From Octopus vulgaris (Eukaryota): a stretch of DNA of 64,000 bases. A program made the position numbers and the translations under genes. Positions 1-64,000 of the stretch are shown here, in pieces (positions within the stretch are counted from its first letter, which is position 1; every line of letters begins with the position of its first letter). A model generated the notes under the pieces. It ran no database searches. It was given only the letters and a program-made list of their open reading frames with translations, and was not told the DNA's origin. The DNA lies in NCBI GenBank assembly GCA_951406725.2, contig OX597814.1, positions 118,606,001 to 118,670,000 on the forward strand, read 5' to 3'.

Positions 1-862
1 AGATATAAACCAATATATATACACATATAAATACACACACATATATGCACACACATTTGCACGTGTTCACCCCTCATCCACACAGTGCTTTATCTGTTCA
101 TATTTTGTCGGACCTGTTAATTACAAAAGATAACCCACCCTACAAAAATGTTGACTTGTAATTTTGAAACACGATCTTCAAGTAAGGCAAGTACACAGTA
201 TGAGACATTTTATGCGACGTTGCAAATCCTCAGACCATTCAATCTCCAATATTGGAGTTCAATATTTCAAGTAATACGAAACAAAACTATGCGGGATGAA
301 ATCGATGTTTTGGAAGCAAATGTATTTTCCGGCTTCGATTCCACCTTAGTGTATTTGTATATCTTGTTACACCTCACGTGAACAATATTGGAGAATGGTT
401 CGATCGATATACTGTTTAGAACAGCAATACACGAAATAATACAGCTTCGATCAGAGGTATTCGATTATGTCATCATTGGTATAGATGTATACACGTATTT
501 GATAAATACTGCTAACGAAAATCGATAGAAATTCGCAAGAGGTTCAAATCATTTTATTATATAATTCTAAGCTGATTCCCTTAAAACATGGCACTCAGCT
601 CATTTGTATGCATTCTTTATTTTGAAGTATCCCGCAAATATGCAATTATCTAATTGAAGGGTTCAATGTTGTTAAATATTCACCTATAATTGCTTCAGTT
701 TTATATATTTATATATGTCTGTGTGTGCGTATGTATGTATATATATATATGTATAATTATATAGATAGATATATAGATAGTTATATATATATATATATAT
801 ATATATAAATATATATATAGAGAGAGAGAGATAGAGAGATGGATAGATAGGAAGATAGATAG

Positions 863-947
<85 letters not shown>

Positions 948-949
<2 letters not shown>

Positions 950-1470
950 GAAATATTGAATTTGTAAATGTCGCAGAGAGACATGAGAAGTGGTGGAGCG
1001 ATAGATCGGTTGTATACTGTCAACATAACTTGACAGTCCCGTAAAGGGAATTACCTCACCGCTATTTAGCCCTAGGAAGCATCGACGCTTCCTGTCGCCT
1101 TTGACACTATTCCTGTGTCCTTATATTTGCGAAGGGGAGGCAAGCACCCCCACCAGCTATATTTGTGGAGGTGACCAGTGAATAGATTTCACTGTAAATA
1201 TATATATTTGCGAAGCCTTGGCAGGCATCTCAACTAGTAGGACTGGGTACCCTGGACTGATGACAACCAAAGACTCAGAAACATCCATGTCTCTAGGTGC
1301 TAGGCCTAGCTGGTGGGGGTGCTTGCCTCCCCTCCGCAAATATAAGGACACAGGTAAAGTGTCAAAGCCGACAGGAAGTGTCGATACTTCCTAGGGCTAA
1401 ATAGCGTTGAGGTAGTTCCCTTTACGGGACTGTCGCGTTATGTTGACTGTATAGAACCACTCTCTCTATA
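948..1470. mobile_element. (TA)n-flanked foldback element, probable PLE pseudo-LTR derivative
   Basis: Arm ~1000-1158 is the reverse complement of ~1307-1465 (e.g. GGGGAGGCAAGCACCCCCACCAGCTA / TAGCTGGTGGGGGTGCTTGCCTCCCC). HHR in the spacer; TA tracts on both sides. Confidence 0.75.
1251..1297 (+). ncRNA. Minimal type I hammerhead ribozyme
   Basis: cctgga-CTGATGA-caaccaaagactca-GAAA-catccatg-TC-tctagg. Stem I is 6 bp (one GU), stem III ACAT/ATGT, GUC site at 1291. Stem II is poorly paired. Confidence 0.7.
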
Positions 1471-1879
1471 TATATATTTGTAAATGTGTCTTTGAGTGTG
1501 CCTGCTTGTGTGTGTGTGTGCGCGACCGCATGTATTTCTGTTCTGTCTCAAAATAAAAAAAGATTTTACATTAACCTGATAGGTTTAGCTGTCGCCGGTG
1601 GTGATTTACTTTGAAGTCACTGTCAATGATATTCTTGTTGCAGAATAACCCCCCACACACACACACACACATATATATGTGAGGGAGAGAGTGACAGACA
1701 GATAAACAGACCGTGTGTGTATGATTGTATCAATCTATATAAATCGATATATACAAAGAGAGATAGATATATATATACAGGTCTACAACAAACGCAAATG
1801 TAGGAGAAAATTTACCAGCATTGACCCCGTCAATTAAATTATTGCATAGCTGCTATATTATCTCACAAAACATTTTTCC

Positions 1880-2045
1880 AGTATAATCTCAACTCCTGGA
1901 AATTTGGGGAAAGTGTCAACTCCTATACTGATACTTATTTCATCGGCGCCAAAATACTGAAAGAAAAATTGACGTCGAAAGAATTTGAACACAGAACCCA
2001 GCGACGGACGAGATACGACTAAGGATTTTGTCCGGTAAGCTAGAT
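1880..2045 (-). mobile_element. Degenerate tRNA-derived SINE (family B)
   Basis: GAATTTGAACACAGAAC...GACGGACGAGATACGACTAAG resembles the copies at 4430-5293 and 33484-33776. Confidence 0.5.
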
Positions 2046-2269
2046 TCAAATTTATAATAATGAATGCATACTAATGAGATGTGTCGCATTATTTCCAGAA
2101 ATGAAAGCTATACAATAAAACAACCTCAGTATCTTCTGAGTGCGCGTGCACAAGCGCTCTACAATGAGTACATTGTGTCTTATCGTAGAAACTGCATGGA
2201 ATAATTACTTATTCCTTTGTCATTCTAAATTATCAGATACCTAGCCACTACACATTTTTTATTTTCTCT

Positions 2270-2410
2270 CTTTGTTTGTTTCTGTGTTCCTTTCCGTGGA
2301 AAGGCGTAGGCTCGAAATGTTAAAGACATTTTCTCATCACGAGCGTTATACATATATCTGTTTGTTGTCTACACCACCTGTCTTCGTTTTTTGTTTTTTT
2401 GTGAATTCTC

Positions 2411-2413
<3 letters not shown>
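2270..2413 (+). mobile_element. Short HHR-bearing repeat (family H) with degenerate HHR at 2290-2325
   Basis: cttt-CCGTGGA-a-aggcgtaggctc-GAAA-tg-TT-aaag. The 3' part matches the reverse complement of 52845-52920; ends at (TA)n. Confidence 0.55.
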
Positions 2414-2467
<54 letters not shown>

Positions 2468-2536
2468 CATACGTACATACACACACACAATATATATATA
2501 TATATACATACACATATATATATATATGTATGTATA

Positions 2537-2598
<62 letters not shown>

Positions 2599-3971
2599 GA
2601 GGAAAAGAATAGGATGATTATCCCCTCGTACAGCACAACTATTTAGCGGTCTAATAGAGTATTCTGGAATATAACAAAAGAGAGAGAGAGAGAGAAAGAG
2701 GACAAATTTCAGAAAGCAGTGTTCTTAATCTCTCAGTACATTTCATTGAATACATATATATATATATACATATATATGTATATATATATATATATGATAT
2801 AATAGAAAAGTATATGAACCTATAAATATATAAATCCGTATAAATCATAAATGTACTTGTATGAGATTTTATGAGGTTGTATATCCATATTAGAAATCAA
2901 TGAGAATATTAAAAAGATGCACACGATGAATGTAAAGCGGTAATCCAAATAGATGAAATGCTGGTATGATTATCAGAAGAATCTTCACAATGTGTGCGAG
3001 TATGCGCCCGTGTGTGCGTGTGTGCGTGTGCGTGTGTGTGTGTGTGTGTGCCGGTGTGTGTGTGTGTGTGCGTGTATAGTATAGTAATTCTCTTAACGGA
3101 ATTGCATCTCATGGTAAATGTACGTGAAGGACGTATTGCACATTTCGAATTATATAAATCAAAGTATCGATAGAAGGGAATAATTGATTGGATGTGAATC
3201 TATGGGACGGTGTTACTACCAGGATATTCCTTCCATACCAAACTAGAGTAAAATACATTTGCAAACATAAAGCATCAGATCTTAATTCCACTAACTACCA
3301 CATCATGACTCATAGCATCGAAATATGATTTTATTTTTCAGACTCTAATGCATCGTAATATATAATAATGCAAATCGTTTCTGAGAGCACAAAGCGTGCG
3401 ACTATTAGATCACAGGAAATATTTTTCACACTCATGGGTAATAATATATTAGCAGTATAAACGCAGACTTGACTGTGTAAGCAAATGTGTGCATTGGTAT
3501 GTTAGCCGTATGTGTGATTTCAGAACAATGGAAAAGTGACATGAACACGAGCTAAGGCTATGATAAAAAATAAAAAATTGCAATTTTGTGTGGGTATACA
3601 ACTGAGAAAAGAAGAGCAAATATTATTAGAGAAGGCAACATAAGCATACAGTGAAAGATCATAGAAGTATTGGAATTCCCTGTGATACGAGAGTCGATAC
3701 CAAAGAAAGTTAAAAAGAAAATAGAAAATAAGGATGTAGCCAGTGAACTGAGGAAACTAACGAAATCGAAGAAACCAATAGTTTCTGTGATAATTGGTGC
3801 GCTTGATGCAACATCCAAAATGCTACCTAAGAGACTGAAGGAGACTGGTATTGAAACACGCAATATTGACCTGCAGAAAATCATAAACTTATATTCTGGA
3901 ATAATGTTAAGGAAACATTATTTACGTTATTTACATTTCATGGATATTGGTCCTCATCATGTTTGTTGTAG

Positions 3972-4013
3972 CACAATGTTTCAGCTTATATACCCTCTAG
4001 CATTCATCAGGTG
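3972..4013 (-). ncRNA. Minimal hammerhead ribozyme motif
   Basis: Minus strand reads cac-CTGATGA-a-tgctagagggtatataagct-GAAA-ca-TT-gtg. Confidence 0.6.
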
Positions 4014-4083
4014 GGTTCTATTTTTCGATGTTGTTGTTATTATTATTATTATTATCATTCTTTTTCTTCTTATTATTATTCAT

Positions 4084-4155
4084 GTCACTGCCTGGAATTG
4101 AACACGGAATCTTGGAGTTAGTAGCCCGCGCTCTTAACCACTGCAACGTATGCCC
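4084..4155 (-). pseudogene. tRNA-like segment (pol III A/B boxes)
   Basis: Minus strand GGGCATACGTTGCAGTGGTTAAGAGCGCGGGCTACTAACTCCAAGATTCCGTGTTCAATTCCAGGC has an A box (AGTGGTTAAG) and a B box (GTTCAATTCC). The acceptor stem is imperfect. Confidence 0.6.
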
Positions 4156-4196
4156 GTCGGCAATTATGGAGTGAATTTTATGGCTTATAAATCTAG

Positions 4197-4240
4197 ACAC
4201 CTGATTAATGCTGGAGGGTATATCAGCCAAAAAGTTGTGT
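4197..4240 (+). ncRNA. Degenerate hammerhead motif (mirror copy)
   Basis: acac-CTGATTA-a-tgctg gagggtatat cagcc-AAAA-ag-TT-gtgt. Core is mutated; stems are retained. Confidence 0.5.
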
Positions 4241-4429
4241 TAACAACAAACAAGATGAGGACAAATATATGTTAAATGTAAATAAAGTGTATAATGTTCT
4301 CTTAAATATAGAACTGTGTTCTAAAGGGATGTTCTTGACATTGGAGGAGACTTGTTTTCACCAAACGTGAAGAGAAAACAACTCTTAACTAAATTATCTA
4401 AATTTACACTAAACTAGTGTAAAAGTGTT

Positions 4430-5293
4430 AATGGCTTCAAATTTTGGCACAACAATTTGGGGAATGTTTAAATCGATTAGAACGACTCCTGTTTACAAGT
4501 GGTACTTATTTTGACGACCCATTCGAAAGGAATCAAAGGTAAAGCCGACCTCATCGGAATTTGGACTTAAAACTTAAAGGCAGACGAAATGTCGCTAAGC
4601 ATTTTTCCCGTCGTGGCAACGATTCTACCAGCTCGCCGCCTTAACAACAACAACAGTAATAATGAGTTAGAATTTTGACCCAAGGCCAGCAATTTCGGGG
4701 AAGCAGGTGTAATGATTACATCGACCCCGTTGCTCTACTAGTATTTGGAAATGGATGATAGGCAAAGTTGGCCTCGGTGGATTTTTAACTCAAGACATAA
4801 AGACGGACGAAATGCTGCTAAGCATTTTGCTCCACGTTCAAACGCTTCTACCAGTTCGCGGCCTTAGCAATAATAATTCCTTCTACCATAGGCACAATGT
4901 CGGAAATTTGAGGGGAGGGGACTTGTCAATTGCATCGACCTCCGCGCTTAACTCTTACTTATTTCATTGACCACGAAACGATGAAAGTCAAAGTTGACCT
5001 CGACGCAATTTGACGTCAGAACCCGCAGACGGATTATATGCCGCTAGGTTCGTTGCTTAAACAATTATAATAGTAATAATGGCTTTAAATTTTGCCACAA
5101 GGGCAGCGCTTTTGGGAGAGGGAATGTGTCAATTAAATGGACCCTTGTGTTTAACTGGTATTTATTCTATCGACCCCCAAAAGATGAAATGCAAATTTGA
5201 CCACGGCGGAATTTGAACTTAGAATGTAGCGACGGGCGAAATACCGTTAAGTATTTCGTCCGCCGAGCTAACGATTCTGCAAGCTCGCGCCTT
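4430..5293 (-). mobile_element. Four head-to-tail tRNA-derived SINE B copies
   Basis: ~210 bp units (about 4432-4643, 4664-4866, 4878-5060, 5079-5293), with GTCGACC...GGAATTTGAACT and CAGCTCGCCGCCTT variants, separated by (AAT/AAC)n. Confidence 0.8.
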
Positions 5294-5303
5294 TATATAA
5301 TAG

Positions 5304-5304
5304 C

Positions 5305-5384
<80 letters not shown>

Positions 5385-5448
5385 GAAGAAGAAGAAGAAG
5401 AAGAAGAATAGTAGTAGTAGTAGTAAAAGTAATAGTAATAATAATAAT
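5304..5448. repeat. Compound (AAT)n(AAG)n(TAG)n microsatellite
   Basis: Direct reading. Confidence 0.95.
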
Positions 5449-7742
5449 GAACAATATATTTTTAGAGACAAACGATTCCTCGGGAGAAAATACGAACATT
5501 AATAAAGATTAGCACCTTCGAGCTGTAACAATGATATAATTGCATATGTAGAACATGAAATGAACAATCGTAGAAACAGCAGGTTTTTGGTTTCGAGAAA
5601 AAGAAATAAGAAGCAATCAACCGGTGGTTGCCGGTCGATATATCAATGAAAATACATTCACTTGTATTTCCAACTGACACTATTCACTCGAGTTGTAATC
5701 CTTGAATTAGCAGGAAACTAAAAACTTGTTTGAATATCAAGGAAAAAAAAAAATTTCGTATTTACAATATTCTGAAAGTGAGATTGGAAGAATTCTTTTC
5801 CCATCAACAACTCTTCGCCCCGAGCTATTGTAGATATTTGGAATAATACAGGGTATTACCGAATTCTTAATCTATCTTAATACGTCATCCCTTCCAATGT
5901 CAGATGACATTTTATCTCTAATCCTATAATACAGCAAAAGCGTATTGCCATTCCTTTTAAAATTTGTCACACCTTCAAGAAATAATAGTGCAAGAAATGC
6001 TGAAAGTAGCAAAATATAATACTTATTTATAAATGTTTCTGTAAGGTAGAGACTCACAATTACGATCTTTCGAAAGACATTTGTGGACATATAAGCTATA
6101 ATTTAAATTTAAAAACGATTTTACACCCAAATTACATGGATTTCCTTTCGATAAAATCTCTCAGACACAATTCTTAATAGAAGCGAAGACTGAATAATCT
6201 GCTATTTGTATCACATATTGTATGCCTCAGTTCTGATAATGTTCACCGTAGAATGAACTGTAGAATTTGGTATTATAGCAAATTCACAATTTACTTAAAG
6301 AAAAGATAAAACGAAATACCCATTGCGACGGCTAGCAGAACCCTAAAGAAAATGTATTTAACACTACTTGGAGTTGTGTTCGACATAGTTGTATATCCTC
6401 TGGTGCTGCGCACAATAATGACAGGCGTCAACAAAAACAGAGCAGATTACAACAAATATTTAAGTAACCGATACTATATTATACCAACAAGGCACAGACC
6501 CATGTACAACTCCAAAAACCATAGATGTAATACCATAAGAATTTTTCCACTTTACGTCAAACAAGGAACTAACTGAAAACTCTGGCTCACTTAATAACAT
6601 TTTTAGCAACACTAACGTTCTTCACAAACTATCCTCATCCTGCAGAGAGACAGGGAGCTGAGCACAATGAAGATGTAGTCTAAAAGGCCAGGTTTGAGTG
6701 GGCTATAATGGATTACTGACTAGAAATATGGAATTGTAATGAAACAGTAAAATTTTTCTTAATATTAGGATCAGAAAAATGTCATAATCTCGTACAAAAG
6801 TGTAATATCGAAAACATTAACAAGAGAAAAGATAATGCATATAGCGTTTAAAAATTATTTAGAACCGGCGGTAAAAATATGCAAAGAAATATCATCAAGG
6901 TTTCAGGAAAATATTGCTTCCTCTTGTGACAAATATGATGACAAAAACAAGGGGAAGGGCCTGCTTTTTGTTTAAGATTTTAGTATTCCATTCTTTAGAA
7001 CATTTTTCATCGAATGATACACAGAATCGAGGTCATATATGCTATGTACACCAAGAAAAATGAGCGAAAACATTTAAATCTTGACATACTAAGGGGGTAA
7101 AATATTTTACTGCACTAGCAATGTGTTTAAGTCACCTGTATTTCTATGTTGTAACACAGACACAGTACAGCTCTGATTAACTGTACATAGTTGGAGGGCT
7201 TTCTATATTTAACATCTCAGTTTGGCTTCAGGCATAGAAATCAAAGATGAGAATATGAAATATTCATTGCAAGGTTCATCCTTAAACTAGAAATGTATTA
7301 CTTAAATTGGCAGGGATTTAGATAATGTAGCATGCCACACGGTCAAGAGGTGGTTGTCTTACTGAATGCTTGTACCGATAGATTTATCCGTAAAGGTGTG
7401 CTTGTTTATAATATATAACAGTCTCTTTACAATTATTTCTTTTCTGATATCTTCAGATGCACATTGGGTAAATGTCTATAACTAGAGTCTAATATGAACC
7501 AAAGAATGAGTTATATCTGAAAAACAAAAAAAAGAAGCTGGAATTTCCGCTCGAGTTCTTTAATCTCTTACTTCAAAAATCTAAGAAAAAGCCACCCTTT
7601 CCACACATACATGTGCATGTATATACTATATATTCATGCGTGTGTGCCTACAAATGGATATAAAATAACAGAGACAGATCAAAAAGACGGTTAGATTTAT
7701 TAAACATTCAGATAAACATATAGCGAGCTAGCTATCTATTTT

Positions 7743-7789
<47 letters not shown>

Positions 7790-7916
7790 TTCAGCAAAAT
7801 TTAGATTCAAATGAATATGGTACTTAAGTCAGAGGCACCAGAATTTTGTATGATATTATCCATATAAATCCATGGGGCAATAATAATCAAAATAAGCAAA
7901 AAATATATCTTCGGTA

Positions 7917-8005
7917 ATTTGGTACGATCGTTTCATGTTACTTCATTTTATTACACATTGTAAGTTTTACATCAGTTTTAAAATGTTGACCAATCTTCAG
8001 CCAAT
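7917..8005 (-). ncRNA. Hammerhead ribozyme motif with long stem II insert
   Basis: Minus strand ttgg-CTGAAGA-ttgg...aacat-GAAA-cgatcg-TA-ccaa. Stem III is the palindrome ACGATCGT. Confidence 0.65.
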
Positions 8006-8219
8006 TATAGAAGTCTTCCCTCAAACAAAACAATACATATATTTATTTCAATTTTCTTTTGCCCACATTATAAAGAGGGTAGATTAAAATTTTGATACTA
8101 TCATGTTCTTAACAATCAAATCAACCTCTCTCTCTGTATATCTACCCTCTTTGCAATGTTGGCAAAAGAAAATGGAAATAAGTATATCTATTTTCCGGTT
8201 GATGGAAGACTTCTATAAA

Positions 8220-8304
8220 TGGCTGAAGATTGTTTAACATTTTAAAACAGATGTAATCCTTACAAGATTTAATAAAATGAAGTAGCATGAAACAATCGTA
8301 CCAA
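8220..8304 (+). ncRNA. Hammerhead ribozyme motif (mirror copy)
   Basis: tgg-CTGAAGA(8223-8229)-ttgtt...agcat-GAAA(8289-8292)-caatcg-TA-cca. Confidence 0.6.
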
Positions 8305-10557
8305 ATTACCGAAGATATACTTGTTGCTTATTTTGATTATATATATATATGTGTGTGTGTGTGTGTATGTATTTGTGTGCATGTGTGTGTGTGTTTGTGT
8401 GCATAGATAAATAGATAAATACATACATTCATACATATATATGTGTGTGTGTAGAACTTAACATATTGTTTATTGTGGGTGTAGATATATTCAAATTGAT
8501 TGAAGACACGCATTTGATACGTGTTCTGAAAGAAGATTGATAATTTCTCAGAAGCTACTTACTACCAATCTTGCATTGTCATCATCCACCGACGTAATAA
8601 TACTGATTGTCTGCTTTCTTTATATAACTTGGCGATTTTAAATATTGCGTCAGACACCGCTTTATTTGGCCGAATGCCCCGGATTTCTTAAATGGAATAC
8701 TGCAACTCATTAGTGTTAAATCATTGGAAGTCTTCTGTAAGTAATAACTGATTCTATTTTCCGGTTTAATAGACTCAAATTACATAGAGTTATAATTTCT
8801 TCTGCATTTGTACAAGCAGAATATTCAATGTGATTTCCAGTTGAAGACATAGTTTTCTTATATAACAAAATGTTACATCCAAATTTACAACAACACGCGC
8901 ACGTTGGTGGTAAAATCTTGCTCTTCTTCTGGTATCCAAGACTTTATCGTTTCGAAAAAGAATTGATGACAAGGAAAACCACAAAGGTTAACAGAGCACA
9001 GAAATAATTTAATTGGGAGTAAAGGTTATGTTCAATTCACTTGTTTAGAGTTCATACAAATCTTATTCATGTACTTCAACGTCACACCGTAATCGGATAT
9101 ATTTCCTACATCATAGGACTTCAATAAGATATCCCTAAGTAAATTTAGTAATAACCAAGATTAACATTGGAAGGTCACATAATTAGGCTATGAGAAAAAA
9201 GGCCATTCTAAAACAGTATACAAATGTACACCACCAGAAGGACAAAGAAGAGGATAAAGCCGAAAAGCGCATTTATGATGAACATTCATGATGGGGATGA
9301 GAGAGGTGAATTTCATGTGGCCGGATGGATTTACCTGATAGCGGCATATGTGCGCGAGATTACAGGAGGGCCTGATACTCGTATCTGTCGTTGATTATCT
9401 CAGAAATATCACCAGCGTATTTATTTCAACAATTCATGCTTGATTCTTTGATACGCAATTTTCAATGTAGCCTTTTGTCAGTTTCAGCTGACAAGAAACA
9501 ATCTCCGTGATAAAGGTCGTATGAGAGCGTATGAGAGCGTATCTTAACCCCCACACTGCGAAGGTTAAAACATTGTACACTTCTGGTTTAACTTCAAGGA
9601 AGAAACAGCGCTTCTGTTCAATGAAAATGATAAGATTATAGCCAACACATAGTATTATGATTTTAACTAACCAAAAAAAAAAAAAATGCTTTGTATCAAT
9701 CTTAATGGTTTGGCGTAACGCTGGAAATAAAAAGAAAACCATCACTGTTATTTTCACCAGTAGTTAATTACACAATATACATCAGCTACAGCTAAGGGAA
9801 CTGTATCTTCTAAAGTAATCAGCTTTGAGAAACAAACTTAATTGCGATTTATACTGTTTGGGCACTACATTGTGTTATGAAATATACTGAATTGATACGA
9901 GACGAAATAAAGTAAGATTTCTCACAGAAAACAAGTTAATTATGATATCAGTACATTTGAATAATACTCAATGGTGTATCATTATAACATTAATTGTTAA
10001 CTCTTGCGGCTAGCATGATCAATTAAACAAGTTTTCTTTGATATCGACGTTCATAGAATTCCATTCATAAATTTTGATTCAACTCTATTCTCTATCAATT
10101 TACGCTGAGACACTTTATTTAATTGTCGAAATTATAGATAGGAAATTAATCTACAAATAGGTTCATTTAAAATTATCTGCGTAAGTTGTACAAAAATTCC
10201 CAAAGTAAACATTATATAACGGGTAAAGTATTTCATGATGTAATCTACTCGAAATCACATCAAATCATACATTTTCATACAGAAACTATTTATATAGTAA
10301 CATTCAACATGATCTCAAGAGTCGATATACGTAGGTATATAACTCTATTCTGAGAGGAAGTAATTACTTCGAAGTGAATACTTTGGATATAGGTCACTAC
10401 ACTTAGACATAAACGTCGATAAGTGCGTTCATTCTCTGTTAGGTTCCTGATACCGTATTCAGTACCATGCAATGTTGATCGTTGCATATTTCTTTATTTT
10501 TTTGTTGCATAACAAGCAGTAAAGACGCATAGATTTTCATTTTCGAGGCAGACGCGC

Positions 10558-10780
<223 letters not shown>

Positions 10781-11338
10781 ACAAAATTTCAGGATTCAAT
10801 ACAACCAGCCATTTAATGCCGCCTTTAATCAATTAAAATGTCTTTGGATACAGGTGTAGTGAATTGACCCATCCACCTGTTGTGTCAATTATTTATCTAT
10901 ATGTGTGTGTTTGTGCGTTTCTGTGTATGTGTGCGCACGCGCATTTATATTTATATATACATATTTTGTCTTGATTGAATGTACAAGCAATACTACAAGT
11001 ACCACTGTTAAGAGCTCCATTATGCTACCATAGATTAGCTTGCTTCTAGTGTACTATGCTTAGCAATATTATTGGTTGTGAAATGCAGAGGAAATATAGG
11101 AGAAATTACGACTAACACATGTTTATAAAATTATTCCATTCCTACGTCTAACCATTATCTTTACCTACAGCCCTACATTGGATTTTCGAAGTGGTTTTGG
11201 ATCCTTAATCAGAACAAATCATCAAGGAACACTTTTATGCATGAAGAGAACATATTACGTACATTTATACATATGTGTATCTGTAGATGAACGAAATGCT
11301 TCTAAACGACTCTCTCAAACATCATACAACATCTAAAT

Positions 11339-11813
11339 CTCGAAAGAGTCCAGAAGCTGGCTACCCGCATGGTTCTTGGTCTCAAGAATTTGTCTTATGA
11401 AGAATGGCTGAAGACGCTCGACCTTTATTCTCTAGAAAACCGACGACGCCGTGGAGATCTCATTCTTGCTCACAATATCATAAGCGGAAAGTGTAACCTC
11501 CCGAAAGAGCTGTTCTTCACTCCTGCTCCAGAGTGTCGGCTGCTGGGTCATTCCGAAAAGCTCTATCTGCGACGATTTCCTCTCAATCGAAGGAGAGGAG
11601 CTTTCTCCCACAGGGGTGCGGATCCGTGGAATAAGCTGCCAGACGAGATGGTGAAGATGCCGACGACCGCTCGGTTCAAAGTCTCCCTTGACCTCAAGTG
11701 GCCTGAACTCTTTACATGAACACCACCCTGTACATAACTCCATGTCCCCCTACATGGCCTTGCTTTTTGCTTTTTGAACCAAAAAGTTAACTAACTATCT
11801 CACTAACTAACTA
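11339..11813 (+). mobile_element. 5'-truncated CR1/L2-type LINE 3' end
   Basis: LERVQKLATRMVLGLKNLSYEEWLKTLDLYSLENRRRRGDLI...GHSEKL...FSHRGADPWNKLP. (AACT)n tail; CTAAATC on both flanks is a possible TSD. Confidence 0.9.
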
Positions 11814-13028
11814 AATCGAAATATGTTTCTAAATGTGGCAGAATTTCTGTTAACGAAGTATCCAACTATGCACTACGTATTTCATTCTGTTTTATTCCCA
11901 TGAGTGGACATTTGTTGCATGCCGTAGTTGTTACAGCTAATAATTGTTACTATTGTAAAAGAATCTTAAGAAATAGGAAACTGTATCAAGTAATTATTGA
12001 AAATTCTCTGAGATTATATAGCGATTCGCAAAGAAATTTGGATTCACATTGAAATTCTCCTTTCCATTACCCAAATATTAAAGCCTACCATAAATGTCGT
12101 TGGATTAACAGTTATGTGTTTCACATAAATACATTCGTCACTATTCTTGTATCTTTTAGAAGTAGACAGCGATATAAAATATTAAAGTCATTTGCATAAT
12201 TCATGATATCCATATATTAGCAAACAATGCTATAGATATTTTTTTGATAGTCATTCAGGGACGAATCAAAAGATTGTTGAGTAAATTATTTACAATCTTT
12301 AGATGTCACAATTTACATTGTTCATTGAAATTTGCTTTGTGTATATTTTGAAATTCAACCGTCGGGGTTTCTTCAAAAATGCAGCCAGAAAGGTGCCGAG
12401 AAAGGGATAACGTAACTGAGTGTCATATACACTGAATCATATAGTCTTAAACTTGTATCCAAAATCGATATCGTACATTGATCTCCCATACAATGACATT
12501 TTATATAACTGTCAAAAATACCCACATCAATGGTTTTTGCTATGGTTGCACAATGGTCCCACTGATTAAACTATATTTTTATATTGCTGTGAAGTGACTT
12601 ACTCCAACTATTTTCGAGAAATGAATATAAAGGAGAGGAAAGAAACTAAAAAAAAAAGAGAGTAGAAAAAACAATAGAAAAAATGAAAATAGTAAACCAT
12701 ATGAAGTTCTTGATGTTCAAAACTTCAGGATGAAGGAAAGTTTTCGATGTTGTGATAGACAGAGATTTACACACAAACACAAACACGCACAGGCACGCAC
12801 GCACACATACACACACACACACTCACACACACACACACACTCACGCTAATGCAGACATGAAATATATATTTCGAATATATCTCAAATCGATGTTATTAAA
12901 CTAACGGTTGCTAGAGAGCATTACTGTTGCAATAAATTATTGAAACGCGCATACATGCACAGACTTGTGTCTGTATTTGATGTATACAGACGCCTGTATG
13001 TGTGTCCGTGTGTATACATATACATATG

Positions 13029-13109
<81 letters not shown>

Positions 13110-13332
13110 CATATAAATGTGCGTGTTCATATATGTCTGTGTGTGTGTGTTTGCGTATGTGTGTATCGGATAGCCGATAGGTAATGATTGTAAAGAATAA
13201 AATACAAAGAATAAATGGGAAGGGCGTAAGGTGTTTTGAATGAATAGCACTCAAATTTTTGTGGCGTTCTCTGAAGGTCAGCCATGCATATCATGCGTGA
13301 CAACTTGGATACACACCACGATTAACACATGT

Positions 13333-13392
<60 letters not shown>

Positions 13393-13399
<7 letters not shown>

Positions 13400-13898
13400 A
13401 ATGTAGGATAAAATTTTTCGAAAAAAATTATCAATGGCGAGCATATTAAAAAAATACCTTTAAAGGTTAAATTTATAAACAACTTATAAATAAGAGCAAA
13501 CGAAAAGATTTCTAATGCCATATATGCCGAAACTAGACACATTGTCCATAACCATATAATTTATCCCAATAAGCACGCTACTCGAAAAAGGTCGACAGAA
13601 ATTTCTAAAAAATTCCGTTATTACCATATCGGACCGACTTCAGGGTTACTTCATAAGAACCTTCCCTTCGTCAGTGATAAATGCGGCAAAGAAATAAATG
13701 AAATACTTACTCATACCCATGGAAGAAGCAAATACCACGTCATGAGCACAATTAAGTACCCCAAATATATCCAAAATAGAAATTCTCCAGACCATTCGAG
13801 ACTCGTGCGATTGGAACTGAATCTCTCACAGAGTGAAAGAGTCCGGAAGTGAACACTATTAAATTTATATCTAATGTAGGATAAAATTTTTCGAAAAA
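13393..13898 (-). mobile_element. Partial-tandem PLE pseudo-LTR-like repeat
   Basis: 33 bp direct repeat TATATCTAATGTAGGATAAAATTTTTCGAAAAA at 13393 and 13866, with an HHR motif between; abuts (TA)n. Confidence 0.6.
13627..13679 (-). ncRNA. Degenerate hammerhead motif
   Basis: Minus strand tatca-CTGACGA-aggg...ccct-GAAG-tcgg-TC-cgata. Stem II is perfect; GAAA is changed to GAAG. Confidence 0.55.
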
Positions 13899-14933
13899 CT
13901 GAGAGTTTCAGTTCGAATCGCACTACTAAAATAAATAAACATATCGTGCCGAATACAACTCTCGAAGCGAGTCATTTAAAAAGAGAATTCAGCTGCATAT
14001 CACCTGTGATTTCGTAATCAGTGTAGTAGTATGCACTCTTTACTCCTCAGTGCAAGCATAATTCAAGATTTACAATGATTGAACAAATACAACATACCAG
14101 GCGAACAACCATCGTATCCAACGCAGCATGTAGAAATGTTCACTCCTTATACATCTATGTAAGTGGGGGTCTTTTTCGATTTGCATTTCGGTAACAACGT
14201 GCATATTCGGAATAAAAATTTAGTATTGAAAATACTCCTGTTAAATTTACAATTTAAAAATAGGCTAAATCCTTCAAAAGAATTAATCAAGTACTTAGCG
14301 GGAAAAACATCATTACAGAAAAAACCATCATTTTTTTCTTTTAAATATATTTATTTATATCATATAGAGGTCATTTTTACACATAAATGCCACAAGATAG
14401 GAGGGACTTTTAAATCATATATATGAATCATATATATATATATATATATATATGATTGAAAAAATATGGAATCCACAACAAGGAGTACGATTGGACATTT
14501 ATTTTCAATCTCTAATAATATGTCTACGTAGCATACTCCTACAGTACTTAATTGTGCAGTACTCCTCTGCTACTTGATTGTCCAACTGTTTCCTTGCATT
14601 ATGAGATCTAGTTGTATTTACTCAGATGATATGTAAATATTGTCTCCGTAACTTTAGATTCCCGTCTTGAACGGCACCCTCTCGCTTTGTCGTTGCTTGG
14701 AGTTCTTGGTAGCCACTGAGTTTGTTAAAGGTGCGTTGTTGCTGATAGACCGTTGGCAAATTGTTGAATCCAAATCATTTTCAATTATCTATTGCCTATT
14801 CACACAAAACAGAAGCTCAAACGCTAATTTGTAAGTACGTATGATACTACTCCTGGATTGCACAGGATGAAATGTGAAGGTGAACGAGATTTCCAATGTA
14901 CTCTACTACGTTCTTAACAAAATATACCATAAC

Positions 14934-15028
<95 letters not shown>

Positions 15029-15114
15029 ATAATGATAAATTAATAAATAAAACATATGCATATATACATATATGTACGTACCTACCTCTACATGTATATA
15101 TACACGCATATATG

Positions 15115-15420
15115 GGTACAGGACACCAAAAGAAAACCTCGAACACAATGAGAAACGAAAACATAAACACAAAACCAAGGAACTGGACATTTTTCTTAAA
15201 CAACAAAAAAATAGAGTACGAGACAAATAACACAAGGAAAATTGCCCTTCTTCAGTCGCCATGGTTTCATCTACTCTGCGTTTCGAAGGTGAAGGTAATA
15301 CGCATCTTCGATAGAAACTTCCCTTCCCGCGAATATATACACAACTATTTCCAGGATATTTATTACTTATATCCTTTCATCGGAGGCGGTGTGAGAGGAT
15401 AGTTAAATAATAGTTAGCTT
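15115..15420 (-). mobile_element. (TA)n-anchored repeat with weak HHR-like motif at 15274-15318
   Basis: Minus strand gttt-CTATCGA-a-gatg...cttc-GAAA-cg-CA-gag, followed by a T-rich tail into (TA)n, as in family H. Confidence 0.35.
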
Positions 15421-15715
15421 AGATGTGATGCAAAATAGATGGTGACGTTAAGGAAAGAAAATAGATGCAAGATGTATATGTATATTGAAGTTATAAATCC
15501 ATTTTTTATGCAGAATGGTATATATGTAGTATTCCAATACCTTATGAGTAAAGTCCGAAAGTCCAACAGAGTTTAAAATGGGTCCTTCCAAATCTAGAGT
15601 TTATACACAATGTTAGATTCCCTTATGAGTGAGATCCAGCAGGTTGTAAACTTTGTCATTCCAAGGTTATATACATATAATTTTTTCTTTTTATTTGTCT
15701 GTATATAAATTATAA

Positions 15716-15795
<80 letters not shown>

Positions 15796-16194
15796 GTGTG
15801 GGTGTGTGTGTTTGTGTTTGTACTCACGTTGCCACCATGATACGCATGACCAAAACCCAAAGAACTCCACAAATTTCAGAGAGTTTTCATTCAAAAGCCA
15901 TTCTGGGCATCCCATTTATTATTTGCATTTGAGAGTTTTCATTCTTCATCTACCACTCCCCAAACACATAAAAACATCCTGCCCCTCATAGTAGCGAAAT
16001 GAACATATGATAACACTCTAGCATAATATTTACCAAGATGAGGTTTTTTTCTGCTTTATGCGGGACGATCGATTGTATCATATCGTAACCCACCGACTGA
16101 GGAGTTCAGTAGATGTAAGCAGAAACGATCGGCGTATTAAATAAAGCTTACAGTACATACCGTCTTCCGCATCTGACTACGGCGATGCTACAGC

Positions 16195-16410
16195 ACCGGC
16201 TTTTGTCGAAGAAGTCGAACACAAGACTTATTGTTTGCAAGTCTAGTACTTATTCTGTCGGTCATTTATGGTGATCGGCTAAGTTACGAGGATGTAAACA
16301 CAACAGCGTCGTTGGTGTAGGAACAATTACACATATACACACACACTAAAAAATGCATATGTATATATATACATATATGTGCGTGCGCGTATATATATAT
16401 ATATATATAT
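16195..16410 (-). mobile_element. SINE C 3' part
   Basis: GACTTATT...CTAGTACTTATTCT...GCTAAGTTACG matches the copies at 18058, 19036 and 58303. Confidence 0.65.
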
Positions 16411-16413
16411 ATA

Positions 16414-17287
16414 TACTAGCTTAAATTGACCCGCTCTACGCGCGGGTAAGTGTGTGGTTGTTACCTTCTGTTGCTTCCTTTCTGTTTTCTATCACCGCAT
16501 TCTTCCTCTTTGTTTCTCTCTCACTTTCCCACTCTCTTACTCTTCATTTCTCTCGGACTCTCCCTCGGTTTCTCTTACTCTCTATTTTTATCTATCTCTC
16601 ACCTAATTATAAACAACAAAAGATCTTGAGTAAGTTGAGAAAGTAAAATATTTTGAAAGATCAATCATAAATATCAGGCAGTGACAACGGAACCGTCTAC
16701 TTCAAGGCAGACAGCAAAACACTAACATTTAAAAAGTACAAAACGAATTTGCGAGCTGAATAAAATTTTTTTTAAATATTGGAAACTTTGAAGGGATAGA
16801 ATCTGAGAATAGTAGAGTCACTATGGCTGGCATTTCTTAACGACGGACAGCAACGTAGTGGCAGTTTAACGGCTGCCGAAAAATTTTGAAATTGATGTAA
16901 AAGAAAATTCCTAAACACCAAGTTTTGAAGTGATTCTTTCTCACGACAGTACACTCACCATGGCATGCATTCAAAACTTCTTCATCATGGACGGCAACAC
17001 ATTGACGATTTAAAGGCTGGCGCAAATCTTTTAGCTTGATGTAACAGAGAATTCCTAAACACCCGTTCCTGTAAATTTTAATCCCCTTCCAGCCCCATTT
17101 AGACCTCTTTTCACATTTTGGTTAATATAACCCGATTTCATTCGAGTCTCATCTTTTATAAGATGAGGAATTTTGTCCTAGAGGTCATACCTTTCATTTG
17201 AGGAAACAAATAGTTGCCATGCAAACTCGCCAGCACTTTTAACATAGGTGTGCATATTTTCAGCTCAACCGACCACATAATGCACAC

Positions 17288-17367
<80 letters not shown>

Positions 17368-17830
17368 TATTTATATAAATACAGATATATACACTATGTA
17401 TATATGCATTATATATACATATTTATATATAGAACACGCACACACACGCATACATAAATTAACCCAATAAATATCTAATACATAATATTTGTTCTCATGA
17501 TTGCGTGGTGGTGGCGATGATAATTATCTCTATGAATGCAGACAGACGTAGAGAGAGAGAGAGAGAATGACAGCGCAGCAAAAGTGGCGGGGCAAAGCGA
17601 CATTATAGAGATAAATTGATGGGAAGGGAGGAAACAGAATGGGATCAGACTTGTCAGAGTTTTTTGCACCAGTAACCACACCTTTTAAGATAGGGATTCC
17701 TAACATCCTCACCTCATTTTACACGTCCGTGTAAATTTTGGAGTCAATTCGACGGGACCCAGTGCCTTTTAACCCGTTCCAATGCCAAAACCAGACAAAC
17801 AAACTTTTCGCATATTAGATTTATAGATAT
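16414..17830 (+). mobile_element. Helentron/Helitron-like non-autonomous element (HINE/DINE-like)
   Basis: Starts TACTAGC...GACCCG CTCTACGCG CGGGT (subterminal hairpin). Internal ~140 bp tandem repeats (about 16820-16920 and 16958-17064); ends ACAAACAAAC...TATAGAT. Confidence 0.5.
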
Positions 17831-18057
17831 TGATATATACGACGGGGTTGAGACTCACTATACAAAGTGGATGGAGGTGTTTTAAAATCAAAAGTGGACC
17901 TCTTTTTGCGGGAAGTCCAAGATGAACCTACATGGCAGCAAGAAGTCGAAATGTGAGTAGTGATATCAAAGTCACTTACTCAACAAATTCCAGATATCAG
18001 AGGAGGCTTTCAATAATATCAGTGTAACAACACGGCGGTGCCACAGTATGACTAGAA

Positions 18058-18378
18058 CTTTAGGCGAGCAAATCGACCCCAGGACTTATTCTTTGGAAGC
18101 CTAGTACTTATTCTATCGGTTCTTTTGCCGAACCGCTAAGTTACGGCGACAAAAACATACAACCATCGGTTGTCAAGCGATGTTGGGGAGGGGGGAAAAC
18201 ACAGACACACAAACATATATGCATACATATATATACATATATATATATATATACATATATACGTCGGGCTTCTTTCGGTTTCCGTCTACCATATCTAATC
18301 ACAAGGCTTTGGTCGACCCAACGCTATAGTAGAAGACACCTCCCCAAGGTGCCACGCAGTGGAAATGAACGCAGAACT
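18058..18378 (-). mobile_element. SINE C with internal microsatellite
   Basis: GAGCAAATCGACCCCAGGACTTATTC...(CA/TA)n...CGTCGGGCTTCTTTC...CCCAAGGTGCCACGCAGTGG. Confidence 0.85.
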
Positions 18379-19035
18379 TATGATTTTTTAAAAATACAAT
18401 TTGTTGCGGCCTTTTATAAGATAAGCACCACATTTTGCAAACGCACGATCTAAGAGCGCATCTTTTTTACGCATGCCAGGCGAAGTGTCACTCTGATGTT
18501 TAAAAACCCAAATATTACATAACATTTCACATGCAACAGTTGAGTGCGACGGTCTTAAAACAGATAGAAAGCGAAATAATTGAAATTAGTCACTAAAGAT
18601 ATGCTAACCTCTTTCTTTGTTTTCCTTTTTCACATAATTTATTCTTATTATACACATACATTGGACTTACAGATATGACAACTGCCGGAATTTTTATTAA
18701 AGTGTATAAATAACAGCAAGCTTAGGTTGAATGTTGTACTGGAAATGCTCCATTTTTCTACTCGGTTTTGCTACACTTCTAAGACCTTTATCAGTGTGTG
18801 TGTGTTTGTGTGTATGAAGATGCGTGGCCGACTGCTTGTGGCGGTGCACTCAGGATCGCTAGATCATGTGTTCCATCTGAACACTTCATCTCACGTTGCT
18901 CCCGTTCTTCTTTCGATCAGATGGAAATGCTAGCCAGCACATTGTGAAAAGTAGCGTATAACATCAGATAACCTGGTCTGTCAAGTGATCGGCTGATATA
19001 TATATATACATATATAAGGTTTGTGGTTCACTATA

Positions 19036-19278
19036 CTCTTTTATTTGTTTCAGGTATTTGACTGCGGCCATGTTGGAGCACCGCCTTTAGTTGAGAAAAT
19101 CGACCCTAGGACTTATTATTTGTAAGCCTAGTATTTATTCTATCACCCCTTTTGCTGAATCGCTAAGTTACGGGGACGTAAACACACCAACATCCATTGT
19201 CAAGCAACGGGTGGGGGGGACAAACACAGACACACATACATACACACACATACCTATATATATATATACATATATATA
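19036..19278 (-). mobile_element. SINE C 3' part
   Basis: TTTGTTTCAG...GACTGCGGCCATGTTGGAGCACCGCC... Confidence 0.8.
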
Positions 19279-19494
19279 TTTTGTGAAATAGAAAAATGAA
19301 TAATCTTGTTGCAGATTAATCAAAAGTTTAACCGATACCTTGGTAACAAAAATCACAGCAGAAGACAGCACGGTTGGAGGTACAACCATATGGTGTTGCA
19401 ACCATGCGTTTGTGCGGATAATTGAATTTTAATATTATTAGTGTATTGAAGAAATGGAGTTGAACGAAGATTGAACGGAAATCGTTTTATTGCA

Positions 19495-19574
19495 TTCTAC
19501 ACGTGTTTCGAAAGCCACAATTTACCAAATTCCGATTGAATAAGGAGACCATATTGCGTCTTTCTCTTCAGGAA
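19495..19574 (-). ncRNA. Hammerhead ribozyme (left arm)
   Basis: Mirror of 19779-19858; core intact. Confidence 0.7.
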
Positions 19575-19778
19575 GAAATAGGAAATCCGTTGGCAAAAAC
19601 AAAAACAGAACAGAGGCGCAGCAAAACAAATCGAACGAGGCTCCTAAGAGCCCATGGCCAAACTGTTTATCAATGTATGTTGATAAACAGTTTGGCCATG
19701 GGCTCTTAGGAGCCTCGTTCGATTTGTTTTGCTCCGCCTCTGTTCTGTTTTTGTTTTTTCCAACGGATTTCCTATTTC

Positions 19779-19858
19779 TTCCTGAAGAGAAAGACACAAT
19801 ATGGTCTCTTTATTCAATCGGAATTTGGTAAATTCTGGCTTTCGAAACACGTGTAGAA
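19779..19858 (+). ncRNA. Hammerhead ribozyme (right arm)
   Basis: ttc-CTGAAGA(19782-88)-gaaag...ctttc-GAAA(19844-47)-cacgtg-TA-gaa. Palindromic stem III ACACGTGT; AATAAA follows at 19862. Confidence 0.72.
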
Positions 19859-19913
19859 TGCAATAAAACGATTTCCGTTCAATCTTCGTTCAACTCCATT
19901 TCTTCAATTCACT

Positions 19914-19985
<72 letters not shown>

Positions 19986-20044
19986 AAAAAATGAAGTTCG
20001 AAAATGCTGCTGTATTATACAATTTTTTTATTTTTATATATACA

Positions 20045-20086
20045 TTATAACATGTTTCAGTTCCTGAAATGAACTTTATCAAAAAA
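20045..20086 (-). ncRNA. Hammerhead motif, U3-A8 core variant
   Basis: Minus strand tttt-TTGATAA-agttc atttcag gaact-GAAA-catg-TT-ataa. 5 bp stem II, palindrome ACATGT, weak stem I. Confidence 0.6.
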
Positions 20087-20454
20087 AGTTATATATAAAA
20101 AAAGACAGCTCATGCCGTCAAACACAAGTAATTCATTTATAATACACAACGGAGTCAGACATCTTAGAGTTCATGTATAGTTGATATATAGTTCATGTAT
20201 AGTTCATATAGAGTTTGAAGTATATGTTCAAAGTGTTCGATGCAGTGGCCCACGGTGGCGATACGTATTCAATACAAAAAACAGATCAAAGTGGTGGAAA
20301 GCGGTCAATACAGAAGATTGATGTTTCCGAAAGAGCGAGGAATTCATTTTTATCTTAAGCAAATGTGATGACCCATGGTGGATTTTCGCTGGGTGGTTCT
20401 AATGAGTTTTTGTGAAGTGCTCGGTTTTATAATGCCTGTTAGGTGGTCAATCCA

Positions 20455-20645
20455 GCGTAGCGTGATGTCATCAACGTTTTGACCAATCGTTTCGTTAGGT
20501 GGCTTTAGTCAAGTAGAACGGGACGTCATCATTATTTTGACCAATCGCTGCATTATAACTGCCTCTTGTTTGTTTCCTGTTTTGACCAGTCGCTTCGTTA
20601 GTCAAGCAGAACGGGACGTCATGCAGATTCTGCCCAATCACGACT
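20455..20645. promoter_or_regulatory. Repeated CRE-like (GACGTCA) plus CCAAT modules
   Basis: TGATGTCA..GACCAATC, GGACGTCA..GACCAATC, GACCAGTC and GGACGTCA..CCCAATCA in tandem units. Confidence 0.4.
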
Positions 20646-20687
20646 TATAGCTACATTAGATCTGCCCCCTGTCTGTACTTGTTAGGT

Positions 20688-20747
<60 letters not shown>

Positions 20748-20749
<2 letters not shown>

Positions 20750-20888
20750 ACGACGGGCTTGTTTCAGATTCCGTCTACCAAATCCACTCACGAGGCATTG
20801 GACAACCCGATGCTATAGTACAAGACGCTTGCTCAAGTTGCCACGCAATGGGAACCAACCCGGAACAACGTGGTTGGTAAGTAAGCTA
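20748..20888 (-). mobile_element. SINE C, split by insertion (remainder 22934-22971)
   Basis: CGACGGGCTT...GGTTGGTAAGTAAGCTA resumes as GTAAGCGAATTACTTACCACACAGCCGCTCCTGCGCC. Confidence 0.8.
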
Positions 20889-22933
20889 TTTTATTTTATT
20901 CAATTTGCCATGAAGGCAGTACATAGAGTAACTATTGTAGCTTGTGGTTGAATACGGACATTTATGAGATGAATGATAATGGTACAAGGAATGATAAGGA
21001 TGGGAGAAGACGAAAAGCGCCAGTCGAATTTTGATTTTCCTAAACATTGTTCTTTTTAAAAAAGCACTGAATGAGCTATTAACCCTCTTATAATTTTACA
21101 AATATTCCAATTTATAGACTAAAAATCCATTCCAAATAAAAACAATTTAACACACATAATGACCCGATAAACCTGTTACACAAATGAGTCTCCATCCCCA
21201 ATCAATTTTCTTGAATCCTGCATGCAGTCCTGCAGCTGCAAGCTGGGGTCCCATGATCAAAATCTAATATAGTGGTCTCCTCCTTTGAGAAGGGGTCAAT
21301 TATATTGTAGAAGATCCTTTATTCTAATGCAGAGGTCACTCTGGTCTATCAATAAAAGTCGGATCTATCAGGTCCCGACTATTAAAGGAAATTGCAATAA
21401 AATTCTGTGTAACTCCTCCCCTAAGATAGAAGATCAAATATTCTTCAGCATTTACACTGAGAGGGGGCCTTCTTCTTGGCCCCTCCGGTGGCACACGACC
21501 CACCGATGGGGTTTCAGGACATGCCGCCAGTGTACCATCAAGTGCCGACAATGTCCCGTTTTCGTCTTCCTTTTTTTTCTTTTCCCTTACGACGGGAAGG
21601 TGAACTTCCCCCATCATGTTCGGAAGTCCTTACTTCCCTCCCTTCGCCTCAGGATCCATTGGTGAGCAACCATTGCTACTCACCTTTCTTTTCTTCCATT
21701 TTGTTTTCGAGGAGGTTACCTCCTCCTCGACTTTTTCCTTCCCTCACTCCTCTCCCTCCAATGGGAGAGCAGGGGTCGCCTTATCAATTAGCTTCTCCAG
21801 GAGCTTACCTTGGTGTCTGGGGCAGCTTTTCTTAATATGGCCCGATTCCAGGCACATGTGACACTTCGGGGTGGGGGCATCCCTCAAGCATCACCGGATA
21901 CCTAGAACCAGCCATCTTTAGGAAATCTGGAAAAAAAGAGATCTTTGGCTGATTGGGTCCATAGGGTCAAAATTGCATTCTACCACGCCCAATCAGCCGC
22001 AGACAGGATCTTGACATTTAAAAGCCTGGCAGTGATGCCATCCAGACCCGGCGGATAGTGTCCTCTATCCATTTGGGTTCTAAACCGGGTGGAAGCCCAC
22101 ACACCCAAGCTCTTGTCAATCTCCTCCCATCATACGTGGGGGAAACAGAATTTTCTCCCCTTCCAATGGTTTGCTCGCAAAATCACGAGCTTCCGCAGGG
22201 GTGTCAAATAGCGCACACACGGTTTCGTATTTCACACCCCTTTGGATGAATCTAATACTTGGCAGATAATCTGCCAGCTCCTTCCCTAGGTCAGTCTGAG
22301 AGAAGACAGTGGTGGCGTCAAGGACCCTAGAGTAGGTCCTTAACACCACCGTTCTCTCAGTATTATTTTTTACCAATCTTTGGGGGCTACAATTTGCCAC
22401 TCCAAAGTGCTATTCTTTGTTGCCATATTAGCAATCATATAAAATAAAATTTTTCAAAAACAAAATGTCAAATAAACGTCAATCAAAAAACACACAAAGA
22501 AAGAAAAGAAAGACAGAAGAGGGAAGAAAGAACGAAGGAAGACAGTTAGTTCAACTGGCAACACAATTCTGCTACTCAGGTAATCCACAAATAGTAGTTC
22601 TTTGTCGCAGCACAAAAATTCCAGTTTTCATCAAATTCTTGCCGTCTCCGTACTTCTTGGCTGAATGGTAAATCCTCCTTGTCAAGGGCACTAACACAGT
22701 CTCAGAACACAATTTTCACAATTTTCAGAGAGGCACGCCTCCCAAAAACACAATTCTCACTGCAAAAGGAGTCTACTCGCACGGCCACAGGCAGACAGTA
22801 CCCAAAACATATTAAATACAAAGAACAGACCCCATTGAGCTCCCAAAAAATCAAACGCCTTACCAGTAGTCGTGCTTTAACGTCGAACGACATGACTTCA
22901 GAGCGTGAAGAAAATCACGCAGTCTTCTGTGAA
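20889..22933 (-). mobile_element. ~2 kb ORF1-only (gag-like, CCHC knuckle) retroelement, HAL1-like
   Basis: Frameshifted minus-strand ORFs 22400-22116 and 21617-21336. Zinc knuckle CHMCLESGHIKKSC at 21863-21822, A-rich tail at 20889-20900, diverged 12 bp TSD, and no RT motifs seen. Confidence 0.65.
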
Positions 22934-23165
22934 GTAAGCGAATTACTTACCACACAGCCGCTCCTGCGCCTATATTCAATATTTACAAGTTCCTAAAAGA
23001 AAATTAAAATCTCTTGCCGTAAGATATTTAAAATCAAACTAATCACATATTTGACAGTATGAGATACCAATCAAATGCAAAATCTACAACCAAGCCAGGG
23101 GATGATAAATCAACATTTTGATCAACTAGCTAGAGATGCCATACATACAAAACAGCAACAACAGT

Positions 23166-23580
23166 GGAGACGCAATGACCCAGTGGTTAGGGCAGCGGAT
23201 TCGTGGTCGGAGGATCGCGGTTTCGATACCCAGACTGGGCGTTGTGTGTGTTTATCGAGCGAAAACACCTAAAGCTCCACGACGCTCCGGCAGGGGGTGC
23301 TGGCGACCCCTTTTGTACTCTTTCGCTCCAACTTTCTCTCACTTTTCCTGTTTCTTGTCATCTTACGCAACCGCTGTCATCTTACGCAACCGCTGAGCCT
23401 GGATGCGCATTCATCCATCCGTCAATGTTCTCAGTGTCGGGGGTTGACCTGCTTTCTCTTCCGCGGGTCCTATGAATAGCAAAGAACCACGTTTCGGACT
23501 TTTCCCACTACAGAGGCACGATCTTGCGAGCTCTGGGACGAAGACAGCTTCGCTCAACTAACAAACAAACAACAACAACA
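23166..23580 (+). mobile_element. tRNA-derived SINE A (OR-like)
   Basis: GGAGACGCAATGACCCAGTGGTTAGGGCAGCGG...GGTTTCGATACC head, (CAA)n tail, and a 19 bp tandem duplication at 23356-23393. Confidence 0.85.
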
Positions 23581-24086
23581 ATATCATGACCGTTTATCAC
23601 CTGCGTATCAATAGAAATATAAGCACACACGCGTTGAACATTTCATGCTTCAGGTAATGCTAGAGCACAGAAATTACGCCTGGCTGGATAAAACAAAAGA
23701 AAGAACTGATGTATTAACAAGTGCATTAGGAAAATATATGAATTATATTGACTTTAGATAATTATCAGAAAGCATTATTTGAAATTGCTTTAGAGCTGAA
23801 CATCAATTTATAGATTCTTGTATGACCTGTATACCTACTGCCCTACCTACCTAACTACTTACCTAGTTACCTACCTACCTACCTCCCTACCTACCTACCT
23901 ACATACATACATACATACATACATACATAATACATACATACATAATACATATTTGTCTAACTACCGATATACCAACCTACATACATACAGAAAAATATAT
24001 ATATATATATACATATGCATATATAGACACATACATCTTTGTGTACATATATGTGTGTGTGTGTTTATATGAACATACACATACTT

Positions 24087-24120
<34 letters not shown>

Positions 24121-25516
24121 ATTATACTTACGCGTGTGGATATATATGAAATAATCGTATGCTGTGTACCTACGATACGTATACACATACATGAAAGCGT
24201 AAGACGAATCTGTAAATGCCATCAACTGAATAAACAAATATATGCATAGATGTATATGCGTGCTATTGCTTTTAGCAGTGTGCATGTGTGCGTGCAAACG
24301 TATGAGCTTGTGCGTGTATGTGCTTGTCTTTGAGAAACAGAGAGTGAAAGATAGATAAATAGAGAGAAAGAGAGGGAATGAGAGAAACAGAGAGAGGAGG
24401 AAGGCAGAGAAAGAATGTGTGAGAGAGATAGTGAAAATGAGAGTTAGAGAGAAAGTAAGAGAGAAACTGAGGGAGAGACAGCGAAACAGAGAGATGGGAC
24501 AGATTGGGAGAGAGAAATGAGAGAAAGAGAGAGGGAGAGAAAATGGGAGAGATGGGACAGAGAGGGAGAGAGTAAGTGACTAAGATTTTTCGTGCAGTTG
24601 AAAATGTCCATTTAATGGAATCAGCCACCCGGTTTTAATTTCCTTGAAGTTGCATTTATATACCTTTAAGTCATGAACATTATAATTTTCAATTTCCTAT
24701 CGCTTATAAAACACAGTTTTGCAGCCTGTCTAAATGGACAGTGTAGTAAATAATTTAACAGCTCTGAGACATGTGTGCTCTGAATGATAGTTTAACAGAC
24801 ATGTATCGTGCACTCTATTTTCAATCTGCATAATAACATAGGACGCGGAGAAAGGGTTAACGTTTATTTACTTAATTCTGTTATGTGGAGAATGAAAAAG
24901 AATATTGGATTTATAGAACGATTCAGTAGCTTTCAGAAATGAACGTTTAACAATTTAAATACATTAATATATTTACATATTTCCGGAAAGTTTAAGGGGA
25001 AAATAATAATGCATTAATTTCTTTTTACCATTGCTCCAATGAAAATATTTCAATTCAAAATTATATAAGCCCCCTTGAAGCACAAATTTAATTAATTTTA
25101 TTAACTCTCAAAATAACTTTAGGGACCTAATCTCTCGAGAGAACATCATAACAAACGAACATGATTTGTGTCGAAATTGACTTGAATTTATTCGTCCCTC
25201 TATAATATGAAGTGTTTCTTAATCTTCATTGGGCACCAACTCTCAAACCGACCTACGATGTTACTTCAAATAACAGATAAATTTATTGTATAAATAGACT
25301 GAGTAAAAGAAGATATATGGGTTGAATCATAACAAATCCTGATATTGCATTAAAATTACAATTCTTACGATTCCAGACCGATATATTTAGTGTCTGTAAA
25401 CTGATAATATATATTTTCTAATTTAGGTTTCTCATTTTCCCTGATTTCGTTACAGACATCAGTGGCAAAATCTTTGGGCTGTGTCAAAATTGAATGATAA
25501 TGATGATGATTATGAA

Positions 25517-25587
<71 letters not shown>

Positions 25588-28154
25588 TCATTAATTTTAA
25601 AAAGAAAAGGAAAAGAAAGCCCCCAAAATAAATAAAAAAGAGGACATAGCACAAGTAATGTAGTAAGTGGACGCTCGGTGAACGGGAAGTGTAGTTGTTT
25701 TACATTTTCTAGCATAGGTCTTCTGCTGAAAGAGGAATATCAGTTAAGTCCAAGGAAAAGAATCACTAGTGATCAACGTACAGTTATATATCTACATACA
25801 AACACACACACTTACACACACGCACACACACACACGCACGCACAAATGCATATACGCACAAATATACTAAATGTGTTCACTGTTACTGTGTGCAACAATG
25901 TGTGTGTTTGTGTGTGTGTTTCTGCTTACATAAATGCCAGATATTAAGGATAAATATACTGATATCATATTTTACATGTATTTAAGAATTCATTCATTGG
26001 CCTACGCCACGGAACATAGCATTTGCAATGCAACGGTGCCTAAATCAATTCATTTGCAAGGAAATTTTAAACTCCGTTTTCGAATAACTTGTTCATTTAT
26101 TATCTGAAATGCCTGTTCTATGGTATAAAATTTACAGTGCATTATTTAGTAACCAGTTTAATGAAATGACTTTTATTAGATTTTCATAGCAAAATAGATA
26201 TAGTATTTTCGGTCTTTTAAGTAATATATTAATTATAAAAGTGCTATGTCGCACGTTCGGATGCCTTCTACTCAACTATGCTCCACTCTCTCTGGCGTCT
26301 AGAATTCTCCCTCTATATCTACGTATTGGGCTAGCCTAATTCATCGTCTGGGGGCGTCCACACAACAAAAAGATTTATAAATTTCTTTCTCAAGAATCAA
26401 TAGGTGTCATTTAAATGCAAAAAAGAAAAAAGATATCAGGCTATATTGTGCAACTACAGAAGATAATTATTGAATCACACAGTGTAGTTTAACTCCGAAC
26501 CGTTCTACAGTATGACGCTTCTTTCTTGATATAGTATCCGACTCTATCATTGGTTGTCTCGTTTCCGTCTCAGTTAATCTCATTCCACCTTCTATCACGA
26601 CATGCCGCTCATCATAATTATCAAGCACATTTTCATCATAGATATCTTGAATAGTTATGAAACTTTGTTGAGGACACGAATTCTCAAACCTTTGTCGGTG
26701 ACATAAAGGTTTCCCTAATATGACGGGTTCGGTAAAATAAATACTGTTTAAAAGTTAAGTTTTCTTTCACACTTACTCATTGAGAACTAAACTGTCCAAG
26801 GCAACAAATCGACAATAAAGTTAACAATACTGCAAATACTTTCACTATGGAACTATAGCAACGAACGTAACTTATATAACAGTTTGTTGATCTGTGTAGT
26901 TTATTGTTAAATGAGTTGGCCAGGACACCAAGTAAAGTGAAATATTATAGAAACTTATATAAACGACGGAAAAGTAGCGATAATAAATGAAAACCAGCAT
27001 GTTCCATACTTAGAATGGTGACATACTAAAGTTGCTAAGCAGTAAATTTATGATTTTCTTCATACGTCAGTGAGATCACTAAAGAATTCAATGTGGTATT
27101 GATTTTGTCTTTGCTATACAGCAAGTTACTTCGTAATTTTTTGCTTAGCTATTGTGTAATGTTATGGCAGATACCGACAGGAGGATAATTTTAGTAATTC
27201 ACTTACGTTGGTGGCTGTAGGCAGCGGTTTATTTCTTTGATGCGAATGCACTGCATTATGTAATGACAATAGTTGACATGTTTTCTGATGTAGCCTAAAA
27301 GATATTTCAATCAGAATGTTAACATAATCTGAAATAAATATGCTTCTTAAGTACTTCCCCAGGCAATCGTTAATGCATTATTTAAGAAAAAGCCAAAAAA
27401 ATAAAAAATAAAACGAAAAAAATAAAAAAAATCTCTATTTCTCGCAAAGTGTGAATGAAATTTTAGGGTATTTACAATTAAAATGAACAAGACTATAACA
27501 TAAAAGGAGAAACTAAAGTAGGATGTATCTCTTATGATAAAAGATGTTTCTTAAAAAAAATAAAAAGGAATAAAAATAAATCTTGAAATCAATTTCTTAA
27601 AGAAACTCGACTTTAACAAGATTCCGATTTCCAAAGAAAAGTTAATTAGTCCATATAAGCTGAAGACGTTAAGCTTTGTTCTTTATGCAGGATTTGTCTC
27701 ATTTAATTAAAAGACACTACTTTAAAATAATTAAACTCAATTTGGGAATATAAACACGGATTCTTTATGTAGACTGCTATTTACTGCAGAAAAAGTTAAG
27801 TAGTGTATATAAACGGAAGATGTGAAGATACCTTTGATTATGTTAAAATAAAGTGTATACAGGTAAGGTATTGGCACACGGTGGTAAATTTCAAATATGT
27901 ACGGTTGAATCTGACTCATCGTATTGTGTAAAGCTGAGAAGGGGATAAGCTGCTTTACAAGAAGGTATATGTTATATAAAGATTCCATGCATAAATTGAA
28001 TCCATTTCAACATCACTTACACTGCCCCTGTTTAAAGATGGAATGTAACTTCATAATATCACATGATGGCAGCTATTTGCTTTTATCCAGAACAGTTTGT
28101 GTATTGAGGCACATGAAGCAAGGGAGATAATATTTAACCGGGCTGCAGCTCGAT

Positions 28155-28597
28155 TATGATGAGGATGATTGCAGCGACGACGACGAAGATGATTATGTTG
28201 CTGTTGCTACTGCAGGAGTTGATGATGATGATGTTGAGGATGATGGCAATTGTGATGATGATGATGGTGTTGGCGGCAGTGGTGGTGGTGGTGTTGGTGG
28301 TGGTGGTGCTGAAGATAATAACTGAGGTTATGGTGATGTAGGTAGCGGTTGTAGGGAGAGATAGTTCTTGTTGTGTTGGTAGTGTTGTTGGTGGTGGTCG
28401 TCGACGTGAAGATGGCGCTTGCAGAGTAGGTTGGGCAGCGAGTTGTTAAGATCACTGTGGTGGTTATTGTTATTGTTGTTGTTGTTGTCTTCTTCTTCTT
28501 CTCCTTCTTCTGCTCCTTCTTTTTTCTCTTCTTCTTCTTCTTCTTCTTCTTCTTCTTCTTCTTCTTCTTCTTCTTCTTCTTCTTCTTCTTCTTCTTC
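28155..28597. repeat. Low-complexity (ATG)n/(GTG)n/(TTG)n/(TTC)n tract
   Basis: Direct reading. Confidence 0.9.
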
Positions 28598-28599
28598 CA

Positions 28600-29078
28600 A
28601 TCAGGATTCAGGCCATTAGCCACAAAGAATAATCTTTAATTCGAGCCTACTCTAACCTACTAAGAATGCGTGTGGCAACTTGAAGATCCACCCACCACAC
28701 GCAATAGACTGGCAGTTGCACGGGCGCGAAAGCTACATTGTTATCCTCATTCCGTAAACAGTGGCTTTTAATGGGTGTAGAGCTGAACCACCCTGGGATA
28801 AAGAAGATTCGCAATCTAGACTAGGGTCTGAAAGTTTACAACACCATAGTGAGTTTCACCATGATTCCTCTGCTTTGTGGCAGAAGTAGGAAGATAGAGT
28901 GAGAGCAAGTTGTGGTGAAAGAGTGCAGCGGGGTTAACCACCCCCGCGCACCGCTGGAGTCTCGTGGAGCTTAGGTGTTTTTGCTCAGTAAACACTCAGA
29001 ATGTCCGGTCTGGGAATCGAAACAGCGTTCTTACAATGGCGAGTCCGCTGCCTTAACCACTGGGTCATTGCGCCTCCA
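28600..29078 (-). mobile_element. SINE A with a distinct long tail
   Basis: Head CCTTAACCACTGGGTCATTGCGCCTCC; body shared with 23166. Confidence 0.75.
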
Positions 29079-29593
29079 CTGTTGTAGTTGTAGCAGCGAA
29101 CTCCAGGTAACAAATAACATGTTGTTACGTAAAAACAAACTGGGTGTTTGAAGATAACTTCATTACATTGATTTCACATCTACACTTAATACTTTTCTAT
29201 CACATTCAAACTTTATGAAATTAGTTTCTAATTATTTTGTGCATTCACTAGCTTCAACACATGATGTTGCTTCTTTTCACTTGACATAATACGTGACATA
29301 TCACAATCATATTTCACATATTTTTTTTTTATATAATTCAAGAATTAAAAGACTGATTCTTATAAACCACCAACACATCTTGCACACTGTGCATATTCAG
29401 CGTAGAGACACAGCACAGCAGAGACTGCGAAGGCTAGTATGCAGAGTATAACCACTATAATGATTATAGACAGTATCGGCTGGCATACGAAGTATAGACA
29501 TTATACATAATATAGATATCATAGGCATCAAGCATGGTGAAGAAATTTGGCGGGAGAGGAAATGAAATTTGCATATATTATATTGATTCTAGT

Positions 29594-29889
29594 GGAGGCA
29601 TATGGCCTAGGGGTTATAGCAGCGGACTCGTGGTCTAGGGATCGCGGATTGGAATCTCAGACCGCGCAATGTGTGTGTTTATGAGCGAAACACCTAAGCA
29701 ACACGCGGTTCCGGCATAAGGTAATGGTGAACTTCTGCTGACTCTTACGCCACAACTTTCTCTCACTCTTCCTTCATGCATCTTGCAGCTCACCTGCGAC
29801 GGAAAGGCGTCCAGTCAGGGTGGGGAACCTATACGCCAAGGAAACCGGGAAACCTTATGAGCCAGGCGTTGCTCGAGAAGGAACAAACA
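29594..29889 (+). mobile_element. SINE A
   Basis: GGAGGCATATGGCCTAGGGGTTATAGCAGCGGACTCG...CTCGAGAAGGAACAAACA; same subtype as 38596. Confidence 0.85.
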
Positions 29890-29894
29890 TATTG

Positions 29895-30290
29895 ATAATA
29901 ATGAACGTCCGCTGTTGTGGACGTTGGCCAAGCGCACCATATAGAAGGAGAAGCTAGGTCATGGTGTGTTCTGCTGTGCCTCCTCAGTTTGAAGCGTGCT
30001 CAAAAGAGTCTGCTACAGGTCGGACACTGGCGGTCTCTAAAGAATGAAGTTAGCTCGAGACTTGCGCAGGTAATGCTTCCTTCTGAACCCGTGGTCCAGT
30101 TCTGTTCGTAAAAGGGACCATAAACGCATACGAAAGGACTAAGTATACTCAATTGGCCATATCCAGGACTATGCCATGTTAACAGGGACGACAGATCGGC
30201 AACCGAAACGGTTGAGAAACTGTAATATGGAAAATACAAAATAGTGCATAACAGATAAGGAGAAGGACTTGTATTGGCACTGGAATTCAC
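29895..30290 (-). mobile_element. RTE-like LINE 3' end
   Basis: Minus strand QCPTCSRLF*ARFKLRRHSRTH resembles the C-terminal C2H2 finger of RTE ORFs. Confidence 0.55.
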
Positions 30291-30377
30291 GGTCTGAAGG
30301 AATAAATAGAATGTAGTGCGTAATTAAAGCACAGAGGACAAAAATATAATGTAATGGTTTGTATATATGTATATATA

Positions 30378-30447
<70 letters not shown>

Positions 30448-30837
30448 CTGTATGTATACATATATATCTATGTATATATGTATATATACATAAATATATA
30501 AATGTATGTGTGTGTATATGAATACGAGGTGGTATTAAAACGTTCCGGGCTAGTTCCGTAGCATGCCAAACGATCGCAGCACACGGTGGAATTCGCAGTG
30601 AGAGCTAATTCTGACCTTCTTGCTGATGTCTACAAGCGCTTAGCGGTATAGAGGCAACGTCCCTTCTGAAATCCCAGCTACACGTTAATTGTTTTAAATT
30701 CATATTTTATTTCAATTAATGAAGTTATAAATTTTAAATTAACAATTTTATTTTGGTGTTTTTCGAATATATATTCACTGCAATTCAGTTATTGTGTATA
30801 GATTCTCTAATCCAAAATTAAATTTATATCTTCTGTA

Positions 30838-31060
30838 TATGAAGAGGGTGTTGAAAATTTCTTGGCTTTAATGCTATCGTCAAAAGATTGGCTGGAGGCC
30901 CAACTTGTCGATTTCTTTTACAGAGCTTAGAACAACTGCGCGAGTGCTGCAAAAAGTGTGTGAGTTGTTTTCGGGGAATATGTTAAATAAAATCATAATA
31001 AACTGATCCTCTTGTATTTTGTTTTACAGAAAGCCAGAAAAGTTTCAGTGCCCCATCATA
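30838..31060. mobile_element. Mariner-type MITE
   Basis: Imperfect TIRs TATGAAGAGGGTGTTGAAAATTTCTTGGCTTT / AAAGCCAGAAAAGTTTCAGTGCCCCATCATA with TA ends. Confidence 0.6.
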
Positions 31061-31997
31061 TATTTGCGACACTGGTTGCACTGAGTTATGATTTCAATCA
31101 TTCACTACAAATACATGCCATCGTTCTATATATATATATGTATGTATAATTTCATTCCTCAGGACAATACGGTTCTAAAAGTGGATTCCAAATAAGGCAA
31201 GCATCCACACTGAAGAATATTTGACTTTGCTATCATTTATAGCATACGGCACTACACCTACCTAAATGTTTTCCTTCGATTCTAGTGACGACAATCTGCA
31301 AAGCCTATTTGATAGTTCTGTGCAAATTTCCCCTCTCTAACATAACACAATTTAAAGCATGAGCGGGTATATTTATATATATTACAAAGAAAATTAACTA
31401 AATATTTTAAACAAATTTTGATTCACTTTATTGAATTTGAGCTTATAAAACAATCGTTCAGAACATTAAGATTTAAAATTAGATTATTGATCAAACCTCT
31501 GGTAATTTCTGTCAAAATCTCAGCATTTATTTGGTAAAAAAGCAGACTCATACGTCATATACATGAACGAAAATACAGATTTTGTGACAGTTATAAATAC
31601 GTTATATTACATAACGAATGTGTTAAGTATTCAGGTCGATTGTATTGAATTCCAGATAGTGGCAACACTTCCACTTAAAGCAATAATATTTAATTCATGT
31701 ATGTTGGAACACTAGACTTTAATATCGCCATTATCGAACTACTAAAAGCTATTTCGTTTCATCTAATTCCATTACCATTGTGTACTCCACTGTGGTCAAC
31801 TGAGAGATAAAAATGGAATCAGGCTTTATATCACGAAACGACGATTTTAATTATCGCCATAATAATGTATTTTTAATAATGAAACGTGTAGTATTTATAG
31901 TTCAATGAATGGTTACCTTTATATTAAGTGTTACCTTCCTTGTATAAAACGACGTAAAACTTGCAAGTATTTTGTATCTTCAGAAATATTGAATATC

Positions 31998-32090
31998 CCA
32001 CTGCGTGGCATCTTAGGCAAGTATCGGGTCGACCAAAGCCTTGTGAGTGGATCTGGTAGATGAAAAATGAAAGAACCCCTTCGCGTATAT
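31998..32090 (+). mobile_element. SINE C fragment
   Basis: CCCACTGCGTGGCATCTTAGGCAAGT...GACCAAAGCCTTGTGAGTGGATCTGGTAG. Confidence 0.7.
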
Positions 32091-33107
32091 ATGTATGTAT
32101 ATATATATCCATCTTAGCATGTGTGTGTGTCTATGTGCATGTGTGTTTAAGTACACACACGCATGCACACATTCACGCACATACACATATATTTGAACGA
32201 ATATTTTACGTTTAACGCTAAAAATTGGCAAGAGATTTAGCGTTCTGTTCATGGGTCCTTCGAGACTAGAGCATAGAAGACATCAAGAGGAGAAATATGA
32301 ATAACGAAAAGAGGTTGAAAGCGAACGTAAATTTAGGTACCAAGGGGGAATGCGTTTCTATTTGAGAAATAAGGAAGTAGGCGATGGTGGAGTGGGAACA
32401 GGTATAAAAGCGCAACTGCATTTAGAGATTGGCGGAAGTCAGGAGTGATCTGGGTGTGACCTGTGGTTCATGCAAGTATGAAAATATATTAATTTACTGG
32501 AAGTATAAGGTATAAGGAGATAGGTGTGAGAGTGTGTGAGTGTGTATGTGCACGTGTGTTAGCTGACCGTGGAAATGAAAATGTTGGCAGATATAAGAGG
32601 ACTGTAGGTTAGAAGAAGTGTATACATGAGAGATGCGGTTAGAAAGTTACGAACAGGGAGGTATAATGTGGGGTGAATGTTTAGAGTTAGGAAAGAGAAA
32701 AGCCGGAAATACAAAAAAAAAAAGGCAATACAATACTAGTGAGGAAGTGAACAATAGGGAATTGTTGCACGTTTTAGGAGAGGAGAGGATTGACAGGTAA
32801 CTTGGAGAAAAAGCACGAATGAATGAAAGACAAATAATTACAAGTAAACACCCATTGAAATTATATATAAATATTATTATTTCTAAATCTCTCTAAAGGA
32901 GACTACTGCAGCAGTACTAGATATTAACTATTATCGCTAGGCTAAAATGGCAGTCCAGAAAAATTGGAGGAATGCTGCCGTTGATTAGCTACAAGAGGCC
33001 ATCGCCTCTACCTAGCTATTATTAATACACAAGTGTTTTTATTGCATTGAAATTATATTACATAGTGTACTAGATGAGTGAAGGTAAAGAGATATTTTAC
33101 CATAATT

Positions 33108-33363
33108 TATATAGCAATAAGAATAAGAATATATAGGTGGTTCATCAACGTTTAGACGTTATTTTAATATAACTTATCTATTTATTTACTAAACTGTTAA
33201 TTACAATAATATGCATACATATAACATATTATACTTTACATATAAAATATAAAATATATGAATATATAAGGATACCAGTAATCATTATAAAATTTATAAG
33301 TTAACATAATGTAATGTCTAAAATTTGATGAATCGCCTATTGATCCCCTCCATTTTCTAATTG

Positions 33364-33370
<7 letters not shown>
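33108..33370. repeat. (TA)-anchored inverted repeat
   Basis: Arms ~33108-33161 and 33312-33370 (TAGGTGGTTCATCAACGTTTAGACGTTA / TAATGTCTAAAATTTGATGAATCGCCTA). Confidence 0.6.
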
Positions 33371-33432
<62 letters not shown>

Positions 33433-33483
33433 TCGCCGGTAATTCCAAAAGTTTTTTTTTTATTCTGCCTCTGTTTATTTCCA

Positions 33484-33776
33484 TGAAAAGGCAAAGTCGA
33501 CCTCAGCGGAATTTGAACTCAGAACGAAAAGACAGACGAAATACCTATTTCTTTACTACCCACAAGGGGCTAAACAAAGAGAGAGCAAACAAGGACAGAC
33601 AAACGGAATAAGTCGATTATATCGACCCCAGTGCGTAACTGGTACTTAGTTAATCGACCACGAAAGGATGAAAGACAAAATCGACCCCGGCGGAATTTGA
33701 ACTCAGAACGTAACGGCAGATGAAATACCGCTCAGCATTTCGCCCGGCGTGCTAACGTTTCTGCCAACTCGCCGCT
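33484..33776 (-). mobile_element. SINE B with partial tandem duplication
   Basis: GTCGACCTCAGCGGAATTTGAACTCAGAACG occurs twice (second copy diverged); head TCTGCCAACTCGCCGC. Confidence 0.85.
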
Positions 33777-33983
33777 TCTATTCCTCAGGAATTTTCGAAC
33801 ACAAAGACAATAGAAATGGAAATGTCAAATATAGAGATTAAGAGACCTTTGAAATGTCTCTGGCAACAAGAAGGTGTCACCTCTTCCTTCTGGGTACATA
33901 GTATCACATACATACATGCATGCATACATACATACATACATATCGTATACATACATTAACATATAGATGTATACGTATCCTAT

Positions 33984-34046
<63 letters not shown>

Positions 34047-35050
34047 CACACATATGCATATGTTCTTGTGTGTTTGTGTGTGTGTGTTTATTGTATGTGT
34101 GAGTGTGAGTGATATAACTGATATAATTTTCGAAAGACAATATTCAGTTCCCAATTTTCCTACATAATTTAAATTTTAGCTCACTACATGGATCTCAGGT
34201 ATTTGAGGAATGTGACACAAGTATCTGGCCTCAAATGGTAGCCACAGCGTTCGTAGGAAATCAATTGAAATGGAACATTTCAGTCACATTTTTGGAATAG
34301 TATTAACAAGAAATATTAAATTAGCGAAGAGAAATCTCCAAGGACCGCAGCAAATTAAGTAATAAGTATTTTGTTCAGCGACATGGTGAGTTGCTTTAAA
34401 TGTGCGCTGTTGGTCAGTTAGAAAGTATATTGTATGAATAATGTAGGTTGCACACCTCTTTTCAATTTGTACGTCAAGCAGTTTTTGTATGCAGGAGGAC
34501 TTATTGCAACATCCCACTGCCTTTCTGCCACATACTTTAATTAGAAGGTAGAACGGGCAGAATGTTGTGTGAACACAGTTCATTTTTAGTTAATTTGAAA
34601 ATTTTCATAAATATTACTATTGCATTAACTACAATATTTAGTTGCAATTAATGTTCTATAAATGCTAGGAAATCATTCCTATGAATAGCGAGAGGTGTTA
34701 TCAAATGCTGACTTACCAAATCACCTGAATGGACACGGTCAATGAGAATATCGTAATCCATTGATCTATAACAATGGTACTAATCTAGAGGCTGATCCCT
34801 GCTCGTTTAATCATAATAGCATGAAACATGCTCAAAATTTCGGAGGTATCTTCATCTGTGGAGGGTATAGTAATATGAATTTCAGCCAAACTATTATTTA
34901 TTGGACTGTTCAGCTTACAGAAATGATGTGGAAGATATCAGTTTCCATTCGAAGATTTGTAACCCCACCTCTCTCTCCCTCTCCCTCTCTCTCTCTCTCT
35001 CTCTATCTATTTATCTATAAAGGGATATATAATTTATGTATATATCTATA

Positions 35051-35147
<97 letters not shown>

Positions 35148-35434
35148 AGGATGAGATCGTTATTTAAATATCGATATTATCAGGTGGCCAGCATGGGAAT
35201 AAAATCATTCAAAGGTAATAATTATTATTAACATTATAATTTCGGATATCTAAGAGATACCACCACCCTGGAAATAGCAGCCAAAACATCACACTAAAAA
35301 CCACATTAAACGTTCATACAGCACCAGAAGTGAAGGCAAAGAGACAAAATAAACTGGCAAAATATACTAGAGTCAAATTTCGGTTGTTATTTCCAGTGTG
35401 CTGGTAACTCTTAGATACCCTAAATTATAATGGT
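35148..35434. repeat. (TA)n-flanked asymmetric inverted repeat
   Basis: Arms 35232-35286 and 35378-35432, with a left extension to (TA)n. Confidence 0.7.
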
Positions 35435-35559
35435 TATATATATATATATATATATATATATGCTCATTCACACATGTATAAAAGTGAATACATGCATATG
35501 CAAGCACCTGTACACACATGCAAACACAGACAGACACATACAGACACGCACACACACAC

Positions 35560-35594
<35 letters not shown>

Positions 35595-35754
35595 CTTTAT
35601 ATATATATATATATATTATATAGTATATTATATATTTATATATGATATATGTATAATATACAATATATATATATATGTGTATATGTATATCATACACACA
35701 CACGCACACATACACACACACACACAAAGAAACACACACACACATCTATATATA

Positions 35755-35975
35755 TAAAGTTAATCCAAACATGAAAACACCAAGAGAAAACACAAAAACG
35801 CGAGGACGTGGAACAAATATAGTATTATTGAACGCTCAGGAAGAAAGGGAAGAAGAAGGGTTTTACGTTTCGAGCGGAGCTCTTCGTCAGAAACATAGGA
35901 AAAGGAAAGATCCAGAGAAGGGAAGACGAAGGAAAAATAATCGACAACGGTACACACGCGGTCACGCCAAATGAA
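35755..35975 (-). mobile_element. Short HHR-bearing repeat (family H)
   Basis: Shares CCACGTCCTCGCGTT and the HHR with 53340-53563; 3' end at (TA)n. Confidence 0.7.
35860..35894 (-). ncRNA. Minimal hammerhead ribozyme
   Basis: Minus strand gttt-CTGACGA-a-gagc tcc gctc-GAAA-cg-TA-aaac. Stems I and II are 4 bp each, stem III is the ACGT palindrome, GUA site. Confidence 0.75.
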
Positions 35976-38595
35976 CCCAAGTGTGAAAAGAGCAAAATTA
36001 AAGCGTTGAAGGTGAAATATAGGGTGTCCATTTAACTCTTGATTGGAAAGATCTCCATGACTTTAGCATTTCTACAGCCATTTCTTTTAACGAAGAAATG
36101 GAAATTGAGGAGAAAAATTGTGCATAGAAAACAAGCCTTGAGCTGCATTTAACTACATGATTTATTTAGTTCTTGGTTTATATGCGCAGGGTTGGTTTCG
36201 TGCATAAGATGGTACAATTTGCTTGACACGCTTAATAAGCCTCAAGCTGGAATTGGACACAGAAACGCGCATTTCCTAAGCGGAAGGATTTACCACAATG
36301 CTTTAGATTATATTTCACAATTGCTTTGTTCAGTCAAATAAAGATTTTAATTTAATGTAAGGAAACGCCAGAGAGATTGTGAATTTCTTTGTTTTCGCTT
36401 TACAGCCATGATCGGGTTTGTTCCCCAATAGCATATCTCAAAATTATTTCTTGCTCTGACCCCGTATTTTATTCAAACATAGTGATCCTGAGTTTACATT
36501 ATACCATAAAGCCCTATCTTATTTCAACGGAGTAGAAACATTTACTCGATGTTATTTCTAACTGGATTACTGACGTTTCTGTCGTTAGTTCGATGCCTCT
36601 GATGCTATGTTTAATAGTAAATCGTTCTATTTTTATCGAATGGTAAACATTAACATCAAACTTCCACCCCAACATTACACTCTAGGACCTGTTCAAGGGA
36701 CAATAATTATTTTTAAAAAACAGCAATAATAAATGCATTCACCTTGTCAAAATATATATTTGAATTTACACTCGTCTTTATTACATTCTTTTTATAACTA
36801 ATAGCTTCCGCTTTTAGTGTAGGTTTAATATTCCGAAGTAAACTCTAAGCTTTGGTTAATCCGATAATGCGTCAAAGAAACAAATGAGTGCAGCTCATCA
36901 AATGCAAAGCATTCTATCTAAGTGAATGTAATCTTTCTGGTACTGATCTCTTGGCTGCAGATATATCTTATGTAGAAATAAAATTTCATGTTATTACGTC
37001 TAACATGTGTATTTTCAAATATCGTCTGAGATTTCAATTTTATTGACAAATTATTTGTAATTTGAACAAAACATTTGAATTAATAAACGATTGCTGGTAT
37101 ATACATTGCGTTATTTTGATGAGTTTCCACTTCACCGTTTGGTGAATGCAACTTATTTTCGACAGAAACAGTTTGTTATACTTCGAAAATCAGTCATATT
37201 ATTCAAACAAACACCGTATTAGAATGCAATAAAACAAAGTATAATTAAAGTAGTAATTATCTTTAAAAAAATTATTCATCAATTTAGATTTTCAAATAAT
37301 ATAGTATTTAAATTTTCGAAGGTACAATTCTAAATCAAAATGAAGCAAAAGAAAATAAAAAAAAACAAAAGGAAAACATAGAACAAGGAGATCAAAGAAA
37401 ATAAATAATATAAAATAAAAACATTGAATTAATCTGCAGATGAGAGATTATTGAAGAAAGAAATTGTTTACAAGCGGACAAATTTAAATCACTTTCGTCC
37501 TGTATTATTCATACAATTTTGATGTTTCGATAACGAATTATTGACAATGAGGTTATATTATAGTTAAATTGTAGAAGCAAATAAAATGCGATAAAATAAA
37601 CACAATTTCGTTAAAAATAATAAAGTACTAAGACTTTCAATAATACGTATATTACGTGTGTAATTCGAGAGTACTGATAGTCTTCAAATATAACAGAACC
37701 ACAATTGCTTTAAACATTTGAAACGCTTTGGTCCACTTATACGCTTCTAAATGTGAATGATAAATACATTTTCGTAGCTGTTCGTGAGTGCCGGAAAATA
37801 TTCACTAAAATTGGAATTATTTCGCCTATTGTTTATCAAACAGAACAGTTTTTAATTATTTGAGTATTTAGTATAAATCAAGTCAAATCTCATATAATAC
37901 TGAAAAAGATAAAAGAAGCCGAATACATTAAAATAGTGTTGAATTATAAGATTCCAAAGAAACACAAGATTTTAAAGTGGGTGGATTGGACTATTGTTGC
38001 CAAGTAAAAGCAAGAACAATAAAATTTGTGTAACTTAACTGTGAAAATGTAATTATATAAGATGACAGCAAAATGTATTTAAAAACAAAATTACATTATT
38101 AAGCTATGATAATATGTCGAGATATTGCTGGCGAGATTATATGGGTAGGGTGCTATCTTTGTAACGACGTGGTTTTGTGTTTGTCTACACGACACCTCTA
38201 TAGGTGGCTGGGGACTGAGTGAGAAGAAACAAACGGATGGAGACAGACATACAGAGAAGCGAGAGAGACAGACAGACAGACATACAGATAGACAGACATA
38301 GGCATAGAAAGGCAAAGAGACAGAGTGATGTGTCAATGCGTGTGGGCAAACTTGTCGTTCGTATTCGTCCAAGCTTCACAAACAATTTATCTCAGTTGAC
38401 GACCCTGGAAATTTCTTCTGTAGGATCTCGATTGGGGAATTTCCAAATTGAATAAGTTTCTGGATCGATTTTCTCAAATTAATAAATTTCAACTCATTAA
38501 TTCAGCATGGCTGCAGTTTGGCCGTAGTTCAATGATTGAAACAAGCAATAAAAGAATTGATCAATGAAATATTTTGATAGTGTGTAGTGTTGGCG

Positions 38596-38878
38596 GTTGT
38601 TGCTTGTTCCTTCTCGAGCCACGCCTGGCTCATAAGGGCCGGTTTCCCGGATTCCTAGGCGTATAGGTTCCCTCGCAGGTGAGCTGTAAGATGCATGAGC
38701 AAAGAGTGGGAGAAAGTTGTGGCGAAAGAGTCAGCAAAAGTTCGCCATTACCTTCTGCCGGAGCCGCGTGGAGCTTAGGTGTTCCACTCATAAACACACA
38801 CATCGCCCGGTCTGAGATTCGAACCCGCGGTCCCTCGACCGCGAGTTCGCTGTTCTAACCACTAGGCTATGTGCCTCC
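38596..38878 (-). mobile_element. SINE A
   Basis: Reverse complement of the 29594 subtype. Confidence 0.85.
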
Positions 38879-39413
38879 ACAAGCGTAGGAGTTTAGGGCA
38901 TTAAGTAACAGGGATAATTCCTTTACACAGATATTAAAAAGCTTGAAATGTTTAGCTGATTAAAACAGTTTAATGTAACAAGACGAAATGACAATCGAGT
39001 GACAGGCTCAGTAGAGTGCGCCCTTAGAGAATATTATTCCATATCTTTCAACTACGCACATTCCAGATACTATATTACAGCATGTGTGAGATTCAACAAC
39101 ACAGAACATACTCAATATGACATCATGTATCGCATGGTCTTGCTTAAGAAACCAAAGAAAAATCTTAATGATTTGTGTCCGTGCAGCCTCTTTGCAGCGA
39201 ATATTGCAAACTGCTTAACTAATATTGATCGATCAAATCTTAGGCGTTAACGAGCAACTCTGTCCTCATAGTGAATAGCCGCTGTACTCTATTCGTATTT
39301 CTAAAGAAATTACTTATGTTTTCCCAATACAATCTAACAAGGGCTCTTAATCACAAAAGAAGTTTTACTCCTTTTCAAATTCAATTTTGAAGGAACACAC
39401 ACATGCACACAAT

Positions 39414-39458
<45 letters not shown>

Positions 39459-39461
<3 letters not shown>

Positions 39462-39624
39462 GACGGGCTTCTTTCAGTTTCCGTCTTCCAAATCCACTCA
39501 CAAGGATTTGGTCGGCCCGAGACTATAGTAGAAAACGCTTGCCCATGATGCCACGCAGTAGAACTGAACGAGGAACAATGTGATTGGTAAGCAAGCTACG
39601 TACCACACAGCCACTCCTGCGCCT
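39459..39624 (-). mobile_element. SINE C 5' part (tRNA head)
   Basis: CGACGGGCTTCTTTCAG...TACCACACAGCCACTCCTGCGCCT. Confidence 0.85.
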
Positions 39625-40282
39625 GTATATATATATATATATTTTATAAAATTCATTAGCTTACGTCTGTTTCCACTGTGAGTAGTCATGTATTTCAAGC
39701 GTGTAGCTCTGATTAAAGTACAAGGTCTTCCTTAGGGACGCAAATATAAATCCACCACACGGAATAGGGGAAACAGATATAAGCTATTAATGTTTATAAA
39801 ATAGTTGCTTAACTCGTCTAACGCTTCGTTCACAAGAATACATATAATGAGCGATATGTGCCAGTGAAAATGATCTTAGAAAGCGTCATGTTTTTCCAAA
39901 ATATTTCAGGTGCTTATGCAATATCAAGAAGGCATAGAGTCACTATCCTCACTATCACATTTATCTCATTAGAATATCGAACATGTGGCAGCTGAGAGGA
40001 AACGAGGTTTCACCAGTGCCTCACTAGGAGATATTTTCCCGCGCATAAAATGCTGAAAACTGACATGAAACGTATTACTGAGGGAACACAACACTGACAT
40101 TGCCAGGGATCGAATCCAAAGCCGAAAGATCATAAGTGTGATCCTCATTTATCACTTCATTATTCATTTAGTTCTGCTTGTATATGCGACTTGCATTTAA
40201 TGTCATTATTGCATATATATGTGTGTGTGAGTGTGTATATGTCTATGTGTATATTTACACTTATGCATTCACACAGAAACAA

Positions 40283-40345
<63 letters not shown>

Positions 40346-41169
40346 ATGATGCGATTAATGCAAATCGCGAAGCATGTTGCTCTTGGTGATTTATACTATT
40401 AAATAAGAAATACCTTAATTCCTTCGTAATTTAATGTTGAAGATCTTCTAAAGGCGTAAATCCCACTAAAGCTAAGCAATTATGGAGCCTCTACGTGAAT
40501 GCCCAGCTTTCAATAAGTAGTAATAAAATTTGAATCAAATCACAATATACCTTCTTCAATAAGTAACACATTTGAGGATGCGATTTTCAATGAATTGTGA
40601 AACAATGGTCAGCTTGTCAGAGATTATAGGTCATCTCGACAACAGTGGTTCAGTGCCCACAAAGCAAATGCACTCTGAACGAGCAAAACCGTGCTTCATC
40701 TAATTCCGTTGTCTTATTTGTGCACAGGCGGTTTTGGCAACAAGTTTGCTTGTAAACCAAATGATTCCAAGTTCAGACCTAACTTCGAGGCGCTTTTGGC
40801 AAGTGTCTTCTTCTATGGTCACGGGTTGTCCAAATCATATTTATGCTTAAATTAGAAGAATTTCTCTACATTGCAAGTTGTGGCTGAACAACAACGTCAG
40901 ACTCATATATATATATATTGTCCTTTATAAGAAAGCCTGAATACTATTTCATCATGCTTTCAATGAAAATACCTGAATGCTGCACGTTGCTAGCGGAGTC
41001 TAGTTACACAGTGTTGCTGTAGGAATGCTTGTGTGTAAGGACGTATATCTTTATAAGTCTATACATATATAGATATATAGAAAGAGTCATGCTGCATAGA
41101 TAAACACTAAAACATGAATAGTTGTGTATGCCACTCAGTGAGGCACTCGAACATTAGAAAAGGACGTGA

Positions 41170-41260
41170 TTATTATTTTTGTTCCAGAGATAGACAAAGG
41201 TTTTGACCGTGTTTGGCATGCGAATCTTCGCACAAAACTTACTTCGTATGTGTTTCGACA
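41170..41260 (+). mobile_element. Degraded CR1/Jockey-like RT fragment
   Basis: EIDKGFDRVWHANLRTKLTSY resembles LDxSKAFDRVWHxxLLxKLxSYG. Confidence 0.5.
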
Positions 41261-41517
41261 TTTTCTAAACAGTGGTCCTTGAAGATGGTTAGGTTGCAGA
41301 GCCTTTCACGAACCTGCCACAAACAAATGTGCTAATTCGTACCTCACCTAAACATCAGTTTCTGCAAAATTCTGCGTGACCATGCGTTTCTTGCGGGTAC
41401 TGTTCTCCAACATAAACAGCTACGTAGAGCCTCAAATCGCATGAGAATCATAAAATATAGAACCTGCGCATTCTATAATTTTATATGTGTGTGAATATGC
41501 ATACATGTTTATATACA

Positions 41518-41520
<3 letters not shown>

Positions 41521-41589
<69 letters not shown>

Positions 41590-41643
41590 GAAGGTGTTGG
41601 AGATGAATATATAAATATATATATGTATATGTGTGTGTGTATA

Positions 41644-41674
<31 letters not shown>

Positions 41675-41687
41675 ATATGTATATAGT

Positions 41688-41722
<35 letters not shown>

Positions 41723-41783
41723 GCAGACAAATTGATAGATAGATAGATGGATAAATAGATAAATAAATAGATAGACATACAGT

Positions 41784-41835
<52 letters not shown>
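41521..41835. repeat. (TA)n and (GATA)n microsatellites
   Basis: Direct reading. Confidence 0.95.
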
Positions 41836-42289
41836 CAATTGAAGAACTGTTTGAACTTAAACGATGGCATAGAAAACATCGAAAATAGTGTAATAGGAAG
41901 GTACCATCTAATTGCAACATCATTCGTCTGTGACTAACATCAGGAAGCTAGACTGCGAACACGAGTTGCTTTAATTTCTCAGCTGTACATTTCCCCAAAC
42001 GCACTACAGAACGTTTCGCAAAGTTTTTCATCTGAGAATGTTACAATGAAATTCGATGTTGCTTTCAGTAACACATCAGAGCAAACAATCCAGCTGTACA
42101 AATCCTCAAAGAAAACAGAAGACATTCAAACATTACATGACGTAGACATCTTCCTAACATTCATCATCTGAGAGTAAATATTGAGTGTTTTAGATATTCC
42201 CACGGGAAAAGTTCAAGACCAAATGTTTTACTTCGAATAATGCAGTCATGGAGGTAGCAGTCAGATAGCTTAGAAAAAATAAAATGAGG

Positions 42290-42668
<379 letters not shown>

Positions 42669-43696
42669 TATGCATATATCATATATATATATATATATAT
42701 AAATAAATAGATACATACATACATACATTTGTATAAATATACATAGATACACGATATACATACAAACATATCGAATTATTCAGTCTTTGTATGCGTGGAT
42801 GAGAACAAACATCGGGTTGAATTTTCTATAATAAAGTTTTGAAGGCGTACCCGGCGTCTGCTATAAGCTGATTACGCATAAGATCGACTTAATAATCTAC
42901 TGTTTTAGAATGAGAGCTAGAAAGAAGAAAGGTCACTTGCAAGTTAGCATCAGTTATCCGTTGTCTGTTAATAGCCACAAATTAAGACGTAAAAATAATT
43001 ACTATCATTATAACAAAAGGTCATTGATTTCTTTGAAGTAACACTATTATATTATCTTTCATACTTCAAAACGCTTTTTTTTTCAACAACTCGTACATGA
43101 AAGTAATCTTTTTTCCACACAGACTATTAACGGAAGAACCATACTTATCGTAAAAAGGATATGTTCCTACAAACAATCACTGAATAATTATCAGTTTTGG
43201 ATCAATAATATTTTAGAATGATCACATAAGCAGTGCCATAAAATATTATAAGCGAAAATTATCTCCATTCCAAACATTGCGTTTGTTTTTGTATTGAAGA
43301 ACAATTATTCTGATTCAGATCCCGTCTAAATATTTGTTGGCTTCTACCGTAAGCCAGCTAAACCATCTGAAAACGAATATAACAAAATAAATCTCTGAGA
43401 AAACATATTTTATATGCGTTATATAGTTACCATTTATTGTACGAATCGATAAGTATTCCTGCAATCACTTGACGGAAGGGAATGTCAATCCGTGTCAAAA
43501 CAGACACCAGATTCAGTAACCAGTATTTCGAAGCTGTTTCATCACTAAGTTTTCCGATTAATTCTGTTCAGCTCCATATTGCTGTAATTATTAGCCCACA
43601 TAATGATTTCATCGCTATGCATTAGAGAGAGTTTCATGCATTCATACGTACATACATGCATTCATACATACATACATACATACATACATACATACA

Positions 43697-43728
<32 letters not shown>

Positions 43729-44084
43729 CAAAAAGACAAATCTGTACCTACAATGACTCCAAATACTGCACGCATACACACATACACACATATACAAACA
43801 TAGTCTGTTGAAGTTAGAATTGCAATGAAGGAGCTTTGAATCTAAATTAGAAACCGTCTCCTTATTGGCAAGAAATTTTCAAACAAATCCGACTAATGAC
43901 ATTCATGCTTACATATACCCAGACTAACAAAACGTTGGATGAAGTTTCAGCGTATCAAAAGCTACAGAGACTCGGCTGAGTTAGAAAAATTTCGAGTGTT
44001 TAAATAACTTGCTAAAAGACAGAAGCGAGACAGTATCGGCCAATGAAGTTCTCTCCATTGAAACATTAATAGCGAGTTTAGTGA

Positions 44085-44230
44085 TTCAGGGAAATGTCTA
44101 GGTGCAGCTGCTGTTATTAGTGGTTTTCTCAGCCATGCCGTCTGTTACGCAAGCAAACACTCTTAATAGCTATGTTGACGATACCAAAGTAGTACACGAA
44201 GGTAGGTATCCTCTCGATGTTATCTTCTAC
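44085..44230 (+). mobile_element. CR1-like RT catalytic fragment
   Basis: LLLLVVFSAMPSVTQANTLNSYVDDTKV (a YADD-like motif). Confidence 0.6.
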
Positions 44231-44269
44231 AGAAAGACTGGGTTATCGCATACCAAGAGGGTGGCTCGG

Positions 44270-45830
44270 TGCTCCGCATTTCTGTTGTTTTCCTTTCGCC
44301 GCTGATGCTTCTCAACTTGTTTGTTTCTGTAGCTGCTCTCTAGCGAAGCAGTTCATTCCTTCACCACAGTCCTCCATCTTGTTCTGTCCTCAGCCCTCTC
44401 TTCCCAGGTGTTGACATCCACCTCACACTTGGACAAACTAGTTTTGCCAGTGTCCTTATACCTCAGTTTTGGTCTTCCTCTTGGTCTATTGCCCTGGTTT
44501 CCTCTGGGTTTCTTTGGTCTTCCTCTTGGTCTCTTGCTCCATAGAGCATTTGCTTCGGGATTCGATGGTCATTCACTCTCCTGACATGCCCCAGCCACCT
44601 TAGGTTTCTCATACACAAGATATCTGTCATGCTTTGAAGATTCGCCTGCGCCAGCACTTCAACATTTGTGACATTGTCGCGCCATGTTAGGCCTAAGATC
44701 TAAGGGAGACATCCAAGATCGAAAATGCCGAATCACCTTTCATGCCTGCTGTAAAAAGTCCGCGTTTCACATCCATAGAGGAGTGTGCAGAGAACACATG
44801 CTTCATAAATCCTAATTTTTGTCTTGATGTCTAATCTCTTGTCCTTTCATACTCGTTTTGTCAGCTTTCCAAATGTTGTTGCTGCCTTCCCTATCCTGAC
44901 GTTAATCCCATCATCAAGTGAAGCAGTAGAATAAATGGTAGACACTAGAGAGCAGAACCTGTCCACTGTCTCAAGCTCTTTGTCATCAAGTTTGATATGG
45001 CTTTTCACTGCGCCCTCCTGACAGAGGATGACTCTCTTCTTTATACTGATGACCAAACCGAAGGTTTTGCATGTTGATGATAGGTATTCCATCATTATTT
45101 GTAGAGTTAATTCACTGTGAGCAGCAAGTGCCGTGTTGATGTTGAAGTCGTCTGATACTAAACCGTCAAACTAAACGGTGGCGTTCATGTCATCATAGAA
45201 CGAAACAATGAGCTGCAACAATATTGTGGGGGGAGAGCCATATTTTACAAGCACCATTTACTGTCCTGATCTGCTGACTGTATCAAATGCCTTTGTCAGA
45301 TCCACAAATGCTATACATAGTGGTTTTTGCTGCTCCCGGCATTTTTCTTGCAGTTGACAAATGTGAAAGATCATATCCATTGCTGAGCCGTTAGATGTAA
45401 AACCGTACTAGCTCTCTGGTAATACTCTTTTTGCTAGCTTCTGAAGCCGTTTAAGAATGATCCCCATAAACGCATTCCCAGTGATTCTCAGAAGTGAGAT
45501 TCTTCTTTAGTTTATTGCAATCTCTCCTGTCCCCTATATTTTTGTAGAGAGTGATGATCTCGTGTTCTCTCATATCCTGTGGAATGTTTACTTCCAGCCA
45601 ATACGTCTTTAGTAACTTGTATAAATGTGGAAGGTGGGCAGTTTTTTCCCTTTCAACACACCAGCAGGTATATAGTCATTTCCGGGTGCTTTTCCGCATG
45701 CAAGTTCATCGATTGCACTGGAGAGTTCTCCTTCCGTTGGTGGTATATCAAATCCTGTCATTTCGGGGAACTGAGAAATGGCGTCATCAATCTGTCCATC
45801 AACATCTCGCTCCTTTCTGTACAATTTAGA
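44270..45830 (-). mobile_element. Decayed RTE-clade LINE RT region
   Basis: PPTEGELSSAIDELACGKAPGND; AFVDLTKAFDTVSR; INVRIGKAATTFGKLTKRV; LRWLGHVRRVNDHRIPKQMLYG. Confidence 0.9.
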
Positions 45831-46026
45831 GAATATGTTGATATTTTGCAGTTAAAAAATTATATTAAAGCGATGTCTCTATTTTCTGAATTTTAATTTG
45901 AAGATTTATACTTAAACCTATTATTTTATGAATATTAATATTCATAAAAGAATAATAGGCAATGAACTTATTTTTATCCCTGAATGAGGCTATTTCAACC
46001 TCTCTCTCTCTCTCTCTCTTTCCCCC

Positions 46027-46119
<93 letters not shown>

Positions 46120-47888
46120 GTATAGATGCCCGACTTGTCGTGAATGCACGTGTGGGCAGTATATATACACTTATGTGGAAATATAAGCGCTCTCCTGTGT
46201 ATAGAGGACTGTCACCGATGCCCTGGTGTTTCAAGGCAATTTAAACGAATGTGTTCGTGGTTGAAGTATATGCACAGCAGTAAATATATATACAAGCATA
46301 GTTACCAACGTGTTAGTGAATCTGTACAATTTGAGATATACGTACACATACGCATATTTGCGTGTTTCATTCTTCTTTACTTATTATATTGCAGAATTCT
46401 GCATCACTGTACACATTTCCAATTCATTTTATGCTTTTGTAGCCATAAGTTAATGAAAAAGTGTGCGATCTGTTACTGCTTCATGATTACTATTGAACTT
46501 CCAGCTTGCTTGTGTAATTTGAAATCCATCAGTTCAAAAACTTAGTGTGTGACGCTCTTCGCTCCTGCCAGTCGATTCATTCACATTGGAACTTTTCACT
46601 ATTAAAGCGTTTTCCAGCTATAAGCAATAATTTCTCGCATTACTTTTGTCGTTGATCCAGGAAGACATCGCGTAATTATAATTTTAAATTCTTCCGAACA
46701 CTTCCACCGATGTTCTTATACAAAATTTTGTAATTGAATTTTCTGTGGAGTCTTTGCAAGAGAATGTTTCTTTGTCATTTCTATTGTCATCAACCGAGTG
46801 GAAGCACAACAGAGGCAGTAAGTGGTGGTGGTGTTTGTAATAACATTCTACTCAAGATCTGGAGTACAGAATTGATGTTTAATTATATGAATACTGAGAG
46901 AAACATTCTGAAGCCTGCGCAGTGCCTGATGTTATCAGTGTTTCTTTTTTCAAACACCAAGAATCTCTTAGGTTTAAATCCAAGCGCTGCATGATATCTT
47001 TTCTGTGATGAGTACAATAATAAATCTAACAGAGGCTTTGTTTTATAATTTGAAAACCGCCATAAAAGAATAATGAGTTCAACTTAAAATAAGCAGAAGG
47101 CATCCTAAAGTGTTACTGCTTGGTATTACAGAAAACTGTATTTTTCCATATTGATCGCATATATCTGTTTCTCTTTCGACGAGAAGGGCTTTATGGTATC
47201 TAGCTTATTACATTTGGAACCCGTAGGAAATCATTGGCTTACTGGGTGTAGACGTTGCGTTATCACCATATTTACTGTGTAAGCTATGCCGTCGTTTGCA
47301 TCTATCAATATTATCTACTACTATTTCAAAATGCTTCTGAAATACCTGTCCGCAGACCTTGAGCCCAGCATTAAGCGTTGCCAAAACTGGGCAAATCTTC
47401 CATTTTTTTAATACTTGAAAATGTCGTCATCTTCCCAAAAGAAAATGAGAGGTTTAACATTCTGTTTTATCTGAAATTGTTATGCCTCTTTATTTCATTT
47501 ATGTATAAAATTGTCGACACCTTTCAAATTTGATTATGTACAAATTTTCGTTATGTACACATATGCCTTATAAGGACCAGAATACGCCTACTGTGATAGT
47601 ATATTTTAGCGCTAAAAGTGAACATGCGATACTTGGACTTCAGAGCCGTTATTTACTCTCCGCATGTAAACATATGCATAGACACGTTATAATAATGTGA
47701 TGAAATGCATAACAAGCATGCAATTATTAAATTGCTGCAATGTAGACCATCTTTATCAAGATATATCAAAATAGCGAATTGGCATTAAATGGTGTACCGA
47801 TAACAAATATAATATATAACTCTGATACACGCTGATACACGGATTTGCATATGCACATGAATACATACATGCATACATACACACACAC

Positions 47889-48582
47889 ACAGGTATAACT
47901 TAGAGGTGCTTAAAACCTCTAGGGGATTGTATCATCCAAAGGTGCTCCTGGTGATTACAAACTTTATTAAGAAAGGTTTAGTACATAGCATTAGCAATAG
48001 AATATTGCGCCTCTCTTCCAACCAATATATTTTATAAGCATAGGGAAATCTATAATATCGCACAAGATGAAGCAGGATCTAATCAAAAAATTAAATACCT
48101 ACACCCCAATTACTAGACAAATATCCTAAATAACAGAAATCCGCATGATAATCCCATTAACACTAACAACGTACCAAACGCCACTACGAAATACACCGAC
48201 AATAAAAATTGTATTGATAAGCTCAACAAAAATAATAGCAATAGAAACAATATTAAGTCCCATGCACAAATCACCAATATTACAAACAACAACTATATGA
48301 ATACTAACAATGTGATAATCAATAAAATTAACAACATTAACAAAACTAATATCACGAATAGTAAAATTAAGTCGGAAAATAATAATAAGAATAATATAAA
48401 CAAAACATCGATAAGAATAAAAATAAAGAGCCGCAAAGAGTAAACCGATAAACCCGGTTAAAAATCATAACATCAATTCATTGAGTCGACATCAACCATA
48501 CAGAAATAACCCCAGTAAAACAGGAGCACCTTTGGATTTAATCATCCTTTATAGGTTTTAAACACCTCTAACTTATACCTGT
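47889..48582 (+). mobile_element. PLE RT-thumb fragment between 62 bp inverted repeats
   Basis: IRs at 47889-47950 and 48521-48582. 47966-48110 reads IKKGLVHSISNRILRLSSNQYI/YKHREIYNIAQDEAGSNQKIKY (one frameshift), then an Asn-rich stretch. Confidence 0.65.
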
Positions 48583-49154
48583 CTATTATGTAAAATCTCT
48601 TCTGTCTGTCTGTATGTGTGTCTTCTAGGATCTCGGGCATTCTCTATCCGATTGCGCTCACATTTGATATGTAGACACCAACGGTATCAGAGCGTGTATA
48701 AGTCTTGAAAAAATTACAAACATCGATGCCAAGTGAGAATACGATCGATAAAGCCGTGAGAACGAGCATTTGTACTCGCAAGTACATCAGCTGTGGCAAT
48801 CGATACTATGCATACGCGAGAAAAATGCACGTACACTTTGCGCAAATGTAGAAGGCTGGCTTGAAATAATGTCACTAAATGCAGTATATTTAAGAGACCC
48901 AAAAAGTAACATGCAAAAGAGTTATTTTCTTCAAAATTGGTATGAACGACGGAAATGCTATGTGGTTTCTCAAGAAGTTTTTTTTTGCCTTAACTTTCTA
49001 TCTTTATTCTTCATTTGCTGGTGTCTCAAATTTAGGTTAAATCAGTGTTTGTCAAAGAGGAGGCCTATGGGACGGTCGGACAAGTTGATTTGAGAAACTT
49101 TGGTTTAAATGTTTGACAACTCAGCACCGTCTATCTGACGGGGGGCGTTTTGCT

Positions 49155-49196
<42 letters not shown>

Positions 49197-49214
49197 AGAG
49201 AGAGAGAGAGAGGA

Positions 49215-50730
49215 GAAATAGTGAAGATAAACCCAACTATAGAAATAAACTCGATAGTTATAACAACAACTTCACACACACCTTACAAACAATGCGGGTA
49301 GTTTCTATACCAGACATAGAAATACTAACAATAAACGTAATAGTTATAAGATCTGGCTAGTAATCCGTTTCGCCATGCACCTCAAAACCAATATAATTCT
49401 CTCGCTAATGAAACTAACACATAAACATTTATACATAGATAATAAATATGCAGCAATATTTAAGAATAAAATTAGAGTAGGCCACAGCTACCGTCATCGC
49501 CTCGCTTAATAATAAAAAAAATGGACACTATGAAGCTAGGAAAATTAGGAACAATGAATCTAACAACCAAACAGATTAATAGAACAAAACCCACCACTAA
49601 TGAAGCGCATCTTAGTAACACAGAGAAAGACCCGAGAAGTAATAGCCCCTACAACTCAACACGAATACAGATATACCTAATAATTTATGTGGCATCAGGG
49701 ATAGAATTAAGTGCCAATTCTCTAATAGATGTAAGTCTAAAATCGTAGTTCATCAATGTGACGTACACAGAAATAGCCGAATAAAATGCTATATAAGATC
49801 CACGAAAAACTAAATGATACTTAGGTACAATGAACACCAATCTAGCTTCAGAAATAGGCGTAAGGCAAATTCAACAGGGCTTAGTATCTGTATCTGGAAG
49901 CTTAAGGACAAAAAAAAACAGAATATAGATTAGAAAGGTTCATACTCGCAAAAACAACTTCTTACACCTCTACCAATATGTTTAACCGAACGCCTGGAAA
50001 TTCTAACGGCTAAACCACCTCTTCTTAATACATATAGACCTCATTGTCTTTTACGAAATATCGGTAAACCTGCTTGACCCTGTACAAATCCTACGCTAGC
50101 ATCTTCATCTAAATAATACCATTAATCCGGGAACCACTTAAACTACTTACGCGCAAACATTCACCTCCCAAATCTCACTCGCTTTACACACCCCATATTA
50201 AATTATATTACACCTACACAGGGCTTCCTCCTTTATTACGAACTTCCTACAACTTGAAGTCCAACACATAAATTCCTTGCTCACCCCGGACTGAGAAAAT
50301 CCGGATAGAGTTATCCTCCTTTTCACCATGAGTTAACGTTAACCCCATTTCTTTACACCGCCGGTGGAAAATCTAGCCAGAATAAATACGTGGATAATAT
50401 GCGCTTTCTTAAACTAGGGACTACAGTTCAAAATAACCTCAATCATACTCCCACTTCGCAGAAGATTTATCAACTAACAAATCTTCTATAACGTAAGACT
50501 CACCATTCTTTGTCTGTGTTCTCGTTACCAATGTATCGCTATGTCTCTCGCTATTCTTACCCTTCCATATGACTCTGCATTTTGATGATATCTACCAGCA
50601 CAACTGGTAAACAGAAACGATCGTAAATGTAATATTACTACCACTTTTCTCTATGAATTAATTAAATTATTGGCTTACTAGCGCAAACGACAAATTCTTC
50701 TTGTTATTTTTCCTCCATATGCTTCTTTCG
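49215..50730 (+). mobile_element. 5'-truncated Penelope-like element: linker, GIY-YIG endonuclease remnant and HHR pseudo-LTR
   Basis: KIWLVIRFAMHLKTNI...KH (49348); KCQFSNRCKSKIVVHQCDV...CYIRST...RYNEHQSSFR...NSTGLSICIWKLKD; PICLTERLEIL...LLN (to ~50030). HHR at 50577; ends at (TA)n. Confidence 0.8.
50577..50630 (+). ncRNA. Hammerhead ribozyme in PLE 3' region
   Basis: gcatt-TTGATGA-tatctaccag cacaa ctggtaaaca-GAAA-cgatcg-TA-aatgt. 5 bp stem I, long stem II, ACGATCGT stem III, C3 changed to U. Confidence 0.72.
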
Positions 50731-50734
50731 TATA

Positions 50735-50765
<31 letters not shown>

Positions 50766-50766
<1 letters not shown>

Positions 50767-51076
50767 ACGTCTCTCATTTCAAGCCTAGCCAGGCTCATAG
50801 GCCCGGTTTCCCTGTTTCTGTGGCCTATGTGTCCCCCTCCCCAGCTGGATGGGAAGCCAATCCATCACAGCTTTACCCAAGAAACAGGAAGAGAGAGTGA
50901 GAGAAAGTTGTAGCGAAAGAGTACAACAGGGGTCGCCATCCCCCCCTGTCGGATCCTCGTGGAAGTTATTTAGGTGTTTTCTCTCAATAAACACACACAA
51001 CACCCGGTCTGGGAATCGAAACCTCGATCCTCCGACCGCGAGTCCGCTGCCCTAACCACAGGGCCATTGCGCCTCC
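50766..51076 (-). mobile_element. SINE A
   Basis: CCCTAACCACAGGGCCATTGCGCCTCC head, with a further tail type. Confidence 0.85.
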
Positions 51077-51081
51077 ACACA

Positions 51082-51230
<149 letters not shown>

Positions 51231-52660
51231 AAGACAAAAGAATAAGAGTATTCGTGCCAACATTTTATAATTATTACATTGGTTTGGACACACACGAACT
51301 GCCATAAAACCATAAAGCAATTAACGAATTGGGTTGCCGCTAGCCAATTTCTCAGACTACTTAGCATTACTGTACTATATATATTGAGAATTTCGAAGAA
51401 CTATATCGTTAGAGGTTAGGTCGCAGAATATGAGAGTTATAATTTTAACAGTTTAGCAGGCCAAGTCTCAAAATCACTGGCACCCTCATCCATAAAATAT
51501 TTCAGTAGTATTGTCCCCACGAATTTCTCTTTTTATTATGCTCTCTTTAAGTTACAACAACTTTTCCATTTCACTGCAATTTGTAAAGCGTTAAATTACT
51601 TTGCAAAACAAATACACACACACTCAAATATGTCTCTCCGTGTCTGAGTGTGTGTATGTGTATGCGTGTGCGCGTTTGAGTGAGTGTGGGTATAGCGATG
51701 ACTATATATATATATATAAATATATATATATCTTTAGGCGGAGGGTTGGGAACCTGAAGTTATCATAACTTACAGATTTCAAGATAATTAGGAGGACACT
51801 TACATTGATTTCTGAAACCATCTGGTTTTGCCTTATCTACAATGGTTATATATATATATGTGTGTTTTTCGTCATTTAACAAATAATGCAACAGATACAG
51901 GCACCATTAAAATGACACTAAATTCAATGTTTATTTAAACCATTTTTATCTGCATCAATCAATGGAACAATGAATCATTTGATAAAAATCTCATCCCGAC
52001 ACAAGGATCGAGTTTTATAATTAATCATACGGTAGTGTTTGTTCACCTCTGCGCTTTTACTGTTGAAGCTACATAGCTTTGTTATCAATGAGTCATTTTG
52101 CATAAAACCGAAGCGAACCATTTTCTATTTGCATGTTAATATATTTTAACGTTGATTCACATATCTTCTTTTTCTTTTGGATACTCTTGGCGCCATAAAC
52201 ATGGATCAATTACGTATTTTAAATTATGGAACCGATTATTGCAAAGATAAATGCAGATAAAACATGCAAAATAATAAATAGGGGAATTTAGGAAATAATT
52301 TAGAATAAGAAAGTAACATTGCCTATCCGAGACGTGAGGGACTGATATAAGATTAGGCTATTCATGACAAAATACAGGAAATATAATTTCATTCTTCATT
52401 CATCTTTAAAACAACCCTTTATCTCATTGAGAGGAAAGTTCAGAGGAAACTTTGTGTGATAGCTATGAGCGATATTCAAAATAATATCCAGATGATTTCA
52501 TATAATTTTAAGTTCTAAAAGAACGATCACAGGAGGTGATAAGCATATTGGCGCCCTAACAGTAATATGTTGACAATATAATAACAATATACGTATCACT
52601 CTCTTTCTTTGTCTCTCGCTCACTCACACAAACACCCATACACACACAAACATATATACG

Positions 52661-52698
<38 letters not shown>

Positions 52699-52706
52699 TA
52701 TATATA

Positions 52707-52737
<31 letters not shown>

Positions 52738-52844
52738 GTTTATATATATATGATTATTATTTATATATATATATATGTGTGTGCGCGTGTGTGTGTGTGT
52801 GTATTATATATATATACTTTGTTATACATGTATATATATAGTTG

Positions 52845-52985
52845 AAATTTACAGAAAAAGAAAAAAAAACGAAGGCAGGTGTATGAACAGCAAGCAGGTA
52901 TATTAGTTTCACGCTCGGGATAGTAAGAAAGATTTTGTTTCGAACCGACGCTCTTCAACAGAAAACAATATGAGGCGGGGGAGTC
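52845..52985 (-). mobile_element. Family H repeat with degenerate HHR at 52933-52965
   Basis: Minus strand tttt-CTGTTGA-a-gagc gtcg gttc-GAAA-c-aaaa (stem III deleted). Confidence 0.55.
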
Positions 52986-53281
52986 CATTACGTTTTACAT
53001 GCATATGCATATACGTATGTATATATGTGTTCGTGCGTGTTTGTGTATGTATGTATGTGTCTGTATGCCTGTGCACGCGTGTGTTTATTACACTTTGTCA
53101 ATACGAGGGTTGATTAGTAACTTCAAAGTTTCGACCTGCTTACTGTGATGAAAGCTAGCAGGCCAATTCTATATGACACTGTCAATCATCTTCGTGAACA
53201 AGTTTATTAAGGAAGTATTCTTCTAAAAGATAGTGAGTAATTCTTTGGTTTAATACACATACACACGAACACGTACACATA

Positions 53282-53338
<57 letters not shown>

Positions 53339-53339
53339 T

Positions 53340-53770
<431 letters not shown>

Positions 53771-55789
53771 AATGGACCGGCAGATAATATAATATCAGAT
53801 AATATTACGAAGATATGTTTCGAAAAACATTTGATAAAATCAAATAAAACTAAATTTTTGTCCTTTTTATGAAAGATATTCTTGGATGCATTGTTGATGG
53901 AAATATTTCATAAAATTTATCGTGGATAATATAACTATATCACAGGAATATAAATATGAAACAGATAAAAATATAAATAGTACCATATCTGTTTGCCTAC
54001 GTGCAAAGTGATTGACACAGGTAATATATTTAGTGAAGGTATCTCCAGGAGGATAAAAATTACATTGCAGTTTCGTAAATTTCGCTGCATAGAACAAGTT
54101 TGGAAAGTGTGCTGTTTACATAGTAATAACAGAATTCATAGCATGTGATTTTGAAAGATGTCTAGATTTGAAATCCTACAGCTTTAGAGGATAGAAGGAA
54201 AAATCCAGAGCAAATAATGCCAAATCACATGACTTAAATCTGTAAAAGAGTCGGAAAGTCAGCTACATTTTCATTATTTTCTTTCTTACTTTATATAGGA
54301 TGAAGAGGATCTTAACTAGATGAATACTGTTATTAACATTTACATAAAATACGTAATATAAAAATAAAGTCCAACCCTTCCTCAAAGCGGTAGGGTGGTG
54401 TAAACGGGCAGCGTCGGAGCTATGCCGTCGGGAACTTCCGTATTAGAGCCGCAGCCTGGATAAAATTCTAAGAGGTGTCTGATCGGCAACCAGCGGCTTC
54501 GAGTTCGTTCGGTCCCTGTGTAAACTCCGCGGCAAACAGAGCGTCTCATCACTCGGGATATGCATGCGGGATGTCGGGGACCACTTCTGAATTCAATATT
54601 CCGACGACACTTTTTCTATGCCGTCAGGACCAGAAAAATATCCGGCTCAACCCGCCCTGGGTGTACGCAATCACAAGTAAATATATAAATAAAGAATGGC
54701 ATCTAAATTTTGATTTCTAGAACTTTTCTTCCTACAAACTAACCGAATGTAGAAAAATGTGAAGGTATGTAGATTGCCGAGCTCGTCTATCTTAATAATT
54801 ATTATAAATGGGAAACAAATATATGTATGGATGGATGGATGTAAAACGCTGATGACCCAGTGAGTTTCGGTGATTATAAAATCCTGTCAACACTGATGTT
54901 CAACAGGTTCGTGCTCACTAAAGACGTGAAAGCCCTTCAGTACGTGTCTCAGACACCATGTTCCAAGAGAGTCACCTGCGAAAACACAAGTTAGGTCTCA
55001 TCTGACTGTGAGACACGTATATCTGCGTTGTTATACTTCATTAGTTGCAGACACAGTATCTGTTTTTAACAGAATGCCGTTCTTAGACGAAAATAGTTAA
55101 TAAAATGAATTCGTTTCTATAACTTATGACCAGTGATGAATAAATAAAGCTGTGAAATATATATATAACAGATTCGTGTAGATTGCCTTTGAAATTTCTA
55201 GTAGTAATTCACTTTACAGGCAATATGAGTGATGCTAAAACACGGACCTGAGCTGAGATATTGCCAACAGATTGTAAGCCCCGTGTTTATGCATACATAT
55301 GCCTAATCAATATTCATACGTGATTTTCTTCCTGCACAGGTCTCTAAGAACTGCCGTTTTTACATGTAAACAACAAAATTTATTTGCTGGCCCGTGCGAA
55401 ACTTTGTCAATGGGAAATTATTTAATTAGATGTATAAATTTAAATGACTAAAACTACCATATTTATATTTCATAACTTCGCATGTACGGAATATATAGAA
55501 AATCTCTCTCTCTCTCTCTCTCTCTTCCTCTCTCTTTCTCTCTGTTATTTGCACCGTATTCAATATCTGTACAGTTGAGAGAAGTGTATACACGGACGTG
55601 TTGCATATAAATGTACGCCAATTCACAAACTCACATATACAAGTACACATGCGTTTAGATACGTCTTTCAATATGCAAATACAAAGACACGTACCAAGTA
55701 ATGTATTATATATAAATGTATGTGCATTTGCGCGTGCGAGCGCGCGTGTGTGTATGTGTGTGTGTATGTGTTGTTCCGAATTTTGTCCT

Positions 55790-56572
55790 GCAATGTGTAA
55801 CCTTGGGCAAGTGTGCCTTCTGATATAGCCTCGGGCCTTGTGAATGGATTTGGTAGGGGGAAGAAAAAGGAGCCCGTCGAATATATGTATATAAATCCTT
55901 AAATCTTTAAAGATGTTTCAGCCCGAAGGCTGCGGCCATGCTGGGGCACCACCGTTGAATGAGCAACAGTAGTATGTGAATCCACCTCTGATACGTGGCA
56001 CTTGGTCGACAAGGGAGTTCGATGCCACTGCCCGCATCTGTGTCTCCTGTCGAGAGGTAGGTTCATCTGGGACCCCCGACAAGAAGAGATCTAGTTTAAT
56101 TTTAAAGAAACCCACATCCACACCATGCAAGTCTCTCAGGCATTTAGGGAGGATGTTGAATAGGTGCGGTCCTCTGAAACCCAAGCTGTTGCAGTATCTG
56201 GTCCTGTATTTTGATGGTGATGTTGGAATCTTTGGCACCATGCAGTGGCGCCCCGTTCTGCGGTTGAGGTAACTTTGAATGCCAAAGTGTGGGACAAGAC
56301 TCTCCAGGAATTTCTAGATGTATATCACTGCATATCGCTCCCGCCTTCGCTCTAGGGAGAAGAGTTTTAATACTTTCAGTCTTTCTCAGTATCTGATATG
56401 TTGCATTGAGACGATCTTCTTAGTTTAGCTTCTTTGAATTGCTTCTAGTTCTGCAGTTAGCTTTATATTGTGTGGTGATCATAGTTGGGAGCAGTAGTCC
56501 AAGCGGCTAAGGACGAAAGTTTTCCAAAGGACCATCAGTGTCTCCTTCTCTCATGTTCTGAAATTTCGTAGA

Positions 56573-56627
<55 letters not shown>

Positions 56628-56840
56628 TGTGAGTATATGTGTGTGTTGCCTGTGTATATGCTTGTATCTGTGCGTGTGTGTATGTTTTTCTGTCAGTGGT
56701 TATTCGCTACAACCGATTAACATCCAGTACTGGCAAGTTTAAGTTCGCGAAAGTTAAAGGTTTCGGAAAAGAAAATGATAGCAAAAAAAGCAACAGCATA
56801 GCCGCACTTTAATGACTAAAGCAAGCACATGATAAAAGAT
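55790..56840 (+). mobile_element. SINE C interrupted in its internal microsatellite by a LINE fragment
   Basis: 5' part 55790-55890; diverged 3' part ~56700-56840 ending CAGCATAGCCGCAC...ATGACT. Confidence 0.55.
55893..56573 (-). mobile_element. CR1/L2-group LINE 3' end
   Basis: LWKTFVLSRLDYCSQL...LFSLERRRERY...GPHLFNILPKCLR...FKIKLDLFLSGVPDEP; short tandem tail. Confidence 0.9.
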
Positions 56841-57050
56841 ATGTATGTTGGCAGAGATTTATACGCGCATGTATCCATGTAGGCAAATATGTGTATATTT
56901 ATATACATGTATATGCGGTTGTGTTTTTTTTAAAGAACGCGTTTTGTGAACAAATATGTAAGAATGAAGGACGCGTAAATTAAGCTGAAAACGCTGTCTA
57001 GTTAGAAAAGTTCTTTATAGCGAATTTTCCCCTCAATCATCCTCTCAGCG

Positions 57051-57245
<195 letters not shown>

Positions 57246-58302
57246 TATTTAATTTAAATTAAACGCCACGATTCCATTTCCAAGTAAGTTTCTCTCCATC
57301 TTTTGGATGCCACTCTCTACTCTATACTGACTTGTTCCTCCATCCTTCTCTCATTCCCTTTTTGTCTCCTCTCTCCTCCACCGTTTTCTATGTGCCTCTT
57401 TCTCTTTTACTTTCTCCCTCTCTCATTGCTCAGACGCGACCATCGTCCATCTTTCTTTTCCTGCATGGACCTTCAAACGAACGGACGTGTTTCTCTCTCT
57501 CTCCCTCTCTCTTCTATCTTTTCTTTCCTTTTTCCTAACGAATGTTTCTCCCAGTATTCACTATTTTTGTCTCGTCCTTGTCAAATGACCCTGCATGTTT
57601 GTTTTCGTTCGGTTTACACTGTCATTCTTTTATTCCCAGCTTTGACCCTCCATTCATTCTAAATTTTACTTTACAATTTATGGGAGCAACTCTGTCTCTG
57701 AGGGCTCATATTGTCACTGAATGCTCGAAATGAGGAGTAGATAGATAGCTGAGAACTGATATAGTGTCCTTCTTCTGTGTTAACTTGTCCTGTTTTACAT
57801 TTTTTCACGTTGTTTCCGTTTATCGCGAGATCCCCCCCCCCCCATTTACCTACGTATTTCATGCTATTTGCAACATTGGTGACGTCCTGTAGCCACATAT
57901 GCATGCATATATATATATTATCAATAATAATAATGGGTAAAATTAATTAATGAATTAATAATTAATAATTTTACCAAGTAGTTCAGTATGTTAAAAGAAC
58001 CATTACCGGTAACCTTATACATAAATTCAATAATTATAAGCTTAAATATAATTAGGGTTTAGGAAAAATTGCGTCACTACATACTGAAATTTAAAAATAG
58101 CAGTTGTTTTAATTGTAATTGAAGAAAGATAGCATAAAACTAGTAGCAATATTCTGCGGGTCATAGAGGAAGCTGGGATAATTTCAAGAAATAAATATTA
58201 ACATTTACCGATAATCGCAAATCTGATGCAATTACACTTGCTTTTCGTTAATTGTGATCTACTTGAATGAATAAAAAAAAAATGTTACTCTTTTATTCAT
58301 TT

Positions 58303-58615
58303 TCTCTTTTATTTGTTTCAGTCATTTGACTGCGGCCATGCTTGAGCAGCTCCTTTGGTCGAGCAAATCATCCCCAGGACTTTTTTTTTGTAAACCTAGT
58401 ACTTAGTCTATCGATCCCTTTTGCAGAACCGCTAAGTTACGGAGTTGTAAACACACCAGCACCGGTTGTCAAGCAATGTTGTGGGGGGAGACAAACACAT
58501 ACACATATATATATACATATACATATATACGACAGGCTTCTTTCAGTTTCCGTCTACCAAATCTACTCACAAGGCTTTGGTCGGCCCGAGGCTATAGAAG
58601 AAGACATTTACTCAA
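58303..58615 (-). mobile_element. SINE C
   Basis: TTTGTTTCAGTCATTTGACTGCGGCCATGC...GGTCGGCCCGAGGCTATAG. Confidence 0.85.
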
Positions 58616-59764
58616 AGGGCCAAATATATTATATGCTGACCATTATCCAATCGACTATGTTTTAATGAACATCAAGAAAAATACTCCCCAAATTCTGTAA
58701 CGGTCAGAAATGATTCTAGAATTTATGCAATGTTTATGATAATGATTGAATTACCTGCTTCGTTCTGAAGTTTATTTACCTGATGCATGTTAACGCACGT
58801 ATTACTTCATAAGAGTATATATCTGCAAACATAAATCAACCTTCAAAAATTAACAAACTGATGGCTCATATTTTCTGTGAATGACGCGTTGTACTACAGT
58901 TACTGCTAAGTTTGCTTTTGGAGTTAAAATTTGATTTACTATATTTAATCTCGTTCTCAAATGTAGTTAATGAAAGAATACTGAAAAAAGTAAGCAACGT
59001 GAAGGATGTTTTCTTCGCCACAGTATATCAAATAAGATATTAAAATAGCGGGGATTAATATGTTACATAGAACATACATGCGATACGATAGATCAAGAGA
59101 TTTTCAAGCTTCAGTTGTTCGCCATTTTATAGTGCAAATATCAGCAAATATCACTTATAAAAATATGAACATTAAATGATCTTATAATCGAATAAATTGC
59201 GTGAGGAAGACAATCAATATCTATTTCCATTAATGGGATATTGTTGGAAGAAAGTTCAAACATTTCACATCAAAGAATATAAAAATAGCATTAATAAAAA
59301 GAAATACGTACGATATTACTAATGACAATGGAGATATTATGAATGAAATCCAAATACAAAGGATGGTTTGAAACCGAATGCGGTAGGCCGTTAATGAAAG
59401 TTTATATGGGCCTCACCACTTAAAGAAAAGGTTTAACATACATACTATGTATGGTTAGTTATGCAAATTCCGATACATGTGCACACATATATACACGCAC
59501 AAAAGTATTCCTTTCTCGTAGACATGCAAAGCAATGTAGATATCAGCAGGTTTCATTTTCAATCTCACCAATTGTTACTTCTGCAAGTGAATCTAAATGC
59601 AGCTCCCGTGTGTGTCATATCAGCGCAGGTGTTGTTTTGAAGGTGCGCGTGCTCGCATGTGGGCATGCCATGATCGGACATTTAATTACTTGTATGTTGA
59701 GAAGACCAATTTACTTCAAATTTTGTGTTTATAATACTGGTTTTATAAAATTGGATTCAAGTAT

Positions 59765-59930
59765 TGGCTAAAGGCCAGCAATTTCTTGGACTGGCTGGAA
59801 ATCGTTCACTCAACAGGTATTTATGTTATCATCTTCGAAAGGATGAACGGCAAAGTTGACTGCAGCGGAATTGAAGTCTGAAACTAAAGTCGCTAAGCAT
59901 TTTGTCAGGCGCGGAGGCAATTTTGCACAC
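59765..59930 (-). mobile_element. Degenerate SINE B
   Basis: AAGGCCAGCAATTT...GAAAGGATGAACGGCAAAGTTGAC...GCTAAGCATTTTGTC. Confidence 0.55.
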
Positions 59931-61722
59931 CATATAGAATTCTGTTTGTTGATACTTAAAAACACGTGTTGGAATGTAGAAAAGTTTCCTTCCCCATTTT
60001 AAATGCACACAACGGTGTTAAAAACGACTTTCTAAAAATTATAATAGTATCATCTAAAATATATGGATACTTACTCTATTACATGATAGTACACAAATGA
60101 TGCTTTGTTATCAAAGCAGTATATAATTAATACAAACATATACAAATGTGTATATGTGTGCTTATTTCTGGTGTGTATGTGTGTGTTTGTGAGTGTGTAT
60201 CAATGTAAATATACATGTATATGCATATATGTCAAGAACAATATTTAGCGAATTACGTTTTTTTTTTTTTGTTTTTTAGGTGTTTACAATTGTTTCATCA
60301 TCTTCAATTAAATAAACGTTGCTTAATGTTGTTACCATTTCCGCAACTTCTGGTTTATCTCTGTGGACTGAAAAATCGCACCATGTTCGAATCAGCAAAT
60401 CTGAATGTTACCTAAACCAATAAGCTTATTCACTTTCTAATTTCACCGGAAGTTGTATATACCCTTTTAATATAACCGTAAGTAGGCAGTCATAATTAAG
60501 CAAATCAATAGAAGAGTATTATAGCTACCTACTGAAGATTAGATTAACATAGTATATTTGCTTTTGCTGTGATTGAAAAATCAATTAGTTTATTGTTTAT
60601 TGTGACGTTTGGAAGTGTTGTCTTCAACATCGTTTGCCACGGACTGATTTCACATTGTAGGTAAATAAATCAGTACTTATTGGTGTACATGATAACGTAA
60701 TGATGCAAGATTGGTTTAATTCAATTTAGTGAAGCAATTGTAAACTAAGCAATAGGCGCAGTCAGTTAACTCTATTCTTCGATGTTCTTTGGTTATATAT
60801 ATTTGACAGATGTCTGGTGTGTTTCCCGTGCCATGACTTCCTGGAAGATCTCCCTACTTTTGACCATCCGAGCAAGTCTGTCCTGAGGCACACTCCTGAA
60901 TTATTCATACCAGTTCATATTCTATATATGTTTATAGCCAGTACAGTGAAAAATGAACATAATTGCATACAAGGAAGACGACAATAATTTATAAATATTT
61001 CTCAACATCTCTCTCGAAACAATAACGCTGTCAAATATTACATGGTTACGGTGATATATGCATACATACATACATACATACATATACAGATAAACACACA
61101 AACACATACAAGCACAAACACACACACAGCATATTCTACAGAAGAAAATATATGTATTCACATACATACATATATACAAGTATATATATACGTATGTATG
61201 TATATACTTTTTTCAGTAATTTTTTCTTGTTTCGAAATCTTATCCAAGTATAGGCAAGTATCTATACAATTATATCCTCTATTATTTAGCTTAATGTTTA
61301 AAATAAAATGTAATTTTCATAAGCAAATCGGTTCAAAATTTATAGCATAATTATATAAAAAAATAGTATTTATTTGTATCGTAAAACTAAGTTTTCGATG
61401 CAAATGGCAATTATACACCAACATATACACTTCTATATATATTCTTGAACAATATATCTATACACACACATGTAAGCACATATGTGTGTGAATACGAAAT
61501 TTAGATACAAATTCATATATAAATGTGTGTATATATGTATGTGTGTGTGCATATATATACATATATATATGCATATATATATATATACATTTATACATAG
61601 ATAAACAGATGGATAGATAGATACATACATACATAGATACGTCGTCTTGTTTGATATAGTTATTTTTAATTTTCATTTATTTGATTAGACTATATATGCT
61701 TTTGTGCGCATGTGTATGTGCA

Positions 61723-61755
<33 letters not shown>

Positions 61756-62433
61756 TTTGTGTGTGTCTAGTGTAACATATTTGTATATGTACGTATATTT
61801 CTTCTAAGTTCGGGAAAGAATACTAATAGACAAATGTGAAAACACTTAATACGATCTTAAATAATTCATGACAATATCTCTAAAACTATATTCTCTTTTG
61901 TTTTTCCCTTCAATTCTTTCAGCTTCATGTAATTTAAAGTTCGCCATATTCATCGTATAACTTTCCAAAACATATTGCGTTACCTTCCTTTCTCTAAATT
62001 CAATCTGCCTTCTTGGTATTTTGGTAAAGGCTAACTATCTACAATTCCTCTAATATTTTTGTCTCAACGTATATATTTTTATCATTATATTTATATGTAT
62101 TATTCATGTATCTTATCAAATGCAAATTATAGCGAAAAACTAATTTCTGTTATGGAAACTTAAATTTTCTCAGCTCATATATGAATAATCTCACACCGAG
62201 TCATACACAAATTTAGAATATCTTTACATTTATATATAAATGGCTCCTTCTTTCAACCTATCACGTATACTAACCGATATTTATGTTATATTAAGTTTTT
62301 AATATTGCATTTAGTTTTCTCTGCATATAATCATCTCTCTCTCTCCCCACCCTTTATTTCGCTCTACACACCCACACATATGTATATAAGTGTGTATTTA
62401 TATGCGCATGCTGCATATAATTTAATGGTGTGA

Positions 62434-62478
<45 letters not shown>

Positions 62479-62819
62479 CACAGTCATGCATACAATTATA
62501 TGCAGCATACGCATATAAATACACATTTATATGCATATGTGTGGGTGTGTAGAGCAAAATAAAGGGTGGTAGAGAGTGAGAAGGGTGATTATATGCAGAG
62601 AAAACTAAATGCAATATTAACAACTTATATATATATATTTAGATATGTATATACACAGATATTTATGTACACAGAAATGATAATATATATAGACTCATAA
62701 TCATTGAAATTTATTTACATCTAAAATTATTCATGCAAAATATTTATTAATTGTTATCATGTGGATATTTAATATCTATTAGACATGCCCTTTGCATATT
62801 ACCGATCAAATGACAAATA

Positions 62820-63780
62820 TCGTCTTGCGAAATATCTGGCCAAATTTCATGCGGTGGCCCCAAACTTTCTGGCTTTGAAGATGCTTTCTTTTCCTCTTTA
62901 CGCTGTGTCCTATCCATTATAACCCAGAGGTGTGCAATAGGGTATATATCTGGGGATTGGTTTGGACACGGAAGCTTTTAATGTCATTCTAATTCAACAA
63001 ATCTTGAGTCCTTTTAGCAGTGTAACAAGGAGCCCCATCTCCCATAAATAAAGAGTATTTTTAATAATTTCACCACTCGAGAAGTTTAGAAGGAGACCTT
63101 TCTGCAATATGGACATATATTTGTATTATTTAATTTTTCCCTCATATTCCATCAGCTCTGATCTATCACTGTTCCAAATTGGTACCCAGACCCTCACAGA
63201 TGCCGTGTTTCGTTGTTGTTTGCAAACTTTTCACATCAAATTAGCGATCACAGTGTCTCCACACCAACACCCACCCACTGTCTGGAAATACAGTAGATCT
63301 TGACTCATTAGAGAATATAACTGTGTCCCAAAATGCTAGTAGCCTCCTCACCATCTCACTGGCCGCATTTTGACTCCGCTTGATTTTGGCTGGTCGAAGA
63401 AGTGGCTTCCTTCTTGCTGCTCTACCATTGTAGCCAAGTTTACGGAGATACCTGACATCGTATTCTGCTATGTGAGAAGACTTGTAACGAAGATTATCCT
63501 CCATACTTCTCTTAACAAAGAGAAGGGTCCAGTCTGAGGGATCTGATTAATTTCGTTGAGGTGATGTGGATTTCTTCCTCTGTCTGGTGATTCGCAGAAT
63601 TACTATATTAACTGTAGAAAGCTGGATCCGAAGGTTTTCTGCGAGTTTACGTTGAGTCCCTCCACCTTCAGTTTCACCATAAATACGGCCTTTTTGAAAT
63701 TCAGACAGTTGCTAAGCTTCTTTTGTACGTGGTATGATTAAACAATCTCATATAGAACCTGAAACATAAAATTGTCAATT
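62820..63780 (-). mobile_element. Tc1-family transposase remnant
   Basis: LRKLGYNGRAARRKPLL...WDTVIFSNESR...VWR; later QSPDIYPIAHLW (resembles SPDLNPIEHLW). Stops and frameshifts are present. Confidence 0.85.
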
Positions 63781-64000
63781 AACAAAAGATATAAACATTT
63801 ATAAGTTAAAATAAACATAAAACGATATTTCATGGCTTGTAAGTTTACTTCTGTCACATCTGTGTATATGTGTGTGTGTGTATGAGTATGTTTATTATGT
63901 ATCTGTGTCTTTGTATATTTGCGTCTGTGTGTGCGTGAACAGGCGGGCTTGTATGTGTTAAGACAACGGTGATCTGACAGAAATAAGTCAGAATGATCAT

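What the first reader, a model, noticed from the sequence alone, without database searches (positions are those of the whole stretch)
19432..19921. Young 490 bp near-perfect palindrome carrying two intact hammerheads
Seen: 242 bp arms about 97% identical with a 6 nt spacer. Each arm reads outward as HHR (gaaag/ctttc stem II, ACACGTGT stem III, GUA), then AATAAA. The right arm ends flush on (TA)n; the left has a ~150 bp extension to another TA tract. Inference: formed by fold-back (self-primed) synthesis during PLE-type reverse transcription. Any read-through RNA is a 240 bp dsRNA that masks its own ribozyme and is a likely ADAR/Dicer substrate, and the DNA could extrude a cruciform.
Basis: partly seen in the sequence, partly recalled or inferred. 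Interest (0 to 1): 0.75.

Follow-up and report, generated by a model that had tools for sequence, protein, structure and literature searches.

The report
Head-to-head Penelope retrotransposon stub
The palindrome is real but ordinary: it is one of many short insertions of an abundant Penelope-like jumping gene, two cut-off copies of its tail end joined head to head in a TA repeat, each carrying a predicted self-cutting RNA motif, and most likely made by priming from both ends of the target DNA rather than by a simple fold-back.

Summary
Confirmed: 242-bp arms, 6 mismatches, 6-nt spacer, one hammerhead core per strand. The palindrome is a 5'-truncated insertion of a Penelope-like element (PLE) with about 1,400 candidate copies, a 3.62-kb unit and an intact 895-aa RT + C-terminal GIY-YIG ORF of Hydra type. 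In 79 of 82 head-to-head junctions one arm ends at a fixed short site and the other about 157 nt further on (tail); centres vary, either arm can be longer, and 7 tail arms do not overlap the other arm. This, and a two-site haplotype that differs between the window's inner arms, argues against simple fold-back and for priming from both target ends, mostly on one source. Near-symmetric centres are in excess (19 of 79 against 8.2). The hammerhead has a long, covarying helix II; cleavage, transcription, editing and siRNA are unshown. The layout, the one-sided tail and the self-priming idea are in print (PMC3846280, PMC8557442), and this scan noted the same layout at other loci of this genome. New member of a known kind.

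The parts
19256..19279 (.). Left (TA)n target tract, at the end of a common interspersed repeat
   Evidence: sequence; similar repeat at 18058-18252 (D5)
19280..19431 (-). PLE tail: the stretch between the short and the long family end (157 nt apart in reference L084); in tandem units it lies just upstream of the ORF start
   Evidence: same two ends 156 nt apart in a 77%-identical sister family
19432..19683 (-). Left arm: 5'-truncated 3' end (pLTR) of the element, long-end copy; it runs through the 6-nt spacer and the 4-nt microhomology; carries haplotype B at 19619 and 19594
19495..19574 (-). Type I hammerhead motif with long helix II (left arm)
19670..19683 (.). Head-to-head junction: 4-nt microhomology (19680-19683) whose complement lies at 19670-19673 around a 6-nt loop; unique in the assembly
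19680..19921 (+). Right arm: 5'-truncated pLTR copy ending at the short family end; haplotype A
19779..19858 (+). Type I hammerhead motif (right arm); predicted cut after 19855; helix II weakened by a private change at 19835
19862..19867 (+). AATAAA just 3' of the predicted cut (mirror at 19486-19491); use as poly(A) signal untested
   Evidence: sequence; overlaps the extended helix I
19918..19981 (.). Right (TA)32 target tract; target duplication cannot be read

Best explanation
The palindrome is a single short insertion of an abundant Penelope-like retrotransposon, two 5'-truncated copies of its 3' end joined head to head inside a TA repeat, likely made when both ends of the cut target primed reverse transcription at two fixed sites of the element's RNA. 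Shown: parent element, two fixed ends, one of each per insertion, variable centres, arms usually from one source. Inferred steps: the GIY-YIG domain cuts both strands of (TA)n; one 3' end primes at the long (tail) site, the other at the short site 157 nt upstream, on RNA not cut at the hammerhead; both cDNAs stop early, here at almost the same place; their 3' ends are joined through a 4-nt microhomology and the gaps are filled. The hammerhead belongs to the pLTR, likely works as a dimer in tandem transcripts, and would be masked in any read-through RNA of this locus. No host function is indicated.
For: Parent: 3.62-kb tandem units (L076/L077) and 899-residue open frames in 5 of 20 fetched loci, 908 in a sixth; P0002 has FDIASFYPS, YRDD, VYQ..YVG, CxxC, CxH; its model (pLDDT 79.9) matches telomerase RTs at ranks 1-7. 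Ends: 79 long+short, 2 long+long, 1 unresolved, 0 short+short of 82 junctions. Polarity: short arm longer in 33, long arm in 38, within 5 nt in 8; 7 tail-only arms. Junctions by BLAST ends: 48 overlap, 10 blunt, 21 insert. One source: arms differ 0.66% within and 2.33% between insertions; a near 50:50 marker agrees in 58 of 59 (1 gap); rare haplotype B in both arms in 8 of 9 loci other than the window. Uncut template: 148 of 164 arms cross the hammerhead cut, 1 of 164 starts within 3 nt of it. In vitro precedent: an anole PLE cuts and extends both strands, starts at two internal RNA sites that match the tail ends, is predicted dimeric and uses uncut RNA (PMC11167929, parts 1-2 of 4 read).
Against: Near-symmetric centres are more frequent than independent truncation gives (19 of 79 within 20 nt against 8.2, stratified permutation p about 1e-4), so the two stops are coupled in a part of the insertions; fold-back joining would also give this. 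The window's arms share a rare variant (5 exact hits in the genome) yet differ at a segregating haplotype, which needs two templates or later gene conversion. Loci were picked by similarity searches (40 scored per search), ends come from BLAST (error up to about 20 nt), 4 rows were relabelled and 2 dropped by hand. No intermediate, transcript or long read was seen.
Confidence: 0.75

Rival explanations
1. Twin priming sets both ends, but the centre of symmetric insertions such as this one forms by fold-back: one cDNA snaps back on a 4-bp stem, copies itself, and then transfers to the second cDNA.
For: 4-nt microhomology around a 6-nt loop at this centre; 2-4 nt microhomology at 9 of 19 near-symmetric centres; excess of symmetric centres; rare variant shared by both arms; self-priming proposed for PLE palindromes in PMC3846280 (passages).
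Against: The innermost two mismatches match a family haplotype and should be the first bases copied; 2 of 19 symmetric centres are blunt and about 5 carry inserts; microhomology is equally expected from end joining of two cDNAs.
Confidence: 0.17
2. Pure fold-back of one cDNA: the second arm is a copy of the first.
For: Geometry at this locus allows it (long arm holds the loop); arms are near-identical.
Against: Does not explain the fixed short end, the 33 of 79 insertions where the short-ended arm is longer, or the 7 non-overlapping tail arms; inner haplotype mismatch.
Confidence: 0.04
3. Assembly or long-read fold-back artefact.
For: Exact junction not bridged in contigs of 4 runs.
Against: 6 arm mismatches, two of them a real haplotype; unequal ends at family-fixed sites; unique flanks on both sides; 15 listed joints in short-read contigs of runs X1, X2, X4 that read as other head-to-head junctions.
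Confidence: 0.02
4. A selected regulatory device (dsRNA source or ribozyme switch) of the host.
For: A 240-bp hairpin is predicted if transcribed.
Against: Hundreds of equivalent loci; private changes accumulate in both arms; no locus-specific RNA evidence; no host exon was identified nearby (ORF listing only).
Confidence: 0.02

Closest known systems
Inverted 5'-truncated insertions of EN+ Penelope-like elements (PMC3846280 passages; PMC8557442 passages and Fig. 2 legend)
   Same: Head-to-head inverted pLTRs, palindrome at the junction, tail on one end only, partial tandems, AT-rich or (TA)n targets.
   Different: Tail is about 157 nt, against 30-40 bp in the papers; here the one-short-one-long rule, arm identity and centre symmetry are counted on 79-82 junctions.
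Hydra clade of PLEs, including Hydra-1_Obim (PMC8557442 section 11 and supplement S1/S2)
   Same: RT then C-terminal GIY-YIG, DKT, RW motif, no CCHH, CxxC and CxH at the EN end, (TA)n targets, hammerhead near the 3' end.
   Different: A different family: the motifs searched from this element are absent from the supplement. Unit 3.6 kb (clade usually <3 kb); CxCX5C linker missing and replaced by an S/N-rich stretch; hammerhead has 55 nt between core halves against short helix II loops in File S2.
PLE pLTR hammerheads (PMC4209133 passages)
   Same: Type I, short helix I, G-C at the base of helix II, short palindromic helix III that needs a dimer, low activity expected for a monomer.
   Different: Helix II of about 12 bp plus a 31-nt cap; not found by Rfam models.
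PAc Poseidon element in vitro (PMC11167929, parts 1-2 of 4)
   Same: Two RT start sites that define the tail, cleavage of both strands at AT-rich DNA, uncut RNA as template.
   Different: Other clade; the parts read do not explain inverted arms.
L1 twin priming (recalled, not read)
   Same: Second target strand primes internally and gives a 5' inversion with microhomology.
   Different: There the internal site varies and the arms do not overlap; here it is fixed and the arms usually overlap.
Non-LTR retrozymes (10.64898/2026.07.22.740005, part 1 of 5)
   Same: Type I hammerhead repeats tied to PLEs.
   Different: Those are non-coding tandem arrays; this is a fragment of a coding element and not tandem.

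Membership tests
EN+ Penelope-like element | Single ORF with telomerase-related RT | tested here: met
   895-aa ORF; Foldseek ranks 1-7 are TERTs. Pfam alone gave no hit for P0002; RVT_1 in 1 of 65 relatives.
EN+ Penelope-like element | GIY-YIG endonuclease | tested here: met
   VYQ..YVG at 777-793 aligned with relatives; PF01541 in 3 of 65 relatives.
EN+ Penelope-like element | pLTR tandems, inverted 5'-truncated copy, one-sided tail | tested here: met
EN+ Penelope-like element | Hammerhead in the pLTR | tested here: met
   Core in 123 hits among loci then held (loci overlap); covariation across 4 related families.
Hydra clade | C-terminal EN without CCHH; CxxC and CxH around conserved E and N | tested here: met
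   CNLC at 855, CPH at 883, no CX2-5CxxC.
Hydra clade | DKT and RWK motifs | tested here: inconclusive
   DKT at 122 met; RWL instead of RWK at 37; RWK in 39 and DKT in 50 of 65 aligned proteins.
Hydra clade | CxCX5C linker | tested here: not met
   Absent in P0002; a CxCx3-7C pattern is in 62 of 65 aligned proteins. Likely a secondary loss; filed as Hydra-related, not as a typical member.
Hydra clade | Length under 3 kb | tested here: not met
   Unit 3,624 bp; two disordered low-complexity stretches, 495-557 and 633-765.
Hydra clade | (TA)n insertion | tested here: met
Hydra clade | Placement in an RT tree with reference Hydra proteins | not tested
   Reference sequences were seen only in a paper's supplement and were not put into a tree.
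Type I hammerhead ribozyme | CUGANGA, GAAA and UH core; three helices | tested here: met
   93.4% of cells paired, 7 of 19 pairs change on both sides, slid controls 32-51% (12 related sequences, structure drawn by me). Helix I only 3 bp in a common register.
Type I hammerhead ribozyme | Self-cleavage | not testable with these tools
   No raw RNA reads; only contigs.
Non-LTR retrozyme | Non-coding tandem units each with a hammerhead | tested here: not met
   Inverted, not tandem; parent is coding.
MITE / foldback DNA transposon | Fixed-length element with equal terminal inverted repeats | tested here: not met
   Unequal ends, variable centres and lengths.

The most novel reading that the evidence does not exclude
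This family shows that PLE inversions come from a two-headed priming event with two hard-wired RNA start sites 157 nt apart, mostly on one template that is copied twice by strand displacement, with both enzymes often stopping at the same RNA break and now and then using two different RNAs; and it targets (TA)n without the linker zinc finger that was proposed to do the targeting.
Probability: 0.35. Interest if true: 0.5.

Novelty: new member of a known kind. Interest (0 to 1): 0.25.

Why it matters
The locus itself matters little: it is one of hundreds of such stubs. The family is useful because it is recent, abundant and has intact ORFs, so the open question of how PLEs make inverted ends can be tested by counting (one short and one long end, same-source arms, coupled stops) and in vitro. 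Two smaller points could interest specialists: long-helix-II hammerheads that Rfam misses, and (TA)n targeting without the CxCX5C linker.

Tried and rejected
Rfam: no hammerhead hit at gathering score or at E<=10 over 19200-20000; the miRNA matches are hairpin artefacts below cut-off. Pfam: nothing for P0001 or P0002; PDB by sequence: 3 insignificant hits. Public runs: only contigs; family sequence lies in runs guessed to be RNA, but nothing is locus-specific, and no listed contig bridges the centre in X1, X3, X9, X15; this shows neither absence nor expression. The A>G cells are family alleles in DNA runs, not editing. Idea that the left arm belongs to a separate subfamily: the 19444 variant is unique in the genome, the 19557 variant has 10 exact hits; only the 19619/19594 pair is a clear haplotype. 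Idea that cDNAs run off at the hammerhead cut: 1 of 164 arms. MITE and retrozyme readings rejected (membership table). Rows handled by hand before the 82-junction count: 84 rows, 2 duplicates dropped (L039, L136), 4 ends relabelled (L136, L029, L073, L109); loci L143-L172 were not used for junctions; 31 single-arm rows (tandem units, edge-cut loci, apparent simple insertions, 4 with 9-14 nt inverted stubs) were not counted. About 3 of the 8 'inserts' are artefacts of SNPs against the reference panel. Literature: no paper applying twin priming to PLE inversions came up (open library only; listings only); ADAR search seen as listing only. Sequence look-up in earlier findings gave nothing.

Full report
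Observation. The inverted repeat is as described: arms 19432-19673 and 19680-19921, 242 nt, 6 mismatches, spacer of 6 nt. The right arm ends on (TA)32; the left runs about 150 nt further to a TA tract. Each arm read outward holds a type I hammerhead core followed by AATAAA. Rfam does not detect it. The window holds no other copy of the arm.

Family. A search of the own genome (2.8 Gb, 227 contigs) gave 1,408 candidates for the arm, 40 scored, 47 matches at 95-100%, and 1,177 candidates for the tail. Walking upstream led to an RT frame, then to tandem units of 3,624 bp and 899-residue open frames in 5 of 20 fetched loci, 908 in a sixth. P0002 (895 aa, L086) has RT motifs, a C-terminal VYQ..YVG, DKT, CxxC and CxH. 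It has 109 relatives at E<=1e-10, 30-42% identical; an AlphaFold model on 65 sequences (pLDDT 79.9) matches telomerase RTs at ranks 1-7. These marks fit the Hydra clade of PLEs (PMC8557442 section 11; Hydra-1_Obim seen in the supplement), but the family is a different one, is longer than the clade's usual 3 kb and lacks the CxCX5C linker present as a pattern in 62 of 65 aligned proteins. The host is likely an octopus (inferred from these relatives and from earlier notes). The palindrome is the last 240-400 nt of this element, twice.

Architecture of insertions. From loci L001-L142, 82 distinct head-to-head junctions remained after dropping 2 duplicate rows and relabelling 4 ends by hand: 79 join a short-end arm to a long-end arm, 2 are long+long, 1 is unresolved, none is short+short. 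The two ends are 157 nt apart in the unit, the long end just upstream of the next ORF start. A 77%-identical sister family has the same two ends 156 nt apart. Centres lie anywhere from the tail to the ORF start. The short-ended arm reaches further 5' in 33 of 79, the long-ended in 38, within 5 nt in 8; in 7 the tail arm shares nothing with the other arm. Junctions show overlap in 48, are blunt in 10 and have extra letters in 21 (BLAST ends). Contigs from other runs hold 15 listed joints that read as further head-to-head junctions with variable centres, so the layout is not a long-read artefact; the window's own junction is unique in the assembly and was not bridged in 4 runs.

Mechanism. One cDNA folding back cannot supply a tail it does not contain, nor stop at a fixed short site. 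Two priming events, one from each end of the cut (TA)n target, at two fixed RNA sites, explain all classes; this is inferred, and agrees with the in vitro behaviour of an anole PLE (two start sites matching the tail, both strands cut, uncut RNA used; PMC11167929 parts 1-2). Both arms usually come from one source: 0.66% divergence within against 2.33% between insertions, a near 50:50 marker concordant in 58 of 59, and a rare haplotype (61 exact hits) in both arms in 8 of 9 informative loci other than the window. 148 of 164 arms cross the hammerhead cut and 1 starts within 3 nt of it, so the template is likely uncut. Against fully independent stops: 19 of 79 centres are symmetric within 20 nt against 8.2 expected (p about 1e-4, permuted within search sets; the window is one of the 19). 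Either both enzymes run off the same RNA break, or fold-back does the joining. Of the 19, 9 have 2-4 nt microhomology, 2 are blunt and about 5 have true inserts. At this locus the centre has a 4-nt microhomology around a 6-nt loop, which allows fold-back, but the two innermost mismatches (19619/19734 and 19594/19759) are exactly the segregating haplotype, B on the left and A on the right, while both arms share a rare outer variant (19876 and its mirror; 5 exact hits in the genome). That needs two templates or later gene conversion and is not what copying from the fold gives. L005 is the only other discordant locus seen.

Hammerhead. Core positions are 97-100% conserved among about 110-130 family arms (overlapping loci not fully removed). 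Across 12 natural sequences from four related families, helix II (12 bp, 31-nt cap), helix III (palindrome kept through a CG to TA change) and a 3-bp helix I are 93.4% paired with 7 of 19 pairs changing on both sides; slid controls reach 32-51% (related sequences, structure drawn by me). The short palindromic helix III is the dimer-dependent form described for metazoan PLEs, with little or no monomer activity (PMC4209133 passages). The two motifs here are on opposite strands, so no transcript holds the tandem pair; in a read-through RNA the antisense arm is made first and the full hairpin is far more stable. Cleavage, transcription, editing, siRNA and cruciform extrusion are untested.

Comparison with what is known. 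Head-to-head inverted pLTRs with palindromic junctions, a one-sided tail and a self-priming hypothesis are stated in PMC3846280 (passages); PMC8557442 gives the same layout for several clades and lists a Hydra family with an inverted 5' copy. Earlier agents of this scan reported the same layout, the short/long rule and long helix II at other loci of this genome; I looked after forming my reading, and these notes are not independent evidence. I found no paper applying twin priming to PLE inversions; subscription papers are not in that library, and the bioRxiv supplement was not seen.

Verdict. Real, explained, and a new member of a known kind. Interest 0.25; the family-level counts give a handle on an open mechanism and carry the small upside.

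Noticed in passing
window 7883-8340: Older palindrome (82% arms) ending on a TA tract, with a long-helix-II hammerhead-like motif at about 8223 (+); likely a decayed stub of another PLE family.
   Followed up: partly
window 62287-62633 and 42294-42662: Two more palindromes (89% and 76%); the first has a (TA)n centre, the second lies between TA tracts; no hammerhead seen by eye.
   Followed up: no
window 49703-50029 (+): Fragment 29% identical to the endonuclease part of P0002: another Hydra-type PLE remnant.
   Followed up: no
window about 35850-35900 (-): Compact hammerhead-like motif with short helix II in a common repeat.
   Followed up: no
L086:1900-2110 and 6220-6400; L025, L027, L018, L009 flanks: Several insertions sit in or beside other palindromic repeats; in L086 the two flanks are inverted copies of each other around the TA target.
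   Followed up: no
P0002 residues 495-557 and 633-765: Two disordered low-complexity inserts (one 133 aa, S/N-rich) in an otherwise intact ORF, replacing the CxCX5C linker; recalls the N-rich inserts of rotifer Penelopes.
   Followed up: partly
L076 (tandem unit), short and long end: Both ends follow a similar pyrimidine-rich word ending in TTCAC and then an AT-rich run; a candidate start-site motif, not tested against chance.
   Followed up: no
L012, L027, L033, L049, L054, L074, L179, L188: Other repeats in this genome carry hammerhead cores with 53-107 nt between the core halves and palindromic helix III; long helix II seems common here.
   Followed up: partly
L127-L129, L141 (C7:58.75-58.95 Mb, C128): The same junction occurs at four places, pointing to segmental duplication after insertion or an unplaced haplotig.
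   Followed up: no
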